This document shows positions 1 to 62,294 of a DNA stretch of 62,294 nucleotides, one piece after another. Source of the stretch: a virus (Duplodnaviria; Caudoviricetes); the IMG/VR virus record IMGVR_UViG_3300028608_000014, positions 1 to 62,294 of that record; one strand, written 5' to 3'. The notes under the pieces are model-generated. The model was not told the DNA's origin. It worked only from the letters and a program-made list of their open reading frames with translations, and searched no databases. Position numbers and translations under genes: made by a program. The stretch's first letter is position 1. The number at the start of each line of letters is the position of its first letter.

Positions 1-12
1 CCTGCCCCCGTC
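1..12. repeat. 12-bp terminal direct repeat CCTGCCCCCGTC (left copy)
   Basis: Identical to 62283-62294. Confidence 0.85.
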
Positions 13-120
13 CGGGCCCCCGCCTGCAGGCCTTCCCCGGGGCGGCCGGGCCGGCACCCCCCGCGCGGCGGGCGGCCTGGAAACTACCCCTTAAGAAGGC
101 CCCAGGGGGGCTAAACCCGG

Positions 121-149
121 GGGAATTTTCGGAAGATCCGAAAATTCCC
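121..149. repeat. Perfect 13-bp inverted repeat GGGAATTTTCGGA-AGA-TCCGAAAATTCCC
   Basis: Read directly from the sequence. Confidence 0.85.
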
Positions 150-163
150 GGCGCACCTGGACA

Positions 164-204
164 CAAAAACACCCCCCGGCGGATATGCCAGGGGGTGTTT
201 TTTG
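164..204 (-). terminator. Intrinsic terminator (probably bidirectional) ending the left-arm operon
   Basis: AAAAACACCCCC...GGGGGTGTTTTTT hairpin downstream of the last leftward gene. Confidence 0.75.
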
Positions 205-222
205 CGGTGCCCGTTGTGTGCC

Positions 223-507
223 TTAGCCCGGGGCCAGGGTCACAGTCCCGTTAGTGCTGAAGTGAGCATTCAGGGCCGCACTAATGGCCGCGTCTACAGT
301 GGTGTAATTCTCTGCAGTACGCGGGGCCGGGCACGATACCCGGACCTTATCGCCGTTGTATGTGGTGAGCATGTAGCCGCCGCCGTGAGGCAGGCTGTAG
401 CCTTCCGCCTCAAATACTGACATCCAGGGCGGGGACCATACCGTTAGCCGTTCCCGTTTGTGTGTGGAGCTGTAGTCATAGTCAACTATGACGCCGTAAA
501 CCGTCAT
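223..507 (-). CDS. hypothetical early protein
   Basis: 94-aa ORF in the tightly packed leftward operon. Confidence 0.7.
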   Translation of the reverse strand: MTVYGVIVDYDYSSTHKRERLTVWSPPWMSVFEAEGYSLPHGGGYMLTTYNGDKVRVSCPAPRTAENYTTVDAAISAALNAHFSTNGTVTLAPG

Positions 508-511
508 GGCT

Positions 512-733
512 CTAACCCTCGTTTACCGTCGCGGCGACGTCGCCTAGCTGCAGCTCACCCGGGCGGGCGTAGCCGGCGTAAAACTCACCCGCATATTCGG
601 CGTTCAAGTGGCACCGTTCCGGACTCCACAGAATCGCGGTTACCGCCGTGCCTGCAGGGAAGGCGTGGGGGGTGTCGTCCTGCCATTGCTGCAGGGTGAG
701 CGGGGCCAGGGTGACCGCGTGATAAATTTTCAT
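512..733 (-). CDS. hypothetical early protein (MKIYHAV...)
   Basis: ATG overlapping the upstream stop, CGGAAGGC RBS. Confidence 0.7.
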   Translation of the reverse strand: MKIYHAVTLAPLTLQQWQDDTPHAFPAGTAVTAILWSPERCHLNAEYAGEFYAGYARPGELQLGDVAATVNEG

Positions 734-1320
734 TGCTTCGGGCCTTCCGCCATTGTTTCGGTAATCATGTGTTTGATCCCCTGCAGGGTATCGGCCATAA
801 CCCGGCCATAGCCGGCGCTGTAGTTGGTGGCCACGTATAGCCCGCGCGTGTTGCGGGCGTCTATGTTCCACCCTTTGTACTCACGGGGGAACGGATGAGG
901 CACACGGGGGTTAGTAGATACCAGGGCACCCCCCTTGATAACCGGGGGGTCTTCGGGGGGTGTAAGCGGGGCCACTTTATCCGCCGTGACACGGTATAAG
1001 TGGTGCCCCCTAACCCGTATGTCATACACCCCGCCCGGATAGGCGCGCTCAATATAGCCCGTGGCCCACGCGCCATATTCCGGCGTTTCCTGCAGTAGTT
1101 TGACGGTCATTCCCGCCACATATGCCGGGGGATCTTCCGGGGCCGGGGCGGGATCTTCCGGAAATTCCGGGACACCCGCCCATTCCAAAAGTTCTACATC
1201 CCCGGCGTCTATGTGGGCGGCCAGGGCCTGCAGCTCGCTAATTTCGCCGTAGCTTATGCATTCCGCCTGTATCTGTGACCGGAGATACTCAAGCCGGGCG
1301 GGGATGTCTTCAGTGGTCAT
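730..1320 (-). CDS. hypothetical early protein
   Basis: 196-aa ORF, ACGGAAGGC RBS, 4-bp overlaps with neighbours. Confidence 0.8.
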   Translation of the reverse strand: MTTEDIPARLEYLRSQIQAECISYGEISELQALAAHIDAGDVELLEWAGVPEFPEDPAPAPEDPPAYVAGMTVKLLQETPEYGAWATGYIERAYPGGVYDIRVRGHHLYRVTADKVAPLTPPEDPPVIKGGALVSTNPRVPHPFPREYKGWNIDARNTRGLYVATNYSAGYGRVMADTLQGIKHMITETMAEGPKQ

Positions 1321-1685
1321 TGTTCCGGGCCTTCCGTCGTAAGCGCTGCAGCGGGCTTAACCCAATATTGGAATTTCCAGCCGCTGAAATAACTGTTCAC
1401 TTCCATCCGGGGGCCGTCACGCTTGACCCCGTGCGGCTTGATTAGAGCATCTACCCACTTCCGCAACACGTCGGCGGGCGGGCAGGACCACCAACGTAAG
1501 CCGGGTATCTCTTGCACATGCACATAGACGCGGCTAGATCCCGGCGTGTAGCTAATCCAAGTTTCAGTGTCGGGCAGGTACCCCGGGCCGGAGCTGGCCC
1601 GGATATGCCTAGCGGTCACCGGGGCGGGGGCTTCAGCGGGCACGGCGGGCACTGCAGCGGCCCCGGGCGTATAGTCCCGGCTCAC
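1317..1685 (-). CDS. hypothetical early protein
   Basis: GTG start, CGGAAGGC RBS, overlaps neighbours. Confidence 0.75.
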   Translation of the reverse strand: MSRDYTPGAAAVPAVPAEAPAPVTARHIRASSGPGYLPDTETWISYTPGSSRVYVHVQEIPGLRWWSCPPADVLRKWVDALIKPHGVKRDGPRMEVNSYFSGWKFQYWVKPAAALTTEGPEQ

Positions 1686-2281
1686 CGTTCCGGGCCTTCC
1701 GGCTTAGGTGCTGCAGCGGGGCGTATCTGTGAATAGTGGCCCGTGACATCAGTAAACGAGTAGTGAGCCGCGCCGCCGTCCAGGGCGGCTAGCGCGGCGT
1801 CAAGCCCGGCCACGTCACCGGGCGGGAAATAGCGGGCTAAGTCATGCCGGGCCAGGCCGGCCGCTACAGCCGCCGGGGGCTTAGCGCCGTGCGGCTCAAA
1901 CGTCCACACCTCATACCGGGCCGGGCCAGGGGCCTGCAGGCCTTCCGCTACTTTCATCCATTCCGGCCATGCGGCCATAAGATCCCGCGCGCCCTGCAGT
2001 GTGCCCCCGTCCCGGATAGTCTCACATATCAATTCCGCGCCGGGTGAGAGATAGTGATTAGCACCATTCCAGCGGACATAGGCACTCCCGGCACTCCCGG
2101 CATTCCCGTAGTTCACCACATAGACGCGTCGCCACTTCGGCGCGGGGCCACGGGTGCGCACCATGTAGCACGTTGGAATTTTCGGGCCGTAGCCCTTAAT
2201 CGCCTGCCCCGATAGGGGGGTGTCTGTAATTTTTGCGGCCGTAACGTCGCCGGCCTGCAGGTGCTTTAGATCTTCAGTCAT
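1682..2281 (-). CDS. hypothetical early protein (GYGxKIPT...WRRVY motif)
   Basis: Start set at MTEDL after ACGGAAGGCTAGG RBS. Confidence 0.75.
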   Translation of the reverse strand: MTEDLKHLQAGDVTAAKITDTPLSGQAIKGYGPKIPTCYMVRTRGPAPKWRRVYVVNYGNAGSAGSAYVRWNGANHYLSPGAELICETIRDGGTLQGARDLMAAWPEWMKVAEGLQAPGPARYEVWTFEPHGAKPPAAVAAGLARHDLARYFPPGDVAGLDAALAALDGGAAHYSFTDVTGHYSQIRPAAAPKPEGPER

Positions 2282-2285
2282 TGTC

Positions 2286-2681
2286 CTAGCCTTCCGTGGT
2301 GTCGTCGTCGTCGTCGTCGCCGTATGCCAGCGCCTCAAATTCTTCCGGCGTCAAAAATTTGTCCAGGCGCTCACTAACGCGCCTGCAGGCCTCAAATGTG
2401 CGATACGCGGCCCGGCTATCCGTGTCATAGCCGTATTCCCCCGCCCATTCCTCGAATGAACGCGCGTTGCGGTAGCCGTTGGCGTCATCGATCAAACACT
2501 CCAGTACTTCGGCGGCCGTAGGGGGCGTATTGGGCAGGCCTATGCCCTTATAAAACGGCACGGTGTAACTGTTGCCCCGTGCATTTTTCAGCGTGACTTT
2601 CCACCCGTTGTTAGGTGATCCCCATTCCGTATTTTCCGGGCCAGGTTTGGCCGTGGCGCTGAAGCCGTCCCATTTACTCAC
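2286..2681 (-). CDS. hypothetical early protein with acidic C-terminus
   Basis: GTG after CGGAAGGCTAG RBS; FEEWAGEYGYDTDSR motif, poly-Asp tail. Confidence 0.75.
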   Translation of the reverse strand: MSKWDGFSATAKPGPENTEWGSPNNGWKVTLKNARGNSYTVPFYKGIGLPNTPPTAAEVLECLIDDANGYRNARSFEEWAGEYGYDTDSRAAYRTFEACRRVSERLDKFLTPEEFEALAYGDDDDDDTTEG

Positions 2682-2685
2682 GGCG

Positions 2686-3105
2686 CTAGCCTTCCGGGTC
2701 TTCGGGGCGGGTAAATTCCGCGCGGTATGCATTGATAAACGGCAGGGCATACATTCGAGTACCCGCGCGCTTGAATCCTGCAGCGGCCAGGTAGGAATAT
2801 GCGCCCGCGTAGGGCTCACCGTCTTTAGTCCAGTCGCGGGGGGCCGTGACGCCTTCCCATAATTCGAGTTGTGCCACGGCGCGGCCTGCAGCTTCGGCGG
2901 CGGCTATCCGTTTTTCTTCGGTATCGAACCTGTTTTCGGGGGTGCTTAGCCGCCATTCCAACCATGCCAGCGCGGCGGCTAGCTTGACCCGTTCCCGCCC
3001 GTCTTCCGGCCATGCAACGGCGGCGCTCACTAAGGGCAAAATTTCATCCGGGGTCACGGTGACGCTGAAACTAGGCGCACCCCCGGCCCATTGCGGCCCC
3101 GTCAT
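2686..3105 (-). CDS. hypothetical early protein
   Basis: 139-aa ORF, operon packing. Confidence 0.7.
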   Translation of the reverse strand: MTGPQWAGGAPSFSVTVTPDEILPLVSAAVAWPEDGRERVKLAAALAWLEWRLSTPENRFDTEEKRIAAAEAAGRAVAQLELWEGVTAPRDWTKDGEPYAGAYSYLAAAGFKRAGTRMYALPFINAYRAEFTRPEDPEG

Positions 3106-3722
3106 GACTTCAGCGCGCCCATGCTTGCCAGGAACATTTCGGCGTCAAGCAATGACGGGTGAGCGCCTATCTCATGCCATGCAATGCCGCCGCCGGGCTC
3201 ACCGTCAAAACGGTAAACGGTGCTATCCGCAATGATGTAGCCCTCATTAGCGGGGGTGTAGGGCGCGCGGTAGGCACCCCGGATAATGTGGAATGACTCT
3301 AGCCCGCCGCGCCATTTGGTCACGGCGTTACTGCCGTAATTGGGCACCACGGGCGCGGCCTGCCCCCGTTTGGCCACAAAACGGACGGTCACGTTAGGCG
3401 CGCTGCAGGCCTTCCGTAGTGCCTCAATTGCGCCCGGCACGGTCCCGTCATAGTCAACCAGGACGGCCGAACCATAATCACGGCTAGGCTTAATCGGAAC
3501 GTCCAAACTAGGATCTTCCCATTTATGCGTGGGCACTTGCACGGTTGCATAGGGGCCGTCGTCCTGCAGCGAGACATAGACAAAACCAATTTTGAACGGC
3601 GGGCGCGTTTCCATCAGTGCCCATAGGGTAAAGCCCGCGACTAGGGCGGCCTCAAGAATGGGCACGATAACGGCGTCTACTATCCCGGCTAGCGGGTGTG
3701 TTGCGGGTGTTGCTTCAGTCAT
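3102..3722 (-). CDS. hypothetical early protein with an N-terminal hydrophobic segment
   Basis: Start MTEAT after ACACGGAAGGC RBS, directly downstream of a promoter. Confidence 0.75.
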   Translation of the reverse strand: MTEATPATHPLAGIVDAVIVPILEAALVAGFTLWALMETRPPFKIGFVYVSLQDDGPYATVQVPTHKWEDPSLDVPIKPSRDYGSAVLVDYDGTVPGAIEALRKACSAPNVTVRFVAKRGQAAPVVPNYGSNAVTKWRGGLESFHIIRGAYRAPYTPANEGYIIADSTVYRFDGEPGGGIAWHEIGAHPSLLDAEMFLASMGALKS

Positions 3723-3770
3723 GGCCCTGGGCCTTCCGTGTTGTGTGTTGGTGAGCGGGTGCATGCAACC

Positions 3771-3800
3771 ATTACAGCACCCTACGTGCGTAGGGTGCAA
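3771..3800 (-). promoter_or_regulatory. SigA-like promoter TTGCAC-N18-TGTAAT with CACCCTAC-N4-GTAGGGTG operator
   Basis: Motif repeated at 5672, 62133 and four rightward promoters. Confidence 0.75.
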
Positions 3801-3925
3801 GCCCTACAGCAAAAACGGGATACTGAAAACCAGGATCACTAGGAAAGTGGAGACTATGTGACTTAGCCGGGGTAGTATCCCCCCGTTACTGTCCGTGTGG
3901 TCACTCAAAAATGAGTGGTGCCGGC

Positions 3926-4267
3926 TCACGGTTCACCGGCACAATCGGCCCTAACCGTTGCTTGCACGTCGGGGGGAAGACTGGACCATTTAGCGGACTC
4001 ACGATAGGCCCGGCGGCGGTAGCCGGCCAGGTCATAGGCCGTTATCTCACTGGAGACCCCAAACCCCTGGGCGCTTGACGGGTGCTCACTCATGCCCCGA
4101 TACCAAAGCCAGGTATCGGCGTAAGTGGTGCCGGTGACGCGCTCACGATAGACGACGGTGTACCTATCCCACGTTTTACCGCCGTTGTCATAGATGGCCA
4201 GGACTCCCGGGGGGCAGTCGCCGTCCAGGAATTTTTTCGACTGACGGCGCGGGCTGTAGGCAGTCAT
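3926..4267 (-). CDS. hypothetical early protein (YDNGGKTWDRYTVV motif)
   Basis: 113-aa ORF overlapping the upstream stop. Confidence 0.75.
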   Translation of the reverse strand: MTAYSPRRQSKKFLDGDCPPGVLAIYDNGGKTWDRYTVVYRERVTGTTYADTWLWYRGMSEHPSSAQGFGVSSEITAYDLAGYRRRAYRESAKWSSLPPDVQATVRADCAGEP

Positions 4268-4491
4268 GCCGCTAGCCCTAGAGTGAGCAACGATTCTTGA
4301 CGCGAGCCCGCGCCGGCCGGGTGCATGTTGTTTATGTGCGCCTCACCCGTGAGCCATTCCCCTAGCGGCCCCCGGCGGTGAATCCACCACACATTAGCCT
4401 TAGGGTGCCGGTCCAGGACTTCCCATGTATCGGGGCTACCGTCCACCGTGACCGCCGCGCCGTGTTTGATGTCTTTTGCTTGCATTGCCAT
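4264..4491 (-). CDS. hypothetical early protein (MAMQAKDIK...)
   Basis: ACACGGAAGGC RBS. Confidence 0.7.
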   Translation of the reverse strand: MAMQAKDIKHGAAVTVDGSPDTWEVLDRHPKANVWWIHRRGPLGEWLTGEAHINNMHPAGAGSRQESLLTLGLAA

Positions 4492-4495
4492 GGCC

Positions 4496-4843
4496 CTAGG
4501 CCGCCTTCCGTGTGGTGTTTGAGTCCTGCCATTCCTGCAGTGTCTGCAGCACGGGCGCACACTTGACGCGCCGTTTACCGGGGCCGGGGATAGTCCGGGC
4601 CGATAGTTGTTTGAGTAGGGATTCAACGTTGATAGCCCCCCGGGAGACACCCCGGGCCGTTTTCCTATCCGGCGTAGTGTCCCCGTCCAGGGTGAGGAAA
4701 CACCTGAATGTTGTTCCGGGAATAGTCACTACATGAGTAGTGCCGGGGCCAGGCGCGAGCGGTTCAACGCGGCGGCCTAGGGGGTTAGGCGGGGCAGAAA
4801 ATGAGGAATAGCCGGGGCCGTAGTTGCGGGCTTTATACGACAT
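4496..4843 (-). CDS. hypothetical early protein
   Basis: CCGGAAGG RBS, 115 aa. Confidence 0.65.
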   Translation of the reverse strand: MSYKARNYGPGYSSFSAPPNPLGRRVEPLAPGPGTTHVVTIPGTTFRCFLTLDGDTTPDRKTARGVSRGAINVESLLKQLSARTIPGPGKRRVKCAPVLQTLQEWQDSNTTRKAA

Positions 4844-4862
4844 TTTGTGATCCTTCCGGGGG

Positions 4863-5069
4863 TTAGAAATTGAGTGAGCCTAGAGTCATGAGGGCGGCGG
4901 CCCCGCCTATTGCGGCGGCCCACTGCAGGGCGGGGCTAAGACGGCGGGCGGCGCGGTCCAGGTCACGGGATACCCGCGCGGCCGGCGCGCTAGTCCAGTA
5001 GTCACGGCGGGCGGCCCGGCGCGCTGCAGGGGACACCCGGCGGCGGCTCACACGGTGCCGGCGGCTCAC
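4863..5069 (-). CDS. small Arg-rich protein with a C-terminal hydrophobic segment
   Basis: GTGA overlap with the upstream gene. Confidence 0.55.
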   Translation of the reverse strand: MSRRHRVSRRRVSPAARRAARRDYWTSAPAARVSRDLDRAARRLSPALQWAAAIGGAAALMTLGSLNF

Positions 5070-5596
5070 GGGGTCACCTGCAGGCACTTAGTGATGGCCT
5101 CATCTTGCACGGCGGTAATCATGGCCCGCGCGGGGTAATAGTCCAGGGCCGTACTCATGACTTGTTGTTCCGTGTCCAGGGGCCGGGCGGGCGACTCCCA
5201 ATAATCCCCGGCGTCTATGCCGCCTAGTATTTCCTCAATACTGAATCGGCCTAGAGTCGCCGTGACCGTCACGCCGTAATAGTGCCAATCATCATTTTTC
5301 CAGGCGGCCAGGTCTTCCGGGTCATAGCATTCCAAGTCTTCCGGTGACCCGTCATAGTCGCGCCATATCTCATAGGTGAGAGTCACCCCGGCGTTAGTAT
5401 CCTGCAGCGTGTAAACGGCGTGCACGCGCTCACTGAAGATCAATTCAGCGGTGAAGCCCTGCAGCGCCTGCAGCACGGCCGCTACGTAACGCGCCGCTAT
5501 TAGGGCGTATTGGGCCGTGCGGCCTAGGGCGCGGTTAGCGCGGTAGATAGACGCCGGGCTAGTCCGGCGGGTGTCGGTCATATCAAAAGTGAGCAT
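5066..5596 (-). CDS. hypothetical early protein (MLTFDM...)
   Basis: ACACGGAAGGC RBS; first gene after the 5.69 kb promoter. Confidence 0.75.
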   Translation of the reverse strand: MLTFDMTDTRRTSPASIYRANRALGRTAQYALIAARYVAAVLQALQGFTAELIFSERVHAVYTLQDTNAGVTLTYEIWRDYDGSPEDLECYDPEDLAAWKNDDWHYYGVTVTATLGRFSIEEILGGIDAGDYWESPARPLDTEQQVMSTALDYYPARAMITAVQDEAITKCLQVTP

Positions 5597-5662
5597 TTTT
5601 CTAAGCCTTCCGTGTGGTGAGCGGTCCAGGCTGCAGGGGTGTAGAGCTGCAGGCCGTCCCCC

Positions 5663-5692
5663 CATGATGCGCCCTAGTTATGTAGGGTGCAA
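5663..5692 (-). promoter_or_regulatory. Promoter with TTGCAC -35 and CCCTAC-N4-CTAGGG operator
   Basis: Shares GGGCTTGCACCCTA with the 3771 and 62126 promoters. Confidence 0.7.
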
Positions 5693-6055
5693 GCCCCCAA
5701 AAAATACAGCTCTATATGCACGGCGGGGCAATTGTTCCAGGGTAAACCTGGCGGCAGGATGTAGGACGTCCTATGTCAGTAGGCCTGGCCGGGTGAGAAG
5801 CGTTCTCAACAGCAGGCCCGGCCGGCCAGGTCCGAGAGCCCGACTCTCACTTACCGAAGTTCATGATTTTGCATGGGAAAGAACCCTAAAGAACCCAAAA
5901 CCCGGGGAAACCCGGGGAAAACTGCGGAAATCTTGATCCAATCTTGAGAAACAGGTAGTAGGGCATTGATAAACCTGAGTACCTATGGAACTCTCTAGGT
6001 ACTGGCCCTGTAAGTACAGGCCTACACACCATCTCGCAACAGGAGCACACCCCAC

Positions 6056-6421
6056 ATGGTCTTGATTAACGACGGCGCGCACTTGTCAGTCATCGAGGGG
6101 ATGAAGGACAAGGGCGAGTGCGCCGGAGGCTGCAACCACGACGCACGGTCAGGCCCCAAAGAACCCCTGTCCCCGCAAAACCCGGCAGGCACCGGCCGTT
6201 TTGATGAGGCCCTGAAGCAGCTGCAGATCGCCAAGCTGGCGCACGAGCACCGCAAACTCCGCACCGAGGCGGAGAACACGCTACGGGATCTGGACTTCAA
6301 ACTGACCCTGGAAAAGCTGACCTATGAGGCCTCGCTGGACGGTGTGCCCGTCCGGCACATCACCGCCTCCCATGACCAGGCATTCGAGGCCCTGGAGGCC
6401 GCGCAGCAAAGGATTGCCTGA
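6056..6421 (+). CDS. hypothetical protein
   Basis: ACAGGAGCAC RBS, 121 aa. Confidence 0.7.
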   Translation: MVLINDGAHLSVIEGMKDKGECAGGCNHDARSGPKEPLSPQNPAGTGRFDEALKQLQIAKLAHEHRKLRTEAENTLRDLDFKLTLEKLTYEASLDGVPVRHITASHDQAFEALEAAQQRIA

Positions 6422-6422
6422 G

Positions 6423-6671
6423 ATGACCGCCCTGCCTCCGGTCGGGGACGCGCCGGACATCCTGCTCCGGCTCAACCGGGCACACGAGGCCATGCACGAT
6501 GAGATCAACGCGCACCAGAGCGCCTGCAACGCGGCCCTGGCGGATCTCTGGAAGAAGCATGCGCCGTTCATCACCGAGGCCAAGAGCGTGTTTCTGCAGG
6601 TCCAGGCGGAGGCCTACCGCGCAGGCTTCACCGACGATGAGATCAACACGGCGCTGCCCGAGTGTGACTGA
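6423..6671 (+). CDS. hypothetical protein (MTALPP...)
   Basis: ATG immediately after the upstream stop; core-type codon usage. Confidence 0.7.
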   Translation: MTALPPVGDAPDILLRLNRAHEAMHDEINAHQSACNAALADLWKKHAPFITEAKSVFLQVQAEAYRAGFTDDEINTALPECD

Positions 6672-6675
6672 GGGG

Positions 6676-6740
6676 ACACCCCCCTTGGTAAATCTCAAAG
6701 AGGCACACCCTCCTGGGTAAATTTCAAAGCGACACACCCC
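6676..6740. repeat. 29-bp tandem direct repeat (two copies plus a partial third)
   Basis: ACACCCCCCTTGGTAAATCTCAAAGAGGC / ACACCCTCCTGGGTAAATTTCAAAGCGAC, 24/29 identical. Confidence 0.8.
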
Positions 6741-6862
6741 GTATCAATTACTGCCTGCGCCGTCTTATTGATTATTCTGTGTACTGGTGTCACTGTTGCT
6801 TTACTGCACACAGGTAAAGAGGCAGGAGCGAAACACATACACACAGAGGGAGCAACCATCAC

Positions 6863-7516
6863 ATGAGCAGTGATATGACGGCGCTACAGACACTTCAGTT
6901 CCAGTGGAGAAATTTCGCCATTGACCGGGGCAAGGCGCGGCGCGAGGTGCAGGCCGATGTGGACATCAAGCAGGAGCAGATGAATGCCCTGCGCGAGGAG
7001 ATCCTGGCCCTGGAGCAGAACTTCGAGGAGAAGTGGAAGAACCGCAAGACCGAACTGCGCAGCGCCCTGGATGAGGCCGTGAAGGCGGAGCTGCGCAGCG
7101 GACGTTCGGCCCAGTCGGTGCTGCGCGAACTCGGCAGCCAGAACACGGTCTGGATGTACGGCCTCGCGGCCGAGGTCAAGGAGGAGGGCGGCCAGCCGGC
7201 CGCGCCCGACTTCCAGCCGGTGCCCGATGCGGAGATTGAAGGCGTCGAGTGGCTGCACCATGACCACACGGGCGTGCACCGCTGGCTGCTCTCGGCCGAC
7301 GGCAAATACATCAAGCGCTACGGTGCCGAGGGCTCGGACTTCGACGGCCAGTCCTTTGTCTGTAACCGGGACTACGCCTTTGTGGCAGGGTCCAAGCCCC
7401 TCTATGAGGCGACGGCCAAGGCCGAGATGGGCAAGCGGGTGGCCATGCTGGAGAAGCTGCTCTCGGGCACCTACGCCGGCAAGATCAAGCTCGGGGACAA
7501 CCGCTGGGTGGCCTAA
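6863..7516 (+). CDS. hypothetical protein with an N-terminal coiled coil
   Basis: 217 aa, GGGAGCA RBS, followed by a terminator. Confidence 0.85.
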   Translation: MSSDMTALQTLQFQWRNFAIDRGKARREVQADVDIKQEQMNALREEILALEQNFEEKWKNRKTELRSALDEAVKAELRSGRSAQSVLRELGSQNTVWMYGLAAEVKEEGGQPAAPDFQPVPDAEIEGVEWLHHDHTGVHRWLLSADGKYIKRYGAEGSDFDGQSFVCNRDYAFVAGSKPLYEATAKAEMGKRVAMLEKLLSGTYAGKIKLGDNRWVA

Positions 7517-7534
7517 AGAAATTGAGTGGCGGGG

Positions 7535-7568
7535 AGACCCCCTTCGGTAAATCCGGAGGGGGTCTTTT
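7535..7568 (+). terminator. Intrinsic terminator
   Basis: AGACCCCCTTCGG...CCGGAGGGGGTCT followed by TTT. Confidence 0.7.
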
Positions 7569-7608
7569 GCTGCCCACAATCCTTTGCAGTAGGGCTGTGG
7601 ATTGCATC

Positions 7609-7637
7609 TTGTAGATACCCTACGTGTGTAGTATGTT
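7609..7637 (+). promoter_or_regulatory. Promoter TTGTAG-N17-TATGTT with CTAC-GTGT-GTAG operator
   Basis: Shared operator; upstream of a CTACACACCAGGAGCA RBS. Confidence 0.6.
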
Positions 7638-7674
7638 GGACGCATACACCAGCACTACACACCAGGAGCACAGC

Positions 7675-7857
7675 ATGAGCTACGATCCCCGCGACGACGA
7701 TTACGAGGCCACCCCCATCGTCCGCGAGCAGTGCGGGCATGAGGACGTGGCCGGCGGCTGGTGCCAGAACTGCGGGGACGCCATCGAGGACTGGGAGCCC
7801 TCCGATGCGCAGATCTTCGCTCAGTACGGCCAGACCATGGAGCCGAGGGCAGCATGA
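7675..7857 (+). CDS. small acidic Cys/His (zinc-ribbon-like) protein
   Basis: CGH...CQNC motif, strong RBS. Confidence 0.75.
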   Translation: MSYDPRDDDYEATPIVREQCGHEDVAGGWCQNCGDAIEDWEPSDAQIFAQYGQTMEPRAA

Positions 7858-7952
7858 AGATCCGTATCCCTACCACGTACCCCTGACATTAAAACCGTAA
7901 CCCCCGTCACACGCTGTGACAAAGCGATAAACCTTCCAATGATTGGAGTAAC

Positions 7953-8171
7953 GTGACTAGACTCATCTCTCAACAGCTCGTTGACCTGCTTGTTGAGGAA
8001 CGCAAGCGGCAGGGACTCTCCCAGATGGAAGTGGCAGTCCGCATGGGAGCGGCAACATCGTGGATACAGGCAATCGAATACAACCAGCAAGCCGGGCGGC
8101 AGGTCTCGGCCTTCCAGCGCTACGCCGACGCACTCGGGGTGGACCTGGAGGTCACCATCGCCCGGCCCTAG
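7953..8171 (+). CDS. XRE-family helix-turn-helix regulator
   Basis: RKRQGLSQMEVAVRMG...IQAIE...YADALG pattern. Confidence 0.85.
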   Translation: MTRLISQQLVDLLVEERKRQGLSQMEVAVRMGAATSWIQAIEYNQQAGRQVSAFQRYADALGVDLEVTIARP

Positions 8172-8188
8172 ACTCCAGGGGGAGAAGT

Positions 8189-8512
8189 ATGGGCAACAGG
8201 TCAGGTTGGGAGGCCCGCCGTTTCATGAGAGGTGAAGCGGTCTGGGTCTCCCCTTCGGTGAGCAGCCAGTGGCTGTCCGATGATGAGGCAGTGGTCCTGG
8301 AGGATGTCGGCGCGGGGTATCTTGTGCTGCAGGAGTCGGAGCGTGTCCCGAGCCATGGGCTCGGGCATTTCGTCTGTGACCGGGAGCTGTCCGAACTGTG
8401 CGAAGGCGCACGGCCCGTAATGGTGCGGGTCAAGGTCCGGCGGCTGCGGGAGTTCACGCTCACCCTGGTGCCGCCGGGGGATGCCCGGTGGTGGAGCGCC
8501 CGACATAACTAG
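8189..8512 (+). CDS. hypothetical protein
   Basis: GGGGGAG RBS before MGNRS. Confidence 0.6.
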   Translation: MGNRSGWEARRFMRGEAVWVSPSVSSQWLSDDEAVVLEDVGAGYLVLQESERVPSHGLGHFVCDRELSELCEGARPVMVRVKVRRLREFTLTLVPPGDARWWSARHN

Positions 8513-8524
8513 GCACTGCGCAAG

Positions 8525-8556
8525 AAAAGGCCTCCAGTGTGGCGGGGGCCTTTTTT
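8525..8556 (+). terminator. Bidirectional intrinsic terminator
   Basis: AAAAGGCCTCC...GGGGGCCTTTTTT. Confidence 0.75.
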
Positions 8557-8584
8557 CGTGCCATGGTGTTTCTCCGAGTTTTCA

Positions 8585-8614
8585 TTGAACACTACGCGCG
8601 TAGTGTTGTACGCT
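8585..8614 (+). promoter_or_regulatory. Promoter TTGAAC-N18-TACGCT with AACACTAC-GCGC-GTAGTGTT operator
   Basis: Perfect 8-bp arms around the shared CTAC-N4-GTAG core. Confidence 0.75.
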
Positions 8615-8667
8615 CTGTGTATTGATCTGCTGTAACAGCATCAACCTACACACAGGAGCACAGCATC

Positions 8668-9042
8668 ATGAGCATTCCCACCCTCTCGGCCCGCATGCGG
8701 GTCATCGAACCGCAGGACGAAATGATCGGTTCGCTCACCACCGAGCGCGTGGCCCTCGCCGTCCGCTACGCCGGAGGCCAGGTCATCGACGGCCCCGACG
8801 ACGCCAAGCGCTGGCTGGCCTGGGCGCTGAACACCGACATCCCGTACGGGGCCTGGGACCAGCTGTCCGAGGCGTTCCAGACGGCGCACTACCTCGAAGA
8901 CGCGGATCTGGACTACTGGTACGACGTCCCCAACACGCTCGCCAACCGCGAGGCCATGCTGCGCCACGCCGAACTCATCATCGACTCCTGCGTGGAGAGC
9001 CTGTCCCGGCTGCTCTGCGCCCAGCTGGGCGTGACGGCATGA
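8668..9042 (+). CDS. hypothetical protein
   Basis: CTACACACAGGAGCAC RBS. Confidence 0.8.
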   Translation: MSIPTLSARMRVIEPQDEMIGSLTTERVALAVRYAGGQVIDGPDDAKRWLAWALNTDIPYGAWDQLSEAFQTAHYLEDADLDYWYDVPNTLANREAMLRHAELIIDSCVESLSRLLCAQLGVTA

Positions 9043-9377
9043 GCAAGCGGGTAGCCATCTGGGGCACCGTGAAACTGAACGGCACCGGCAAGCGGGTGGC
9101 CGCCCTCTGGAACGGCAAGCAGTCCTACACGCGCATGGCCGTGGACTCTGACCCGTGGGGCGGCGTCATGCCCCTGTCCTGGCCGGAGGTGTGGACGTTC
9201 AGGCCCAGGGACGCCGACTGGAAAAACCAGCTGGAGCCTCTGGCCCCCCACTGCAAGAACTGCGCGGCGTACATCAAGCCCGACCCCACGGACTCGGAGA
9301 GCTGGGTGCACCGCTCCAGCGGCGACGGGGCCTGCAATCCCCGGATCGCGGACGCATGGGCGGAGCCTGCCCAGTGA
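9039..9377 (+). CDS. hypothetical protein with a CxxC...H...C motif
   Basis: ATGA overlap; MSKRVAIWG start. Confidence 0.7.
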   Translation: MSKRVAIWGTVKLNGTGKRVAALWNGKQSYTRMAVDSDPWGGVMPLSWPEVWTFRPRDADWKNQLEPLAPHCKNCAAYIKPDPTDSESWVHRSSGDGACNPRIADAWAEPAQ

Positions 9378-9490
9378 GCCGGCCGGAGACCTACATCATC
9401 GAGTGGACCGGAAACATCCAGGTCCACCAGCCCGTGAGGAACAGGGTGGAAGTCTCCGGCCAGGAACACGGCGAGGCAACGGAGCAGTGA
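9374..9490 (+). CDS. small hypothetical protein
   Basis: GTGA overlaps at both ends. Confidence 0.5.
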   Translation: MSRPETYIIEWTGNIQVHQPVRNRVEVSGQEHGEATEQ

Positions 9491-9792
9491 GCGCCATCTT
9501 CGAGCGGGCCGCCGGGCAGTGGGCGCAGATGCGCAGCGACTATGAGCGCTACGTGGACGCCGCCTACAACACGGCGCTGGAAGCCTGCTCGGGGGTGCTG
9601 GTCAACGCCGAAGGCAGGTTCGCCCGGATCGACGGCTACAGCCTGTTCACCGGCCCCGCCATCCGGGCACACAGGTTCGCCAGCTGGGAGCTGGTGGAGC
9701 ACTGGCAGCGCGTCCCCCGGCTGAGCCTGGCCGAGTTCGAGAAGCAATGGGTGGAAGGGAGCATCGGACACTATGAGCAGCAGGCTGCTTGA
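9487..9792 (+). CDS. hypothetical protein
   Basis: GTG start overlapping the upstream stop. Confidence 0.75.
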   Translation: MSAIFERAAGQWAQMRSDYERYVDAAYNTALEACSGVLVNAEGRFARIDGYSLFTGPAIRAHRFASWELVEHWQRVPRLSLAEFEKQWVEGSIGHYEQQAA

Positions 9793-11215
9793 ACGCTGGA
9801 CACCGCGCCCGGACCAGCTGGCCGCCACCAATGAGATCCTGCAGGCCAAACGGCATCTGTGCCGGGCCGAGGTGGGCGCAGGCAAGACACTGGTGGGCGT
9901 GGAGGCCGTGCTGCGTTCCCGTGTGCCCGTGACGCTGGTGGTGGGGCCGCTGAACACCCGCTCCGGATGGGAGAAGGCCTTTGCCCGGCAGTCCGGCGGC
10001 ACCGTGGACTTCCACTTCATCGACGGCTCCAAGCGCGGCACGGCCGCCTTCCACGCGCTGGCCCGGGGCCAGTGGGGCGTCTATTTCATGTCCTGGAACC
10101 GCTTCCGGATGTATGACTGGGCCGCGTTCCCCATCGACTTCATCATCTACGATGAGGTCCACGAGGGGCAGAACCGCAAGTCGGCCACGCACCGCGCCAT
10201 GGTCTCGGCCGCCCGGATCGAGTACCAGGTGGGCCTCTCGGCCACGCTGGCGGGCAACCGGGTGGAGGGCCAGTGGGCCATCCAGCACAGTTTCTGGCCG
10301 GACAAAGCCATCACCCCGGCGTTCTGGACCTGGGTCACCAAGTACCTGAAGACCGAACGGCACAAGCAGGCCGGCAAGGCGATCCTGGGCGAGAAGGAGC
10401 CCGGCACGGTCTGGAGCCTGCTGCCGTCCAAGTCGGCGTTCCCCTCCCCGTACCAGGAGGAGCCGATCATCTTCAACATCGAGGTGGACCTGCTGCCGTT
10501 CCAGCGGAAAATCTACGACAGGTTCGAGAAGGAGGCCGTGGTCTGGCTCGAAGGCCACCCGCTGGTCGAGGAGCTGCCCGCCATCCAGCAGCTGCGGCTG
10601 CGGCAGATGTGCCTGGCCGTCCCGTCCATCCGGGAGGTCTGGAAGACCCGCACCGTCGATGAGTTCGGCCAGCCGTGCGAGCCCTGGGACGAACTGGTCG
10701 AGGAGGTCTACTTCGAGGAGGATGCCAAGTCCACCAAGGCGGAGGCGGTCATCGAACAGGTCCGGCACCTGTACGAGAACGGCGGCACCGAGCCGATCAT
10801 CATGTTCACGCACTCCCGAAAATTCGCCACCATGCTCACGCTGCGGCTGCAGGCGAAGGGCTACCGGGCGCGCCGGTTTGTCGGCGGCATGTCCGACGCC
10901 GAGCGCACCTGGAAGCGGGAGGCCTTCGGGACCGAATACGACATCATGGTGGCCACCCAGGCGGCCGTGGGCATCGGCACCGACGGCATCCAGGAGGTCT
11001 GCAGGATCGAGTTCTGGGTCTCCCTCAGTGACAACCGGCTGCACAACAAGCAGGGCACCGGCAGGCTGAACCGGCCCGGCCAGAAACGCACCGTGCTGCG
11101 CTACAACTTCCTCGCCCGCGACACCGTGGAGGTCAAGCGGCTGGCGCAGATGGCGGCCGACCAGGAGCAGCTGGACGCCAGCTACGGCTACGAACCGCAG
11201 GACACCGCCGCATGA
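9773..11215 (+). CDS. SF2 (DExH, SNF2-like) DNA helicase
   Basis: Motifs I GAGKT, II DEVH, III SAT, VI QGTGRLNR. Confidence 0.92.
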   Translation: MSSRLLERWTPRPDQLAATNEILQAKRHLCRAEVGAGKTLVGVEAVLRSRVPVTLVVGPLNTRSGWEKAFARQSGGTVDFHFIDGSKRGTAAFHALARGQWGVYFMSWNRFRMYDWAAFPIDFIIYDEVHEGQNRKSATHRAMVSAARIEYQVGLSATLAGNRVEGQWAIQHSFWPDKAITPAFWTWVTKYLKTERHKQAGKAILGEKEPGTVWSLLPSKSAFPSPYQEEPIIFNIEVDLLPFQRKIYDRFEKEAVVWLEGHPLVEELPAIQQLRLRQMCLAVPSIREVWKTRTVDEFGQPCEPWDELVEEVYFEEDAKSTKAEAVIEQVRHLYENGGTEPIIMFTHSRKFATMLTLRLQAKGYRARRFVGGMSDAERTWKREAFGTEYDIMVATQAAVGIGTDGIQEVCRIEFWVSLSDNRLHNKQGTGRLNRPGQKRTVLRYNFLARDTVEVKRLAQMAADQEQLDASYGYEPQDTAA

Positions 11216-11237
11216 TGACCTGTCGGAAAGAAAAGTA

Positions 11238-11267
11238 TTGACACCATGCACGTAGGGTCTGTAACGT
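11238..11267 (+). promoter_or_regulatory. Promoter TTGACA-N18-TAACGT with a degenerate operator (CCAT-GCAC-GTAGGG)
   Basis: Consensus -35; right half of the shared operator. Confidence 0.7.
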
Positions 11268-11320
11268 CTTCCTTATAAACATTGCTCTACACAGCAATCC
11301 ACACACCCTAGGAGCACACA

Positions 11321-11761
11321 ATGACCCTCGAACTCAACTTCGGACAGGTCCGCCTCGCAGACGGCACCGTCAGTGACGTTGCAAAGGAGCTGGAACTGAT
11401 GTCCGCACCTTCCGCCGCCGATATCGAACTGGAGCACCTGGCCGAAGCCGCCCTCCAGGCCGACATCGAGTTCAAGGAGGCCGAGACCAAGAAGGACAGC
11501 GCCAAGGCCGCCTTCAAGAAGGCCCTCGAAGCCCGTGGCCAGCTGGACCCGGACACCCGGAGCGTCGGCGTGGTCCGCACCATCATCAAGCGCATGCGCC
11601 GGTTCGACCCGGCCCTCGCCAAGCAGCTGCTCACGGCGGAGGAGGTCGCCAGGTACAGCGACATCAGCAGCGCGCTGGTCAAGGCCAACGTCGCCCCCAA
11701 CGTCTATGAAATGTTCCAGAAGGACGCCGGCTTCAGCCTCGAAATCAAAGTCGCTGATTAG
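11321..11761 (+). CDS. hypothetical protein
   Basis: 146 aa, AGGAGCAC RBS. Confidence 0.85.
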   Translation: MTLELNFGQVRLADGTVSDVAKELELMSAPSAADIELEHLAEAALQADIEFKEAETKKDSAKAAFKKALEARGQLDPDTRSVGVVRTIIKRMRRFDPALAKQLLTAEEVARYSDISSALVKANVAPNVYEMFQKDAGFSLEIKVAD

Positions 11762-11839
11762 GCAGCCGACGGCAGGAGGGGGATTTTCCCCTTCCTGCCT
11801 TTAGTTGTTTCCCGCAGAGCACACCAAAGGAGCAGCAGC

Positions 11840-12196
11840 ATGTCCCTCGACATGGCCCAGGCGTTCGCGATTTTCTCCGGACTCAACCTCGGACAGGACG
11901 AAGCGCAGGCAGCGCTGGACGCACTGACTCCGCCCGAGCGGGAGGAGTACCAGCAGCACGCCGCCGATTTTGTTGACGTGGCCGAACAGTACAGCGCGCA
12001 GGCCTACGCCGAACTCGGCCGGCTCACCTTTGAACACAACCTGCAGCTGAAGCCCGAGGATCTGACCCTGTGGACCATCCAGGACTACCGGGACGCGCTG
12101 GACGCCATCGAGGGCTCCGAGTTCGAGGCCATCCACCTGGCCAACCTCTGCCGGACCCCGGCCACACGGCACATCCTCGCGCTGGTGAAGCCATGA
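11840..12196 (+). CDS. hypothetical acidic protein
   Basis: AAGGAGCAG RBS. Confidence 0.8.
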   Translation: MSLDMAQAFAIFSGLNLGQDEAQAALDALTPPEREEYQQHAADFVDVAEQYSAQAYAELGRLTFEHNLQLKPEDLTLWTIQDYRDALDAIEGSEFEAIHLANLCRTPATRHILALVKP

Positions 12197-12254
12197 AAGG
12201 AACGCCATGGGAAGAACACCCGGCCGGGCAACGACCCGCTTTGAAGGCCGTGTC

Positions 12255-12530
12255 GTGAGCAGCCTGCAGAAGAACTTCCTGGCGGCGATGGTGGACAACC
12301 CGCCGCCCTGCACCGAAGAAGACCCGGAGATCTTCTTCGGCGGCTCCGACTCCACGGCCGCGGCCCGCAACGTTGCGGCAGCCAAGGCGGTGTGCCGCAC
12401 CTGCCCGCTGATTTTTGCCTGCCTGCAATTCGCCCTGGAGACCAATGACCAGTTCGCCATCATGGGCGGCAAAACCCCCAACGAGCGCGCACGGGCCCAG
12501 TCCAGGTACAACGAAAGGCAAGCCGCATGA
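12255..12530 (+). CDS. whiB: WhiB-family transcription factor
   Basis: C...DPEIFF...AKAVCRTCP...C four-Cys pattern; AIMGG in place of GVWGG. Confidence 0.9.
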   Translation: MSSLQKNFLAAMVDNPPPCTEEDPEIFFGGSDSTAAARNVAAAKAVCRTCPLIFACLQFALETNDQFAIMGGKTPNERARAQSRYNERQAA

Positions 12531-13255
12531 GAACCCCCCGGGTGCTGGTCGCCTGCGAGTATTCAGGCATTGTCCGTGCCGCCTTTGCCGCCCGCGGCTG
12601 GGACGCCTGGTCCTGTGACCTGCTGGAATCCGAACGGCCCGGCGGCAACCACTACCAGGGCGACGTCAACGACATCCTGCATGAGGGCTGGGATCTCATG
12701 GTCGCGCACCCGCCGTGCACCTACCTGACCCTCTCCGGCGTGAAATGGCTGTACGAGGAATGGACCGACGCCGAGCGCGCCGCCCACCTGGATGCATTCG
12801 GCACAGTACTGACCGGCCACAGCCGCCGCCCTGACCTGCAACGCTGGCGGGACATGCGGGAGGGCGCAGACTTCTTCCTGCGGCTGTGGGATGCCGACAT
12901 CGAGCACATCGCCGTGGAGAACCCGCAGATGCACGGGCATGCCATCAGGGCCACGGGCGGCAAGCCCACCCAGTTTGTCCAGCCCTACGAGTACGGCACA
13001 CCGGAGTCCAAGCGCACCGGCCTGCGGCTGAAGAACCTGCCGCCGCTGACCCCCAATGAGGGCTGGGAGAAGGTGCTGGCCCACGGCAAGACGCTGCCGA
13101 AGAAGGTCTTCGAGCGGGTCCACTACCTCCCGCCGTCGCCCACCCGGTGGAAGGAACGCTCCCGCACCTTCCCCGGCATCGCCCAGGCCATGGCAGACCA
13201 GTGGGGGCCATACATCGAAGCCAGAATCGACGCAGAGGAGCTGCAGGCAGCATGA
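12527..13255 (+). CDS. short DNA cytosine-5 methyltransferase-like protein
   Basis: VLVACEYSG (motif I variant), AHPPC (motif IV), AVENP (motif VI), RSRTFPGIA. Confidence 0.75.
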   Translation: MRTPRVLVACEYSGIVRAAFAARGWDAWSCDLLESERPGGNHYQGDVNDILHEGWDLMVAHPPCTYLTLSGVKWLYEEWTDAERAAHLDAFGTVLTGHSRRPDLQRWRDMREGADFFLRLWDADIEHIAVENPQMHGHAIRATGGKPTQFVQPYEYGTPESKRTGLRLKNLPPLTPNEGWEKVLAHGKTLPKKVFERVHYLPPSPTRWKERSRTFPGIAQAMADQWGPYIEARIDAEELQAA

Positions 13256-14055
13256 CAGACTTTCCCCCGCTGGAGGCCGTGGAGCACATGTTCCTGAAGG
13301 CCTTCACCAAACCCTCCAGCCGGTCCCTGCAGTCCAAGCTCGGACCCTCCGAGGTGGGTGGCTGCCCGTACTGCGTCGGCTACACGATGGCCGCCAAACT
13401 CTGCAAGATGCCGCCGCGCGAGGCTGACCCGTTCGGCTACGCGGCCCACATCGGCACCATGTGCCACTACTACCTGGAGCACAAGCTGGACCTGGTGTAC
13501 GGGGCCGGCTATGAGATCGCCTCGCACCGGGAAACCAAGCTGAAGAACATCTTCGAGATACCCGGCTACGGCCCCATCGGGGGCAGCTCCGATCTGTTCG
13601 TGCCGGACTGGGGGCGCACGTTCGACTACAAGTTCCCCGGCAAATACAGCTATGACCTGGTGAAGCTGGCCATCGCCAAGGGCCTGCAGGCGCTGGCGCG
13701 CGGCGAGAAGTTCGAGAAGGCACATGCCCCGAGCATGAGGTACCGGGCGCAGCAGCAGATCTACCGCAAGGGCTGGGAGAACCTCGGCCACGAGGTTGGT
13801 AGCTCGGTTATTATTTTTCTGCCGAGACACAGTAACTCAATAAAGGATGTACTATTCTGGGAAGAGCCCAAGAACGACCGGCTCCTCGAAGACGCAATGG
13901 CGCGGACGGAGAAGATCTGGGAGTACGTCTTGGACGGCCAGCTTGACGGGCTCCCCTCGGACCCGGACTGCTACACCTGCGACACCGAGGGCCGGGGCAA
14001 CACGGCAAGCTACAACCAACTACACAGCAACCACATCAAGGAGCACGCAGCATGA
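13252..14055 (+). CDS. Cas4-family / PD-(D/E)XK exonuclease
   Basis: PSEVGGC, GTMCH, D...DYK, QxxxY and C-terminal CxxC motifs. Confidence 0.85.
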   Translation: MTDFPPLEAVEHMFLKAFTKPSSRSLQSKLGPSEVGGCPYCVGYTMAAKLCKMPPREADPFGYAAHIGTMCHYYLEHKLDLVYGAGYEIASHRETKLKNIFEIPGYGPIGGSSDLFVPDWGRTFDYKFPGKYSYDLVKLAIAKGLQALARGEKFEKAHAPSMRYRAQQQIYRKGWENLGHEVGSSVIIFLPRHSNSIKDVLFWEEPKNDRLLEDAMARTEKIWEYVLDGQLDGLPSDPDCYTCDTEGRGNTASYNQLHSNHIKEHAA

Positions 14056-14861
14056 GCACCGAAACCGTCGAAGTCGGGACGATTGTTCCCGGCACCGAGC
14101 GCGGGCTGCCCGCACCAACGGCGGAGATGTTCGACTTCGCCAGCATCGGCGTCAAGGTCGAACGGCCCCGCAAACCATCCAAGAAGTTCTCCGCCGTCCT
14201 GTACTCGCCGCCGAAGATCGGCAAGACGTCCCTGATCGGCTCCTGCGCCGACGTCCCGGCACTGTGCCCCGTACTGCTGCTGGCCGTCGAGGACGGCAGC
14301 TCCGTACTGGATGAACAGTACGCCGATGACGACAACCTCGACGTCATCAACGTGGAGGACTGGCCGACGGCGGCCCGGATCATCACCGCCGTGGCCGAGG
14401 GCAAGACCCGCTACAAGACCATCGGCGTGGACACCATCTCCGAACTCCAGGAACTGATGAAGGAGCACACCAACGAGGAGGGTTACGCCCTCTGGGCCTT
14501 CATCGCGGACGAGACCATCAAGGTGGTCAAGATGCTGCACCGGAGCCCCCACGTCAACGTCATCTTCACCACCCACGCGGAGAAGGTGCGGGACGAATCC
14601 ACCGGCAAGATCCTCAACAGCCCGTACTTCCTGGGCAAGAAGGCCCTGGCCGAGGTGCTGAAGCCCATCGACCTGATCCTCTACCTCGCCGTCACGGAGG
14701 ACAAGACAACCAGGGAGCCGATCCGGGTGCTCCTCACCAAGCCCGACGGCAAGAACGACGCCGGGGACCGCACGGGCAAGCTCGATATGTACATCCCCAA
14801 CCCGAATTTCTCGGAAATCTACGCACAGATGAAGGCCCAGGAGTTCGCCCAGGCCAGCTGA
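14052..14861 (+). CDS. Sak4-like AAA ATPase / recombinase
   Basis: YSPPKIGKTS Walker A, IGVDTISE Walker B, FTTHAE; flanked by exonuclease and SSB. Confidence 0.85.
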   Translation: MSTETVEVGTIVPGTERGLPAPTAEMFDFASIGVKVERPRKPSKKFSAVLYSPPKIGKTSLIGSCADVPALCPVLLLAVEDGSSVLDEQYADDDNLDVINVEDWPTAARIITAVAEGKTRYKTIGVDTISELQELMKEHTNEEGYALWAFIADETIKVVKMLHRSPHVNVIFTTHAEKVRDESTGKILNSPYFLGKKALAEVLKPIDLILYLAVTEDKTTREPIRVLLTKPDGKNDAGDRTGKLDMYIPNPNFSEIYAQMKAQEFAQAS

Positions 14862-14905
14862 GCACCACCTAAACAAGAAACCAGAAACAAAGGAAACAGA
14901 TCACC

Positions 14906-15469
14906 ATGGCACGTCTGACTCTCAACATCGACCAGGACGCTTTCGACGGAGCGGGTTTTGAGCCCGTGCCGGTTGGTCCGTACAAGGTCAACATCTACTC
15001 CATTGACGTCCGGGAAGTGAAGCAGGGCGATCACAAGGGCAAGCCCCGCCTCAATTTTCAGTTCCGCATTCAGGACGGCGAGACCTCGCCCGAGGGCAAG
15101 CGGCAGGGCAACCGCCGGCTGTTCGTGGAGCTGAACGCCTTCGAGATGCCGAACAAGAAAGACCCCTCCAAGATGAACGCGCCGTTCGAGCTGATCGCCA
15201 TCGGCAAGGCCATCGGCCTGGACCGGGACCAGATCAATGCCCTGGACACCGATGACTGGCTGGGCAAGGAACTGCAGCTCTCCGTGGCGGCCCACGAGGA
15301 CAAGATGGCCAAGAACCCGGCCACCAACAAGTACGACATCGCCACGGGCGAGAAGCGTGAAGTCATCAAGGGCTTCCGCTCCCTGGAGTCCGCCGGCACC
15401 GCTGTGGCGGCCAGCGCCGGAGTCCTGGCCAAGTCCGGCGGCAAGTCCAACTCCGCGTTTGACCTCTAG
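14906..15469 (+). CDS. ssDNA-binding protein (DUF669-like)
   Basis: FEPVPVGPYKVNI N-terminus, C-terminal FDL, position after Sak4. Confidence 0.75.
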   Translation: MARLTLNIDQDAFDGAGFEPVPVGPYKVNIYSIDVREVKQGDHKGKPRLNFQFRIQDGETSPEGKRQGNRRLFVELNAFEMPNKKDPSKMNAPFELIAIGKAIGLDRDQINALDTDDWLGKELQLSVAAHEDKMAKNPATNKYDIATGEKREVIKGFRSLESAGTAVAASAGVLAKSGGKSNSAFDL

Positions 15470-15476
15470 ACGTACC

Positions 15477-15523
15477 GCCTGTGCTGTGATGGCACACCGC
15501 CCGTTCGAGACGGGCCACAGGCA
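15477..15523 (+). ncRNA. Anticodon-less tRNA-like element
   Basis: 7-bp acceptor-like stem GCCTGTG/CACAGGC, mini D-arm, 5-bp T-stem GCCCG/CGGGC with TTCGAGA loop. Confidence 0.55.
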
Positions 15524-15530
15524 CTGAACC

Positions 15531-15554
15531 TCCAGTCCTGCGGCTGGATTTTTT
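15531..15554 (+). terminator. Intrinsic terminator
   Basis: TCCAGTC..GGCTGGA followed by TTTTTT. Confidence 0.65.
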
Positions 15555-15596
15555 ATCGGAGGAGCACGGGCTAATGCGTTACAACGGGAGTCGGGC

Positions 15597-17810
15597 ATGA
15601 GCAGCCAGACGGAGGAGTTCTTCCGGTTTCTGCACCGGGACAACACGGGTCTGGCGGTCATCGCGTTGCTGGGCAGCAGCGGGCAGCTGACCAACCAGAA
15701 ATTCTTCTCCTGGCCCGAGCAGGCCGAGCAGCTGCTGGCCTACTGCGCGGCGAACGCCGCCAAGGACGTCTACACCTCCGGCACCCTGTTCAAGGGCACC
15801 CGGGCGCGGAAAACCAACGCCAAGGCCGTGAGTTTTGTGCACGCCGACGCGGACACCTTCAACGTCGATGATGCCCGTGTGCCCCCGTCGATGATCGTGC
15901 GCTCCTCGCCGGGCAAGACGCAGCTGTGGTGGCTGGTGCAGGGCACCTCGGACCCGGCCCGGATCGAACCGCTCTCGCACGCGGTCTCCCTCGCGCACCC
16001 GAAGAACGCCTCGGGCCTGGACGACGGCTGGGCCGTCAACAAGCTCATGCGCGTCCCCGGCACCACCAACCTGAAGTACGACATGCCCCACCCGGTCACG
16101 ATGGAGATCACCGGGCACGTCTACACCCTGGCCGAGTTCGAGGCGGCCTACCCTCCGGCCCCGGACGCGGCCGTGACCAGCCGGGCGATGGGGGAGCTGC
16201 CCACCCGGGGCGAGGCGCTGGGGACACTGCGGGCCTCGCCGGGCCTGATGCAGCTGCTGAACAAGAAGGACGCCTCCGGCGTGGACCGCTCCGACGCGCT
16301 GTTCCTGCTGGAGCAGGAGCTGTTCCGCTGCGGGGCCACCGATGAGGTGGCCTTTGTCATCTGCAAGGACCACCCCTTCAACAAATTCGAGGCCGACGGC
16401 AAATACAACGCCGACGAAAAGCTCTGGGACGACATCCAGCGGGCGCGGCACAAGTCCGAACTCGGCGTCCCGGCCGAGCCGGACGCGGCGGAGATCCCGG
16501 ACGCCCAGGTCACCGTGGAGCCCACCAAGAAGCACAAGATGGTGGACTTCCTCACGGCCGAGGAAAAGGACCACATGGCCTCCACGTTCGTGGACGACTA
16601 CGTGGAGTGGGCGCGGTCCAAGACCGACGCCGCGCACGAGTACCACGTCGCCGGGGCCTTCACGGTGCTCTCCACCGTGTTCTCCGACTACGGCCACGCC
16701 ATGCCCAAGTTCGGCCGCCTGCCGCTGAATTTGTGGTTCATGGTGCTGGGCTCCACGACGAGATCCCGCAAGTCCACCACCAAGGACATGATGATGCGGT
16801 TCATCGAGGCCCTCGGGGACGATGAGAACTACCGCTATGACCTGGGCTCCGACTTCACGGCCGAGGCCCTGGACAACGCGCTGCTGGACCGGCCGAACCG
16901 CTCCGCGCTGGTGAACCGGGATGAGTTCCAGGGCCTTTTGATGGAGATGAGATCCAAGGCCTACATGTCCGGCATGTCGCAGAAAATGACAGACATCTAC
17001 GGCGGGAAGGTCTCCGGCAAGCTGCGCGCCACCGGGGAGCAGAAACGCCGAGCCTCGGTGAACGCCTCCCTGGTGCTGTACGTGATGGGCATCAAGAACC
17101 AGGTGGCCGACGTGCTCTCCGAGGAGGACTTCCAAAGCGGCTTTCTGACACGGTTCATCTACATCTCGGCCGAGGCCCCCAAACGCACCCCGGAATCCGA
17201 CTACTTGGAGCAGGCGGACCTCTCCGAGATCAAGCAGGGAGACCCGGTGTTCACCGAGCTGCTGCAGCGGCTGGAGACCTCACGGGGACACTGGGACAGC
17301 TTTGTCGAAGTCGATGGACCCACGCAGGCCGTCCCGTGTGCCCCGGACGCCTGGGCGCGGCTGAACAAATTCATCGTGGACGTGCTCGACGCGGCCGAGG
17401 GCCACGAGAAGGCCGGGATCATCGAGGCCTCCTCGCAGCGCCTGACACTCTCGATCCTGAAGGCGGCCACGCTGCTGGCCATGTTTGATTGCTGCGACAG
17501 GGTGGAATTGCCGCACATGCTGGCCGCCATCAACTACTGCGCCACCTGGTTCGTGCACATGGTCGAGATGGCCAACGCGGTCTCCTCCTCGCTGTGGCGC
17601 AAGAAACAGAAGGCCATCGAGGATCTGCTGCTCTCCAAGGGCGGGGAGGTCAAGTGGGAGGTGGTCTACAAGGCGATGAACCGGCAGCTGGACATGCGGC
17701 CCCGCGACTTTGCCGAGGTCATCACCGCGATGCAGGAGTCCGGCGTGGTGAACCCCCGGATAGACGACAAGAAGGAACGCTGGATTCAACTGTTGGAGTT
17801 CGCGGCATGA
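15597..17810 (+). CDS. DNA primase/helicase fusion (RepB-type primase N-terminus, DUF3987-like helicase C-terminus)
   Basis: HADAD, SSPGKTQLWW, MRVPGTTN primase motifs; GSTTRSRKST, RDEF, SGFLTRF helicase-like motifs. Confidence 0.8.
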   Translation: MSSQTEEFFRFLHRDNTGLAVIALLGSSGQLTNQKFFSWPEQAEQLLAYCAANAAKDVYTSGTLFKGTRARKTNAKAVSFVHADADTFNVDDARVPPSMIVRSSPGKTQLWWLVQGTSDPARIEPLSHAVSLAHPKNASGLDDGWAVNKLMRVPGTTNLKYDMPHPVTMEITGHVYTLAEFEAAYPPAPDAAVTSRAMGELPTRGEALGTLRASPGLMQLLNKKDASGVDRSDALFLLEQELFRCGATDEVAFVICKDHPFNKFEADGKYNADEKLWDDIQRARHKSELGVPAEPDAAEIPDAQVTVEPTKKHKMVDFLTAEEKDHMASTFVDDYVEWARSKTDAAHEYHVAGAFTVLSTVFSDYGHAMPKFGRLPLNLWFMVLGSTTRSRKSTTKDMMMRFIEALGDDENYRYDLGSDFTAEALDNALLDRPNRSALVNRDEFQGLLMEMRSKAYMSGMSQKMTDIYGGKVSGKLRATGEQKRRASVNASLVLYVMGIKNQVADVLSEEDFQSGFLTRFIYISAEAPKRTPESDYLEQADLSEIKQGDPVFTELLQRLETSRGHWDSFVEVDGPTQAVPCAPDAWARLNKFIVDVLDAAEGHEKAGIIEASSQRLTLSILKAATLLAMFDCCDRVELPHMLAAINYCATWFVHMVEMANAVSSSLWRKKQKAIEDLLLSKGGEVKWEVVYKAMNRQLDMRPRDFAEVITAMQESGVVNPRIDDKKERWIQLLEFAA

Positions 17811-18250
17811 TGGACATTTTCCCCGTCGAAGACCAAACCTCCCGGCTGCAGGACGACAGGCTGCGTGCCCTGGAGAAGGCCGCAAAAACTTGGAAGCTCT
17901 CGTACTACGGGGACCGGAAGGAACGCCTCGCCTACGCCCGGGAACTGCACGCCGAGCGGCTGTTTTCGCTGAACCAGCTGGCCAAGATCTGCCGGCTGTC
18001 GGTGCCGACGGTCTCCCGCGTGCTGAAGAAGAACTCGCCGGGCGGACGTTTTGCGCCGGAAGGCTTGTCATCACTAACCTACATACGTAAGGTTGTCATT
18101 GCCGGAGAAAAAATACCAATGAACCTAGTAAGGTCGCTGGTAGAGGGGGGCACTTCCATCAGCACCATCTCCCGCCTGACCGGCGCACCCGAAACCCAGA
18201 TGTACGTCCACTATGCAGCCACCAGCAGACATCTCAGGAGCAGAGCATGA
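17807..18250 (+). CDS. HTH DNA-binding protein (two HTH-like segments)
   Basis: FSLNQLAKICRLSVPTVSR and TSISTISRLTG. Confidence 0.75.
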   Translation: MMDIFPVEDQTSRLQDDRLRALEKAAKTWKLSYYGDRKERLAYARELHAERLFSLNQLAKICRLSVPTVSRVLKKNSPGGRFAPEGLSSLTYIRKVVIAGEKIPMNLVRSLVEGGTSISTISRLTGAPETQMYVHYAATSRHLRSRA

Positions 18251-18834
18251 ACGTTATCGGATTGACCGGCCTGCCCGGTGCAGGAAAGTCCACCGTCGCC
18301 AACTACCTGGTGCGCGAGCACGGGTACACCCGGATCTCGTTCGCCGGGCCGGTCAAGGACATGCTGCGCACACTCGATCCCTACCTCGCCCCGGCCGAGG
18401 TCACCGCGTCCCGGCGCGCCGTCTCGGCAGCGGTCAGGCTTTCGGACGCCATCGGGCTGTACCCGCATGACACCGAGGCCTTCCTGGAGGCGAACTTCCC
18501 CGAGTACCGCCGCCTGCTGGAGGCCCTGGCCGCCACGCATGAGCCCGACTACTGGGCGGACCTGGCCGAGGAGCAGCTGACCGACGGCAACGGCCTGTAC
18601 GTCTTCGATGACGTCAGCACCCAGGCCCAGGCCGACGTCATCCGGAACTTCAACAAGTGGGGCCTGTGGCACATCGACCGCCCGGCCCAGGACGCCCCCG
18701 AACCCTCCGTCCGGTGGCTGGGCGAGGTTCAGACCCTGTTCAACGTCACCACGCCGGAGTTCCTGTACTCCGAGGTGGACCGGGCGCTGCGGCTGGCGTT
18801 CTCCGACACCGCGCCGCTGGCCGAAGCGTCATGA
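18247..18834 (+). CDS. deoxynucleoside monophosphate kinase
   Basis: IGLTGLPGAGKSTVA P-loop; SFAGPVKDM; VFDDV. Confidence 0.85.
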   Translation: MNVIGLTGLPGAGKSTVANYLVREHGYTRISFAGPVKDMLRTLDPYLAPAEVTASRRAVSAAVRLSDAIGLYPHDTEAFLEANFPEYRRLLEALAATHEPDYWADLAEEQLTDGNGLYVFDDVSTQAQADVIRNFNKWGLWHIDRPAQDAPEPSVRWLGEVQTLFNVTTPEFLYSEVDRALRLAFSDTAPLAEAS

Positions 18835-19031
18835 GCGAGGCCCTGGCGCTGATCGAGAAGCGCATAGCTGATCACTACGCCAAGGCCGAACGTGCCCAGA
18901 AACGCGCCGATGACCTGCTGGACGCGGCCGAGGCCGCCGCCGCCGAGGTCAAGGTCTACCGGGACTGCATCGAGGATCTGGTGCATGACAGGGAACTCCT
19001 GCTCCAGCATCAGGGGGAGCAGGCGGCGTGA
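18831..19031 (+). CDS. small coiled-coil protein
   Basis: 4-bp overlaps with both neighbours. Confidence 0.7.
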   Translation: MSEALALIEKRIADHYAKAERAQKRADDLLDAAEAAAAEVKVYRDCIEDLVHDRELLLQHQGEQAA

Positions 19032-21214
19032 GGGTCTATCTCCACTCGGCGGACTTCATCACCCCGCAGGCGATGGAGATCCTGAAGCGGGTCAAGCAGG
19101 ACACCATCGGGGACTTCCCGCTCAGCTTCGCCCCGGTCACCGACAACCTGCCGCCGCGCGCGACTGTCTTTGCGATGGGCAAGTACGCCCGGCAGGGGCA
19201 GGAGCGCGTGGTGGTGGCCCCCACCGTCGCCCAGATCGTCACCCGCGCCGACATCGTGACCCGGCTCGGGCAGGCGTTCAGGCTGCTCACCGCCCCGCCG
19301 GAGCTGCCCGAGTTCTCCTGGAAGCTGTTCACCGGGCGGGAGGGGCTGATCGCCTCGCTGCTGGAGTGCGAGGGCGCGGACGTCATGTGCGACATCGAGA
19401 CCTCCGGCGTCGTGGATGAGGACCGGGCCGAGCCCGTCCGGATCATTACGGTGTCGTTCTTCTTCGGCGGCGAGAACGCCTTCGTCATCCCCGAGGAGAT
19501 GTGCCAGGACGCCGAGGTCTATTTCGCGTTCTGCCGCTTCATGGAACGCAACAACATCATGTACGTCAACGGCAAGTTCGACCTGAAATACTTCCCGGAC
19601 TCGGACGCCAATTTTGTCTTCGACCCGCAGCTGGCGCACTACGCGCTGTATCCGGCGGCCGGGGAGCACGGCCTGAAGCCGGTGACCAAGAAGCTGTTCG
19701 GCTTCGAGGACTGGGATGAGGAGCTGCAGCAGTACCTGCCCTCGAAGACCTACGCCGAGCATGAGGAGTTCGAGGACGGCTCCTGGCACGACGCCCGGAC
19801 CTACCCCCGGAAAAACGGCAACGGGTCCGGCTATGAGCGGATTCCGCGTGAACTGCTCTACAAGTACGCGGCCTTCGACGTCTACGCCGGGTGGCACTTC
19901 GCCAAGGCCATGATGGATGACCTCACCCACGATGATGAGGCGCGCAAGGCCACCAAGTTCCTGATGCAGCTCTCCGAAATGTTCCTGCCGGTGGAGACCC
20001 GGGGCATCCGGCTGGACATCCCCTACCTCGAACACCTCTCCGGGGTCATGACCGTGGAAAAGGCCGAGGCCGAGGCCACGCTGAATGAGATCGCCGGGCA
20101 GCCAATCAACCCGCGCTCACCCAAGCAGGTCAAGGACTGGTTCCACGCGCGCGGGAACATGATCTCCGGCACCGCCAAGGACGTCATGGCCGAGTTCATC
20201 GAGTCCATGAGCGCGCCAGAGAATGAGGAGGAGTTCGAGGAGCACCGGCATGAGGTGGAGTTCGCCCAGCAGCTCCAGGTGTGCCGTGACATCACCAAGC
20301 AGCTCGGAACCTACGTGGACGGCTACCGGAACCAGGCCGACGCCTCCGGCCGGGTCTACCCCGGCTACAAGCTCATCGCCTCCACCACCGGGCGGCTGGG
20401 CGGGCAGGGGGCATCCATGCTGACCATCCCCCGCAACAAACGGCTCAAAAGGATGGTCATCGCGGACCCCGGCGAGATCGTCATCGGCGCGGACGCCTCC
20501 CAGATGGAGCTGCGGATCATGGCGTGCGAGTCGATGGACCCCTGGCTGATCGCGGCCTTCCAGCCCGGAGCCGGCGACTTCTTCGACCTGCTGCTCTCGC
20601 AGGCCTACCCGGACAAGGACTGGTTCGATCTGCACCGCGCCGTCGAGGCACACGAGGCGGGGGAGAAGGAATCGAACTTCTACAACGACGCCCGCGCGAG
20701 CATGAAGGGCACGGTGTACGGGGTGTCGTTTAACCGTGGCACCAAGGCCATCGCCGCCGCGCTGAAAATCCCGATGTCCGAGGCCCAGAAGCTGGTGGAC
20801 GCCTTTATCCGTCCCGGCTCTGAGTTCAGCAAGTGGCGGGAGATGATTATCGACAAGGCCGTCAGCGGCGGGTCCATCGTGACCAAGTTCGGCCGCCACT
20901 TCCAGTCCGAACTGGTCACCCGGAAGAACCGGCACCTGGTCATCAACTCGGCGCTGGCCTTCACCTCCCAGTCCACCGGCAACGACATCTGCCTGCTGGC
21001 CACGCTGGAGGCCACACCCCAGCTGGAGAATTACCAGGCCCACCTCATGGGCACCGTGCACGACGCCATCTACACCTCCGGCCCGGAAGCCAACAAGGAC
21101 GTCATCGGCAAACTGCTGACCGACTGCCTGGCGTGGGCCGGGCGGCAGGTTTACGGTGACGTCGTGCCGTTCGCCGCAGCCTGGGGCTACGGACCCACCA
21201 TGGCTGACGTCTAG
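19028..21214 (+). CDS. polA: family A DNA polymerase with 3'-5' exonuclease
   Basis: Exo I DIET, NGKFD, YAAFD; TTGRL; motif A DASQMELR; motif B KGTVYG; motif C VHD. Confidence 0.95.
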   Translation: MRVYLHSADFITPQAMEILKRVKQDTIGDFPLSFAPVTDNLPPRATVFAMGKYARQGQERVVVAPTVAQIVTRADIVTRLGQAFRLLTAPPELPEFSWKLFTGREGLIASLLECEGADVMCDIETSGVVDEDRAEPVRIITVSFFFGGENAFVIPEEMCQDAEVYFAFCRFMERNNIMYVNGKFDLKYFPDSDANFVFDPQLAHYALYPAAGEHGLKPVTKKLFGFEDWDEELQQYLPSKTYAEHEEFEDGSWHDARTYPRKNGNGSGYERIPRELLYKYAAFDVYAGWHFAKAMMDDLTHDDEARKATKFLMQLSEMFLPVETRGIRLDIPYLEHLSGVMTVEKAEAEATLNEIAGQPINPRSPKQVKDWFHARGNMISGTAKDVMAEFIESMSAPENEEEFEEHRHEVEFAQQLQVCRDITKQLGTYVDGYRNQADASGRVYPGYKLIASTTGRLGGQGASMLTIPRNKRLKRMVIADPGEIVIGADASQMELRIMACESMDPWLIAAFQPGAGDFFDLLLSQAYPDKDWFDLHRAVEAHEAGEKESNFYNDARASMKGTVYGVSFNRGTKAIAAALKIPMSEAQKLVDAFIRPGSEFSKWREMIIDKAVSGGSIVTKFGRHFQSELVTRKNRHLVINSALAFTSQSTGNDICLLATLEATPQLENYQAHLMGTVHDAIYTSGPEANKDVIGKLLTDCLAWAGRQVYGDVVPFAAAWGYGPTMADV

Positions 21215-21221
21215 AAAGACC

Positions 21222-21250
21222 TTGACACTACTTATGTAGGGCTGTAGATT
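21222..21250 (+). promoter_or_regulatory. Promoter TTGACA-N17-TAGATT with CTAC-TTAT-GTAG operator
   Basis: Consensus SigA elements plus the shared operator. Confidence 0.75.
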
Positions 21251-21299
21251 CCGTTTTACGAGCTACAGCCATACATTCACATCTACACAGGAGCGCACC

Positions 21300-21605
21300 A
21301 TGGGAAAACTGGCAGCAATCACACTCGCCGGAGCACTGCTACTGGCAGGGTGCTCGGCCCCCGAGCCTCCCATCGACAAGGATGCCGTCTATCTGAAGCT
21401 GGTCCACGAGAAGACCGGCAGCACGTCCAGCGACTCCGACCTGGTGGACATGGCCAAAGGTGCCTGCGGGCAGTTGAAGGACGGGCGCACCATGAAAGAC
21501 CTGCAAAACGATGTCGCCGCCACCGGGTTGACCCAGACCTCGAAGCTTGAACTGGCCCGGATCGTCGGGTTCGGCGTCGGTGTCTACTGCCCGGAGTTCC
21601 TGTGA
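21300..21605 (+). CDS. lipoprotein, DUF732-like
   Basis: Lipobox LAGC; D..YL...ACGQL...YCPEF. Confidence 0.8.
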   Translation: MGKLAAITLAGALLLAGCSAPEPPIDKDAVYLKLVHEKTGSTSSDSDLVDMAKGACGQLKDGRTMKDLQNDVAATGLTQTSKLELARIVGFGVGVYCPEFL

Positions 21606-22081
21606 GAATTCTCTGGCTGGACCCCGGAGCGAAGACGGGCGTGTGCCTCCTCGATACTGAGCACTTCGAGGACATCCATCTGGAAATTATCCCCGACGGG
21701 CTGAAAGGGCTGCAGGCCTGGTACGAGAAGACCCGTAGGCTCTCCGGACTGCACCTCGACGTCATTGGCTGCGAGTCCTTCGAGCTGGAGGAGGGCACAC
21801 ACGGGATCGACTATGAAAGCCCGCTGGCCATCATCCACTGGCTCCAAGAAGGCGGGATGTCCGACAACTACTTCGCACCCATCGTGTGGCAGCGCCGGAT
21901 GCAGCGCGGCAATAACACCGTGGCCTCTGTCGCTGTCCTGAAGCGTGCCGGCCTGTACCCGAAGCGGGGGGAGCTGAAGGAGGGGCACCAGGTGGCGGCC
22001 CTGCAGCATCTGCTGTCCTACCTGATGAGGACCGGCCACCTGAAAACCATCGAACTGCTGCACCCAAGGGAGCTGGAATGA
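21602..22081 (+). CDS. RuvC-like Holliday junction resolvase
   Basis: ILWLDPGAKTG, GCESF, H..AAL. Confidence 0.75.
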   Translation: MRILWLDPGAKTGVCLLDTEHFEDIHLEIIPDGLKGLQAWYEKTRRLSGLHLDVIGCESFELEEGTHGIDYESPLAIIHWLQEGGMSDNYFAPIVWQRRMQRGNNTVASVAVLKRAGLYPKRGELKEGHQVAALQHLLSYLMRTGHLKTIELLHPRELE

Positions 22082-22284
22082 GCACACACGAACGCGACGA
22101 GACCTTCCACTGCGAGAACGTCTGCCACTTCGGCGGCTGTTCCGGGCACGAGTCAAAGCTGATTCTGCAGGACACCGCCGACGTCTTCAGCTACTACGTG
22201 GACGGTGAGCGGAAATGGTCCATGGGGCTCGATGAGATGCAGAAGCTGTACGAGATGATCGTGGGATTGGACTACCTGGAATGA
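22078..22284 (+). CDS. hypothetical protein
   Basis: 68 aa, ATGA overlap. Confidence 0.7.
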   Translation: MSTHERDETFHCENVCHFGGCSGHESKLILQDTADVFSYYVDGERKWSMGLDEMQKLYEMIVGLDYLE

Positions 22285-22320
22285 CTGTGTAAGGCTGGGG
22301 ACGTCCACCCCTAGGGACAC

Positions 22321-22362
22321 AGAAAGGCCCCTCACACCTGAGCGGTGAGGGGCCTTTCTTTT
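22321..22362. terminator. Bidirectional terminator between convergent operons
   Basis: AGAAAGGCCCCTCAC...GTGAGGGGCCTTTCTTTT. Confidence 0.85.
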
Positions 22363-23279
22363 TAAGCGTCCTGGAGGTCCAGGGTGTACTGGTTCGGGTC
22401 CACGTAGAGCGGGTCGTGCTCGGGGATGTAGTTGTTCTTCGGCTCCACCTCATGGAAGTCCGGCAACTTGTTCTTGAACCTGTTGTTGTAGAGCCGGTGG
22501 ATCGCCTCGGCGGAATTGGCTCCGAGGGAACTGCCCTTGATCTTGGCATCGCGCAGCGTGCGCGCCTGAATGGCCAGCTGCCGGGGGGCGATGCCCTCCA
22601 GCACGTAGATGAGCCGGTCATAGTCGATCCTGGAGCCGAAGGTGGCGATGAAAACACCGAGGCCTTCGAGCATCACCTTTGAGTACGTCATCCGGTCCCC
22701 CTGGGAGCCGTAAGCCCTGTGCAGCGTCCTGATGACCTTATCCACCAGCTCCGGGTACTCGCCCTCCGGGCGGACACCCGCTCCGGCGTAGACCTTCTCC
22801 AGGGTGTTGATTGCGGAGATGACTCCGAGGGAGGCGTTGTTGGCCCAGTCCACATGCAGGCCGTAGGCCTTCAGGACATTGTTGATGTTGACGGCAGACT
22901 GGTCTCCCATCGTGACGCGGACCTTGAAGCGGTCAATCGCCTGGACCGCCCGGCTGAAATTGAGTGCCAGAAAAAGCTCCGCTTCTTCCTTCAGTGTCAA
23001 GTCATAGAAGACCTTTGTGTCGAGCAGTCCGGGGTAGTCGCACTTCCGCGCAGCCGACATCCGGTGGCCTCCGTCGATCACGTAAAGATGGCCGTCTTCC
23101 CGTTTTGAGGCGTTGATAATGCCCAGGGCGTGAGGCTTGAAATCCGCTGCCATCTCATCGACGCGCTGCTCATTGAGTTGGCGCTGGACTTTCAGGTCAA
23201 TGCTGAACTCTTTCGCACTGAGCTGCATCAGCTCAGATCGCCTTTCCAGCAGGTTGATCTTGGGTTTCTTCTCGGTCAT
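22362..23279 (-). CDS. ParB/Srx-fold domain protein (DUF6551-like)
   Basis: VQRQLN...YVIDGGHRMSAA...EEAELFLALN; own CTACACAATCGAGGAG RBS. Confidence 0.75.
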   Translation of the reverse strand: MTEKKPKINLLERRSELMQLSAKEFSIDLKVQRQLNEQRVDEMAADFKPHALGIINASKREDGHLYVIDGGHRMSAARKCDYPGLLDTKVFYDLTLKEEAELFLALNFSRAVQAIDRFKVRVTMGDQSAVNINNVLKAYGLHVDWANNASLGVISAINTLEKVYAGAGVRPEGEYPELVDKVIRTLHRAYGSQGDRMTYSKVMLEGLGVFIATFGSRIDYDRLIYVLEGIAPRQLAIQARTLRDAKIKGSSLGANSAEAIHRLYNNRFKNKLPDFHEVEPKNNYIPEHDPLYVDPNQYTLDLQDA

Positions 23280-23395
23280 GCTAAAGCTCCTCGATTGTGT
23301 AGAGGCGGTAACTGTCTAAGTGAGCCTAATACAGCAAGGCAGCTTTCTTGCACATCCGGCGCTGTAAAACTTGAGCAAATCTTGAGCAAATGGGA

Positions 23396-23641
23396 CTAGA
23401 GTCCCGTCACTTCCCTAAAATGCGTCTGCCGCCAAGTCTCCACCGAGTCGTCCCGGACGGCGTTCCGGCCGTAGGTCTTGCGCAGGGCACGGGTCAGGCC
23501 GGCGGCCGGAATGTTCGGGTTCGCCAGGGCGTGCTGCAGGACGTCGAGATCCTCGGAGAACTCCAATTCCTTCAGGAGTTTGTCGATGGGGTGCTTTTCC
23601 GGCTGGCTGGTATTGGCGGCTAGCGCATTCTTCAGTCTCAT
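23396..23641 (-). CDS. hypothetical protein
   Basis: 81 aa, GGGAG RBS. Confidence 0.7.
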   Translation of the reverse strand: MRLKNALAANTSQPEKHPIDKLLKELEFSEDLDVLQHALANPNIPAAGLTRALRKTYGRNAVRDDSVETWRQTHFREVTGL

Positions 23642-23781
23642 TTCACTCCCTGCGCGCGTGCGCCTGATCGTCCGTCGTCTTCGGGTGCCCGCATCTCATC
23701 ACATGCGGCGCACTCCCCGGGCTCGCGCAGCCAGCTGGTGATATGCCAGTGGCGCGGTTCGCGCGGCTGCGGTGTCACCAT
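23638..23781 (-). CDS. small His/Cys protein (HWH...GECAACD)
   Basis: Overlaps neighbours; motif shared with the C-terminus of 57854-58258. Confidence 0.5.
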   Translation of the reverse strand: MVTPQPREPRHWHITSWLREPGECAACDEMRAPEDDGRSGARAQGVK

Positions 23782-23849
23782 GGCCACCACAGCCCTACCA
23801 CTATCCCGGCCACGACGGCGGCGAGGGGCAAGATCCCTCTGAGCTTCAT
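23775..23849 (-). CDS. 24-aa hydrophobic peptide MKLRGILPLAAVVAGIVVGLWWPW
   Basis: GAAGGAG RBS; single TM-like segment; not in the supplied ORF track. Confidence 0.5.
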   Translation of the reverse strand: MKLRGILPLAAVVAGIVVGLWWPW

Positions 23850-23954
23850 TTCTCCGCTCCTTCCGGGCAGCAGCTGAGAAAGCGGATCTGCCACGGGTCC
23901 AGGTCATAGTCCTTGGCCAGGGCCTCCAGCAGCGGGATGGGGATGTTGGCCGGT

Positions 23955-24224
23955 TCAGGCCGTGAGGGTGGGGTCTGGATCGACATTCGGGGCCTTCTTC
24001 AGTCGGAGCAGGTAGGAGCCGAACGCGGTCAGCACGGACTTGACCACCAGCAGGCCCAGGCCCACCCAGAACGCCTGCGCGGTGATCTCCACCGAGTTGA
24101 GCAGTTCGAGCAGGCCCGCGCCGATGAGCAGCAGGGCGTCCGCGCCGAACGCGGTGTAGAGGGTGCGGGCGGCGCGGTTGATCGCGTCCGCCTTGACGGA
24201 CTGCGGGGGAGAGGTGATCGCCAT
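23955..24224 (-). CDS. holin (two TM segments)
   Basis: RAARTLY motif, hydrophobic, directly after the endolysin. Confidence 0.75.
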   Translation of the reverse strand: MAITSPPQSVKADAINRAARTLYTAFGADALLLIGAGLLELLNSVEITAQAFWVGLGLLVVKSVLTAFGSYLLRLKKAPNVDPDPTLTA

Positions 24225-24236
24225 GGTGGGCCTTCC

Positions 24237-25088
24237 TTACTTCTTGATGATGAGACGGTTGCCGATGTAGATGGTGGCGTCCGGGCCGGGCAGCCCGTTC
24301 AGCCGGGCCAGGTACGCGGGGTCGAGCCCGTAGTAACGGGCCACGGAGCGGATCGTGTCCGGGCCTTCGATGACCCAGACCAGCGGACCCGGAATCCAGA
24401 TCTTCTGCCCCGGGGTGAGCTGGTTGGGGTTGATGTTGTTGTAGGCCGCGATCTGCGCCACGGACGGCCCGTTGTAGTATTTCTGGATCTTGCCCAGCGT
24501 GTCGCCCTTGGACACCACCCAGTGCAGGTCCGAGGCGGGGTACACCTTGGGCTTCTGGACGGCGGGCTTAGGCTTGGTGGCCGGTGTGCTCGATGCCGGC
24601 ACCACCACGGGCTTGGCCTGCTTTGCGGCAACGATCTGCTTGGCGCGGGACACCAGCCACGGGATGTGCTGCTCCCACACCCCGGGGCACTGCGTGGAGG
24701 TGAACCTCTTGTGCGGGTAGGCGACAAGGGGCACACCGTTGAGGATGTGCTGGTCCGCCATCAGCTCGGCCACGGTCTCCCGGTCGGCGGCCGTACAGCG
24801 CGGATTACATTCGATGGACACCAGGTTCAGGTTTCCCCATCCGGCACCGCCGTCACCCTGCGCCCACGCGACGTTCCTGGGACTGACAAGGCAGGCAACG
24901 GTCCCGGCCTCGGCAACAAAGTTCACCGATGCGGACTCCTGCCTGCCCCGTTCGAGCAGCACGTTGACGATCCCCAGGAACGTCGGCTGCTGGGCAGGAT
25001 CACCCCACCAATGGATTGCGAAACCCTTCGGCACCATGGCAGGCCCGACGAACGTGCTGCTGTACTGTTCAAGCAGTTTGTAGGTCAT
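24237..25088 (-). CDS. endolysin: N-acetylmuramoyl-L-alanine amidase with two LysM domains
   Basis: IHWWG, AWAQG, SIEC, PHK..STQCPG; VSKGDTLGKI and IEGPDTIRSVA LysM repeats. Confidence 0.92.
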   Translation of the reverse strand: MTYKLLEQYSSTFVGPAMVPKGFAIHWWGDPAQQPTFLGIVNVLLERGRQESASVNFVAEAGTVACLVSPRNVAWAQGDGGAGWGNLNLVSIECNPRCTAADRETVAELMADQHILNGVPLVAYPHKRFTSTQCPGVWEQHIPWLVSRAKQIVAAKQAKPVVVPASSTPATKPKPAVQKPKVYPASDLHWVVSKGDTLGKIQKYYNGPSVAQIAAYNNINPNQLTPGQKIWIPGPLVWVIEGPDTIRSVARYYGLDPAYLARLNGLPGPDATIYIGNRLIIKK

Positions 25089-25110
25089 GCGTTCTTCCCC
25101 TTGCAATAGG

Positions 25111-25566
25111 TCACGGCCGGCCGCCCGGCGGAGTCTCCTCGACGTGCGTGTTGGCCGAGGGATGGCCGGAGATCCGGACACCTGATGGCGGCCGGGGGAT
25201 CAGGTTGATGCCGCCCAGATCCCGGATGATCCGGATGAGGGCGTAGATGAAGTCCAGGAGCACGTTGCGTTCCTGCCGGTAGCCTTCGAGGCGGTTGTCC
25301 AGTTCCTCGACCTTCGCGCCGAGTTCCTTGATCTGTTTGTCACGGCTGGCGAGCATGTCCTCGAAGCGCTGCAGCAGCTTTTCGTCGGCCTCGATGTCCA
25401 GCCTGCGGTCCTCGCGGTTGTCCGCCGGGGTGCGGACCTTTTTGGACCAGATGTAGGTGATGAGGGCCGTCAGGACCGAGGCCGTCAGGGTCAAGGCCCC
25501 GAGCAGCAGCGGAAGCGGCAAGGGCAGGACGGCCTCGACCGCCTCAAACGGCACTTCAGGCCTCAT
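25111..25566 (-). CDS. membrane protein with a coiled coil (lysis accessory)
   Basis: N-terminal TM helix; lysis-cassette position. Confidence 0.7.
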   Translation of the reverse strand: MRPEVPFEAVEAVLPLPLPLLLGALTLTASVLTALITYIWSKKVRTPADNREDRRLDIEADEKLLQRFEDMLASRDKQIKELGAKVEELDNRLEGYRQERNVLLDFIYALIRIIRDLGGINLIPRPPSGVRISGHPSANTHVEETPPGGRP

Positions 25567-26062
25567 CGGGACCGTCCTCCATGTAGTGATAAAGGGCCGC
25601 GCGGTTCTTGTCGGCCATCCGGATCATGACCATGCGGGCACGGACGGCCAGGCAAATCACCACCGCGAACATCACGGCCACGGCCCGCTGCTGGCCCGTG
25701 ATAATCCACAGCCCAGCCATGAGGGAAGCGAACACCGCCGGACCTGCGAACAGCAGCCACAGGCCGAACATCTCGACGCGGAACCCCCTGCGCCGGTTCT
25801 GCGCGCCCATGATGAGGCCGGTAAGGCTGATCCAGAACCCAAGAATCGTGACGGCACACCAAAGCACCAGGAAAAAGACGGTGGTGTTGTCCCGGACGGA
25901 CGGAAGCTGCACCAGAGGGACCATGAGCAGAATCCCGAGGGATGCCTTGAACTGGATGAACGCCCTATCGACGGGACTCAGCGCCGAAAGTGCCCGGTGC
26001 ACGCCTCTCAGGGCTCCCCGGACCCGGCTATCCGAAGCATTACTGCCATCAGGAATCGCCAT
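25556..26062 (-). CDS. four-TM membrane protein (holin-like / lysis accessory)
   Basis: Four hydrophobic segments. Confidence 0.75.
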   Translation of the reverse strand: MAIPDGSNASDSRVRGALRGVHRALSALSPVDRAFIQFKASLGILLMVPLVQLPSVRDNTTVFFLVLWCAVTILGFWISLTGLIMGAQNRRRGFRVEMFGLWLLFAGPAVFASLMAGLWIITGQQRAVAVMFAVVICLAVRARMVMIRMADKNRAALYHYMEDGPDEA

Positions 26063-26117
26063 TTATTATTTCCCCCTTGCAGCAGACTTCACTAAACACA
26101 AGTCTACAGGGGTGGGG

Positions 26118-26681
26118 TTAGGCGGTGGCGTACATCAGGGTCACCCGGAGGTTGGCTCCCCGCATGTGCACAGTGTCCGAGCGCCCGGCACCAACCCGGA
26201 GCCGCCCGTAGATGGTGTCCCCGACATCAAGCATCTGCGCCGAGGTAATGGTGGCGTTGGAGAAGGCCTCGGGGTCCGACACAAAGGGCTGGGACACATC
26301 GGCCACGTTCCCGAGCCAGAGCGACAGGTCGATGGGCACGGTGTCCCCGAAGTCCGCCGTCGCGGTCAGCACGATCAGGTAAAGGCCCGGCCGCTTGACC
26401 TTCACCACGCCGCCCGCGAGGTCCATGTTGGTGACGTAGTTCCGGTAGCCGGTCCTCTGGACCGGCAGGATGATGCCCGTATCCGCGATGGTGCCCGCCC
26501 CGGTGATGCTGAACGACCCGCCCAGGGTGGAGGCGGACACGCCTGCGCGGGCCTCCTGCCGGGCCATGCGCACGCCGAGGCCCTGGCTGATGGACTCGGC
26601 CATCATGGGGGACCAGACATCGGCTTCGAGGGTGTCATCCTCATCCGGTGTCCAGATGCCGTCTGCGTTTACGTTTCCCAT
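26118..26681 (-). CDS. minor tail protein (C1q/TNF-like C-terminus)
   Basis: VKRPGLYLI...LDVGDTI pattern; end of the tail module. Confidence 0.65.
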   Translation of the reverse strand: MGNVNADGIWTPDEDDTLEADVWSPMMAESISQGLGVRMARQEARAGVSASTLGGSFSITGAGTIADTGIILPVQRTGYRNYVTNMDLAGGVVKVKRPGLYLIVLTATADFGDTVPIDLSLWLGNVADVSQPFVSDPEAFSNATITSAQMLDVGDTIYGRLRVGAGRSDTVHMRGANLRVTLMYATA

Positions 26682-26690
26682 GGGAGCGTC

Positions 26691-27953
26691 CTATTCTGCT
26701 GCGGTAATGTTGATGTCAGCCGAGGGGTAGACCCCGGATTCCCCCAGCGCTGAGATGGAATTGAACTCGCTGACAAAGGCGTCCGCCGGGATGGTGAGCC
26801 GGGCATCGAAGGTGCCGTCCGACTCGGCGTTGATGGTGTTCAGCATGTCCCCGCCGACGTACAGGTCCACGGTCTCGCCGGGGGTAAAGCTCTGGCCGAT
26901 GACCTGCACCACGGAGCCGATGGGCGCGGTGGAGGGCACCTGAATCCTGCGGTTCTGGACGGCCGTGGAGGTGGAGGCGTCCGGCTCTCCGGTCCAGGAG
27001 TAGCTGTAGTCGGGGTCGTCAGGGGTTGCGCCGTTCCAGCTCCCCAGCGTCCAGTTCATCATGTCCCCGGACACCAGCAGGTCATCGACGTAAATGGTGG
27101 CCGAGCCGAGCGAGGGCAGCGTGACGCCAAGCGCCAGTGCGGTGTCCAGCTGCGGGCCGTAAAAGCCGTCGTCGCCGCCCGAGCCTGTGACCTGCAGCTG
27201 CTGCCACACACCCGGCTCCAGGTACACCCGGTCCTGGTAGTTGGTCTGCCGGTAGCCGTCGTAAACAAAGTCAAAGTAGGCATCGACGGCGATGCCCGTG
27301 TCATAGGTCATCACCCAGACGCGGTACGTGTGGGCCGTTAGGAGGTTGCCGAACGACATGATGGTGACGCCGGACTCGGGGATGATGGTGACACCGTTGT
27401 AGTAATCGACCCTCATGCAGCTGCCGCCCCCGCGCCCGCCCGAGGACAGGCTGGCGACGGCGGTGGACGGGACGTTGTTCCGGGAGTCATCCCACGCCCA
27501 GTTGCCGGTGCTGTTCTCGAAGCGCGGGTCGGTGATGACGTTGGTGTACGTCCGGAACCAGCCCCAGGTGTCTGCCGGGAGGAAGCCAGCCTCCGGATCG
27601 GGCACGTAGTAGGAGGCCGGATCGCCCAGCGGGAACTCCTTGGGCAGCTGCACGGTGTCATGGGCGCGGGCCACCCATTTGCCGCGCTTGCCGTCGAACG
27701 TGAGCAGATCCCCGTCCTGCGCGTCCCGGATGTCCAGATCCTGCAGGGAGGGCAGCTTCAGCTGCACCGGGTTGTCCACCGACGGCGTAGCGCCCGTGTA
27801 AAGCCCGCGTCCGGGGTTGGCGATGTCCAGGCCGAAGTCGCTGCAGATCCGGCGCGCCATTTCCTGCAGCTGCGCCAGGGTCTCCAGCGCCTTGCTGACC
27901 TCGCGCGCCCAGTCGTTTGCGCCTCCGGGCAGGCCCATGTTGTTCTGGCCCAT
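26691..27953 (-). CDS. minor tail / receptor-binding protein with a carbohydrate-binding-like domain
   Basis: NVITDPRFEN...W...YVDD jelly-roll pattern; tail synteny. Confidence 0.7.
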   Translation of the reverse strand: MGQNNMGLPGGANDWAREVSKALETLAQLQEMARRICSDFGLDIANPGRGLYTGATPSVDNPVQLKLPSLQDLDIRDAQDGDLLTFDGKRGKWVARAHDTVQLPKEFPLGDPASYYVPDPEAGFLPADTWGWFRTYTNVITDPRFENSTGNWAWDDSRNNVPSTAVASLSSGGRGGGSCMRVDYYNGVTIIPESGVTIMSFGNLLTAHTYRVWVMTYDTGIAVDAYFDFVYDGYRQTNYQDRVYLEPGVWQQLQVTGSGGDDGFYGPQLDTALALGVTLPSLGSATIYVDDLLVSGDMMNWTLGSWNGATPDDPDYSYSWTGEPDASTSTAVQNRRIQVPSTAPIGSVVQVIGQSFTPGETVDLYVGGDMLNTINAESDGTFDARLTIPADAFVSEFNSISALGESGVYPSADINITAAE

Positions 27954-30460
27954 TAGATGCTCCTCAACGGTTTGATGTTGAACTGCCGGATGCTCTGGCC
28001 CCGGTGCCGGGCCTTCTCATCAGCGAGGGTGGCCCCGGCCGGGTAGGTCTTCTTGTACTCACCCAGCGTGGTGTGCGGCACGGCGCGGCCGGAGACCTGC
28101 ATGGAGGTCTGGGAGGCCTCCATGATCCTGAAGTTCCGCTCCCCGTCGGTGAACAGCGCACCGGCCGGATACTGCCCGAACACGGTGGCCGCGCCGAAGT
28201 CGGCGGGCAGCTCGTACTGGACGTCGGCCACGGCCGAGCTGTACTCATGCGCCATCCGGGCCGCGACGTCGAAGACCTCACGCGCGCCGGAGACGAACGG
28301 GGAGGTGAACACGGAATCGAAGCCCTGCCGCGCGCGGGTCGCGCCCGTGTTGATGTGGACCTCCTTGGGGTCATTGATGACACCGGAGCCGGAGATGTAC
28401 AGGGCCGGGCGGTCGGCCGCGCCCTCGGAGATCCGGTACGGGGCGCGCACGGAGTCCACGTCGGGGGCGGTGATCTTCAGGGAGATCTCGCCCTGCTTCT
28501 CGGTCAGGGAGACCTCGACCTTGCCGCCGTGATCCAGCCACCACTGCGGGGCGATGATGTAGCCGTCCGCCCCCGTGACGACGTACTGGCCGCCGCCCGC
28601 GGTGTACGGGAACGGGGTGATGCCGCCCACCGGCACCGGGTTGGCCACGGAGATGATAGAGTGCGCGGTCTGCACGGTGGTCTCGAAGACCTCGCGGGTG
28701 TTCAGCTGGTACACGGAATCCGCGCGCCACAGCACGCCCTGGTCATTGCTGACGGCCTTGGACTGGTTGTCGGTCACGGCCACCTGCTTGAACTTCTCGC
28801 GCCGCTCGGCGGTCTTGATGAGCCGGGAGAACTTGGTCCCGGTCACCACGTTGGACTGGCGCGGGCCGACATGCACGCGGCCGTCCTTGAACTGGATGTC
28901 CAGCCGGGCGATGGAGCAGAACTCGTTGAGCATCTTCCACACGTTGCCCTGGAAGCCGGAGACAAACGGGTAGTCCCGGGTGGTCTGGGCGAGCACCTTT
29001 TGCACGGCCGGGAGGCCCCTGGGGTGCCCGTCGGCCACGGACAGGTAGGTGCCCCAGCGCAGCATCTGGTCCCCGAAGCCGCCGTCGGACCTGTGGTCCA
29101 CCGCGCGCAGCTGCAGGACGCCGGGCAGGGCGTAGGCGGTGCCCGTGGCCGTGCCGTCGTGCAGCAGGGTGCCGGAACCGTTGAGGTCATCGCTGTGCAC
29201 GGTCAGCTTGGCGGCCACGGCGGTGCCGGAGACGCGCTCGATGGAGAGGGTGAAGCGGTACTCGCCGTCCTCGGCCGGGAGTGTGGCCGTGGCCAGCACG
29301 GCGGAGCCCAGCGTGGCCGTGACCGCCCCGTCCGAGGTCACGGTGATGCCCGCGACGTGGACGGTGTTGGTGGGGGACTCCAGGTTCCACAGCACCGAGG
29401 CGGTGCGGTCGAAGCCGCGCAGCGCGATGCCTGCGGACAGGATCAGCTTCTTGCCCAGCTGGAGCATGACGGGCACACGGGCTGCGGTGTTCTCGTACAT
29501 GGCCGCGACGGAGAGGGTGTCAGCGCCGAAGCTGCGCACCGAGCGGCCGTTGAGCAGCACGGGAGCGGCGGCACCGTAGATCTTGTCGTAGAAGCGGTGC
29601 GGGTTCTCGGCCGCGAAGCCGATGGTGTGCCCGAAGCCGGAGGCGTAGTAGGCGCAGTCGCCGGGCACCGCGTCGTAGAACACCCCGGCCTGCTGGGTCC
29701 AGTAGTCGATGGCGCGGGCCGCCGTCCAGCGCTGTTCGGAGTCGATGAGGGGGGCCAGGTGCAGGTCTTTGTTGGTCAGCGTGAGCAGGGTGTCCACGGA
29801 CAGACTCACGGCGTCGGAGCCTCCGGTGACTTCCAGCCGGACCACTTCGCCCGTGTAGGAGCCGATGGCCGGGTTGGTGATCTCCAGATCCTGCCCCAGC
29901 ACGTACTCCGGGTCCACGCCCCGGGTGTAGCTCGGGGACACCGAGGGCGCGGAGCCGGAGCCCTCGGCGGGGTTCAGCGGGACGGCGGAGTTGAACACGC
30001 TGTAGCCGATGAGCTTGCCCAGCGGGGCGCGGTCCAGGGGGGGCGGGACCGGCGTGTAGAGCAGGTCCGCGAGCAGGACGCCCTCGGAGCCGAAGGCGGC
30101 GCTGATCCGCCGGTAGTTGAAAAAGCCGGAATCCAGCGAGCCCTCGCCGGAGAACCCGGCCGCGATCTGCCGCAACGTGGCCTGCAGCGTGCCCGCTCCG
30201 CTGAAGGCCGAGGTGATGGTGCCTACAATCTTGCCGGTCAGCGTGCCCGCGCCGCTGAAGTCCGCCGTGATCCTTTGGTAGTCACTCAGGCGCGCCGTAA
30301 GGCTGCCCGCGCCGGCGAAGTCGGCGGGAACTTTCCGGAACCCGGTCAGGGAGGTGGTCAGCGTTCCCGCGCCGTCGAAGTTGACCTCGATGCCGAAGGT
30401 CGGCAGCCACCGCTCTGCCGAGTCGATGACGGCGGTGCCGCCAGCCCACGGCGTCGTCAT
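27953..30460 (-). CDS. large minor tail protein with N-terminal FxGxGxL repeats
   Basis: 835 aa, tail synteny. Confidence 0.8.
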   Translation of the reverse strand: MTTPWAGGTAVIDSAERWLPTFGIEVNFDGAGTLTTSLTGFRKVPADFAGAGSLTARLSDYQRITADFSGAGTLTGKIVGTITSAFSGAGTLQATLRQIAAGFSGEGSLDSGFFNYRRISAAFGSEGVLLADLLYTPVPPPLDRAPLGKLIGYSVFNSAVPLNPAEGSGSAPSVSPSYTRGVDPEYVLGQDLEITNPAIGSYTGEVVRLEVTGGSDAVSLSVDTLLTLTNKDLHLAPLIDSEQRWTAARAIDYWTQQAGVFYDAVPGDCAYYASGFGHTIGFAAENPHRFYDKIYGAAAPVLLNGRSVRSFGADTLSVAAMYENTAARVPVMLQLGKKLILSAGIALRGFDRTASVLWNLESPTNTVHVAGITVTSDGAVTATLGSAVLATATLPAEDGEYRFTLSIERVSGTAVAAKLTVHSDDLNGSGTLLHDGTATGTAYALPGVLQLRAVDHRSDGGFGDQMLRWGTYLSVADGHPRGLPAVQKVLAQTTRDYPFVSGFQGNVWKMLNEFCSIARLDIQFKDGRVHVGPRQSNVVTGTKFSRLIKTAERREKFKQVAVTDNQSKAVSNDQGVLWRADSVYQLNTREVFETTVQTAHSIISVANPVPVGGITPFPYTAGGGQYVVTGADGYIIAPQWWLDHGGKVEVSLTEKQGEISLKITAPDVDSVRAPYRISEGAADRPALYISGSGVINDPKEVHINTGATRARQGFDSVFTSPFVSGAREVFDVAARMAHEYSSAVADVQYELPADFGAATVFGQYPAGALFTDGERNFRIMEASQTSMQVSGRAVPHTTLGEYKKTYPAGATLADEKARHRGQSIRQFNIKPLRSI

Positions 30461-30464
30461 GGGA

Positions 30465-31613
30465 CTACACCGCTACGGCGAAGGGCACGGCCACAATGAT
30501 GGAGCGGGTGATGGCACCGTTGTTCGCCACCGAGCCGAACGGTCCCCACGCGACGCTGGTGCCGTCGCCCTTGTTCACCGCCACCAGCTTGTAGACGATG
30601 CCGCCGTAGCTGACCTTCGTGCCCACCGGGTCGGGGAAGTCGGTGACCGGGGAGGGCGACGTGGTGCCGCAGTAGAAGAAGGTGGACAGCCTGCCCCGGA
30701 TGCCCTCCGCCTCGCTGACCATGACGTAGGGGAACAGGTAGGTGTTGCCGTCGATGGTGCAGGTGCGGTTCATCGTCACCACGTCGGTGGTGTAGATCGT
30801 CGGCCAGTCCAGTGAGGCGAGGCGGCCCGGCTGCCAGGACGCGGTGTTGGCGAAGTCCCGGCTGACCGCGACCTGGTGGCTGTTGGCGACCGATACCGCC
30901 GGGGTGGACGCACCGTTGGTGGAGCCCGAGATGCCGATCACGGCACCTGTGGTGTCGGCGGCATGGTAGGGAACCAGGTCGCAGACGGCGAAGTAGTTCT
31001 TGATCGAGCCGTAGGTGGTGGATGTGGGGCCGGTCTCGAACGGGCGGGGGCCTTCAATGGCGAAAAAGAGATGGTTCTTGCCGACGCTGAGGGTGACGTG
31101 GAGCGGAACGGTCATCACCGCTCCTGAGGTCTTCCAGTACAGCCAGTAGTTCTTGCTGTCGGTGTGCCCCCCGGGTGCGGTGCCGGCGTACGCCCGGTAG
31201 GTGGTGGTGCCGATGTAGGCACCACTGAGGCCGCCGCCTTCGAGGTCAACGATGAGGTCCACGCCCCGGTCGGACGTTGATTTCAGCACCGTGTTGCGGG
31301 TGCGGAAGGTGCTGCCGGAGGCGAAGATGACACCCCAGGTGCCGACGACGGTGAGGACGTTGCCTGCGATGGAGCTGACCTGATAGAGGGCATCTGAGGT
31401 GCCGGGGTTCACCACGATCCACTGGCCCGCCACAAAACCGGCGGCGCTGGTTAGCGTGACGGTGGACTGCGCGGCCACAGTCGCGCCTGTGGAGGTGGTG
31501 GACACAGCGACGACACCCTGGTCGGTCCAGTGCGTGTTGGCCAGGATCTTCGTTTTCAGCGCGGCGATCAACGTCGCCGGAGTGGAATCGAATTCCTCGT
31601 AGGTAATAGTCAT
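30465..31613 (-). CDS. minor tail protein
   Basis: Thr/Gly-rich; start set at MTITYEEF. Confidence 0.75.
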   Translation of the reverse strand: MTITYEEFDSTPATLIAALKTKILANTHWTDQGVVAVSTTSTGATVAAQSTVTLTSAAGFVAGQWIVVNPGTSDALYQVSSIAGNVLTVVGTWGVIFASGSTFRTRNTVLKSTSDRGVDLIVDLEGGGLSGAYIGTTTYRAYAGTAPGGHTDSKNYWLYWKTSGAVMTVPLHVTLSVGKNHLFFAIEGPRPFETGPTSTTYGSIKNYFAVCDLVPYHAADTTGAVIGISGSTNGASTPAVSVANSHQVAVSRDFANTASWQPGRLASLDWPTIYTTDVVTMNRTCTIDGNTYLFPYVMVSEAEGIRGRLSTFFYCGTTSPSPVTDFPDPVGTKVSYGGIVYKLVAVNKGDGTSVAWGPFGSVANNGAITRSIIVAVPFAVAV

Positions 31614-31614
31614 T

Positions 31615-32280
31615 TCAGGCTCCAGTCGCCGTGTCTTGAATCTTGGTGTCCCGGCCCCGATAACCAAAGGCAGGCGAAATGAAAGCAGCGCCGTCGCTAA
31701 ATGTCAGGGCATTTGTCTGCAGCCCGCCGGTCAGGTCTGGTTCGGAAATTACCGGTGCGTCAGTGCCCAGTAAATTGTCGATCCGAACCTGGTTCGTGCT
31801 TTGCCGGACCCCGTGCAAATGACTGGTGATCGGGGCATCCAAAAGCCAGCGGAACACCAGCACGCCATCGACGTAGGCCCGGACAATCCCGTCCTTGTAA
31901 TGGGCCTTGCAGACGGACGAATTGATAGTTGGCGGTTTCACGCTGGAGGCGTACAACGTCACACTGCCGCCCGTGGTCACCCGGACCAGCGACACCGCGT
32001 TGTTGCCGACGAAACTTACATAGTAGTAGTCCGTGCCGCCCACATAGCCCAGGACGACACTGGCGATGATGCCGTTGATGTTCACGGCCAGGAAGCTGAT
32101 CTCGACGTCTGCGGTTCCCAGATCGTAGGTCGCAACCATCGGCCCGGTGGGGGCGTACATCTGGTTTCCTGATATGCCGCCGACACCTGTCTGCACCACC
32201 GGAGACGGCCCGGTCTGGGGCGCGCCGATGACCGAGGCGTTGTCGGCCCGGTTGAAGTTGTCGCTGAGGAGGGTCGCCAC
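31615..32280 (-). CDS. minor tail protein (lectin-like, DNFNRAD start)
   Basis: SDNFNRADN...VRAYVDG...RIDN pattern. Confidence 0.7.
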   Translation of the reverse strand: MATLLSDNFNRADNASVIGAPQTGPSPVVQTGVGGISGNQMYAPTGPMVATYDLGTADVEISFLAVNINGIIASVVLGYVGGTDYYYVSFVGNNAVSLVRVTTGGSVTLYASSVKPPTINSSVCKAHYKDGIVRAYVDGVLVFRWLLDAPITSHLHGVRQSTNQVRIDNLLGTDAPVISEPDLTGGLQTNALTFSDGAAFISPAFGYRGRDTKIQDTATGA

Positions 32281-32283
32281 GGG

Positions 32284-32628
32284 CTAGACCTGCGTGTAGG
32301 AAAAATTGACGGTCACCGTGTCCTGGACAGGGACGGTCACGGTGGCCACGGTCTTGCCGTCTACGTAGTTACCGGCGGTGGCGGCATCATGCAGGCCGGT
32401 GCCCACAATGTCCGTGCCTGCCGGGATGTCAAAGACCGCCGAGGCGGTGATGACACCGGCAGTGGGCGCGCTCCAAGTCAGGGGTTTGCGGGCGAACGCG
32501 GGGGTGCCACCGGAGGGCTCGGTACCGGCAGTCGCGCCCGGGGCCGTGGTGTAAACCGTGCCGTGCGTGGCCTGTGCGCCGTACTCAGTGGCCAGTGCAT
32601 TCTTGGTAAAAGTAGAGGCAATAGTCAC
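32284..32628 (-). CDS. small minor tail protein
   Basis: YTTAPG...EPSGG..FARK..W...GLHDAATAGN pattern. Confidence 0.75.
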   Translation of the reverse strand: MTIASTFTKNALATEYGAQATHGTVYTTAPGATAGTEPSGGTPAFARKPLTWSAPTAGVITASAVFDIPAGTDIVGTGLHDAATAGNYVDGKTVATVTVPVQDTVTVNFSYTQV

Positions 32629-32646
32629 GTTGTTCTCCCGGAATTC

Positions 32647-33477
32647 TTATTCGACTTCAATTACATCGAGCGACAAACCAATCCTATCAAAACGCTTTGT
32701 TTGGATAACGCCGGACAAATCACTGGAGAATTTCACCGCGCCGACGCCGAGGCCGGGCAGCCGCGTGCTATTTCCGGAAATTCCGGTGACATTGATGTGG
32801 TCCAAAGTAAGGGTCGAATCGGCCGGGCAGTACAATTCCAGCTTCATCGCGGAATAGGTGTTGGCCGTCCCGTCGGCGGCGGAAATCAGGACGCTTTGTC
32901 CCGGCGTTGGGGACGGCACATAATTCACCGGGTCCGTCCAGTTGCCCGTGGCCTTTTCGCGCAGCGAGACCCGCAGCGCAGCCGTCCCGCTCCGTGTGCC
33001 CCACAGGTGCAGGTACGCCGGGGTGTCGGGCACACAGGGCAGGATCTCGGAGATGCCCTCGGCCGGGAACCGCCCCTGGGTGTTGGAGAACGTGACCGCC
33101 TGGCCGGCGAGGGCCGCGCTGGAGGTCTGCACCTCGGGCGCGCCCCAGCTGCCGGTGACGTAAGCGAGCATGTAGGCGGTGGCCCAGCGGGTGGGCAGGA
33201 TGTTCCCGGCCGTGTAGTTGAACTCGGTCAGGTAGAACGGGCCGGGGCCGTAGACGCCCGTGTAGAGGTCCACGATGTTCTGCAGGCCCGCCGTGCCGCC
33301 CTTGTAGTTCAGCGAGTAGGACCGGAACGGGGTGGGCGCGGTGTAGACGTGCCGCCCGCCGGAGAGCAGGCTGGTGGTCTCGACGTCGCGGGCCTGGTTC
33401 CAGTTCATCCCGGTCTGCGGCCAGGGCACTTCGAGCATGTGGTCCAGCGGGCCGAACAGCATGGTCTTGGCGGTCAT
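32647..33477 (-). CDS. distal tail (Dit-like) protein
   Basis: First gene after the tape measure. Confidence 0.65.
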   Translation of the reverse strand: MTAKTMLFGPLDHMLEVPWPQTGMNWNQARDVETTSLLSGGRHVYTAPTPFRSYSLNYKGGTAGLQNIVDLYTGVYGPGPFYLTEFNYTAGNILPTRWATAYMLAYVTGSWGAPEVQTSSAALAGQAVTFSNTQGRFPAEGISEILPCVPDTPAYLHLWGTRSGTAALRVSLREKATGNWTDPVNYVPSPTPGQSVLISAADGTANTYSAMKLELYCPADSTLTLDHINVTGISGNSTRLPGLGVGAVKFSSDLSGVIQTKRFDRIGLSLDVIEVE

Positions 33478-36400
33478 CGGTTGCGTCCTTCTGCTGCGAG
33501 CTGGCGGTTGCCGTCGTTGACGGAGGTGGCGAGTTCCCGGCTGTCGGCGTAGAGCCGGATCTCCTGCTTCAGCGAGGCGAGGAAGCTCAGCGTCTCGGCG
33601 TCCAGGCCCACGATGGAGGGCATGCCGTAGCCGGTGCCGGAGGCCCCGGACGGGGAGCCGCCGAGGTTGAACTTGGGCAGCGACAGTGTGCGGATCGCCT
33701 CCATGAAGTCCGGGCCGTAGTAGTCCACGGCCTCCTCGGGCTGGATGAACTCCCGGCTGCGGACCTTGATGAGGCCCTTGCCGTCCACCTGGGCCATCAT
33801 GTTGTCCGCACGCGGGTTCTGCGGGGGCCTGCCGGGGACCAGGCCGCCGGAGGCGAACGCCCGGACCTGCCCGCCCCGGTTGTACAGCCTCTGGCCGGTG
33901 TCCTTGCCATCGACGCTGACGCGGTAGACCTGCTGGCCGCCGTTCTTTTCGTCCGCGCCGAGGAAGTAGCCCGGAATCTTTTCGACCGTGCCGGTCTTCA
34001 CGTCCACGGTGATGCTCCCGTGCCGGGGCGTGGTGAGGCCATCGAAAAGTGCGCCGAGGGCTTCAAGCTTGCCGGTGGCCTCCTCGGTGTCGGCCTCGAC
34101 TTTGGTGGGCTTCAGGAAGGGCACACGGTTCACGACGCCGATGTAGCGTTCCATGCTGCCCTGCATCCCGGCCACGGCACCCATGTTCAGGCCCATCTGA
34201 CCGACGTCGGTCTGGAACTGGGCGGTCAGCTGGGCGGCCTTGGCCCGGACCTGATCCACGGATGCGCCCGTGTTGGCGTAGGCCACCACCATGTCGATCA
34301 TCTTGGTCTCCAGGTCGCGCAGCGCGGCCCGGTTGTCGATGGCCGCCTGGGAGAAGCCGGTGAGCTTGCCGATGCCGTCGGCCAGTTCGCGCGACTGCTT
34401 GTTGGTCGCGTCGATGTCCTTCTGCTTCGCGGCGGCGGCGTCCAGCGCGGTCTGGGCCTGGTTGCCGTAGTCCATGGCCCGGTCGGTCTCGCCGTATTTG
34501 AGCGAGATGCGCTGCTCGATCTTGGCCTTGTTGGCGTCGATCAGATCCTTGTTCCGCTCGTTGTTGAGTTCCTTGACCTTCTCCTTCATGTCGGAGAGCT
34601 GCTGCAGCTCCTCCTCGTGCTTCTTGGTGATTGCGTTCAGCGCGGAGTGGTAGGCGTCGGTGGCCGAGACCATGCCGTACTGCTTGTCGAACGCGGACAT
34701 CAGGCCGGTCTTCAGCCGGTTCGCGTAATCGTTGATCTTGGACGTGGCCTCATCAATGCCGTCGCCCATGTCCTGCCAGACTTCTTCGTTTTTCTTCCTG
34801 GCCTTCTCGGCCGCGTCCTGGACCTTCTTGTAGCCGTCGGCCACCGCGTCCAGGTTCAGGCCCGGCATGGCCAGGTCGGCCTCCTGCTTGGTCTTGACCT
34901 GCTTGGGTGCAGCAACGGTGGTGGAGACCATGCCGGGGCGCGTGCTGGTGGGGCCGTTGCCGTACCAGTCGCGCCCCAGCGCGAGGTTGGAGGAGCCCTT
35001 GAAAAAGCCTCCCGCCTGGTTGTCGCCGCCCGTCCTGAAGGCGTAATCGTATTCTTTCTGCAGCTGGGCCAGTTCCTGCTTGGCGTAGGTGGAGAAGTTC
35101 TTCACGTTGGCGATGGCGGCTGTGGTGTCCGCGTTGACGTCGGCGGTGTAAGTGTCGTCGGTGATGGAGACGATGAGCTTCTGGAGCTGCTTGCCCTTCT
35201 CGGAGGCAGGATCGGTCAGAGCATTGACCACCACGTTGTAGTCCCAGCCGGTGATGGTTGCCAGGTATGAGGCCAGCCGCAGGACTTCGGTCTTGGCCTC
35301 CGAGGAGTCCGCGCCGACTTTCAGCGTCGGCGCGACCTGATCGAGGAGGATCTGCGCGGCGGTACGGGTGTCCCTGGCCACGGCAGTGACCTGCGTGGGG
35401 TCGGTTTTCACCGGGATGGTGACCGGCCGGCCGCCGATGGCGGCCTCGAACACGGCCTTGGTCTGGTTGGCCATCGCAACGATGGGCGTGGGGTCGCCGC
35501 CCGTGGCGCGGATTTTGGCGATGAGCGCGTCCACAAACTGGGCGTAGCCCTGCGCGGCCTGCTGCGCGGTTGCCATGTCCTTGTCCATGAGGTTCTTGTA
35601 GTAGTCACGGGCGGACTGCAGGCCTTCTTCGAGGTTCTCGATGTTGGTGCGCCCGCCCTCGGAGCGGGTGTCGAAGGCCCCGGACTTGCCGAGCCCCTCA
35701 CCGATTTTCGCCATGGAGCCCTGCAGCTTGGTCTCGGCGTTGAGAGTGCCGAAGATGGTGTCGTTCAGGGCCTTCAGGGCGTCATCCATTTTTTCGATGG
35801 CCGTCTTGGCGGTCTCGAAATCTTCCGGCAGATCTGCGGCGGCCGAGCCCGCCTTGGGCGCGGCGGCCTCGACGTCTTTCAGCCCTTCGGCGGCGGACTT
35901 TTCGCTTTCGGCCATTTCCTTGGCGACACGCCCCAGCCAGCCGTAGGCGTCCACCTTGCCCTTGTCGAAGCCGGCCTTGCCCTTCAGTTCATCCATTTTC
36001 GCCTGGAATTTGGCCGCTGACTCGGTGCCGCCGGACACGGCGTCCACGATGTCCTCGAAGGAGACCCCCACCGAGCGTGCCACCTCGGTCACGCTCTGGT
36101 TCAGCCTTTCAAAGCTGATGTCACCCTCGGAGATGGAGAGCTGGACCTTGCGCTCGTTCAGGGCCTTGGCTACCGCATATCGGCCGGACTCGGCTCCGGC
36201 CTGCATGGCCTCGGCAATGGTCTTCCCCGCCGCCTGGGCCTCCATGGAGGCGTTCAGGAAGCCGCCCGCCAGCACGGCCAGGGCACCGATGGCAATGCCG
36301 ATGGGGCCTCCGGTCATGGCCAGCAGCCCGGAGGCGAATTTGCCTACCCGCGAGGTGCCCGTGCCCATGGCCCCGGCCGTGGCCACGGTGCTGGTGGCCA

Positions 36401-38195
36401 GTTGGGCGTTGGCTCCGGAGGCCGCCGTCGCAGCCGCCGAGTGCCGCCCCAGCGCTGCGCTGGAGGCGTTGGACTGGCCGGAGAGCAGTGTGAAGGTCCG
36501 GCCCAGTTCTTTGAGGACACCGGAGAGGGACATGGCCGAGACGACGGCGCGGTTGCCCGCCATCTGCTGGAAGCCGATCAGCCCGGCCAGGACGAACGCC
36601 TGCGCGGCCTTGAAGCCGAGGAACACGGCGGTCACGGCCGCGAAGCCCAGCAGGAGCGCGATCAGCCCGCCCACCAGCGGAACCTGGCGGATCAGGTCAT
36701 CGAGCCCGTTGGCCAGCCCTGCCACGATGTCGATGACCGCCGCCAGGGGTGCCAGGGAGGCCCCGCCCACGGAATCCGCCAGGTTGGACCAGGCGTTGGC
36801 CAGCTTCTGCAGCTTGGCGATCACGGTGTCAAAGACCGGCTTGGCCATCTGGTCCAACGCGGTTCCCTCGGTGAAGCCCTTGTCGGCTGCCTTCATCGAA
36901 AGGGCCAGTGTGTCGTAGCCGACGGCGAGCTTGGTCAGCGCGGAGACGTCGCGGGAGGCCTTGATGCCCATCGCGTCGAACGCAGCCGTCTTCTCGGCGC
37001 TGGAGAGGCCATGCAGCCCCTCGATGACCCTGTTGAAGAACTCGGACGGGTCAGACTCCCACAGGGCCTTTGCCTGCTCGCCGGAGAGATTGCCGATGAC
37101 TTTGCCGTAGGTCTCCAGTTCGGGGGCACCCTCGGCGGCGAGCCGGTTGATCTGGCCGAACACACGGGTCAGGGTGCCCCGGGCGAGTTCGGGCTGGACC
37201 CGCACCGAGGCAAGCGCGGCGGCCAGGCCGATGGTCTGCTCGGCGGTCATCCCGGCATTCGCGCCAAGGGAGCCGATCTGGTTCATCATCGAGGCAATTT
37301 CCGGATCGGTGGCCACCGTCTTGGCACCGACGTAGGCGATGGCCGAGCCCACCTTGTTGAAGAAATCCGGGATCGTCCTGTCCGGGTTGAAGCTGGATTC
37401 CAGGCGGCCGAACAGCTGGGCGGACTGGTCCGCGCCGATGCCGGTCACGGCCACGAACTTGGCGGCGGTCTCGGTAAAGGCCGAGAGCTGATCGTTGGCG
37501 ATGCCCATCTGCGCGCCGAGTTGGGTGATCCGGGTCAGCTCCGCGAAGCCCACCGGGATGTCGCGGGCGATGTCCTTGATGGAGTTGCGCAGTTCCAGGC
37601 CGCCATTGGTCAGATCCTCGGTCACACGCAGCACCTGGGCGAAGTCGCGCTGATAGGCCATCGACACGGCGGCGGTGGCAGCCGGGACGGCCATGAGCGC
37701 GCCGGAGAGGATGCCGAGGGTGGCCCCGACGTCGTACATCATGTACCGGGTGTTGGACAGACTCTCGGTCATTCGCCGGTTCGCGTCGGCAGCGTTGGCG
37801 GTGGTACGGGCGGCACGTTCCTGGATGGCCGCGGTGCGGGCGTCGGCGGTAGCCCCCTGGGCCTTGGCCTGGTTCTTGCGGGCCTCGAACATCGCCGTCT
37901 TGGCGGCTTCCTGGTTGGCCTTGGCGTCGGCGGTGGTTTTGATCGCGGTGGCGCGGGCGGCGGAGACCATGTTGGCGGCTTCATCCTTGGCCGCCGCCGC
38001 GTTCTGCCGCCGCGCCGCCGCCAGCGCCGTCATCTTCCCGGCGGCCTCTGCGATATTCGTTTTGGATTCGTTGAGGGTCTTGTTGAAGTCCCGGAATTGC
38101 GCGGCGTTTTCCTTGACCTCCGCTTTGAGGTTGCGCAGGTTGTTTACCGCGTCCGCTGTGGAAATTTCCACCTTTGCGTCAAACGAGCCTGCCAA
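33474..38195 (-). CDS. tape measure protein
   Basis: 1573 aa, Ala-rich helical, TM segments, follows the tail chaperones. Confidence 0.95.
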   Translation of the reverse strand: MAGSFDAKVEISTADAVNNLRNLKAEVKENAAQFRDFNKTLNESKTNIAEAAGKMTALAAARRQNAAAAKDEAANMVSAARATAIKTTADAKANQEAAKTAMFEARKNQAKAQGATADARTAAIQERAARTTANAADANRRMTESLSNTRYMMYDVGATLGILSGALMAVPAATAAVSMAYQRDFAQVLRVTEDLTNGGLELRNSIKDIARDIPVGFAELTRITQLGAQMGIANDQLSAFTETAAKFVAVTGIGADQSAQLFGRLESSFNPDRTIPDFFNKVGSAIAYVGAKTVATDPEIASMMNQIGSLGANAGMTAEQTIGLAAALASVRVQPELARGTLTRVFGQINRLAAEGAPELETYGKVIGNLSGEQAKALWESDPSEFFNRVIEGLHGLSSAEKTAAFDAMGIKASRDVSALTKLAVGYDTLALSMKAADKGFTEGTALDQMAKPVFDTVIAKLQKLANAWSNLADSVGGASLAPLAAVIDIVAGLANGLDDLIRQVPLVGGLIALLLGFAAVTAVFLGFKAAQAFVLAGLIGFQQMAGNRAVVSAMSLSGVLKELGRTFTLLSGQSNASSAALGRHSAAATAASGANAQLATSTVATAGAMGTGTSRVGKFASGLLAMTGGPIGIAIGALAVLAGGFLNASMEAQAAGKTIAEAMQAGAESGRYAVAKALNERKVQLSISEGDISFERLNQSVTEVARSVGVSFEDIVDAVSGGTESAAKFQAKMDELKGKAGFDKGKVDAYGWLGRVAKEMAESEKSAAEGLKDVEAAAPKAGSAAADLPEDFETAKTAIEKMDDALKALNDTIFGTLNAETKLQGSMAKIGEGLGKSGAFDTRSEGGRTNIENLEEGLQSARDYYKNLMDKDMATAQQAAQGYAQFVDALIAKIRATGGDPTPIVAMANQTKAVFEAAIGGRPVTIPVKTDPTQVTAVARDTRTAAQILLDQVAPTLKVGADSSEAKTEVLRLASYLATITGWDYNVVVNALTDPASEKGKQLQKLIVSITDDTYTADVNADTTAAIANVKNFSTYAKQELAQLQKEYDYAFRTGGDNQAGGFFKGSSNLALGRDWYGNGPTSTRPGMVSTTVAAPKQVKTKQEADLAMPGLNLDAVADGYKKVQDAAEKARKKNEEVWQDMGDGIDEATSKINDYANRLKTGLMSAFDKQYGMVSATDAYHSALNAITKKHEEELQQLSDMKEKVKELNNERNKDLIDANKAKIEQRISLKYGETDRAMDYGNQAQTALDAAAAKQKDIDATNKQSRELADGIGKLTGFSQAAIDNRAALRDLETKMIDMVVAYANTGASVDQVRAKAAQLTAQFQTDVGQMGLNMGAVAGMQGSMERYIGVVNRVPFLKPTKVEADTEEATGKLEALGALFDGLTTPRHGSITVDVKTGTVEKIPGYFLGADEKNGGQQVYRVSVDGKDTGQRLYNRGGQVRAFASGGLVPGRPPQNPRADNMMAQVDGKGLIKVRSREFIQPEEAVDYYGPDFMEAIRTLSLPKFNLGGSPSGASGTGYGMPSIVGLDAETLSFLASLKQEIRLYADSRELATSVNDGNRQLAAEGRNR

Positions 38196-38234
38196 AATAA
38201 CACCGCCAATTCCACCGGGTAATGAATCATCCCC

Positions 38235-38254
38235 AGTCTATCAATTGGTGGTTT
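38235..38254 (-). promoter_or_regulatory. Late-type promoter AAAC-N7-TGA-TAGACT
   Basis: Variant of the motif shared by the structural-gene leaders. Confidence 0.55.
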
Positions 38255-38304
38255 TGTGCCCTGTAAATAGTAAATGCAGCCCCATCAATTGATAGGGCTG
38301 CATT

Positions 38305-39473
38305 TCAGGCGACGGCCGTTTGTTTTTCCTTTTCCCGCGCCGCTTTCAGCGCGGCCTTGCGCAGCTTCGCCGCATAGAAATCCGAGCGGCCCGGCAGCTC
38401 CTCGTGACCTTCGGCCGGGACGGCGCGCACCGTGTACCGTTCGCCGGGGCGGGGCTTGCGGTCCTTGCCCTGGTCATCAGCGTGCTTGCACGAGTAGCAG
38501 ATGTGCAGATCTTCGGTGAAGCCGACGGCCGAGTCCTCCGAGTAGGCGTACCAGATGGGCACACCGCAGGAGGGGCATTTCTCCTCGGTCAGCACCTGCA
38601 CCGCATGCGCGAGGGCGTAGTCCGCCGGGTGGTGCTCACGCGGGTCTTGGGCATTGCGGAGGATCGCGGACGGAGACCAGCCCCACGCCTGCGCCGTCTT
38701 CACCATCGCGACGTACTCGCGGTTGCGCGGCCAGGTCAGGGCTTCGACAAAAAATCCGCGTCCTGCTCGATGGCCCGGTTGAACAGGGTGTGCGCGAAGG
38801 ACAGATCCTGCATCTTCAGCCGGAGCTTCTCGTACTCGGTCTCCAGCAGGATCTCGTGCAGGCCTTCGACGTCCGGGGCCTTCCAGACCTTGGAGTCCAC
38901 CTCGCCCTTGGCGTTCTCCACTTTGACGATGGCGGCGGCGATGCACTCGAAGTTGACCAGGTTGTTCCGGGCCATGTTCCGCTCGAAGACCTCCAGCTCG
39001 TACTCCTCCTGGCCATCCTCATCCTGGGGGTAGTTCTTCCGGGCCGGGGGCTTGATGGCCTTGCGGCATTTCTTGTCGATCAGCTCGACCAGTTTGGGGG
39101 CCACGCCGCGCATGTGGAAGATCAGCGCCGTGGCGTTGACCTGCCCGATGAGCCGGGCCACCTTGGCTTCCGCCTCGCCGGCCTCCTGCTTTTTGGCCTC
39201 GGCTTCGGCGAGCTTGTCAGCGTAGCCTTCCGGTTCGGCAATGCTGGACTCCGCCTGCAGCATTGCCTCGGCCTCCTTGAATGCCCGCTCGGACTCCCAG
39301 CCGAGCCGGGCGGCCTCCTCGGCTTCGAGGTTCATGGTGTGCGCGAGGGCGGCGTTGATGCGCACCACCACCTTGTCGGCGGGGTAGGTCTGTCCCGACA
39401 GTGCCTGCTGGACGTCGAACGTTGCCGGGGATTTCAGTTCCTCGGCGGCGGCGACTGCGGCGTCAATGCTCAT
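38305..39473 (-). CDS. tail assembly chaperone, -1 frameshift (G-T) product
   Basis: Slippery GGATTTTTT at 38749-38757; the -1 frame continues FVEALTWP... to 38305. Confidence 0.75.
38736..39473 (-). CDS. tail assembly chaperone (G)
   Basis: Between the major tail and tape measure genes; ends DADFLSKP. Confidence 0.85.
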   Translation of the reverse strand: MSIDAAVAAAEELKSPATFDVQQALSGQTYPADKVVVRINAALAHTMNLEAEEAARLGWESERAFKEAEAMLQAESSIAEPEGYADKLAEAEAKKQEAGEAEAKVARLIGQVNATALIFHMRGVAPKLVELIDKKCRKAIKPPARKNYPQDEDGQEEYELEVFERNMARNNLVNFECIAAAIVKVENAKGEVDSKVWKAPDVEGLHEILLETEYEKLRLKMQDLSFAHTLFNRAIEQDADFLSKP

Positions 39474-39490
39474 GTGTGCCCCTATAGGTC

Positions 39491-39522
39491 TGTAGCCCGG
39501 TAGATTTTTCTACCGGGCTACA
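39491..39522. repeat. Perfect 14-bp hairpin after the major tail genes
   Basis: TGTAGCCCGGTAGA-TTTT-TCTACCGGGCTACA. Confidence 0.8.
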
Positions 39523-39537
39523 GCTTACCAAACAGGG

Positions 39538-40059
39538 TTATGCGACTACCGTGCGGTTGAGGTAGAACTCGCCCTGCGCGCCGAACTCGATCTCGACGCG
39601 GTTGGGGGCACCCTTGTCGCCGTCCAGCTCGCGCACGAAATCGTTGATGAACCGGAACACGGAGACCTCCTGCCCGACGGCGTAGGCCACGGTCTTCTTG
39701 TGGCCGAAGCGCTTGACCAGCCAGCCCTCGACGCGGCCGTCCTTCCACAGCTCGAAGGCCGTGGTGAAGATGGTGGCGTTCTCGGGGGCGGCGTTGCTGC
39801 CGGAGCCGATGTCATCCTTGAAGATGGTCAGCAGACCCTCATAGTTGCCGATGGTGGGCGTTTCCCGGTTGCCGTCGTCACCGATGGTCTTGGAGTCGTC
39901 CGTGTCCGAGGCCGTGGCACCGAGCTTGTAGCCGGGCTCGATGGCGTCGGTGAGGTTGGTGGCCAGGTTCAGCTCGGACGCCTTGGGCGCACCGGGCGTG
40001 GTGAGTCCGGCAACCGGAACCCAGTCGATCCGGATGTTCGGGGGGAGCATTTTCGTCAT
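39538..40059 (-). CDS. major tail protein (paralog 2)
   Basis: APKASEL...GYKLG...NYEG...GWLVKRFG...GQEVSVF. Confidence 0.85.
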   Translation of the reverse strand: MTKMLPPNIRIDWVPVAGLTTPGAPKASELNLATNLTDAIEPGYKLGATASDTDDSKTIGDDGNRETPTIGNYEGLLTIFKDDIGSGSNAAPENATIFTTAFELWKDGRVEGWLVKRFGHKKTVAYAVGQEVSVFRFINDFVRELDGDKGAPNRVEIEFGAQGEFYLNRTVVA

Positions 40060-40070
40060 GTCAGATCTCC

Positions 40071-40574
40071 TTAGACCAGAGCCTTGAACAGCGCCATGCT
40101 GGCCTGCTGCTTGAAGTCCACAGTGAACCGGACGGGGGCGGAGGCGTCATCGACGTCCTGCGGGTTGTCGGGGATGAACCGGAAGGAGGAAACCTCCTGG
40201 CCGGCCGCCGGGGCGACGTCACGGGTGTAGCCGACCCGGCGCACCAGGTAGCCCTCCTGCTGGGCCTCGGTGCCGTCCTTGAAGAAGTCCCAGGCCTTGG
40301 CGAAGTCGGTGGTGGTGGCCGCCAGGTCGCCTTCGCGGAACATCGTCAGCGAGCCCTCGTAATTGGGGAGCGTGAACGTGTCGGTGTTGGCGTTGTCGCA
40401 GATCGTGGAGGAGTTGTCCACGTCGGACTTGACCGGCCCGAGCTTGTAGCCCTGCTCGATGGCGCAGCTGATGTTCCGTGCGGCGGTCAGCAGCGCAGCC
40501 TGCGGTGCGTCAGGGTTGTACGTCGGATCTGTGACCCACCAAATGCTGGTGCGGCCCGACATCTGCTTTCCCAT
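40071..40574 (-). CDS. major tail protein (paralog 1)
   Basis: ISCAI..GYKLG...NYEGSLT...GYLVRRVG...GQEVSSF. Confidence 0.85.
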   Translation of the reverse strand: MGKQMSGRTSIWWVTDPTYNPDAPQAALLTAARNISCAIEQGYKLGPVKSDVDNSSTICDNANTDTFTLPNYEGSLTMFREGDLAATTTDFAKAWDFFKDGTEAQQEGYLVRRVGYTRDVAPAAGQEVSSFRFIPDNPQDVDDASAPVRFTVDFKQQASMALFKALV

Positions 40575-40814
40575 TTACTTGACCCCTTCTTCCATGGCGG
40601 CTGCTTTCGCAGCGGCTGCGGCTGCGGACTTCGGAGACGGAGTGCGGTACTCGCCGTACAGTTCCATTTCTTCCTTGCGCCGGAGTTCGATGATCTGAGC
40701 CTCCGACAGCTCCTTAAAAAGGTCCGGGTAGATGGTATCCACATACCGGCGAGGGACCGTGGAAACTTTCGCCGTTTTTGTGTGGAGAGTCGTTACAAAA
40801 TCGCTGGCGGCCAT
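40575..40814 (-). CDS. hypothetical virion-module protein
   Basis: TAGGAG RBS; own promoter. Confidence 0.75.
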   Translation of the reverse strand: MAASDFVTTLHTKTAKVSTVPRRYVDTIYPDLFKELSEAQIIELRRKEEMELYGEYRTPSPKSAAAAAAKAAAMEEGVK

Positions 40815-40845
40815 GCAATTCTCCTAAAGTCTAATCACTCATTCA

Positions 40846-40865
40846 AGTTTAGCAGTTGGGCATTT
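40846..40865 (-). promoter_or_regulatory. Late-type promoter AAAT-N7-TGC-TAAACT
   Basis: Shared motif. Confidence 0.65.
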
Positions 40866-41293
40866 CAGGGATTCATAATAAAGCGGAACGCCTGCGCCGC
40901 CGAATAACGCGCAGGGTCCGCCAATGTGGAACTCTCACCGATTCCGGCAAAGAATGCAGGACGAATTTCCCCGCAGTTTGTCGGCTCGAAGCCGAGCAGT
41001 TTCTTCAGGAGCGCCGCATTCACGGCGCGGGCGCTGGCCTTTGTGCTCGCCACGGAATGCCCGCTGAATTGCTGGAGATACCCGTCAAGTTCCGCCCCGG
41101 CAATTCCCTGGTTCCCGTTCGGGGCCTCGGTAATTCCGGTGAAATCCAACACAATGTAGGGACGGATCTGGGTGGAGCCGGGGATAAGTTTGGGCTGCCA
41201 GCCGTCGGGCACACCCCCTTCGAAGACGTCGGCTCCGGGCGTCTCCCGGGCGCGGGCCATGATCTGGTTGATGGTGGCGTTCGGGTCAATCAC
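40865..41293 (-). CDS. tail terminator
   Basis: VFEGGVP...RPYIVL; synteny. Confidence 0.7.
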   Translation of the reverse strand: MIDPNATINQIMARARETPGADVFEGGVPDGWQPKLIPGSTQIRPYIVLDFTGITEAPNGNQGIAGAELDGYLQQFSGHSVASTKASARAVNAALLKKLLGFEPTNCGEIRPAFFAGIGESSTLADPARYSAAQAFRFIMNP

Positions 41294-41706
41294 TGTGCCT
41301 TCAGTCCATTCAGGGTCAGGGTGCGGAGCATGGCGGTGTGCGCGGCCTGCAGTGCGTGCATCGGGGCGACGGTGACTGCACCCTTCGTGAAGCCCTCCTC
41401 TTGGAGCAGGAAGTAGCCTTCCTTGATGTTCAGCCAGCCCGCGCGCAGGGTGATGGTGTTGCCCCGGCGCTCGACCTTGGAGTCCAGGGACTGGTTCATC
41501 TTGAACGTCCAGTTGCGGTTTGGCTTGCCTGGGCGCAGCCCGGAGGGGGTGTTGTCGATGGTGTCGTGCGCCGCCTGCTCGCCGTCGATGGCCGCCGTCA
41601 GCGCCACGTCCTGGATGTCTTTGAGCAGGTGGTTCTCGTAGCCCCGGATCGCGCCCAGCAGCCCGTCGGTGACCTCCTTGTGGCCGATCAGCCCGGTCGC
41701 CGGCAT
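41290..41706 (-). CDS. neck / tail-completion protein (HK97 gp10-like)
   Basis: YFLLQEEG...PMHAL; synteny. Confidence 0.65.
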   Translation of the reverse strand: MPATGLIGHKEVTDGLLGAIRGYENHLLKDIQDVALTAAIDGEQAAHDTIDNTPSGLRPGKPNRNWTFKMNQSLDSKVERRGNTITLRAGWLNIKEGYFLLQEEGFTKGAVTVAPMHALQAAHTAMLRTLTLNGLKAQ

Positions 41707-42161
41707 CAGGAGCCCTGCTTGGCCGAGGTGCGGCAGACCAGGTTCATCACCCAGTCGAAGGAGGAGCCCGCGTCGCCGTGCACGTAGTAGATCTGCCCTT
41801 CCAGCGAGGGGTTGGCCGGGTTCTCCAGCACCACCACACGGTCCCCGGACTGGTAGTTCGGGGCGGTCTCGGGGGCCAGCTCGTTGTCCTCCGGCTCCAG
41901 CGGGATCTGCACCTCGATGACCTGGTTGTCGGCGGCGTCGAAGACGAAATCCCGGCGGGTCGGCCGGGCCACCTTCTCGATGGCCGCCCTGCCCTGGTAC
42001 AGCGGCAGCACGTCGCCCTCGCTCACGGTCCCGGTCTCGGGGTCGTAGACGCCCTCGGTGCCGACGCGCTCGATTCGGACCCGGGAGAGGTGCAGGGACT
42101 TCGCCGTGGCCCGGTGGTGGGTGAGGAAGCGGGGGTGGATGGCGGAGCGGCTCAGCGCCAC
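41706..42161 (-). CDS. head-to-tail stopper (DUF6093-like)
   Basis: YDPETG...LYQGRA...GDRVVV; synteny. Confidence 0.7.
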   Translation of the reverse strand: MALSRSAIHPRFLTHHRATAKSLHLSRVRIERVGTEGVYDPETGTVSEGDVLPLYQGRAAIEKVARPTRRDFVFDAADNQVIEVQIPLEPEDNELAPETAPNYQSGDRVVVLENPANPSLEGQIYYVHGDAGSSFDWVMNLVCRTSAKQGS

Positions 42162-42568
42162 AGGATCACCTCGCCCCCGCCGTACTCAAAGAGATCCCAC
42201 TGGGACACCGGGTCCTGGAAGTCCACGATCTCCACGGCAGACTCGGCGTCCAGTTCCTCGGCTTCCTGCCGGGCGCGGGCGCGCAGCGCGGCGGCGTGCA
42301 GCCGGATCGCGTTGGCCACGGACGCGCCGTCGGTCTGGACCGACTCGGAGCGCAGTTTCTTGGAGACGTAGGCCTCGTTGGTGGCCAGGACATCCAGCGC
42401 GTCGGCAGCCGCGTATTTGACGTTCGCGGCATTGATCGTCAAATAGCCGCCGATAAAACCGTCCGAGAAAATGTATTCCCCGCCGTGGTCCTGAATGGTA
42501 TCCCCGATGAGAAGGCGCACCTGCCCGACGGGTGAATTGGGGTCTGCGGGAAAAACGTCTTCGGCCAT
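42152..42568 (-). CDS. head-to-tail adaptor
   Basis: GQVRLLIGD...FSD..I...AAADAL pattern. Confidence 0.8.
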   Translation of the reverse strand: MAEDVFPADPNSPVGQVRLLIGDTIQDHGGEYIFSDGFIGGYLTINAANVKYAAADALDVLATNEAYVSKKLRSESVQTDGASVANAIRLHAAALRARARQEAEELDAESAVEIVDFQDPVSQWDLFEYGGGEVILWR

Positions 42569-42574
42569 AAAGCA

Positions 42575-42594
42575 ATTCTACCAATTGGCAATTT
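42575..42594 (-). promoter_or_regulatory. Late-type promoter AAAT-N7-TGG-TAGAAT (leaderless start)
   Basis: -10 lies 6 nt upstream of the ATG. Confidence 0.65.
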
Positions 42595-42597
42595 CAC

Positions 42598-42669
42598 AAA
42601 AACGGAGGCGGCCGACGGGGAGCAACCGTCGAACCGCCTCCGCTGCGCTACACACAACCACAGGAGCAA
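42598..42669 (-). ncRNA. Candidate anti-RBS small RNA A
   Basis: Extended -10 TGA-TAGAAT at 42674-42682; tail and loop complementary to CTACACA..AGGAGCA RBSs; terminator hairpin with U5. Confidence 0.5.
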
Positions 42670-42692
42670 GATAATTCTATCAGCCCCGGAAT

Positions 42693-42911
42693 TTAGTCAA
42701 CAAAGCCGATGTGCACCGTTTCAGTGCGGGCGTAGAGTTCGCCGTCCTTGCCCATTTCGACCACCTTGTTGGTGCCGTTGAAGATGAAATTCTCCAGTTC
42801 CACGCCGTCATAGGTGACGGTCATGGACCGCGCCCGGTTGGGGTCAATTCCAAGCTGCCGGAATGAATCCATTAGCGCCGTGCGGGAAATCAATTCAGGG
42901 GTTTTTGTCAT
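42693..42911 (-). CDS. hypothetical protein (MTKTPEL...)
   Basis: 72 aa, after the capsid terminator. Confidence 0.65.
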   Translation of the reverse strand: MTKTPELISRTALMDSFRQLGIDPNRARSMTVTYDGVELENFIFNGTNKVVEMGKDGELYARTETVHIGFVD

Positions 42912-42934
42912 TGCTCGGTCCTGTCCGGCCGCGA

Positions 42935-42969
42935 GAAAGCCCCGCCGAGATGTTCTCATCGGCGGGGCT
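42935..42969 (-). terminator. Terminator after the major capsid gene
   Basis: AGCCCCGCCGA...TCGGCGGGGCT followed by TTTC. Confidence 0.65.
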
Positions 42970-42985
42970 ATCCTCGATCAGCCTG

Positions 42986-44155
42986 TTACGGGGTGTTGAA
43001 CTGGCTCGGTGCCGCTGCCGCCTCGGTGCCCTTGGAGGCCAGGAGAGCCTGGCCGTTGAGGAACGCGCCGGAGACAACGTGCCTGATCCTGTACTCGATG
43101 GAATCGTTCAGCAGCGAGCCTTCCAGGCCCGGGACTTCCCCGCCGCCGATGTACTTGCCGGTGTCCGAGGAGATCCGCAGGTCCGGGCGTTCGTTGTTCT
43201 GCAGGAACGCCACGGCGAGGGACTTGCGGGTGCCGTCGAAGCCCTTGTCCGGCACCAGGTACCAGGTGGTGCCCGCGCTGGCGGACTGGTCGATTTCCTC
43301 CAGCCAGTCGCTGGAGGTCAGTGCGACGTCGGAGTTGGAGGTCTTGGCCTTGACCTCCGTGGTGTTGCCCGCGTTCCGGATGGTCAGTTCCTGGATGCCC
43401 AGGATGTACTCGGCCTGGTCCCGCATGGAGGTGGGGACGATGAGGCGGAACCTCGGGACGGAGACCTTGCGGCCGTTGACCCGGCGGGCGCGGATCGCCT
43501 TCTTGGCCAGCACCAGCGCGTCCAGGGACAGCTTGTATTCCTTGTTGAACAGTGTGCCGGTGGCGTTCAGGTTGCCGTTCTCGGTGCGGAACGTGGTGGC
43601 GTTGGGGCCGGTCTTGGAGACCAGGATGCCGTAGGCCTGGGTGTCCTCGGTGCGGGAGGCGTAACGGACCAGCTCGCCGGGGATCTGCGAGATGGTGTTC
43701 CACTCATCGTTGATAACCATCTCCCAGCCGAAGCCGAAGCGGGCACCTTTCTTGGAGAGCGCCACACCGGCAGCGGAGGTCGTGAACCCGAACATCGGGT
43801 ACTCGGTGCCTTCAGGGATGTTCGGCAGCGAGCCGGGCATCGTCTCTTCGCCGCCGTTTTCAGTCAGCTGGATGTCGTCATCGAACAGCAGCTCGCGCAG
43901 GAACTGCGGGCGGAAGTCGGTGAACGTCAGCCGGGTGGCGAAATCCGTCCACGTCGGGGTCAGCTGGGCATACTGCGCCTGCAGCTTCTGCGTGGTGCCG
44001 ATCTGGAATGCGGCGGCCAGGTCCGAGCTGGCGAAGGACTCGGTGATGTAGGCGGAGCCGTCCACCACCGCCTTGATGCGGCCCTGGGCGGCGCGGTCGC
44101 CTTCAAGAGCGGCACCGAAGATCTTTCCAGCTTCCTGGATGGTCTGAATACGCAT
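42986..44155 (-). CDS. major capsid protein (Mu gpT-like HK97 fold)
   Basis: SSDLA...DFRP...IPEGTEY...K.G..F..WEMVIND...LIVP...TWYL. Confidence 0.9.
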   Translation of the reverse strand: MRIQTIQEAGKIFGAALEGDRAAQGRIKAVVDGSAYITESFASSDLAAAFQIGTTQKLQAQYAQLTPTWTDFATRLTFTDFRPQFLRELLFDDDIQLTENGGEETMPGSLPNIPEGTEYPMFGFTTSAAGVALSKKGARFGFGWEMVINDEWNTISQIPGELVRYASRTEDTQAYGILVSKTGPNATTFRTENGNLNATGTLFNKEYKLSLDALVLAKKAIRARRVNGRKVSVPRFRLIVPTSMRDQAEYILGIQELTIRNAGNTTEVKAKTSNSDVALTSSDWLEEIDQSASAGTTWYLVPDKGFDGTRKSLAVAFLQNNERPDLRISSDTGKYIGGGEVPGLEGSLLNDSIEYRIRHVVSGAFLNGQALLASKGTEAAAAPSQFNTP

Positions 44156-44170
44156 TGGTGGGTGCCTTCC

Positions 44171-44590
44171 TTACGCGCCGTCAGCGACGATGCCGCCGTT
44201 GAGGATCTTGACGTTGACGGGGCCGAGCGCGGCACCCTTGGCACCGAGGGCAGCGCCGAACAGCTTGGTGCCGGCAGCTGCAGTAATCTGCAGGGAACTG
44301 TCGGAGGTCTTGATGTAGACCGGAGTGCCGTAGGCGGTGACTCCCGTGACATTCAGAATGGCCGAGCCCTTCAGGGCAGCGGAGGCAAAGCCGGGCTTGT
44401 TGCCGATGCCGCCGGAGGGCTGGGTCTGGGTCACGCCGTAGCCGACGTCGATGGTCTGCGTGGCAGAGCCTTCATCGGTCACGGTGACGGCATTCAGAAT
44501 GCCCACGCGGACAGGGGAACCGGCGCGGGTGCCCGAAGGGACCGGAAGCGAAAGGTATTCCGCTTCCTTGAAAACAAAGTTCTTAGCCAT
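44171..44590 (-). CDS. capsid decoration / cement protein (DUF2190-like)
   Basis: MAKNFV...SG..V.VG...VAVT-like N-terminus; directly upstream of the capsid gene. Confidence 0.7.
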   Translation of the reverse strand: MAKNFVFKEAEYLSLPVPSGTRAGSPVRVGILNAVTVTDEGSATQTIDVGYGVTQTQPSGGIGNKPGFASAALKGSAILNVTGVTAYGTPVYIKTSDSSLQITAAAGTKLFGAALGAKGAALGPVNVKILNGGIVADGA

Positions 44591-44636
44591 TTGCCATAAG
44601 CCTTTCAGAGGTAGGACGTCCTACATCATTAATTCA

Positions 44637-44656
44637 ATAATAGCGCATTTGCATTT
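44637..44656 (-). promoter_or_regulatory. Late-type promoter AAAT-N10-TATTAT for the capsid operon
   Basis: Same spacing as the other late promoters. Confidence 0.55.
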
Positions 44657-44779
44657 GCGCCTAAGCGGGGAATAGGGCGGGGTATTCGCCTCGGACAATT
44701 GCTCGCTGGTAAATACCCCGCCCTTGCCGCACTGCCCCGAAAGACCGCCTGCAGCGGGCGAGATATGACCACCTCCCGG

Positions 44780-45727
44780 CTAGTCCCCGTAAATGGAAGC
44801 CCCGATGCTCTTTTTGGTTTCCTGGAGGTCCGATACCTCGTGGCCGGAGAAATTCCTTCCGGCTTCTTCGAGAATCGTCTTGGAATAGTCCTTTTCGGCG
44901 GTGACGGCTTCGGCCAGATCCTTGCCGAGCTTTACGGCGTCGAGCACACGGGCCTGGCCGGCGGGCGGAAGGCCGGACTCGGCCAGCTGCTTGGCGACGT
45001 CCAGCGGGTCAACCTCGGGGGCCTTGGCGGCTTCCTCGGCCTCCTTGCGGGCGGTCTCGGCAAGGTCCGCCTTCTCCTTGTCGTCCTTGTCGGCGCGCTC
45101 CACCAGCGTGGCCACGGCGGCGGCGGTCTGCTTGCTGGACTCCACGAGAGCGTCCAGGGCTGCGGCAAGTTCCTTGGGCAGTTCCATTTGTTCCTCTTTC
45201 TTATGGGACTCTGCGTCACTCTCGGAAGCAGAAATCTTGCGCTCGGATTCGAGCAGGGTGTCGAAGCCGCCACCGGCTCCGGGGGTGGTCACCACGTCAA
45301 CGGAGTGCACGGCCGTGAACCGGGCCAGTTCCATGCCGTTGTCGCCTTCGGACATTTCGCCTTCGGCCCGGATCGACATTCCGATAACCCCGGCCTCGGC
45401 ACGTTCCTTGATAAAGTCCTGGTGCTCGGAAAAGAATGTGGCCTTGGCATAAAGGTCTTTCCCGTCGTATTCCGCGTCCTCGGAAAGGTAGCCGATAATG
45501 TCGCGCACCCGGCGTTCCGGCTGGCTCCTTTTATCCTCGGCACTCGGGTGGTTCTCGTAAATCCGGATGCCGCTTCGGAAAAGGCCCTTGCCGGACTCCA
45601 GCGCCTCTTTCGGATACCAGGCCGAGGAGCCCTGCCGGTCGCCCTCAATAATCTTGATGCGCCACGATTTCCCGGTGAGCTGGTCAGGCGCAATTCGCCC
45701 CGCCTCGACAATTTGCTGCACGGACAT
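44780..45727 (-). CDS. capsid maturation protease / scaffold fusion
   Basis: YPKEAL...NHP...IGMSIRA...SVDVVTTPGAGG, plus a helical C-terminus. Confidence 0.85.
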   Translation of the reverse strand: MSVQQIVEAGRIAPDQLTGKSWRIKIIEGDRQGSSAWYPKEALESGKGLFRSGIRIYENHPSAEDKRSQPERRVRDIIGYLSEDAEYDGKDLYAKATFFSEHQDFIKERAEAGVIGMSIRAEGEMSEGDNGMELARFTAVHSVDVVTTPGAGGGFDTLLESERKISASESDAESHKKEEQMELPKELAAALDALVESSKQTAAAVATLVERADKDDKEKADLAETARKEAEEAAKAPEVDPLDVAKQLAESGLPPAGQARVLDAVKLGKDLAEAVTAEKDYSKTILEEAGRNFSGHEVSDLQETKKSIGASIYGD

Positions 45728-45753
45728 AAAGGTGTCTCCAATCCTCGTTTACC

Positions 45754-45773
45754 AGTTTAGCAGTTTGGTATTT
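45754..45773 (-). promoter_or_regulatory. Late-type promoter AAAT-N7-TGC-TAAACT
   Basis: Shared motif. Confidence 0.65.
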
Positions 45774-45813
45774 AGAGAATTGGAGACACAGGAGTAAATA
45801 CTAAAGGGCGCTA

Positions 45814-46551
45814 TTACCCGGTGACCGTCCATCCCTTCGCCGTGGCGATGGACCGGTTACAGGCCCCCGAGCCGGGGGTGCCGCTGATCGTGACGACCGC
45901 GCCGCCCAGCGCCGTGCCGAGGCTGGTGAACAGGGTGTTGAGGCGCGTCGCGTCCAAGTTGCTGTTCTGCACGCTGAAGCTGGCCCGCATTCCGCCCATC
46001 GTCAGGTTGGTCAGCCCCGAGCAACTCTGGAACACGCCGCTGGCGGACGTGACGTTGCCCAGACTCGTGAGGTTCGCGGTCGCGAAGGGGCTGCCGCAGT
46101 ACGCGAACATCTCGAAGATGTCCGTGGCGGCAGGCAGGTCAAGCGTCGCGCTAGTCAGCAAGTGTGCACCGCCATTCGGCGAGAACGTGGACCGCAGGGT
46201 CTGCGCCGCGCTGAAATTCCACGGCGGCAGGGCGGTAATCTTCTTGACACCGAAGAATGCCCCGTTGAAGTTCGTCACGTTTGAGGTGTTCCATGCCGGG
46301 ACGGTGGCCAGCAACGTGTCGTTCCTGAAAATGTCGATGAGCGAGGTGGCACTGGACGTGTCGATCATGGGCGCTTCGACCAGCGCTGGCAGGTCCTTAA
46401 ACAGGCCGGTCAGCGAAGTCTGTCCGGCGGTGTTGAGGGGGAACGGAATCTTGTCGATCAAGTTGAGCAGGACCGTCTGCCCTGCCGTGGGCGTGCGGGT
46501 GGCGGCGGGTACGGCCTGAAATCCGCTTGCGGTCTTGATGTAGAAGGTCAT
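45814..46551 (-). CDS. BspA/DUF285-like leucine-rich-repeat protein
   Basis: Repeats DTSSATSLIDIF / WNTSNVTNFNGAF / WNFSAAQTLRSTF; C-terminal ATAKGWTV. Confidence 0.7.
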   Translation of the reverse strand: MTFYIKTASGFQAVPAATRTPTAGQTVLLNLIDKIPFPLNTAGQTSLTGLFKDLPALVEAPMIDTSSATSLIDIFRNDTLLATVPAWNTSNVTNFNGAFFGVKKITALPPWNFSAAQTLRSTFSPNGGAHLLTSATLDLPAATDIFEMFAYCGSPFATANLTSLGNVTSASGVFQSCSGLTNLTMGGMRASFSVQNSNLDATRLNTLFTSLGTALGGAVVTISGTPGSGACNRSIATAKGWTVTG

Positions 46552-46554
46552 GGC

Positions 46555-46941
46555 TCAGCCCGCCGTGTTGAAGAACAGGTCGTAGGTGGCGGCGTTCGCG
46601 GGCTGCACCGAGCCGATCCAGTAGACGGCGGCCACTCCGGAGGGCCGGGCAACGTTCGCGTCCGCGCCATGGCTCACGGTAACTATGACGTTCGACGGCG
46701 CAGTGCCTGCTGGACCTGCTGGCCCCGCCGCTCCGGTGGCTCCGGGACTTCCGGCAGGGCCAGCCGGGCCGGGGACGGTTGAGGCAGCCCCAGCAGGCCC
46801 CTGCGGTCCAGGTACAGTGGATGCGGCCCCGGCAGGCCCGGCAGGCCCGGCGGGGCCTGCCGGGCCTGGTGTGGCAACCAGTTCGGCTTTGATCTTCTCC
46901 AGCTTGCGGGCAATCATCAGGTCGGTGAATGCGTTGGACAT
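46555..46941 (-). CDS. collagen-like (Gly-X-Y) fibre protein
   Basis: GPAGPAGPAG...GPQGPAG repeats; C-terminal ARP...VYWIG..P...D module. Confidence 0.85.
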   Translation of the reverse strand: MSNAFTDLMIARKLEKIKAELVATPGPAGPAGPAGPAGAASTVPGPQGPAGAASTVPGPAGPAGSPGATGAAGPAGPAGTAPSNVIVTVSHGADANVARPSGVAAVYWIGSVQPANAATYDLFFNTAG

Positions 46942-46955
46942 TGGGTGTTCTCCTT

Positions 46956-48494
46956 CTAAACTTTCGCGCCGGAACGCCCGGCCCTGGTGGCGTCCGAACG
47001 GTAGGAGTTGTCCCCGTTGGAAGGGTTGTAGTTGTCCGGCTGCTCGGCGGCCTTGGCCTTCATCTCGGCGTCGGCCTTCGCCTGCTCGGCCTGTTTGGTC
47101 ATCTGCAGGATCAGGTTGCCCAGTTGCTCCTCGGTGGGCACAGCGGAGTCCAGATCGAGGTCGAAGGCATGGATGAGCATGTCCCGGACCTCCTCGGCGG
47201 AGAACACGTTCAGCGCGGCGGCCTGGACAATGGACTGGATCTGCCGGTAGACGGCCTCCTCGCTGATCTTGGGGAACTTCACCTCGATGTCCATGCCGAA
47301 GTAGGTGAAGACCTGTTCGAAGAACGCCTTGTGCTCGGCCTGGCGTTCCTTGAAGATCTTCTCGTTGGTTCCGGTCAGGGTCTCGGCCGAGGCGCGGTTG
47401 GCTTCCCCGGCGTCGGCCGTCAGTTCGTTCAGCGGCACGTTCAGGCCGGCCGCGACGTACCCGGCCAGCGGGATGCCCGCCTTGAAGTCCACCGAGCCTC
47501 CCGTGCGGCCCAGCGCGGAGATGGTGGCCCCCTGCGAGGCGAGGAAGGTGGCCCCGACATGGTTGGGCTCGCCCGTGTGCGGGTCCAGCGTGGGGCTGGT
47601 GCCCACCTTGGCCGCCGCCGCCCTGACGGTGGAGGTGGCCGGGGCCGTGACCTTGAAGGCGTACCGGGCGTAGGACTTCACCAGCGAGGCCTGGGTCTCA
47701 AGGAACTCCTTGTGCGCCTTGGCCCAGCTCATGACCGAGAGCACGTCGGGGACGCCCCAGCGCCAGCCGGACTGCTTGTTGGGGTTGGACACCGCGATGG
47801 CGCTGGACCAGTCCACCGGCTTGCCTCGCCAGCGGCGCGGGCGGCCGTAGACCTCGGCGTCGTAGTCGGTGGCCGGGTAGTACACAGTGTTGTGCTCCAC
47901 CACATCGGTGCTCTCATCGGTCTGGGAGGAGACCACGGAGTCCCACTCGCGCCGGTAGAACCAGATCTCCTCGAAATTGTCCGGGTTGTTGATGGTCCCG
48001 GTGATCTGGTGCAGCGGGATTCGCTGGACGCGGGGCTTGGGCAGCTTGGTCAGCAGCAGGAAGAAATTGCCGTCGGTGCCCAGGCACATCTCCATCTCGG
48101 AGTGCGCCTTGGGCGAGACCAGCCACTTCTTGTTGTCCGGGAACTCGAAGAACTCCTTGTAGCTCTCCGCGCCCTTGAACTCCACGCCGCCGCCCCAGAT
48201 GTAGGCGGTGCGCACGTTCATGCCGCGCTTGACCAGCGGGTTGATGGTGACCAGCGCCCGGGTGATGACGGAGTTCTTCTTGGCTGACTCCAGCGGGTAC
48301 TCGGTGCCGTTGTAGTCCTCGCCCAGCGGCTTCCAGCCGATGTCCTCCATGCGCAGCAGCGCGTCCCGGAGGGATTCCTGCAGGTATTCCAGGCCGTTCT
48401 GCAGGGCGGTGTTATTCTCCCGGAGTTCGGCAAGCTCGCGCAGGGAGGAGGGTGCTTCCGCAAGCTTTACCTGCGTGCGACGGTTCCTGGCCAA
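46956..48494 (-). CDS. portal protein
   Basis: 512 aa directly after the terminase; NPLVKRG...DGNFF...GVPD. Confidence 0.85.
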   Translation of the reverse strand: MARNRRTQVKLAEAPSSLRELAELRENNTALQNGLEYLQESLRDALLRMEDIGWKPLGEDYNGTEYPLESAKKNSVITRALVTINPLVKRGMNVRTAYIWGGGVEFKGAESYKEFFEFPDNKKWLVSPKAHSEMEMCLGTDGNFFLLLTKLPKPRVQRIPLHQITGTINNPDNFEEIWFYRREWDSVVSSQTDESTDVVEHNTVYYPATDYDAEVYGRPRRWRGKPVDWSSAIAVSNPNKQSGWRWGVPDVLSVMSWAKAHKEFLETQASLVKSYARYAFKVTAPATSTVRAAAAKVGTSPTLDPHTGEPNHVGATFLASQGATISALGRTGGSVDFKAGIPLAGYVAAGLNVPLNELTADAGEANRASAETLTGTNEKIFKERQAEHKAFFEQVFTYFGMDIEVKFPKISEEAVYRQIQSIVQAAALNVFSAEEVRDMLIHAFDLDLDSAVPTEEQLGNLILQMTKQAEQAKADAEMKAKAAEQPDNYNPSNGDNSYRSDATRAGRSGAKV

Positions 48495-48537
48495 TGAAAC
48501 TCCTAAAGTCCGAGGCTAAAAGGAATAGCCATTCCCC

Positions 48538-48557
48538 AGTTTATCAAGTGGGTATTT
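48538..48557 (-). promoter_or_regulatory. Late-type promoter AAAT-N7-TGA-TAAACT
   Basis: Shared motif. Confidence 0.65.
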
Positions 48558-48580
48558 AGTGATTTCTTCGTACAGGGTTA

Positions 48581-50074
48581 TCAATACATCGAAATAGACA
48601 TTTCCTGCTCGGCCAGAAATTGCTCCATGCCGATCTCGAAGGTTTCCCCGATTTTCAGTTTCGACACCGGATCTTTCGGGTCCACCGGCAGGTCCGCGCA
48701 GGCGTACATGGCCGCGTCGGCAAAGTCGGGGGACTTCACGCCGCGCCGGATCATGTCATCCTTGGACTCGATCTGGACGGCCCCGCGCGGGCTGAATTTG
48801 TACTGGATGCCCTCCAGCTCCTCCTTCAGGGACTTGTCGCCGTACTCCATGTCGATGTGGCCGGTGGCCATCTTCTCGCGCAGGGTGTCGTAGGCGTAGG
48901 CGCGGTAGTTGGCCCACTTGTCCAGGTCCGGGGACGCCGCATTGCCCACCAGGCCGATGGTCTCCCAGCGCGAAATGGCCAGCCGGGTCACCTGGTCATA
49001 GACGCCCGCGCCGATGCCCACGCCGTCGATCCGGACCTCATCGACGCCCAGCTTGATGGCCCATTCCACGATCCGCTCGGCCGTCTCCACGGTGTCCTTC
49101 TTGCCCCACTTATCCACCAGGCGGAGCACACCGTCGTGCCAGCTGTAGAGCACCGTGTAGTCCGCGCCGAAGCGGGCGATGTCGCAGCCGAGCTTGGGCT
49201 TGGATTCCGGGTCAGGCCGCAGCGTGGTGTTGATGGCGTTGGCCAGGGTCTTCTGGCTGAACAGCGTGTTGATGCCCTGGCCGGGGAACTCGCCCAGCAC
49301 CTTGGACATGTAACGGGCCGAGTCCTCGCCCCACTCGCGCTTCTTCTCCTCCACCCATTCGGGGGAGATCAGGCCGTCCTTGGCGTCCTCGGGCAGGTAC
49401 TCCCCGGTGAAGTTGGGGGTATCGAAGGCCGAGATGGTGATCTTGGACCAGCCGTTGTCGTCGTCCGCGAAGATCTTGCCCAGCTCGGAGGCGGGATCAT
49501 CGGGGTTGGCGATGGCCAGGATGCGGTCATTTTTACCCGTGGTGATGGTGGCAACGCCGGTCCACAGCGATTCCGCGATGCCGCAGGCCTCATCGAGCAC
49601 CGCGAGGACACCCTGCCGGCGGTGGATGCCCTGGAAGCCGTGCTGATTGGTGTCCGAGGGCTTGCGGCCGAAGCCCACGATACGGCCGCCGACGTCCTTC
49701 CACTCATCGTCCATGGTGATCTTGCCGGGCAGGTCGTACTTGGCCGACAGGGTGCGCAGGTACTCCCAGAGGATCTTGTTGACCTGCTCATAGGTGGGCG
49801 CGGTGGAGACCACGATGGCGTCCAGCTCGATCCGGGTGTCCACCCACCAGGCGATGACCACCGAGGCGGTGAAGGACTTGCCCGAGGCGTGGCAGGACTT
49901 GACCGCCGTTTTCTTGTTGGCGATCAGTGAGTTGGCGATCTCGATCTGCTTGGACCACAGGTGGATGCCGAGCCGCTCCCGCGCCCAGAGCGCGATGTCA
50001 TGCCGGTAGCAGTCCAGTTTCTGGCGGTGCGCGAGCCCGAGGGCCGCGCCCTGCATGGCCGCATGGATGCTCAT
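48581..50074 (-). CDS. terL: terminase large subunit
   Basis: SCHASGKS Walker A, LDEA Walker B, GCDIARFG and SPDFADA nuclease motifs. Confidence 0.95.
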   Translation of the reverse strand: MSIHAAMQGAALGLAHRQKLDCYRHDIALWARERLGIHLWSKQIEIANSLIANKKTAVKSCHASGKSFTASVVIAWWVDTRIELDAIVVSTAPTYEQVNKILWEYLRTLSAKYDLPGKITMDDEWKDVGGRIVGFGRKPSDTNQHGFQGIHRRQGVLAVLDEACGIAESLWTGVATITTGKNDRILAIANPDDPASELGKIFADDDNGWSKITISAFDTPNFTGEYLPEDAKDGLISPEWVEEKKREWGEDSARYMSKVLGEFPGQGINTLFSQKTLANAINTTLRPDPESKPKLGCDIARFGADYTVLYSWHDGVLRLVDKWGKKDTVETAERIVEWAIKLGVDEVRIDGVGIGAGVYDQVTRLAISRWETIGLVGNAASPDLDKWANYRAYAYDTLREKMATGHIDMEYGDKSLKEELEGIQYKFSPRGAVQIESKDDMIRRGVKSPDFADAAMYACADLPVDPKDPVSKLKIGETFEIGMEQFLAEQEMSISMY

Positions 50075-50304
50075 TCGCTCTCCCTCACCACCTTCAGGTG
50101 GTACTGCAGAGTCTCGAACGCGGCGGTGTCCTCATACACGTCCCACATCAGGTGCAGCAGGTCCAGCGTCAGGCCGTAGGAGTTGCCCATTGCAGCGAAC
50201 AGCCGGGTCTTGATGGCGGCCCAGTCCGGCTCCGCGCCGTCGCGTGCGTAGAACAGGTCCAGGATCTCGCAGGCGTCGGGGGTGAAATGCTCGGCCGCGC
50301 TCAT
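50071..50304 (-). CDS. hypothetical protein between the terminase subunits
   Basis: ATGA overlaps on both sides. Confidence 0.75.
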   Translation of the reverse strand: MSAAEHFTPDACEILDLFYARDGAEPDWAAIKTRLFAAMGNSYGLTLDLLHLMWDVYEDTAAFETLQYHLKVVRESE

Positions 50305-50852
50305 GCTCCCTGCTCCTCGGGGTGCGCCGAGAGGGCCTTCTGCGCCTCGGCAAGGAAGGTGGTGTCGAAGTTGTCCAGTACCTCGCCCCGGATGGCCTTC
50401 AGGGTCTTGCCCTTGTCAAAGGCGATCTCCAGCTGCTGCTTGAAGTTGCCCTGCAGCGTCATCATGGCGTTCAGAATGATCTGTGTCTGGGCCTTGGTCA
50501 GTTCCACCAGGGCGTCCTGGGCCTCGGTCTTACGGGCCTTGTTCAGCGCCTGCAGGGCCTCGATCCGGTCGAAAATCTTCAGGAACAGTTCCAGATCCTC
50601 GGCCGTGGCGGCGGAATTGGCCCGCTGGTGTGCCATCACGAGGAGCTTTTCGAGCCGGATCAGGTGCAATACCCACTGTTCCTCGGGGCTCATCACCGCG
50701 CGGGACTCGATGTATTCTTTCCACGCCCGCACAGCCTCATCGACGGAAATGTCCTGCTCGGTCGCAATTTCCTCGAAGGTATAACCCTCGCTGCGGCGGT
50801 CCACCACAATCGTGGTGAGCATATCCACGGTGTTTTCGATGTTTTCCGCCAT
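50301..50852 (-). CDS. terminase small subunit (HTH)
   Basis: RRSEGYTFEEIA HTH; upstream of terL; leaderless -10 TAAGCT. Confidence 0.7.
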   Translation of the reverse strand: MAENIENTVDMLTTIVVDRRSEGYTFEEIATEQDISVDEAVRAWKEYIESRAVMSPEEQWVLHLIRLEKLLVMAHQRANSAATAEDLELFLKIFDRIEALQALNKARKTEAQDALVELTKAQTQIILNAMMTLQGNFKQQLEIAFDKGKTLKAIRGEVLDNFDTTFLAEAQKALSAHPEEQGA

Positions 50853-50914
50853 GGAACCAGCTTATTACAAATGCACATCTGCAATTCATAAATACAGAGG
50901 CATCAATTACAAAG

Positions 50915-50948
50915 CAAAAGGCTCCGGCCCTTATGAGGGCCGGAGCCT
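50915..50948 (-). terminator. Intrinsic terminator
   Basis: AGGCTCCGGCCC/GGGCCGGAGCCT followed by TTTG. Confidence 0.75.
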
Positions 50949-50985
50949 GCGCCCGGATGGCATGGGGGTTACCGGACGCAGGGGC

Positions 50986-51060
50986 TCAGATGCGCCGGAC
51001 CAGCAGAACAATCAGCACGATGATGGCAACAACGACGAGTATGTACATCAGGTTGTCCAT
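50986..51060 (-). CDS. 24-aa hydrophobic peptide MDNLMYILVVVAIIVLIVLLVRRI
   Basis: -10 TAAACT 6 nt upstream (leaderless); own terminator; not in the supplied ORF track. Confidence 0.6.
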   Translation of the reverse strand: MDNLMYILVVVAIIVLIVLLVRRI

Positions 51061-51139
51061 GGATTCAGTTTACAGGACTCGATACAGAACCCCGCCGCGC
51101 CGATAAGCACCCTTATGACAAGCTGGCGGCCCGGAAAGC

Positions 51140-51760
51140 GCCGCTGACCTGCAGCAACACGCCCGTTAAAGCAGCAAAGCCCGGACCTTGGCGGAGTCCG
51201 GGCTACTGTGTTGCTTACCAATAAAAATTGAATAACTAGAGTCTATCGTAAGGTCTTGGCGGACAACACGATAGGTCCAGGGCGGCGTGTCGGAAAAACG
51301 CCGGGCAGTCCCTGCGGGAACCACGGGCAACCGTGGCGGACGTGTCCCAGCGGCTAACCCACCGCGTGTAGCGAGAGGCCCAATTGAAGGCCAGAGGGGT
51401 TTCCTAGAGCAGTCCCCTGCGCGTAAAGGCAGACCAGGAGCGACGAGGGCGCAGCGGTGCGCCTTGCCGGGGAGGCGGTGTGCCCCGGAGGCGACTGCTC
51501 ATACCCCGGTCCTGCGCTCCGAGTAATCCCCGAAGCGACGGCGAAAAATTTTTTCGTCGGCCCCCTGCAGGGGGGCTACTCTGTCGTGAATACCTCACCT
51601 CCACGACAGGGGCTCCCGCCCCAGGCCCTGGCGGGCCTCCCCCGGCAGCCGCACCGCGCAAGCGCGGCCCGGCACGTAGGTCTTGTCCCACCTAACGCTG
51701 GACTACTAAGGGTGGAGACTTTCAAAAGGTGACCCACCTTAAGTGACGCGCGCGCGAAAA
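51140..51760 (+). other. Putative Rep-independent (RNA-controlled) prophage replication origin
   Basis: Non-coding, adjacent to parAB; two TTGGCG-loop hairpins; T-tract plus G-tract. Confidence 0.4.
51172..51235 (-). ncRNA. Candidate Inc/Cop-like antisense RNA (CGCCAA loop)
   Basis: -10 TAGACT at 51240-51245; AU-rich tail; 9-bp stem with CCGCCAAG loop followed by UUU. Confidence 0.45.
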
Positions 51761-51767
51761 ACCGTGC

Positions 51768-51956
51768 TCATTCTTCCGAATCGAGCACGAAGAACAGCCC
51801 ATCAGCAACCGCTTCCTCGACCCAGAATCTGGTCCTGGGTGTTGTCCGTTGCCGGGCGATTTCCTCCAGCCGGGCCCTGTCATTGCCGACGGAGTACACC
51901 ATCCGTCCGGTGCCGTCCGTCCGCTCCGCCATCAGCAGGTACCTGTACTCAGCCAT
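51768..51956 (-). CDS. hypothetical protein, last gene of the par operon
   Basis: GGAGGG RBS; overlaps the partner gene. Confidence 0.7.
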   Translation of the reverse strand: MAEYRYLLMAERTDGTGRMVYSVGNDRARLEEIARQRTTPRTRFWVEEAVADGLFFVLDSEE

Positions 51957-52239
51957 CTGTCCCTCCGAGCAAATGGCCGTATTTTTCCTCCAGCAGCGGC
52001 CACAGCTCGCGCTCCACGAACTTCTGCTGGCTGATCTCCTGCAGGTCCGCCGCGGCCTTCAGCAGCTCCAGCTGGGACTTGCTCAGCCGCAGGTTGAAGC
52101 CGTGGGACTTCGGCTCGCGGTTCCGCTGCTTCCACTTGGGCTCATCGGCCTTGGTGGGCCGCTCCGGCTTCTCGGCCGCGTCCCCGAAGGCCTCGATCTC
52201 CTTCTCCATCTCGGGGGTCGGCTCCCTCATCTTCACCAT
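51949..52239 (-). CDS. ribbon-helix-helix centromere-binding protein (type Ib ParB/ParG-like)
   Basis: Disordered N-terminus; FNLRLS...LLKAAA...SQQKFV RHH pattern; coupled to parA. Confidence 0.75.
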   Translation of the reverse strand: MVKMREPTPEMEKEIEAFGDAAEKPERPTKADEPKWKQRNREPKSHGFNLRLSKSQLELLKAAADLQEISQQKFVERELWPLLEEKYGHLLGGTDG

Positions 52240-52868
52240 GACAGGGCCTCCTGCAGCAGCAGCTGGATCTCGGCTTTGGCCTTGCGATCCCGCGTTTCCA
52301 CCGCTCCCTTGCCATCACCCATCGCCTTGCGGAAGACCTTGCGGTCGTGCAGGACCGTCCTGGCCAGCACCAGATCCGGGTATTTCGTCATGTAGGTGCG
52401 GGCCTCGCCCTCCTCATCGTCCCAAACGTGCGGAGATACCCGATTCAGCACGCCCATGAGCTTCAGGTCCGGGTTGAACTTCCGTGCCTCCTTGACGGTG
52501 GCCAGCAGCGACTTCGAGGTGTCCAGATCCGGCTGGGAGGGCAGCAGCGGTGCCAGCAGCAGATCGCAGGCCGTCATCGCGGTGCGCAGTTCCTTGGAGT
52601 CCTTCCCGGCGGCGTCCACCAGCACGACGTCGTGGGCCTTGTCGAGGTTTATCAGTTTGGTGTAGAGGTTGCCGCTTACCTGTTCGGTCTTGATGGGCGC
52701 TCCGCCGGCCTCCACGCGGTCGGCGGCCCAGATGCTGGTCGTGTGCACGGTCGGGTCCGCCTCCACGATGCAGACTTTTCGGCCCCGGCGCTGCAGCTCG
52801 GCGGCGAGGTTGACGGTGATGGTGCTCTTGCCGACGCCGCCCTTGTGGTGGCCGATGAGGATCAGCAC
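52233..52868 (-). CDS. parA: ParA family partition ATPase (short, type Ib)
   Basis: KGGVGKST deviant Walker A, VEADP, VLVDAAG, P..PSQPDL. Confidence 0.93.
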   Translation of the reverse strand: MLILIGHHKGGVGKSTITVNLAAELQRRGRKVCIVEADPTVHTTSIWAADRVEAGGAPIKTEQVSGNLYTKLINLDKAHDVVLVDAAGKDSKELRTAMTACDLLLAPLLPSQPDLDTSKSLLATVKEARKFNPDLKLMGVLNRVSPHVWDDEEGEARTYMTKYPDLVLARTVLHDRKVFRKAMGDGKGAVETRDRKAKAEIQLLLQEALSW

Positions 52869-52870
52869 GG

Positions 52871-53083
52871 CTACTCCCCCGCTTCCGTCGCGGCGCGGTG
52901 CTGCGTCAGGGCATCGAACATGGCGATGAAGTCTGAGGCCCTGGACATGGCCACGGGCCTGGACGGGCCGTAGTCGTCCCAGTGCTCAATGACAAATTCG
53001 AGGTCAACGGCGTCATCGCTGGCGACCAGGGCCTGCGCGACGGCGGTGCGCTCATCGCGGGCATGGTTCGGTTGTGCTCCCAT
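52871..53083 (-). CDS. hypothetical protein, first gene of the par operon
   Basis: CTACACAACCACTAGGGGAGCA RBS. Confidence 0.65.
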   Translation of the reverse strand: MGAQPNHARDERTAVAQALVASDDAVDLEFVIEHWDDYGPSRPVAMSRASDFIAMFDALTQHRAATEAGE

Positions 53084-53110
53084 TTTGCTCCCCTAGTGGT
53101 TGTGTAGTGC

Positions 53111-53340
53111 TTTGGTAGCTGTGCAGTAGCTCTATGGTACCCCTTTGGTAGCTAAAGGGTACCCATAGCGTAGTTATTTCATACCAGAACGGTAGTTGTT
53201 GCATAGCACTACCAAACTAAAACGGTAGCTCTTTGGTATTGATCTGGTAGCACGATGGTAGTTATGTGGTAGTACTCTGGTACCACTTTGATAGTTCTAC
53301 GGTAGCGATTATGGTAGTTCTACGGTAGCGGTAGGGTAGC
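53111..53340. repeat. parS-like centromere: about 20 GGTAG-core repeats at 11-bp period
   Basis: Cores (some degenerate) at 53114, 53125, 53136 ... 53301, then 53313 and 53324; AT-rich; upstream of parA. Confidence 0.8.
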
Positions 53341-53366
53341 TGCCCGTCCGCCGGGCCGCAGGGCAC

Positions 53367-53434
53367 AAAAAAAAAAATCCCCTCCCAGGAGCACCAGGAG
53401 GGGATTTTCGCTGCAACAGCTCTACACAGGAGCC
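53367..53434 (-). ncRNA. Candidate anti-RBS small RNA B / terminator
   Basis: 12-bp stem with UGGUGCUCCUG loop, U11 tail, 5' GCUCCUGUGUAG. Confidence 0.5.
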
Positions 53435-53442
53435 ACTCTAGC

Positions 53443-53664
53443 CTATTCCGGCTCCAGATACCGCCCGCCGACGCTCATTTCCTCGCCGTAGGAGGGGACG
53501 GGCGTGTCCAGGCGTACCAGATACATCTCACGAGGCCCCGGAGGCACCAGCACCACAGTTGCGCAGCTGCCTGCCGCAATAGTGAATACAGGGTCCGGGA
53601 GATCCGGCCAGTCCAGGCAGTACCGGACGCGCTCACCGGGGCCGAACCGCTTCTGATCCGTCAT
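53443..53664 (-). CDS. hypothetical protein (SH3-like pattern)
   Basis: AAGGAGCA RBS; FGPGERVR...YLVRLD. Confidence 0.7.
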   Translation of the reverse strand: MTDQKRFGPGERVRYCLDWPDLPDPVFTIAAGSCATVVLVPPGPREMYLVRLDTPVPSYGEEMSVGGRYLEPE

Positions 53665-53866
53665 TGCGCTGCTCCTTGTCGTTTGAGGGGCGGTAGGGGT
53701 TGGAAAAAGCGGCCTTGGCGTCCGCGCCGTAGGTGTGCTCGCGCTCGATGGCGGCCTCGCCGCCTTCATCCCACGCCTCGGCCATGAGTTTCCGGATCAC
53801 CGGCACGATGAGGCCCTGGCGGTCCTCCAGACCCTCGCAAATGCGATCTTTCAGGCTTTTCGCCAC
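53633..53866 (-). CDS. hypothetical protein (AWDEG...NPY motif)
   Basis: GTG after GGAGG. Confidence 0.65.
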   Translation of the reverse strand: MAKSLKDRICEGLEDRQGLIVPVIRKLMAEAWDEGGEAAIEREHTYGADAKAAFSNPYRPSNDKEQRNDGSEAVRPR

Positions 53867-54084
53867 GGCATTTCCTCCCTCAATGTGCCCTCCGCGATGT
53901 CCCACATGAGTTCCCAGCCCGAATCGGTCCACCTGTAGGCCTTCACAGGGGTGGAAAGCGCCTCATCCCGGAGCCGGAACAGCACCGCCTTCTTGGTCTG
54001 TCCGAGATTCGCATGGGCCTTCTGGCGGGGCACACGGTCGGGAACGATGGTCAGATAGGGCATGATTTCCGGCTTTTCGGTCAC
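53851..54084 (-). CDS. hypothetical protein
   Basis: 77 aa, operon packing. Confidence 0.7.
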   Translation of the reverse strand: MTEKPEIMPYLTIVPDRVPRQKAHANLGQTKKAVLFRLRDEALSTPVKAYRWTDSGWELMWDIAEGTLREEMPWRKA

Positions 54085-54218
54085 AGGAACAGCCTTTCTA
54101 TCCGCTGATCGGCCCTTTTCCAGGCCCGGGAGCCTCTTTCGAGCCGTTCCCGGGCGTCCAGCGCCCGGATGGCCCGGTAGTGCCAGATGGTGCCTTGAAT
54201 GCGTCTCCAGAGCCTCAT
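54081..54218 (-). CDS. small basic protein
   Basis: GAGGAGG RBS; overlaps neighbours. Confidence 0.6.
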   Translation of the reverse strand: MRLWRRIQGTIWHYRAIRALDARERLERGSRAWKRADQRIERLFL

Positions 54219-54682
54219 GCGGCCTCCTCTTTCCGGTGATTGGAGTGGATCGCCCTGTCGTTGCCCCACCACAGCACCGGGGCCTCCAGGTACACGATGC
54301 GCGGGAGCTTCATCACGGTGATCCTCTCGTTGCTCATCGTGATGTGCGGGATGAAGCCGTGGTCGTCGGAGGGCGGGATGCCGAGGTTGGTCAGGTGCTC
54401 CGCCATGACGTCGCGGGTGTAGCGCAGGTGCGGGCTGAACATGCTGTAGAGCCGCAGCACCGGGACGTCCTTGTTCGCCCCGAACCAATCGATGGAGGCC
54501 TGCAGGCTGACGGGGCCGGGGGCGATGTCGCGGAAGGCGGCCACGACGTCCTGGACATCGCCGCGCCCGTAATCCGCGTCCGTCGTTTTGCCCAGGAACA
54601 GGGCGGTGACGTGCAGCTCGGGGTCCGTGGAGCCCTCGAACCAGGCCGGCCAGACGACGCAGATGCTCTTGTGCTCGCTCAT
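54215..54682 (-). CDS. 2H phosphoesterase (LigT / 2'-5' RNA ligase / Acb1-like)
   Basis: Two HxT motifs: LHVTALFL and FIPHITM. Confidence 0.85.
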   Translation of the reverse strand: MSEHKSICVVWPAWFEGSTDPELHVTALFLGKTTDADYGRGDVQDVVAAFRDIAPGPVSLQASIDWFGANKDVPVLRLYSMFSPHLRYTRDVMAEHLTNLGIPPSDDHGFIPHITMSNERITVMKLPRIVYLEAPVLWWGNDRAIHSNHRKEEAA

Positions 54683-54855
54683 GCCGCTGCCCCGTTCCGC
54701 AGGTAGCTCTCGAAGTCCCTGGCCACATCCAGCGTCCATTCCCGGCTGGCCTTGCCCTGTCCCAGCTGGACGGCGGCGTTCAGGGCGGTGGCCCGGATCT
54801 CCAGATCCGTCCGTATGGCCGAGGGGACGGTGATCTCACCGTCTACGCGGTTCAC
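54679..54855 (-). CDS. small hypothetical protein (58 aa)
   Basis: GTGA and ATGA overlaps fill the gap exactly; not in the supplied ORF track. Confidence 0.6.
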   Translation of the reverse strand: MNRVDGEITVPSAIRTDLEIRATALNAAVQLGQGKASREWTLDVARDFESYLRNGAAA

Positions 54856-55097
54856 TGCAGGCCCAGCCGTTCATTGACCTGCTTCAGCATCGACTCCGCC
54901 CTTTCAGGCAGGAGGCCATAGGTCACCTCACCGTGTGTGACGTCTCCCGAGGTGTAGAGGGCGATCAGGCTGGCGGTGCGCTGCTCGTAGGCGAGGGCGA
55001 GCGTGGCCTGCGCCTGGGCGTAGGAGGCGGCGTCGATTTCCTGGTAGGTGGCCTCATCGAAGTGCGGATTGCCGGGCAGGGATTGCTGCTGGTTCAT
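54852..55097 (-). CDS. hypothetical protein
   Basis: CTACACACTTCAAGGAGCAC RBS. Confidence 0.75.
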   Translation of the reverse strand: MNQQQSLPGNPHFDEATYQEIDAASYAQAQATLALAYEQRTASLIALYTSGDVTHGEVTYGLLPERAESMLKQVNERLGLQ

Positions 55098-55170
55098 TGG
55101 GTGCTCCTTGAAGTGTGTAGGTCTGTAAGAACAGACTACACATCCATCGATTACAAGGCCACCCTTGGGG

Positions 55171-55518
55171 TCACGGTTTTTCGGTGCCCAGGCCCTCCCG
55201 GATCAGCGTCTGCTGGACGGGCTCCGCCGAGCCCAGCGGGGACACGGTGCCCAGGTACCGGGTGAAGGAGCGGCCGTTCTGGATGGCGAGGGGCACCGGG
55301 GACTTGCGGGTGTCGCAGAAGACCATGCTGTCCGGCGGGCACAGCTGCTCGGCGCGGGCTTTGGCCTCCGGCCCGCCCGGGTCATCGATTTCGGGGCAGT
55401 ACAGCGCGATGAGCCGGATGTGCTGGATGCACCAGTCATCGAAGCCCTTGTCGATGAACAGGACCACCGTGTCCCCGTCAATCCAGCGGATCACCCGGGC
55501 CTTGTAGTCGTACACCAT
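55171..55518 (-). CDS. thermonuclease (staphylococcal nuclease family)
   Basis: IDGDTV...IRL..LYCPE...RYLG. Confidence 0.85.
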   Translation of the reverse strand: MVYDYKARVIRWIDGDTVVLFIDKGFDDWCIQHIRLIALYCPEIDDPGGPEAKARAEQLCPPDSMVFCDTRKSPVPLAIQNGRSFTRYLGTVSPLGSAEPVQQTLIREGLGTEKP

Positions 55519-55551
55519 GCCCCCTGTACATAAAGTCTGCTGAACAACAGA

Positions 55552-55995
55552 CTACAGGGGGCGGCGGATCTGCCACGGCTTCTTCACCCGGTGCCGCCTG
55601 CGCACTGGGGCCAGGCCCAGCACCTCCCGGCGCTGGTAGACGCTGCCCAGGGAACGCCCCAGGGCCATCGCAATGGCCTCATAGCCCACGACGTCCACGT
55701 TGTCGCGCAGGAATCTGTCGTCCTCGGCAGTCCACCGCATGCGGGTGTTGGTCTGCAGGTTCATCGGCGGCCTCGGGGCCGGCACACCGATGCCGCGCTC
55801 CTCCCGGTCCCGCTTCTTCCTGGCGTTGTGGCACTTGTGGCAGTGCTTGCGGCGGGCTCCGTTGCCGGAGATGACGGGGAAGGAGGGGCCGTCGGCCAGT
55901 TCGCCGCAGGAGCCGCAGGTGCGGGCCACCAGGGTCCGCCCGGCGGGCGAGAACGGGCTGTTCGGACCCTTGCTGGGCAGCGGCTTAGCCGTCAT
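55552..55995 (-). CDS. zinc-finger plus Myb/SANT-like DNA-binding protein
   Basis: CGSC...CHKC; RWTAEDDRFL...IAMALGRSLGSV. Confidence 0.8.
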   Translation of the reverse strand: MTAKPLPSKGPNSPFSPAGRTLVARTCGSCGELADGPSFPVISGNGARRKHCHKCHNARKKRDREERGIGVPAPRPPMNLQTNTRMRWTAEDDRFLRDNVDVVGYEAIAMALGRSLGSVYQRREVLGLAPVRRRHRVKKPWQIRRPL

Positions 55996-56104
55996 GGCTG
56001 CAGCCGCAGGCAACAACGAGGTCAGCTGCCCGGTCCAGGGCGTAGCCGACGCAGCTGGCGTGCCTGCCGGCCCGGCATTCCGGGCACAGCGGCCGGGCAG
56101 TCAC
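55985..56104 (-). CDS. small Cys-rich peptide (CPEC..GRH..C)
   Basis: GTGA overlap; Zn-binding pattern. Confidence 0.6.
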   Translation of the reverse strand: MTARPLCPECRAGRHASCVGYALDRAADLVVACGCSHDG

Positions 56105-56226
56105 GAGCGCGCCTTGTGGTGCCAGCGCCCGTCTTCCTCGCTGTAGTGAACCCACTGCCTGCAGTACCCGCACTGGTAGCGGTGGAACTCCTGGATGTAC
56201 TGCGGGCTGACGGGGTGCTCCCTCAT
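56101..56226 (-). CDS. small Cys/His peptide (CGYC...WHH)
   Basis: GGAGG RBS; overlaps neighbours. Confidence 0.55.
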   Translation of the reverse strand: MREHPVSPQYIQEFHRYQCGYCRQWVHYSEEDGRWHHKARS

Positions 56227-56375
56227 CCCCCGGCCTCCTTTTCCGCCTCATCCAGCACCTTCCCGATGATGCGCACGCCCATCGGCGTGATGTCATCCGG
56301 GCTGATGAGCCGCAGCGCGGCCCGCAGCCGGGCGATGAGCGCCGTCATTCCGCTGTCATCCGGTGGCTGTGGCAT
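56223..56375 (-). CDS. small hypothetical protein
   Basis: TGATG overlap. Confidence 0.55.
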   Translation of the reverse strand: MPQPPDDSGMTALIARLRAALRLISPDDITPMGVRIIGKVLDEAEKEAGG

Positions 56376-56701
56376 CACAGGACGTGGAAGGCCCGCAGCA
56401 GCGTCCACGCGCAGACCACCATGTTCAGGGCGAACGCGGCCATCGAGCCCCGGAACAGCCTGCGGCTGATGCGCCGGTATCGCAGGACTTCCTCATCCGA
56501 GTACCAGGGGTGGTCTTTGAGCTGTGGCAGGCCCCCGTCCACCTGCGAGACGTTGAGCAGCCCGCCCCGGATGCCGGGGGCCTGGACCATGCACTTGTCC
56601 GTGTGGCCGGGTTTGAGCAGGCACGGGCCGAGGGCGTCGAAGGGCGGGTCCAGCAGCTTCCCGCAGGTCTTGATGCCGTACTGCGGCAGGTCCGTGCTCA
56701 T
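56375..56701 (-). CDS. membrane protein with a C-terminal TM segment
   Basis: GGGGGAG RBS; hydrophobic C-terminus. Confidence 0.7.
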   Translation of the reverse strand: MSTDLPQYGIKTCGKLLDPPFDALGPCLLKPGHTDKCMVQAPGIRGGLLNVSQVDGGLPQLKDHPWYSDEEVLRYRRISRRLFRGSMAAFALNMVVCAWTLLRAFHVL

Positions 56702-56808
56702 GCTCTCCCCCGGGGTAAGTGTGTGGTGATGTCCGGGGCTGCGCCGTAGTCGGCTGGGGGGACAACAGCAGCGCAGCCCCGGACACCGGAAATAACCCTA
56801 GCAGGAAA

Positions 56809-56852
56809 CTTGAGCCAATCCTGAGCCAATCCTGATGACGTCCTGAGCCTGC
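56809..56852. repeat. Four 11-bp tandem repeats, CYTGAGCCAAT-like
   Basis: CTTGAGCCAAT CCTGAGCCAAT CCTGATGACGT CCTGAGCCTGC in a divergent intergenic region. Confidence 0.7.
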
Positions 56853-56903
56853 CGTGTTACCGAAGGGTGCCCTTGACCTGCGGTTACACCATAAGCTGGG
56901 GGC

Positions 56904-57242
56904 ATGGACTTGTTTTTTGACCGGCAGGGGACGCCGATCAGCCTGGAGCGCTGGGCTGCCCTCATGGGGCGGCAGGACCGCCATGTCGGGCTCACCGATC
57001 TGGGCGCGCTCGGGAGGGTCTCCACCGTGTGGCTGGGCCTGAACCACGCCTGGGGCGACGGTCCCCCGCTGATCTTCGAGACCATGATCTTCGGCGGCCC
57101 GATGGACCAGTACCAGGAGCGCTACAGCACCGAGGAGCAGGCCGCCATCGGGCACGGGTTCGCCGTGCAGGCCCTCATGTACTACCGGCCGGAGGCCAAA
57201 CGGCCGCCACTGATCCAAAACGGAAGGAAACCCCGAAAATGA
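56904..57242 (+). CDS. hypothetical protein (VSTVWLGLNH...PLIFETMIF motif)
   Basis: Leaderless -10 TAAGCT; 112 aa. Confidence 0.8.
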   Translation: MDLFFDRQGTPISLERWAALMGRQDRHVGLTDLGALGRVSTVWLGLNHAWGDGPPLIFETMIFGGPMDQYQERYSTEEQAAIGHGFAVQALMYYRPEAKRPPLIQNGRKPRK

Positions 57243-57475
57243 GCGCACGAGTGCTGCTGGAAGTCACCGCCGGACTCATCCCGGAGCGGCCGGAGCCAGA
57301 GCTGACGAGACAGTGGGCGATCACCAGCGCGGAGTGGCAGGAGGCCCAGCAGACCGAGAGCGGGCAGGGATTCCTGCTGTCCACCCGCAACGGCCAGGCG
57401 CAGGGCTACGCCGCCTTCCTCATGATGCAGCCTGACCGCGTGAACTGGGTGCGGACGGACTGGATCTGGCTGTGA
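57239..57475 (+). CDS. hypothetical protein
   Basis: GGAAGG RBS; ATGA overlap. Confidence 0.7.
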   Translation: MSARVLLEVTAGLIPERPEPELTRQWAITSAEWQEAQQTESGQGFLLSTRNGQAQGYAAFLMMQPDRVNWVRTDWIWL

Positions 57476-57681
57476 GCATGGAGCTGACCTTCGCCACCGA
57501 CGCGCGGTTTGGGTTTCTGGAGCCTGATGACAACGTGCTGGCGCTCGATCCGCTGCAGCCGGGCCAGGAGGCCCTGTTCATCACCAGCCAGGACTTCGAG
57601 GGCGTGACCCTCATCGGCACACCGGAGGAGCTGCGGGGCTTCGCGGCGGCACTCGACGGCTTCCTGAAGGCCACCTTATGA
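57472..57681 (+). CDS. hypothetical protein
   Basis: Overlapping operon gene. Confidence 0.65.
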   Translation: MSMELTFATDARFGFLEPDDNVLALDPLQPGQEALFITSQDFEGVTLIGTPEELRGFAAALDGFLKATL

Positions 57682-57857
57682 GCGACGGGACGCACCCGGC
57701 CGTGCAGGCCGCCGCAGAACAGGTCCAGGCCGCCTGGATCAACCCCGGAGCCTCGGTCCTGACCCACATCCAGGCGCAGATCAGGCTGGCCGACGAATGG
57801 CCCACCCTGGCCCACGCCGTCATCCGGCTCTCCGACGTCCTGGACGGGGTGGAATGA
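57678..57857 (+). CDS. hypothetical protein (59 aa)
   Basis: ATGA overlaps at both ends; not in the supplied ORF track. Confidence 0.6.
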   Translation: MSDGTHPAVQAAAEQVQAAWINPGASVLTHIQAQIRLADEWPTLAHAVIRLSDVLDGVE

Positions 57858-58258
57858 CCGCCCCGGAGCATCCCGGTGCCCGGCTAAAACTGGAACTGGA
57901 GAAGCGGAGCTGGGCGCAGAAAGAGCTGGTGGAGATCCTGGAGCGCCCGGCGCAGATGGTCAGCGAGATCATCGGCGGCAAAAAGGAGATCACCAGGCAG
58001 ACAGCGGCGCAGCTCGCGGCTGCCCTGGACACCGAGCCGGAGTTTTGGCTGGTCCTGCAGGACAACTGGGCGCTGCACCACCTGACAAACGATGCGGCCT
58101 TCCAGAAGTCGCTGGAGGAGATCCGGGCCCGCGCAGAGGAGATGGCCAACAGACCGCCCCGGCACAACCACCGCGCCTCCCGGGACATCAAGCCGCAGGG
58201 TGAGTGCCCGGCCTGCGATGTGTATTGGGATGGCCTGAAGGCAAGGGGGATGGCATGA
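57854..58258 (+). CDS. HigA-like XRE antitoxin-type regulator with a C-terminal H-x-H...CPAC module
   Basis: HPG..LK.EL....WAQKEL...VSEII.GK..IT...A..LA.AL...EFWL.LQ. Confidence 0.85.
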   Translation: MTAPEHPGARLKLELEKRSWAQKELVEILERPAQMVSEIIGGKKEITRQTAAQLAAALDTEPEFWLVLQDNWALHHLTNDAAFQKSLEEIRARAEEMANRPPRHNHRASRDIKPQGECPACDVYWDGLKARGMA

Positions 58259-58485
58259 ACTGGTTCGGGGAGCCCTGGCCCAGCGCCACGCTGCGCGCCC
58301 CCGTCTGCGAGGATGACGCGCTGCGGGTGCCGCCCCCGCCCGCCGGGGAACTGTGCGTGATGTGCGGGAACCGTTTCGCGGCCGGGGACCGGGGCATCCT
58401 GCTGCCGCACGTCAACGGCACCCGGCAGGTCTCGATGCGCTACCTGCACCTGGAATGCCTGCTCGGCAACGTCGGCGTGTCCTGA
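58255..58485 (+). CDS. small zinc-finger protein (CVMC...H.EC)
   Basis: ATGA overlap. Confidence 0.7.
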   Translation: MNWFGEPWPSATLRAPVCEDDALRVPPPPAGELCVMCGNRFAAGDRGILLPHVNGTRQVSMRYLHLECLLGNVGVS

Positions 58486-58709
58486 TGCGGCGGCACACGG
58501 TGGCCGACATCGGGGAACTGCAGGCCCTGATCCGGTGGGAACTGCGGGCGCAGGGCAGGACGCAGACGGCGATGGCCGAGCACCTGGGCTTCAGCCAGAA
58601 GCACGTCAGCCAGATGCTCACCGGCAGGACCAGCATCTCGCTGGCGAACCTGTTCGAGATCTGCGCCTACCTCGGGCTGTCCGTGACGATTGACCCTGCG
58701 GCGAAATAG
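58485..58709 (+). CDS. XRE-family HTH regulator
   Basis: GRTQTAMAEHLGFSQKHVSQML.G. Confidence 0.85.
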   Translation: MRRHTVADIGELQALIRWELRAQGRTQTAMAEHLGFSQKHVSQMLTGRTSISLANLFEICAYLGLSVTIDPAAK

Positions 58710-58747
58710 CCGCGATTCACTTGATCCATGCCCCGCACGGAATGCTC

Positions 58748-59077
58748 TCACTGCTCCGGGGCCAGTTTCCCCTCCCGGTACAGGGCGTGCTTGTGCCGGC
58801 GGTGCTCCCGGATCGCCGCGGCGTGCTTCTCCGGGTCATAGTAGCGCCCGTCCCTGCGGCGCTCGGCGTACTGCGCCTTGGCCCGGGCCTCCTTCTCCGG
58901 GTCCAGGATGAACGAGATGAGCCGCCGCGAGACCCCGAAGTGCTCCGCGAGCCGGCGCTGGGACGCACCTAACGCGTGCTGGGTCCGGATCTCCTCGCGC
59001 TGGGCGTCGCTGAGCTTGCGCCGCCGGTCGTCGGCGGGCCGGATGTACTGGCCGGGCTTCTCGGACTTGTAGGGCAT
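58748..59077 (-). CDS. HTH DNA-binding protein
   Basis: RRKLSDAQREEIR...ASQRRLAEHFGVSRRLI. Confidence 0.85.
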   Translation of the reverse strand: MPYKSEKPGQYIRPADDRRRKLSDAQREEIRTQHALGASQRRLAEHFGVSRRLISFILDPEKEARAKAQYAERRRDGRYYDPEKHAAAIREHRRHKHALYREGKLAPEQ

Positions 59078-59322
59078 CAGCCCTCCGGCTCTACGCCGAG
59101 CCGCCAGGGTTCCTCGGCGTAGAGCCGGAGCGCGGCGACGTACTGCTGCCGCAGTTTCGGCGGCTGCAGCTCCAGGGCGTCCGCTGCTTCCCGCAACGCC
59201 TGCGCCGCGAGGTGCGGTGCCGCGGCTTCGAGGGCGGAGCGCATGTACTTCCTGGAGACACTCACTCCCATATTGTCGAGCTGCCCGCGGGCTTCCTCTA
59301 CCGCTTCGTCGGAAATGTCCAT
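59077..59322 (-). CDS. hypothetical protein
   Basis: 81 aa; TGATG overlap. Confidence 0.7.
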   Translation of the reverse strand: MDISDEAVEEARGQLDNMGVSVSRKYMRSALEAAAPHLAAQALREAADALELQPPKLRQQYVAALRLYAEEPWRLGVEPEG

Positions 59323-59339
59323 AGGTGAATATTACACGC

Positions 59340-60002
59340 CTATGCCGCCTCGGCGTCCTCGGCCGTCAGATACTCCAGCACCTGCGCCCCGAGGTACTGC
59401 GTGTACGCCGGCGGGATGGATTCCCGCAGCCCGTCCCGGGTCATCCAGTCGATGCCCATGGCTGCCTTGGCCTTCTCCACGCCGGAAAAGTTTCCGACAA
59501 CGTGCATCATCTCGCCGTCCACGGGCCTGCGGCCCATCTTGGTGGTCCGGGTGGTGTGTTCCGGGTGAGCCGGGGCAACCAGCGGCAGGCTGGACTCGAA
59601 CAGGCGGTGCCGGTAGGTGCCGAGCCCGAACATGGCCCCGCACAGCTCGATGGGCTCGACCAGCGGGGCCCCGGGCACGTTCTCGATGATGTAGGGCACA
59701 CCGAGGAAGTCCAGCAGCTCGCGGGTGGGCCCGATGAGGTCGGGGTGGTCGTTGGCCATGATCTTCTGCGCGTTCGTGTGGGCCTGGCACGGCGGGGAGG
59801 CGTGCACCGCGTCGTATTCGTGTCCGTGCCGGCGCAGGAACTCCAGCGCATCGCCCTGGTGGAACGTGAACGGGTAGCGGGGCTGGGGGAACAGGTCCAC
59901 GCCGGTCACCTCGAAGCCTGCGAGGTGGTAGCCCATTCCGGCACCGCCCTGGCAGCAGAACAGATCCAGGAGCCTCCGGCGGGCAAAAGGGCTGGCATCC
60001 AT
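59340..60002 (-). CDS. short DNA cytosine-5 methyltransferase
   Basis: LDLFCCQGG (motif I), ASPPCQ (IV), IENV (VI), RHRLF (VIII), ESIPP (X); AAGGAG RBS. Confidence 0.88.
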   Translation of the reverse strand: MDASPFARRRLLDLFCCQGGAGMGYHLAGFEVTGVDLFPQPRYPFTFHQGDALEFLRRHGHEYDAVHASPPCQAHTNAQKIMANDHPDLIGPTRELLDFLGVPYIIENVPGAPLVEPIELCGAMFGLGTYRHRLFESSLPLVAPAHPEHTTRTTKMGRRPVDGEMMHVVGNFSGVEKAKAAMGIDWMTRDGLRESIPPAYTQYLGAQVLEYLTAEDAEAA

Positions 60003-60123
60003 GGGGCTCCTTGGTCTGTTGGCCTGTACTGGGAGTCTACCAGGGCATAACGACACAGGTGTTGTACAAGGGGGCCCTTGCCCTGCGTATATATGCAGCG
60101 CCCGGTTTTTCAGGGGGAGGGGT

Positions 60124-60423
60124 TTGTCCACAGGCTGTGGAAAATGATCCAGGCATTCAAGCGGACTTGAATCGTGGCCGGCGCGTTCAAGTGAAGCGGC
60201 ATTTGACTAGAAAATGTGGATAACTTTGTCGCCCTGCGGAAAAAGTGCCGCGCGGTGAAAGTTTGTCGAAGATTTGGCCAGCGCCCCCTGGCCGGCCGCG
60301 CAAAACTGATTCAGGCCTACCGTTTATTTGTTGCCTGCCATGCAACTAAGAGTCAGCTCTCATGCCGGGCTGCAGTGCATAGTGATACATATTCCTGTAT
60401 AAAAATTCCGCCGATAATCCACA
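60124..60423. promoter_or_regulatory. DnaA-box cluster
   Basis: TTGTCCACA 60124, TGTGGAAAA 60136, TGTGGATAA 60215, TAATCCACA 60415. Confidence 0.6.
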
Positions 60424-60976
60424 TTATGTCAACCTGTAAATTATCGCTGTATATATACAGCCCTGCAGGGTCAGGGGTTACAGGGCCCTGTTTACCAATA
60501 CAAACAACAGCACAAAAATTTTCCCATTTTCCAGGAAAGCCCTGTGCGCGTTTCTCCGGCCCTGTGACTGCCGTTAGCTATCACCATACCACCATGGCCC
60601 CGGCGTGCCTGCAGCGGCCCGCGTAGGGCCTGCCGCGGGCATGAGGGGGACACTACGCCCATAGGGCAGGGCAGGGGGGACACCCTACAGGCATAGGGGC
60701 CGGGGGAATGCGTTAGGCATGGGCGGATATGGTACTGCAGGGGCCGTTTTTGCAGGCCCTAGCCTAGATCCCCCTATGCCCCTGTAGATCTTTATTTTTT
60801 TCTACAGACATACATACCTAAAGGGGGTTAGGGGCAGGGGCTCGCGCATTACGGCGTGTCTGTAACGCATTCCCGTATGCCTTACACATTCCTCCGGCCT
60901 GTCTCCCCTGCCTTCCCCCTATGTTCCGCATTCCTTACACCCTACGCACATGACACCCCCTCACGAGGGGCACAAC

Positions 60977-61008
60977 AAAACACCCCCTGCAGGTGTCTGC
61001 AGGGGGTG
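60977..61008 (-). terminator. Terminator of the right-arm operon
   Basis: CACCCCCTGCAG-N4-CTGCAGGGGGTG followed by TTTTG. Confidence 0.75.
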
Positions 61009-61035
61009 CATGGGGGGTGCAATGGGGGGTGCTGT

Positions 61036-61389
61036 CTACGGGTTCAATTCCCGATATTTTGCCGCTACGGCGCGCGCCACGTCCGCTACGGGTGTCCCCG
61101 GTTCAATGTCCCATGATGGCGGGTCACTGTCCCTAGGCTCACCCTCACGGGTGAGAGTGTCGGGGCCGTAATACAGGTCTTCCGTGGTGAAACTGGACAG
61201 ATGCGGATAGGTCCAGTCATAGCTACCGGGGCCGATTAGCAACGGCTCACTACAGCCGGGGCCGTTGTCCACCATGAGGGCGGCCGTCCCCCCGCCCATT
61301 TGTTCCACCGTGGCAGTCAGGCCTTCCGCCTGCAGGGCGGTAATCAGCTCGCGCGCCTGAAACGTGCAATCCATGTCTTCAGTGTCCAT
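61036..61389 (-). CDS. hypothetical acidic early protein
   Basis: ACGGAAGGCTAGG RBS. Confidence 0.75.
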   Translation of the reverse strand: MDTEDMDCTFQARELITALQAEGLTATVEQMGGGTAALMVDNGPGCSEPLLIGPGSYDWTYPHLSSFTTEDLYYGPDTLTREGEPRDSDPPSWDIEPGTPVADVARAVAAKYRELNP

Positions 61390-61393
61390 TGTC

Positions 61394-61546
61394 CTAGCCT
61401 TCCGTAATGCGGCAGACAGTCGCCGCCTTGAGATCTTTCATGGTGTGGAGATAGTAGCGGCGACGTGCGCGAGCTTCGGCCCGACTCGTGCAATACATGC
61501 GTTCTACGGTGCCGTTATCGAACGTGAGCAAGACAAACCATTCCAT
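61394..61546 (-). CDS. small hypothetical protein (50 aa, MEWFVLL...)
   Basis: AAGGGG RBS; fills the gap; ends in TEG like other arm genes. Confidence 0.6.
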   Translation of the reverse strand: MEWFVLLTFDNGTVERMYCTSRAEARARRRYYLHTMKDLKAATVCRITEG

Positions 61547-61558
61547 GACGTTTCCCCT

Positions 61559-62083
61559 TTAGAATTCCGGGCGGCCTGCAGCTAACCACGCGCTAACGCG
61601 GTTAGATGCGGGATTGAAAATAGCGACATTGGCACTCATGCGCGCTTCGGCCTCATCTTCCGATTCATCATCAGTCGGGCCGTCATACCATTCTTCCGCC
61701 AACATGTTGGCGTCGATGTAGTCATGCAATTCCGAAAAACTGGAGACGGTAACGGGAATGATCCCTACGGCGATATAGCTCCTAATTTCCACTTGCATGG
61801 CGAACACAACGGCGTCAATAATATCGGCGGGGCGCATGGGCTTTACCCTTACCAATTCTTCGGCGTCATATTCAACCGCGCCGCGCGTGGTGTCGATAGT
61901 GGTGCACGGGCCGTGCTGCCACGTCTTGACGATGGGGGCGGGCGTCTTGCGGGTGAGCCGTTCGCCCTCAATCTGGACATCGTAAATTTTCATGCCGGGC
62001 TTCAGGTCTTCAGCGGCTACGCGCTTGCCTGTAATGGCTTGCTTGGAAAGCCCGGCGTGGGGGGTGGGATCTTTAGCGAGCAT
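61559..62083 (-). CDS. hypothetical early protein (SFSELHDYIDANM motif)
   Basis: Start MLAKD downstream of the 62126 promoter. Confidence 0.75.
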   Translation of the reverse strand: MLAKDPTPHAGLSKQAITGKRVAAEDLKPGMKIYDVQIEGERLTRKTPAPIVKTWQHGPCTTIDTTRGAVEYDAEELVRVKPMRPADIIDAVVFAMQVEIRSYIAVGIIPVTVSSFSELHDYIDANMLAEEWYDGPTDDESEDEAEARMSANVAIFNPASNRVSAWLAAGRPEF

Positions 62084-62125
62084 TTCGGGTCCTGCTTTCA
62101 GGTGTAGGGGGTGTGTATGGACACC

Positions 62126-62155
62126 ATTAGAACACCCTACTTGCATAGGGTGCAA
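62126..62155 (-). promoter_or_regulatory. Promoter TTGCAC-N18-TCTAAT with CACCCTAT-N4-GTAGGGTG operator
   Basis: Near-copy of the 3771 promoter. Confidence 0.75.
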
Positions 62156-62282
62156 GCCCGTGTGAAGAATGGTTTTTATGGCATACCGTGCCCCGCCGTG
62201 CCTACGGGCAGGCCCCGTTTTCTCCCGTGCAACACGCTGCAGCTGCCCCATGCTGCAGGGTGCCTATTGTGCTGCCCTGCCC

Positions 62283-62294
62283 CCTGCCCCCGTC
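62283..62294. repeat. 12-bp terminal direct repeat (right copy)
   Basis: Identical to 1-12. Confidence 0.85.

Follow-up and report, generated by a model that had tools for sequence, protein, structure and literature searches.

An intrinsic terminator beside the partition site of a predicted plasmid-prophage resembles a conserved phage small RNA with anti-leader motifs

Introduction

Does the hairpin beside the putative partition site of the phage genome studied here merely end transcription, or does it also belong to a small RNA directed against the leaders of the phage's own mRNAs? The initial annotation of this locus, here called element B, had taken it for one half of a two-member small RNA (sRNA) family whose other half, element A, lies elsewhere in the same genome. 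To our knowledge, a function has been assigned to only a few of the regulatory RNAs of actinobacteriophages. Small RNAs with anti-Shine-Dalgarno (anti-SD) motifs in C/U-rich loops are found in bacteria, namely 6C/B11 in Actinobacteria, RsaE/RoxS in Firmicutes and the CcsR1 'CCUCCUCCC' RNAs in alpha-proteobacteria. Short antisense RNAs also act in phage immunity: the loops of c4 of P1/P7 and of sar of P22 pair with the ribosome-binding region of phage genes.

Results

Element B at the edge of a predicted partition module

At 62,294 bp, the window, that is the whole stretch of DNA analyzed, spans a complete virus record of IMG/VR. Its affiliation is with actinophages: the large terminase and the major capsid protein share 46-49% identity with their counterparts in Amigovirus, a genus of Arthrobacter phages. 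Genes are directed rightward from 6.0 to 22.3 kb and leftward from 22.4 to 56.7 kb. Besides a partition module and a block of small genes, the leftward part contains the genes for lysis, tail, capsid, portal and terminase. Element B sits in this leftward-transcribed part, between the following two features:

53443..53664, minus strand: gene for a 73-aa protein directly upstream of element B, function unassigned, ribosome-binding site AAGGAGCAGC
53103..53345, no strand assigned: partition-site-like array with at least ten registered copies of a 33-nt unit

The 73-aa gene has a coding-like composition (GC1/2/3 = 0.70/0.49/0.76), and profile scans assigned it to no Pfam or PHROG family; across 20 neighboring or cassette-bearing proteins such scans yielded few informative matches. 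Element B occupies what would be the 3′ untranslated region (UTR) of this gene. The 33-nt unit of the array consists of GGTAGC/GGTACC-type repeats with 11-bp phasing. Past the array follow a 70-aa gene, parA (52233..52868; 211 aa), the product of which is 45% identical to a ParA-like protein of phage D6, and a 96-aa gene. By its layout, the combination of repeats and parA is a predicted plasmid-prophage partition module with the centromere upstream.

Terminator anatomy

Two features make up the 3′ part of element B:

53373..53409, minus strand: intrinsic terminator hairpin, 16 bp with three wobble or closing pairs counted in
53367..53377, minus strand: U11 tract of the terminator, an A11 run on the plus strand

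The orphan motif, the A11 run, the stem, the loop and the hexamers TAGGCT and TAGAGT named in the initial annotation are all present in the sequence, and its reading of the minus strand is correct. Its 12-bp hairpin with an 11-nt loop needs adjustment. The corresponding sequence exists, with stem arms AAAATCCCCTCC and GGAGGGGATTTT and the plus-strand loop CAGGAGCACCA at 53386-53396, but RNAfold and the terminator scan lengthen the stem to 16 bp (7 G-C) by U-G, G-U and G-C pairs, and RNAfold leaves an apical loop of 5 nt, UGCUC (53393..53389). The shorter stem is the same structure with its weak pairs open and a more generous count of the loop. In the 11-nt reading the minus-strand loop is UGGUGCUCCUG (53396..53386); it contains UGCUCC, the exact complement of GGAGCA, a ribosome-binding variant of this phage.

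The stem lies 30 nt past the TAG stop codon of the 73-aa gene on the same strand and the partition repeats begin 22 nt beyond the terminator, a position which, combined with the 16-bp hairpin and the U11 tract, describes a textbook intrinsic terminator. Element B is thus almost certainly, as judged from these features, a strong intrinsic terminator, at which the leftward gene block of about 56.7-53.4 kb comes to its end. The earlier reading underweighted this ordinary role. As in other Rho-independent terminators, a gene is followed on its own strand by a G+C-rich stem-loop and, directly behind it, a U tract; here these would also act as an insulator before a centromere and promoter region and shield the partition-site repeats and the promoter of the par operon from read-through. 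Element B differs from such terminators in that its apex and 5′ flank are complementary to the phage's own leaders and agree with another locus of the genome, a conserved sRNA gene.

A 67-nt RNA that starts at 53433 folds with -28.6 kcal/mol (z = -3.67), none of 200 shuffled sequences folding equally well, into a small 5′ hairpin with the loop CUGUGUA and the terminator. None of the 24 sequencing runs listed for the sequence is an RNA run.

Could element B then be a terminator and insulator and nothing else? According to this explanation recombination at the border of the par module left behind an inverted leader cassette, now decaying, as the 5′ tail, and the likeness of the loop to that of element A is coincidental or a by-product of a GGAGG/CCUCC-type stem. 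The hairpin and the U11 tract are fully accounted for by terminator anatomy. The apex, on the other hand, is not what terminators usually display: UGCUCC within 14 nt of the apex occurred in none of 69 strong control terminators from about 560 kb of unrelated phage DNA, and even GCUCC was found in just two of the 69. When the strongest terminators of the window and those of G001, a related phage, are considered together, such a loop is confined to element B and the A-type elements. We consider it less likely than not that termination is the full account, though this reading deserves serious attention, and return to it below.

The strand opposite to the terminator can also be considered. A short plus-strand RNA could start from TTGATA-16-TATGGT (53288-53315), end at the U4 of the hairpin and display SD-like GGAGCA/GGAGG or a site for a CsrA-like protein, the latter having been put forward initially as the alternative to an sRNA. 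One sigma-70-like match does lie upstream, and the hairpin folds on this strand too (-24.5 kcal/mol, tail TTTTCGCTGC). However, a promoter match of this kind is expected by chance (1 vs 1.0 expected), just four U's follow the stem, and neither SD-like motif is followed by a start codon. The proposal of a CsrA-like protein finds no support in the sequence: the phage has no match to the CsrA family (PF02599), and the GGA motifs are on the strand opposite to the terminator. Moreover, all members of the A family carry their -10 box and U tract on the strand equivalent to minus. A functional plus strand is accordingly a very improbable explanation. Small plus-strand open reading frames behind the SD-like motifs were discarded as candidates, there being no ATG, GTG or TTG at these places.

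The 5′ flank and the leader cassette

Upstream of the hairpin, the minus strand carries three further elements:

53421..53433, minus strand: 5′ anti-leader seed GCUCCUGUGUAGA, complement of the leader cassette CTACACA plus GGAGC
53410..53420, minus strand: GCUGUUGCAGC block, complementary to GCUGUAACAGC in the leader of the gene starting at ATG 8668, with one G-U pair
53445..53440 (TAGGCT) and 53440..53435 (TAGAGT), minus strand: putative -10 boxes, overlapping the upstream stop codon

Read from the TAG stop codon, the order on the minus strand is therefore TAGGCT/TAGAGT, GCUCCUGUGUAG, GCUGUUGCAGC, hairpin and U11. The two boxes lack a TG extension, which most A members possess, as well as a clear -35 element. 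From TAGGCT to GCUCC the distance is 6 nt, equal to the spacing behind TAGAAT in element A.

The leader matches reported initially hold. The plus-strand 13-mer TCTACACAGGAGC at 53421-53433 recurs exactly at a single place in the window, 21282-21294, where it ends 5 nt before ATG 21300; the seed of element B is complementary to this leader in 13 of 13 positions. The motif CAGGAGCAC occurs five times, always on the plus strand, against 0.74 occurrences expected and with none of 100 shuffles reaching five, and three of the copies lie in the leaders of ATGs 6056, 7675 and 8668. By itself, ACAGGAGC is not enriched (5 vs 2.64 expected; 12 of 100 shuffles reach 5). The window contains 315 repeated 13-mers, compared to 60-97 in ten Markov shuffles, so that an exact 13-mer repeat alone means little, and the abundance of such repeats speaks for element B as a plain terminator. 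What stands above chance is, at the level of sequence, the combination of UGCUCC at the apex with GCUCCUGUG 6 nt past TAGnnT in both A and B.

The heptamer CTACACA is found 13 times in the window. Nine copies precede an SD site and a start codon in gene orientation, 0 to about 22 nt before an AGGAGC-type SD sequence, six of them on the plus and three on the minus strand; the resulting leader cassette, CTACACA...AGGAGCA, thus stands before at least nine genes. Two further copies belong to inverted pairs, and only two, at 42648 (A) and 53422 (B), are orphans. Neither orphan is followed by a start codon, and each lies immediately upstream of a terminator on the minus strand, an arrangement which argues against a fortuitous remnant next to a plain terminator. 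The orphan motif of element B is, by its letters, an inverted copy of the leader cassette. CTACACA was rejected as a -10 element, its distances both to a promoter-like site at 21222-21250 and to the start codons being inconsistent.

These phages favor an unusual ribosome-binding variant, GGAGCA being the most common one. Among 73 provisional starts in the window GGAGC is used 19 times and the canonical GGAGG four times, and CA comes directly after GGAG in 18 of the 51 ribosome-binding sites of the window and 12 of the 42 of G001. Leaders are CA-rich, while the linkers of the sRNA are UG-rich in all ten A members; the orthologs of the 8668 gene in G001 and G003 likewise have CA-rich leaders that end in GGAGC.

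When the 28-nt 5′ segment of element B was compared with 31,128 genome windows, the best non-self site was the 8668 leader (-38.2 kcal/mol), with which seed and GCUGUUGCAGC block form a predicted two-block duplex involving GCUGUAACAGC and CUACACA..GGAGC. That the GCUGUUGCAGC block lengthens this pairing, the sole difference being a G-U pair, is a further point against a plain terminator. The 21300 leader ranks sixth with the 28-nt segment and second among trans sites with a 16-nt seed. For the seed of element A, the leaders of the first gene of the par operon (ATG 53083) and of a Sak4-like gene (ATG 14052) are among the best five trans sites. For the sRNA of G001, the leader of its own 8668 ortholog is among the nine best sites, and three of the 13 best trans sites are translation-initiation regions. 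The energies predicted for elements A and B are matched by those of the best random coding sites; the ranking thus mirrors the shared cassette and is not independent statistical proof.

The proximity of element B to the 73-aa gene bears the possibility of an action in cis, in which the anti-SD motifs of the 3′ UTR fold back onto the SD sequence of their own transcript (AAGGAGCAGC) and cause reduced translation or cleavage. The icaR mRNA of Staphylococcus aureus is a precedent for such a fold-back. Element B lies behind a gene whose ribosome-binding site has AGGAGCA, the 7-nt complement of the loop UGCUCCU, and it has no strong promoter of its own. A complementarity of 6-7 nt is equally given for 19 of the 73 starts, however, and the adjacent gene is therefore not singled out; the longer matches are with distant leaders, and in several relatives element A has no upstream gene at all. 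An action in cis is thus an improbable explanation.

It is also conceivable that CTACACA/TGTGTAG works on the level of DNA: a DNA-binding regulator of the phage could recognize it as a half-site, much like the stoperators known from Cluster A mycobacteriophages, and element B would simply contain a further copy. The inverted pairs of CTACACA, at 55114-55142 and 7625-7661, and the location of the motif at the first genes of transcription units would agree with this. The spacing to the SD sequence is variable, however, and the orientation tracks the gene, as is to be expected of an RNA element. Furthermore, the UG-rich complement is kept inside the A-family RNA in ten of ten aligned members, and the Pfam and PHROG scans brought up no candidate binding protein. 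We hold a DNA site to be quite improbable.

Element A, a conserved small RNA gene

The element with which B is compared comprises the following parts, as read from the sequence:

42592..42697, minus strand: element A, the sRNA gene that element B resembles
42679..42674, minus strand: -10 box TAGAAT
42669..42648, minus strand: 5′ seed
42642..42603, minus strand: terminator hairpin, loop UUGCUCC at 42625..42619
42602..42598, minus strand: U tract

TAGAAT is followed after 6 nt by GCUCCUGUGGUUGUGUGUAG, next by a hairpin of two tiers whose loop is UUGCUCC, and finally by U5. Element A resides between a small gene behind the capsid gene and the gene for a head-tail adaptor. The capsid protein has relatives at 16 IMG/VR loci, 15 of them with 66-76% identity and one, partial, with 94%, and a homolog of element A is present at the equivalent place in 11 of these. 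Of the five loci without it, L069 has another gene there and four end early. The alignment of the family (A1) consists of nine distinct sequences and that of the window; a further distinct member, L109 (69.9 bits), was found by a scan for the loop pattern, and the element is present in 11 distinct related phage sequences.

Throughout the ten aligned members the loop TGCTCC is invariant. In the model-fitted alignment 13 of the 15 stem pairs are changed on both sides with 90% of the cells paired, and none of 500 shuffles reached any of five measures of covariation; shifting the partners by 1-3 columns as a control lowered pairing to 37-63%. In several relatives the capsid terminator and a -10 box (TAGAAT, TATACT, TACTAT or TATCCT) are all that comes before element A. 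Since there is no preceding open reading frame in these cases, element A constitutes its own transcription unit. Taken together, the comparative evidence identifies element A as a real, conserved small RNA gene. A loop that drifts while the stem is kept had been named initially as the sign of a plain terminator; the invariant loop and covarying stem of element A are the opposite of this.

In all members a conserved GGTAGAAT-type box comes behind the element, separated by 7-9 nt from the adaptor ATG, which would fit a promoter for a leaderless adaptor mRNA. The Arthrobacter phages Amigo and Molivia have a longer non-coding stretch in the gap between capsid and adaptor genes, with a terminal hairpin (loop UUCCUCC) that is followed by the GGTAGAAT box as in the A members.

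A scan with the 14-mer of the loop retrieved 97 stretches. Among the 80 loci listed, seven were true A members, six of which were already known, and in the others the match was restricted to the loop. One of the loci retrieved, the low-GC contig L106, shares the inner stem-loop, which there lies at the apex of a terminator.

A blastn search with element A against GenBank phages gave no matches, and nowhere in the window did an Rfam family reach its gathering threshold. In the full-text literature searched, such an RNA is not described, nor is the element mentioned in the searched portion of the Arthrobacter phage paper. The conserved A-type family of phage sRNAs is thus newly documented here.

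Comparison of elements A and B

The initial claim that element B repeats the layout of element A, including two anti-GGAGC motifs, agrees with our findings. Both have in common TAGnnT, a spacing of 6 nt, GCTCCTGTG, TGTAG and GCAGCG, after which comes a terminator that displays UGCUCC at the apex and whose U tract is succeeded by GUG. Members of the A family have their -10 box 6-10 nt before a 5′ CUCC with a UG-rich stretch behind it; in element B the putative -10 box TAGGCT stands 6 nt before GCUCCUGUGUAG. Element B also has a terminator hairpin with UGCUCC in the apical loop; its seed is complementary to the translation-initiation regions of several mRNAs, as expected of a trans-acting anti-SD RNA. 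It lacks the inner 5-6 bp helix of the family (CGG...CCG with a 7-nt loop and an internal loop), which the covariance-model alignment treats as deleted, and has one continuous stem instead. Nor does it occupy the position of the A family between the major capsid gene and the gene for the leaderless head-tail adaptor, but lies between the 73-aa gene and the par repeats.

An unfiltered search of the whole window with the covariance model of the A family scored element A with 64.2 bits and element B with 15.7 bits (E = 0.077). Element B is the best non-self match and is aligned over its full length, -10 box and U tract included; a generic terminator comes next with 10.5 bits. Loci picked for the loop 14-mer alone also score 15-24 bits with this model. 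With default filters and 692 kb of sequence element B was not reported, the best unrelated match having 13.4 bits, and a sequence-only profile of element A (nhmmer) did not place it among its best 30 matches, which speaks for a plain terminator. Of the proposed family of two, one half is well founded, element A being conserved with a covarying stem, while the membership of element B is statistically weak.

No relative with the B locus was found in the collections searched. Each of five related records, one complete and four 55-78% complete, contains one strong copy, exclusively of A type, and that one sRNA suffices in relatives is in favor of element B as a terminator only. The same is true of the par region, which has no counterpart in the closest complete relative (no synteny with G001), so that the module is regarded as a mosaic insert. 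Megablast searches with 52800-53800 against GenBank phages and with 50000-57000 against PLSDB plasmids retrieved nothing. In the viral collection ParA matched a single locus with 44% identity over 32 residues, not a close relative, and the 73-aa and 174-aa neighbor proteins had no relatives there. A search with the large terminase TerL yielded one 5.8-kb fragment (95% amino acid identity) that ends short of element B, and among genome contigs it yielded nothing. Scans for the hairpin shape (23 loci) and for a leader 15-mer (42 loci) led to unrelated contigs only and were discarded.

In contigs from four soil runs, X3 is the only one to cover the hairpin, and X2 covers the region from 53427 onward. 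The strain represented by X3 has a 5-base deletion at 53367 that shortens U11 to U6; otherwise element B is unchanged, with no substitutions in either contig. As the flanks of X3 diverge by 0.9-2.4%, an unchanged element B is uninformative at such divergence.

Two independent features, tail and apex, nevertheless agree with element A at corresponding positions, against what a plain terminator would lead one to expect. The resemblance to the A sRNA is, by these sequence comparisons, unusual and non-random. Whether element B is a diverged second anti-leader sRNA of A type appears to us an evenly balanced question, and we treat it as a candidate.

Discussion

If element B gives rise to an sRNA, this would be either the last approximately 67 nt of the operon transcript or a transcript of about 65 nt from the weak TAGGCT box with a start near 53433. 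Such an RNA would expose the 5′ sequence GCUCCUGUGUAG, partly held in the small hairpin with the loop CUGUGUA, together with UGCUCC at the apex of the terminator. Its targets would be phage mRNAs with CTACACA...AGGAGCA leaders, the best predicted ones belonging to the first genes of the units at ATG 8668 and 21300, where pairing would mask the ribosome-binding site and lower translation. We infer in this sense that element B may exist as a discrete RNA that pairs in trans and represses by pairing.

Elements A and B share with 6C/B11, RsaE/RoxS and CcsR1 pyrimidine-rich anti-SD motifs in loops or single strands and a terminator at the end. In contrast to these RNAs, the motif is UGCUCC, directed at GGAGCA and not at GGAGG or GGGG, and the elements are encoded by a phage, among structural genes in the case of A and beside the par site in the case of B. 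The Rfam scores below threshold pointed to unrelated leaders or ctRNA for element B (best 26.7 bits with a cut-off of 55) and to CcsR1 for element A (12.3 bits with a cut-off of 65.3).

P1 is itself a plasmid prophage with a par system. Its c4 RNA acts within its own operon, and sar of P22 is a true cis-antisense RNA, whereas the complementary leaders found here are spread over at least nine genes on both strands.

In Cluster K mycobacteriophages a conserved asymmetric motif (SAS/ESAS) overlaps the SD sequence before many non-structural genes and, according to its description, occurs as one reverse copy at no gene start in four phages, its authors leaving open whether RNA or protein binds to it (PMC3203893). 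It differs in sequence, GGGATAGGAGCCC as compared to CTACACA...AGGAGCA, and the spacing is variable in our phage. In phage Anaya 16 forward copies and one reverse copy of SAS are present. The latter lies within a gap of 385 nt, where the transcribed strand is predicted to form a hairpin with this copy in its loop, and 135 Cluster K records show conservation of the region. Of nine Cluster K phages sampled, five retain the anti-SAS loop; each of the four without it carries 15-18 forward copies. A generalization to Cluster K is therefore at best partial.

Abundant small transcripts without an assigned function are described for Cluster A mycobacteriophages (PMC5712189). These non-coding RNAs differ in size (about 500 nt) and location, one place being behind Pleft at the right end of the genome and the other the 63-64 gap, and the text examined describes no anti-SD architecture for them (PMC5712189).

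On this background a wider idea can be put forward, tentatively and in the knowledge that it may well prove wrong. Elements A and B would be the trans-acting halves of a phage 'leader code', in which a regulon marked by the cassette is jointly shut off at the level of translation by anti-leader sRNAs. A would be ancestral and widely conserved and B lineage-specific and tied to the plasmid-prophage module, while the orphan reverse SAS of some Cluster K phages, unexplained since 2011, would be the same device. Should A and B indeed pair with the phage's own leaders, this would provide temperate plasmid-prophages with a concrete mechanism for coordinated translational shut-off, and it would account for the preference of the phage for the non-canonical GGAGCA. 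Should element B turn out to be a terminator only, the finding would be an ordinary one that still documents an insulator right against a partition site. The A-type part is bench-testable now, given that A-like elements are located in the same gap of the cultivable phages Amigo and Molivia. The proposed regulon contains replication and recombination genes, a gene for a DUF732 lipoprotein and the first gene of the par operon.

Element A and the promoter-like box behind it

Between the capsid region and the gene for the head-tail adaptor lies element A, a small RNA gene that stands alone and is conserved. It is preceded by a -10 box of its own, its two-tier terminator stem covaries at 13 of 15 pairs, and its loop, UGCUCC, is invariant. 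Homologues occur in related phages at loci L070, L071, L073-L078, L080, L082, L083 and L109. Rfam holds no family for it, and full-text literature searches turned up no paper on it.

42592-42697, minus strand: element A
42569-42590, minus strand: GGTAGAAT-type box, 7-9 nt upstream of the head-tail adaptor start codon (ATG)

The box stands where a Shine-Dalgarno site is absent before the adaptor ATG, and it is conserved at the corresponding place in 10 relatives as well as in the Arthrobacter phages Amigo (L096 2868-2886) and Molivia (L097 2838-2856). It resembles a promoter that, immediately downstream of the sRNA terminator, would drive a leaderless late mRNA.

An inner stem-loop identical to that of element A, UCGG-UUGCUCC-CCGA, also forms the apex of a terminator hairpin in L106 (9601-9643, plus strand), an unrelated low-GC viral contig; this could be either convergence or a distant member of the element A family.

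Leader cassette and its possible recognition

The loop UGCUCC is exactly complementary to GGAGCA, which, instead of canonical GGAGG, is the commonest Shine-Dalgarno variant both in the window (18/51 sites) and in the complete related phage G001 (12/42 sites). There is also a start-associated leader cassette, in which CTACACA precedes AGGAGC(A) and the start codon by 0-22 nt. Most copies belong to the gene that opens a transcription unit.

6022, 7655, 8646, 11287, 14020 and 21283, plus strand: CTACACA cassette copies
55120, 53107 and 23302, minus strand: CTACACA cassette copies
55114-55142 and 7625-7661: inverted pairs TGTGTAG...CTACACA
21300-21605, plus strand: gene for a DUF732 lipoprotein-like protein with lipobox signal, its leader complementary to element B at 13/13 positions

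The first inverted pair forms a near-perfect palindrome of 29 bp, flanked by two leftward genes, and might serve as an operator or fold into a hairpin in RNA. Of the window's sigma-70-like promoter matches, the best one (TTGACA-17-TAGATT, 21222-21250) lies upstream of gene 21300-21605.

In relatives, a terminator-like hairpin (G001 ~42230-42290 and L070 ~640-700, both minus strand) carries CUACACA in its apical loop, with a GAGGAGCA ribosome-binding site just downstream. This arrangement suggests that the UG-rich part of the sRNA may recognise CUACACA, loop to single strand.

The cassette is comparable to the start-associated sequence (SAS) motifs of Cluster K mycobacteriophages. In phage Anaya (L098/L099, 59840-59900), a non-coding gap of 385 nt contains a predicted hairpin on the transcribed strand, and its 10-nt loop carries the one reverse-oriented SAS. 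Cluster K phages conserve this hairpin, but only 5 of the 9 sampled retain the anti-SAS loop.

Surroundings of element B

53103-53345: partition-site-like array of GGTAGC/GGTACC-type repeats in two blocks with strict 11-bp phasing

A small-ParA operon follows downstream of this array in a type Ib-like layout. The U/A11 tract of element B (53367-53377) varies naturally in length: one contig from a different soil run carries 6 rather than 11.
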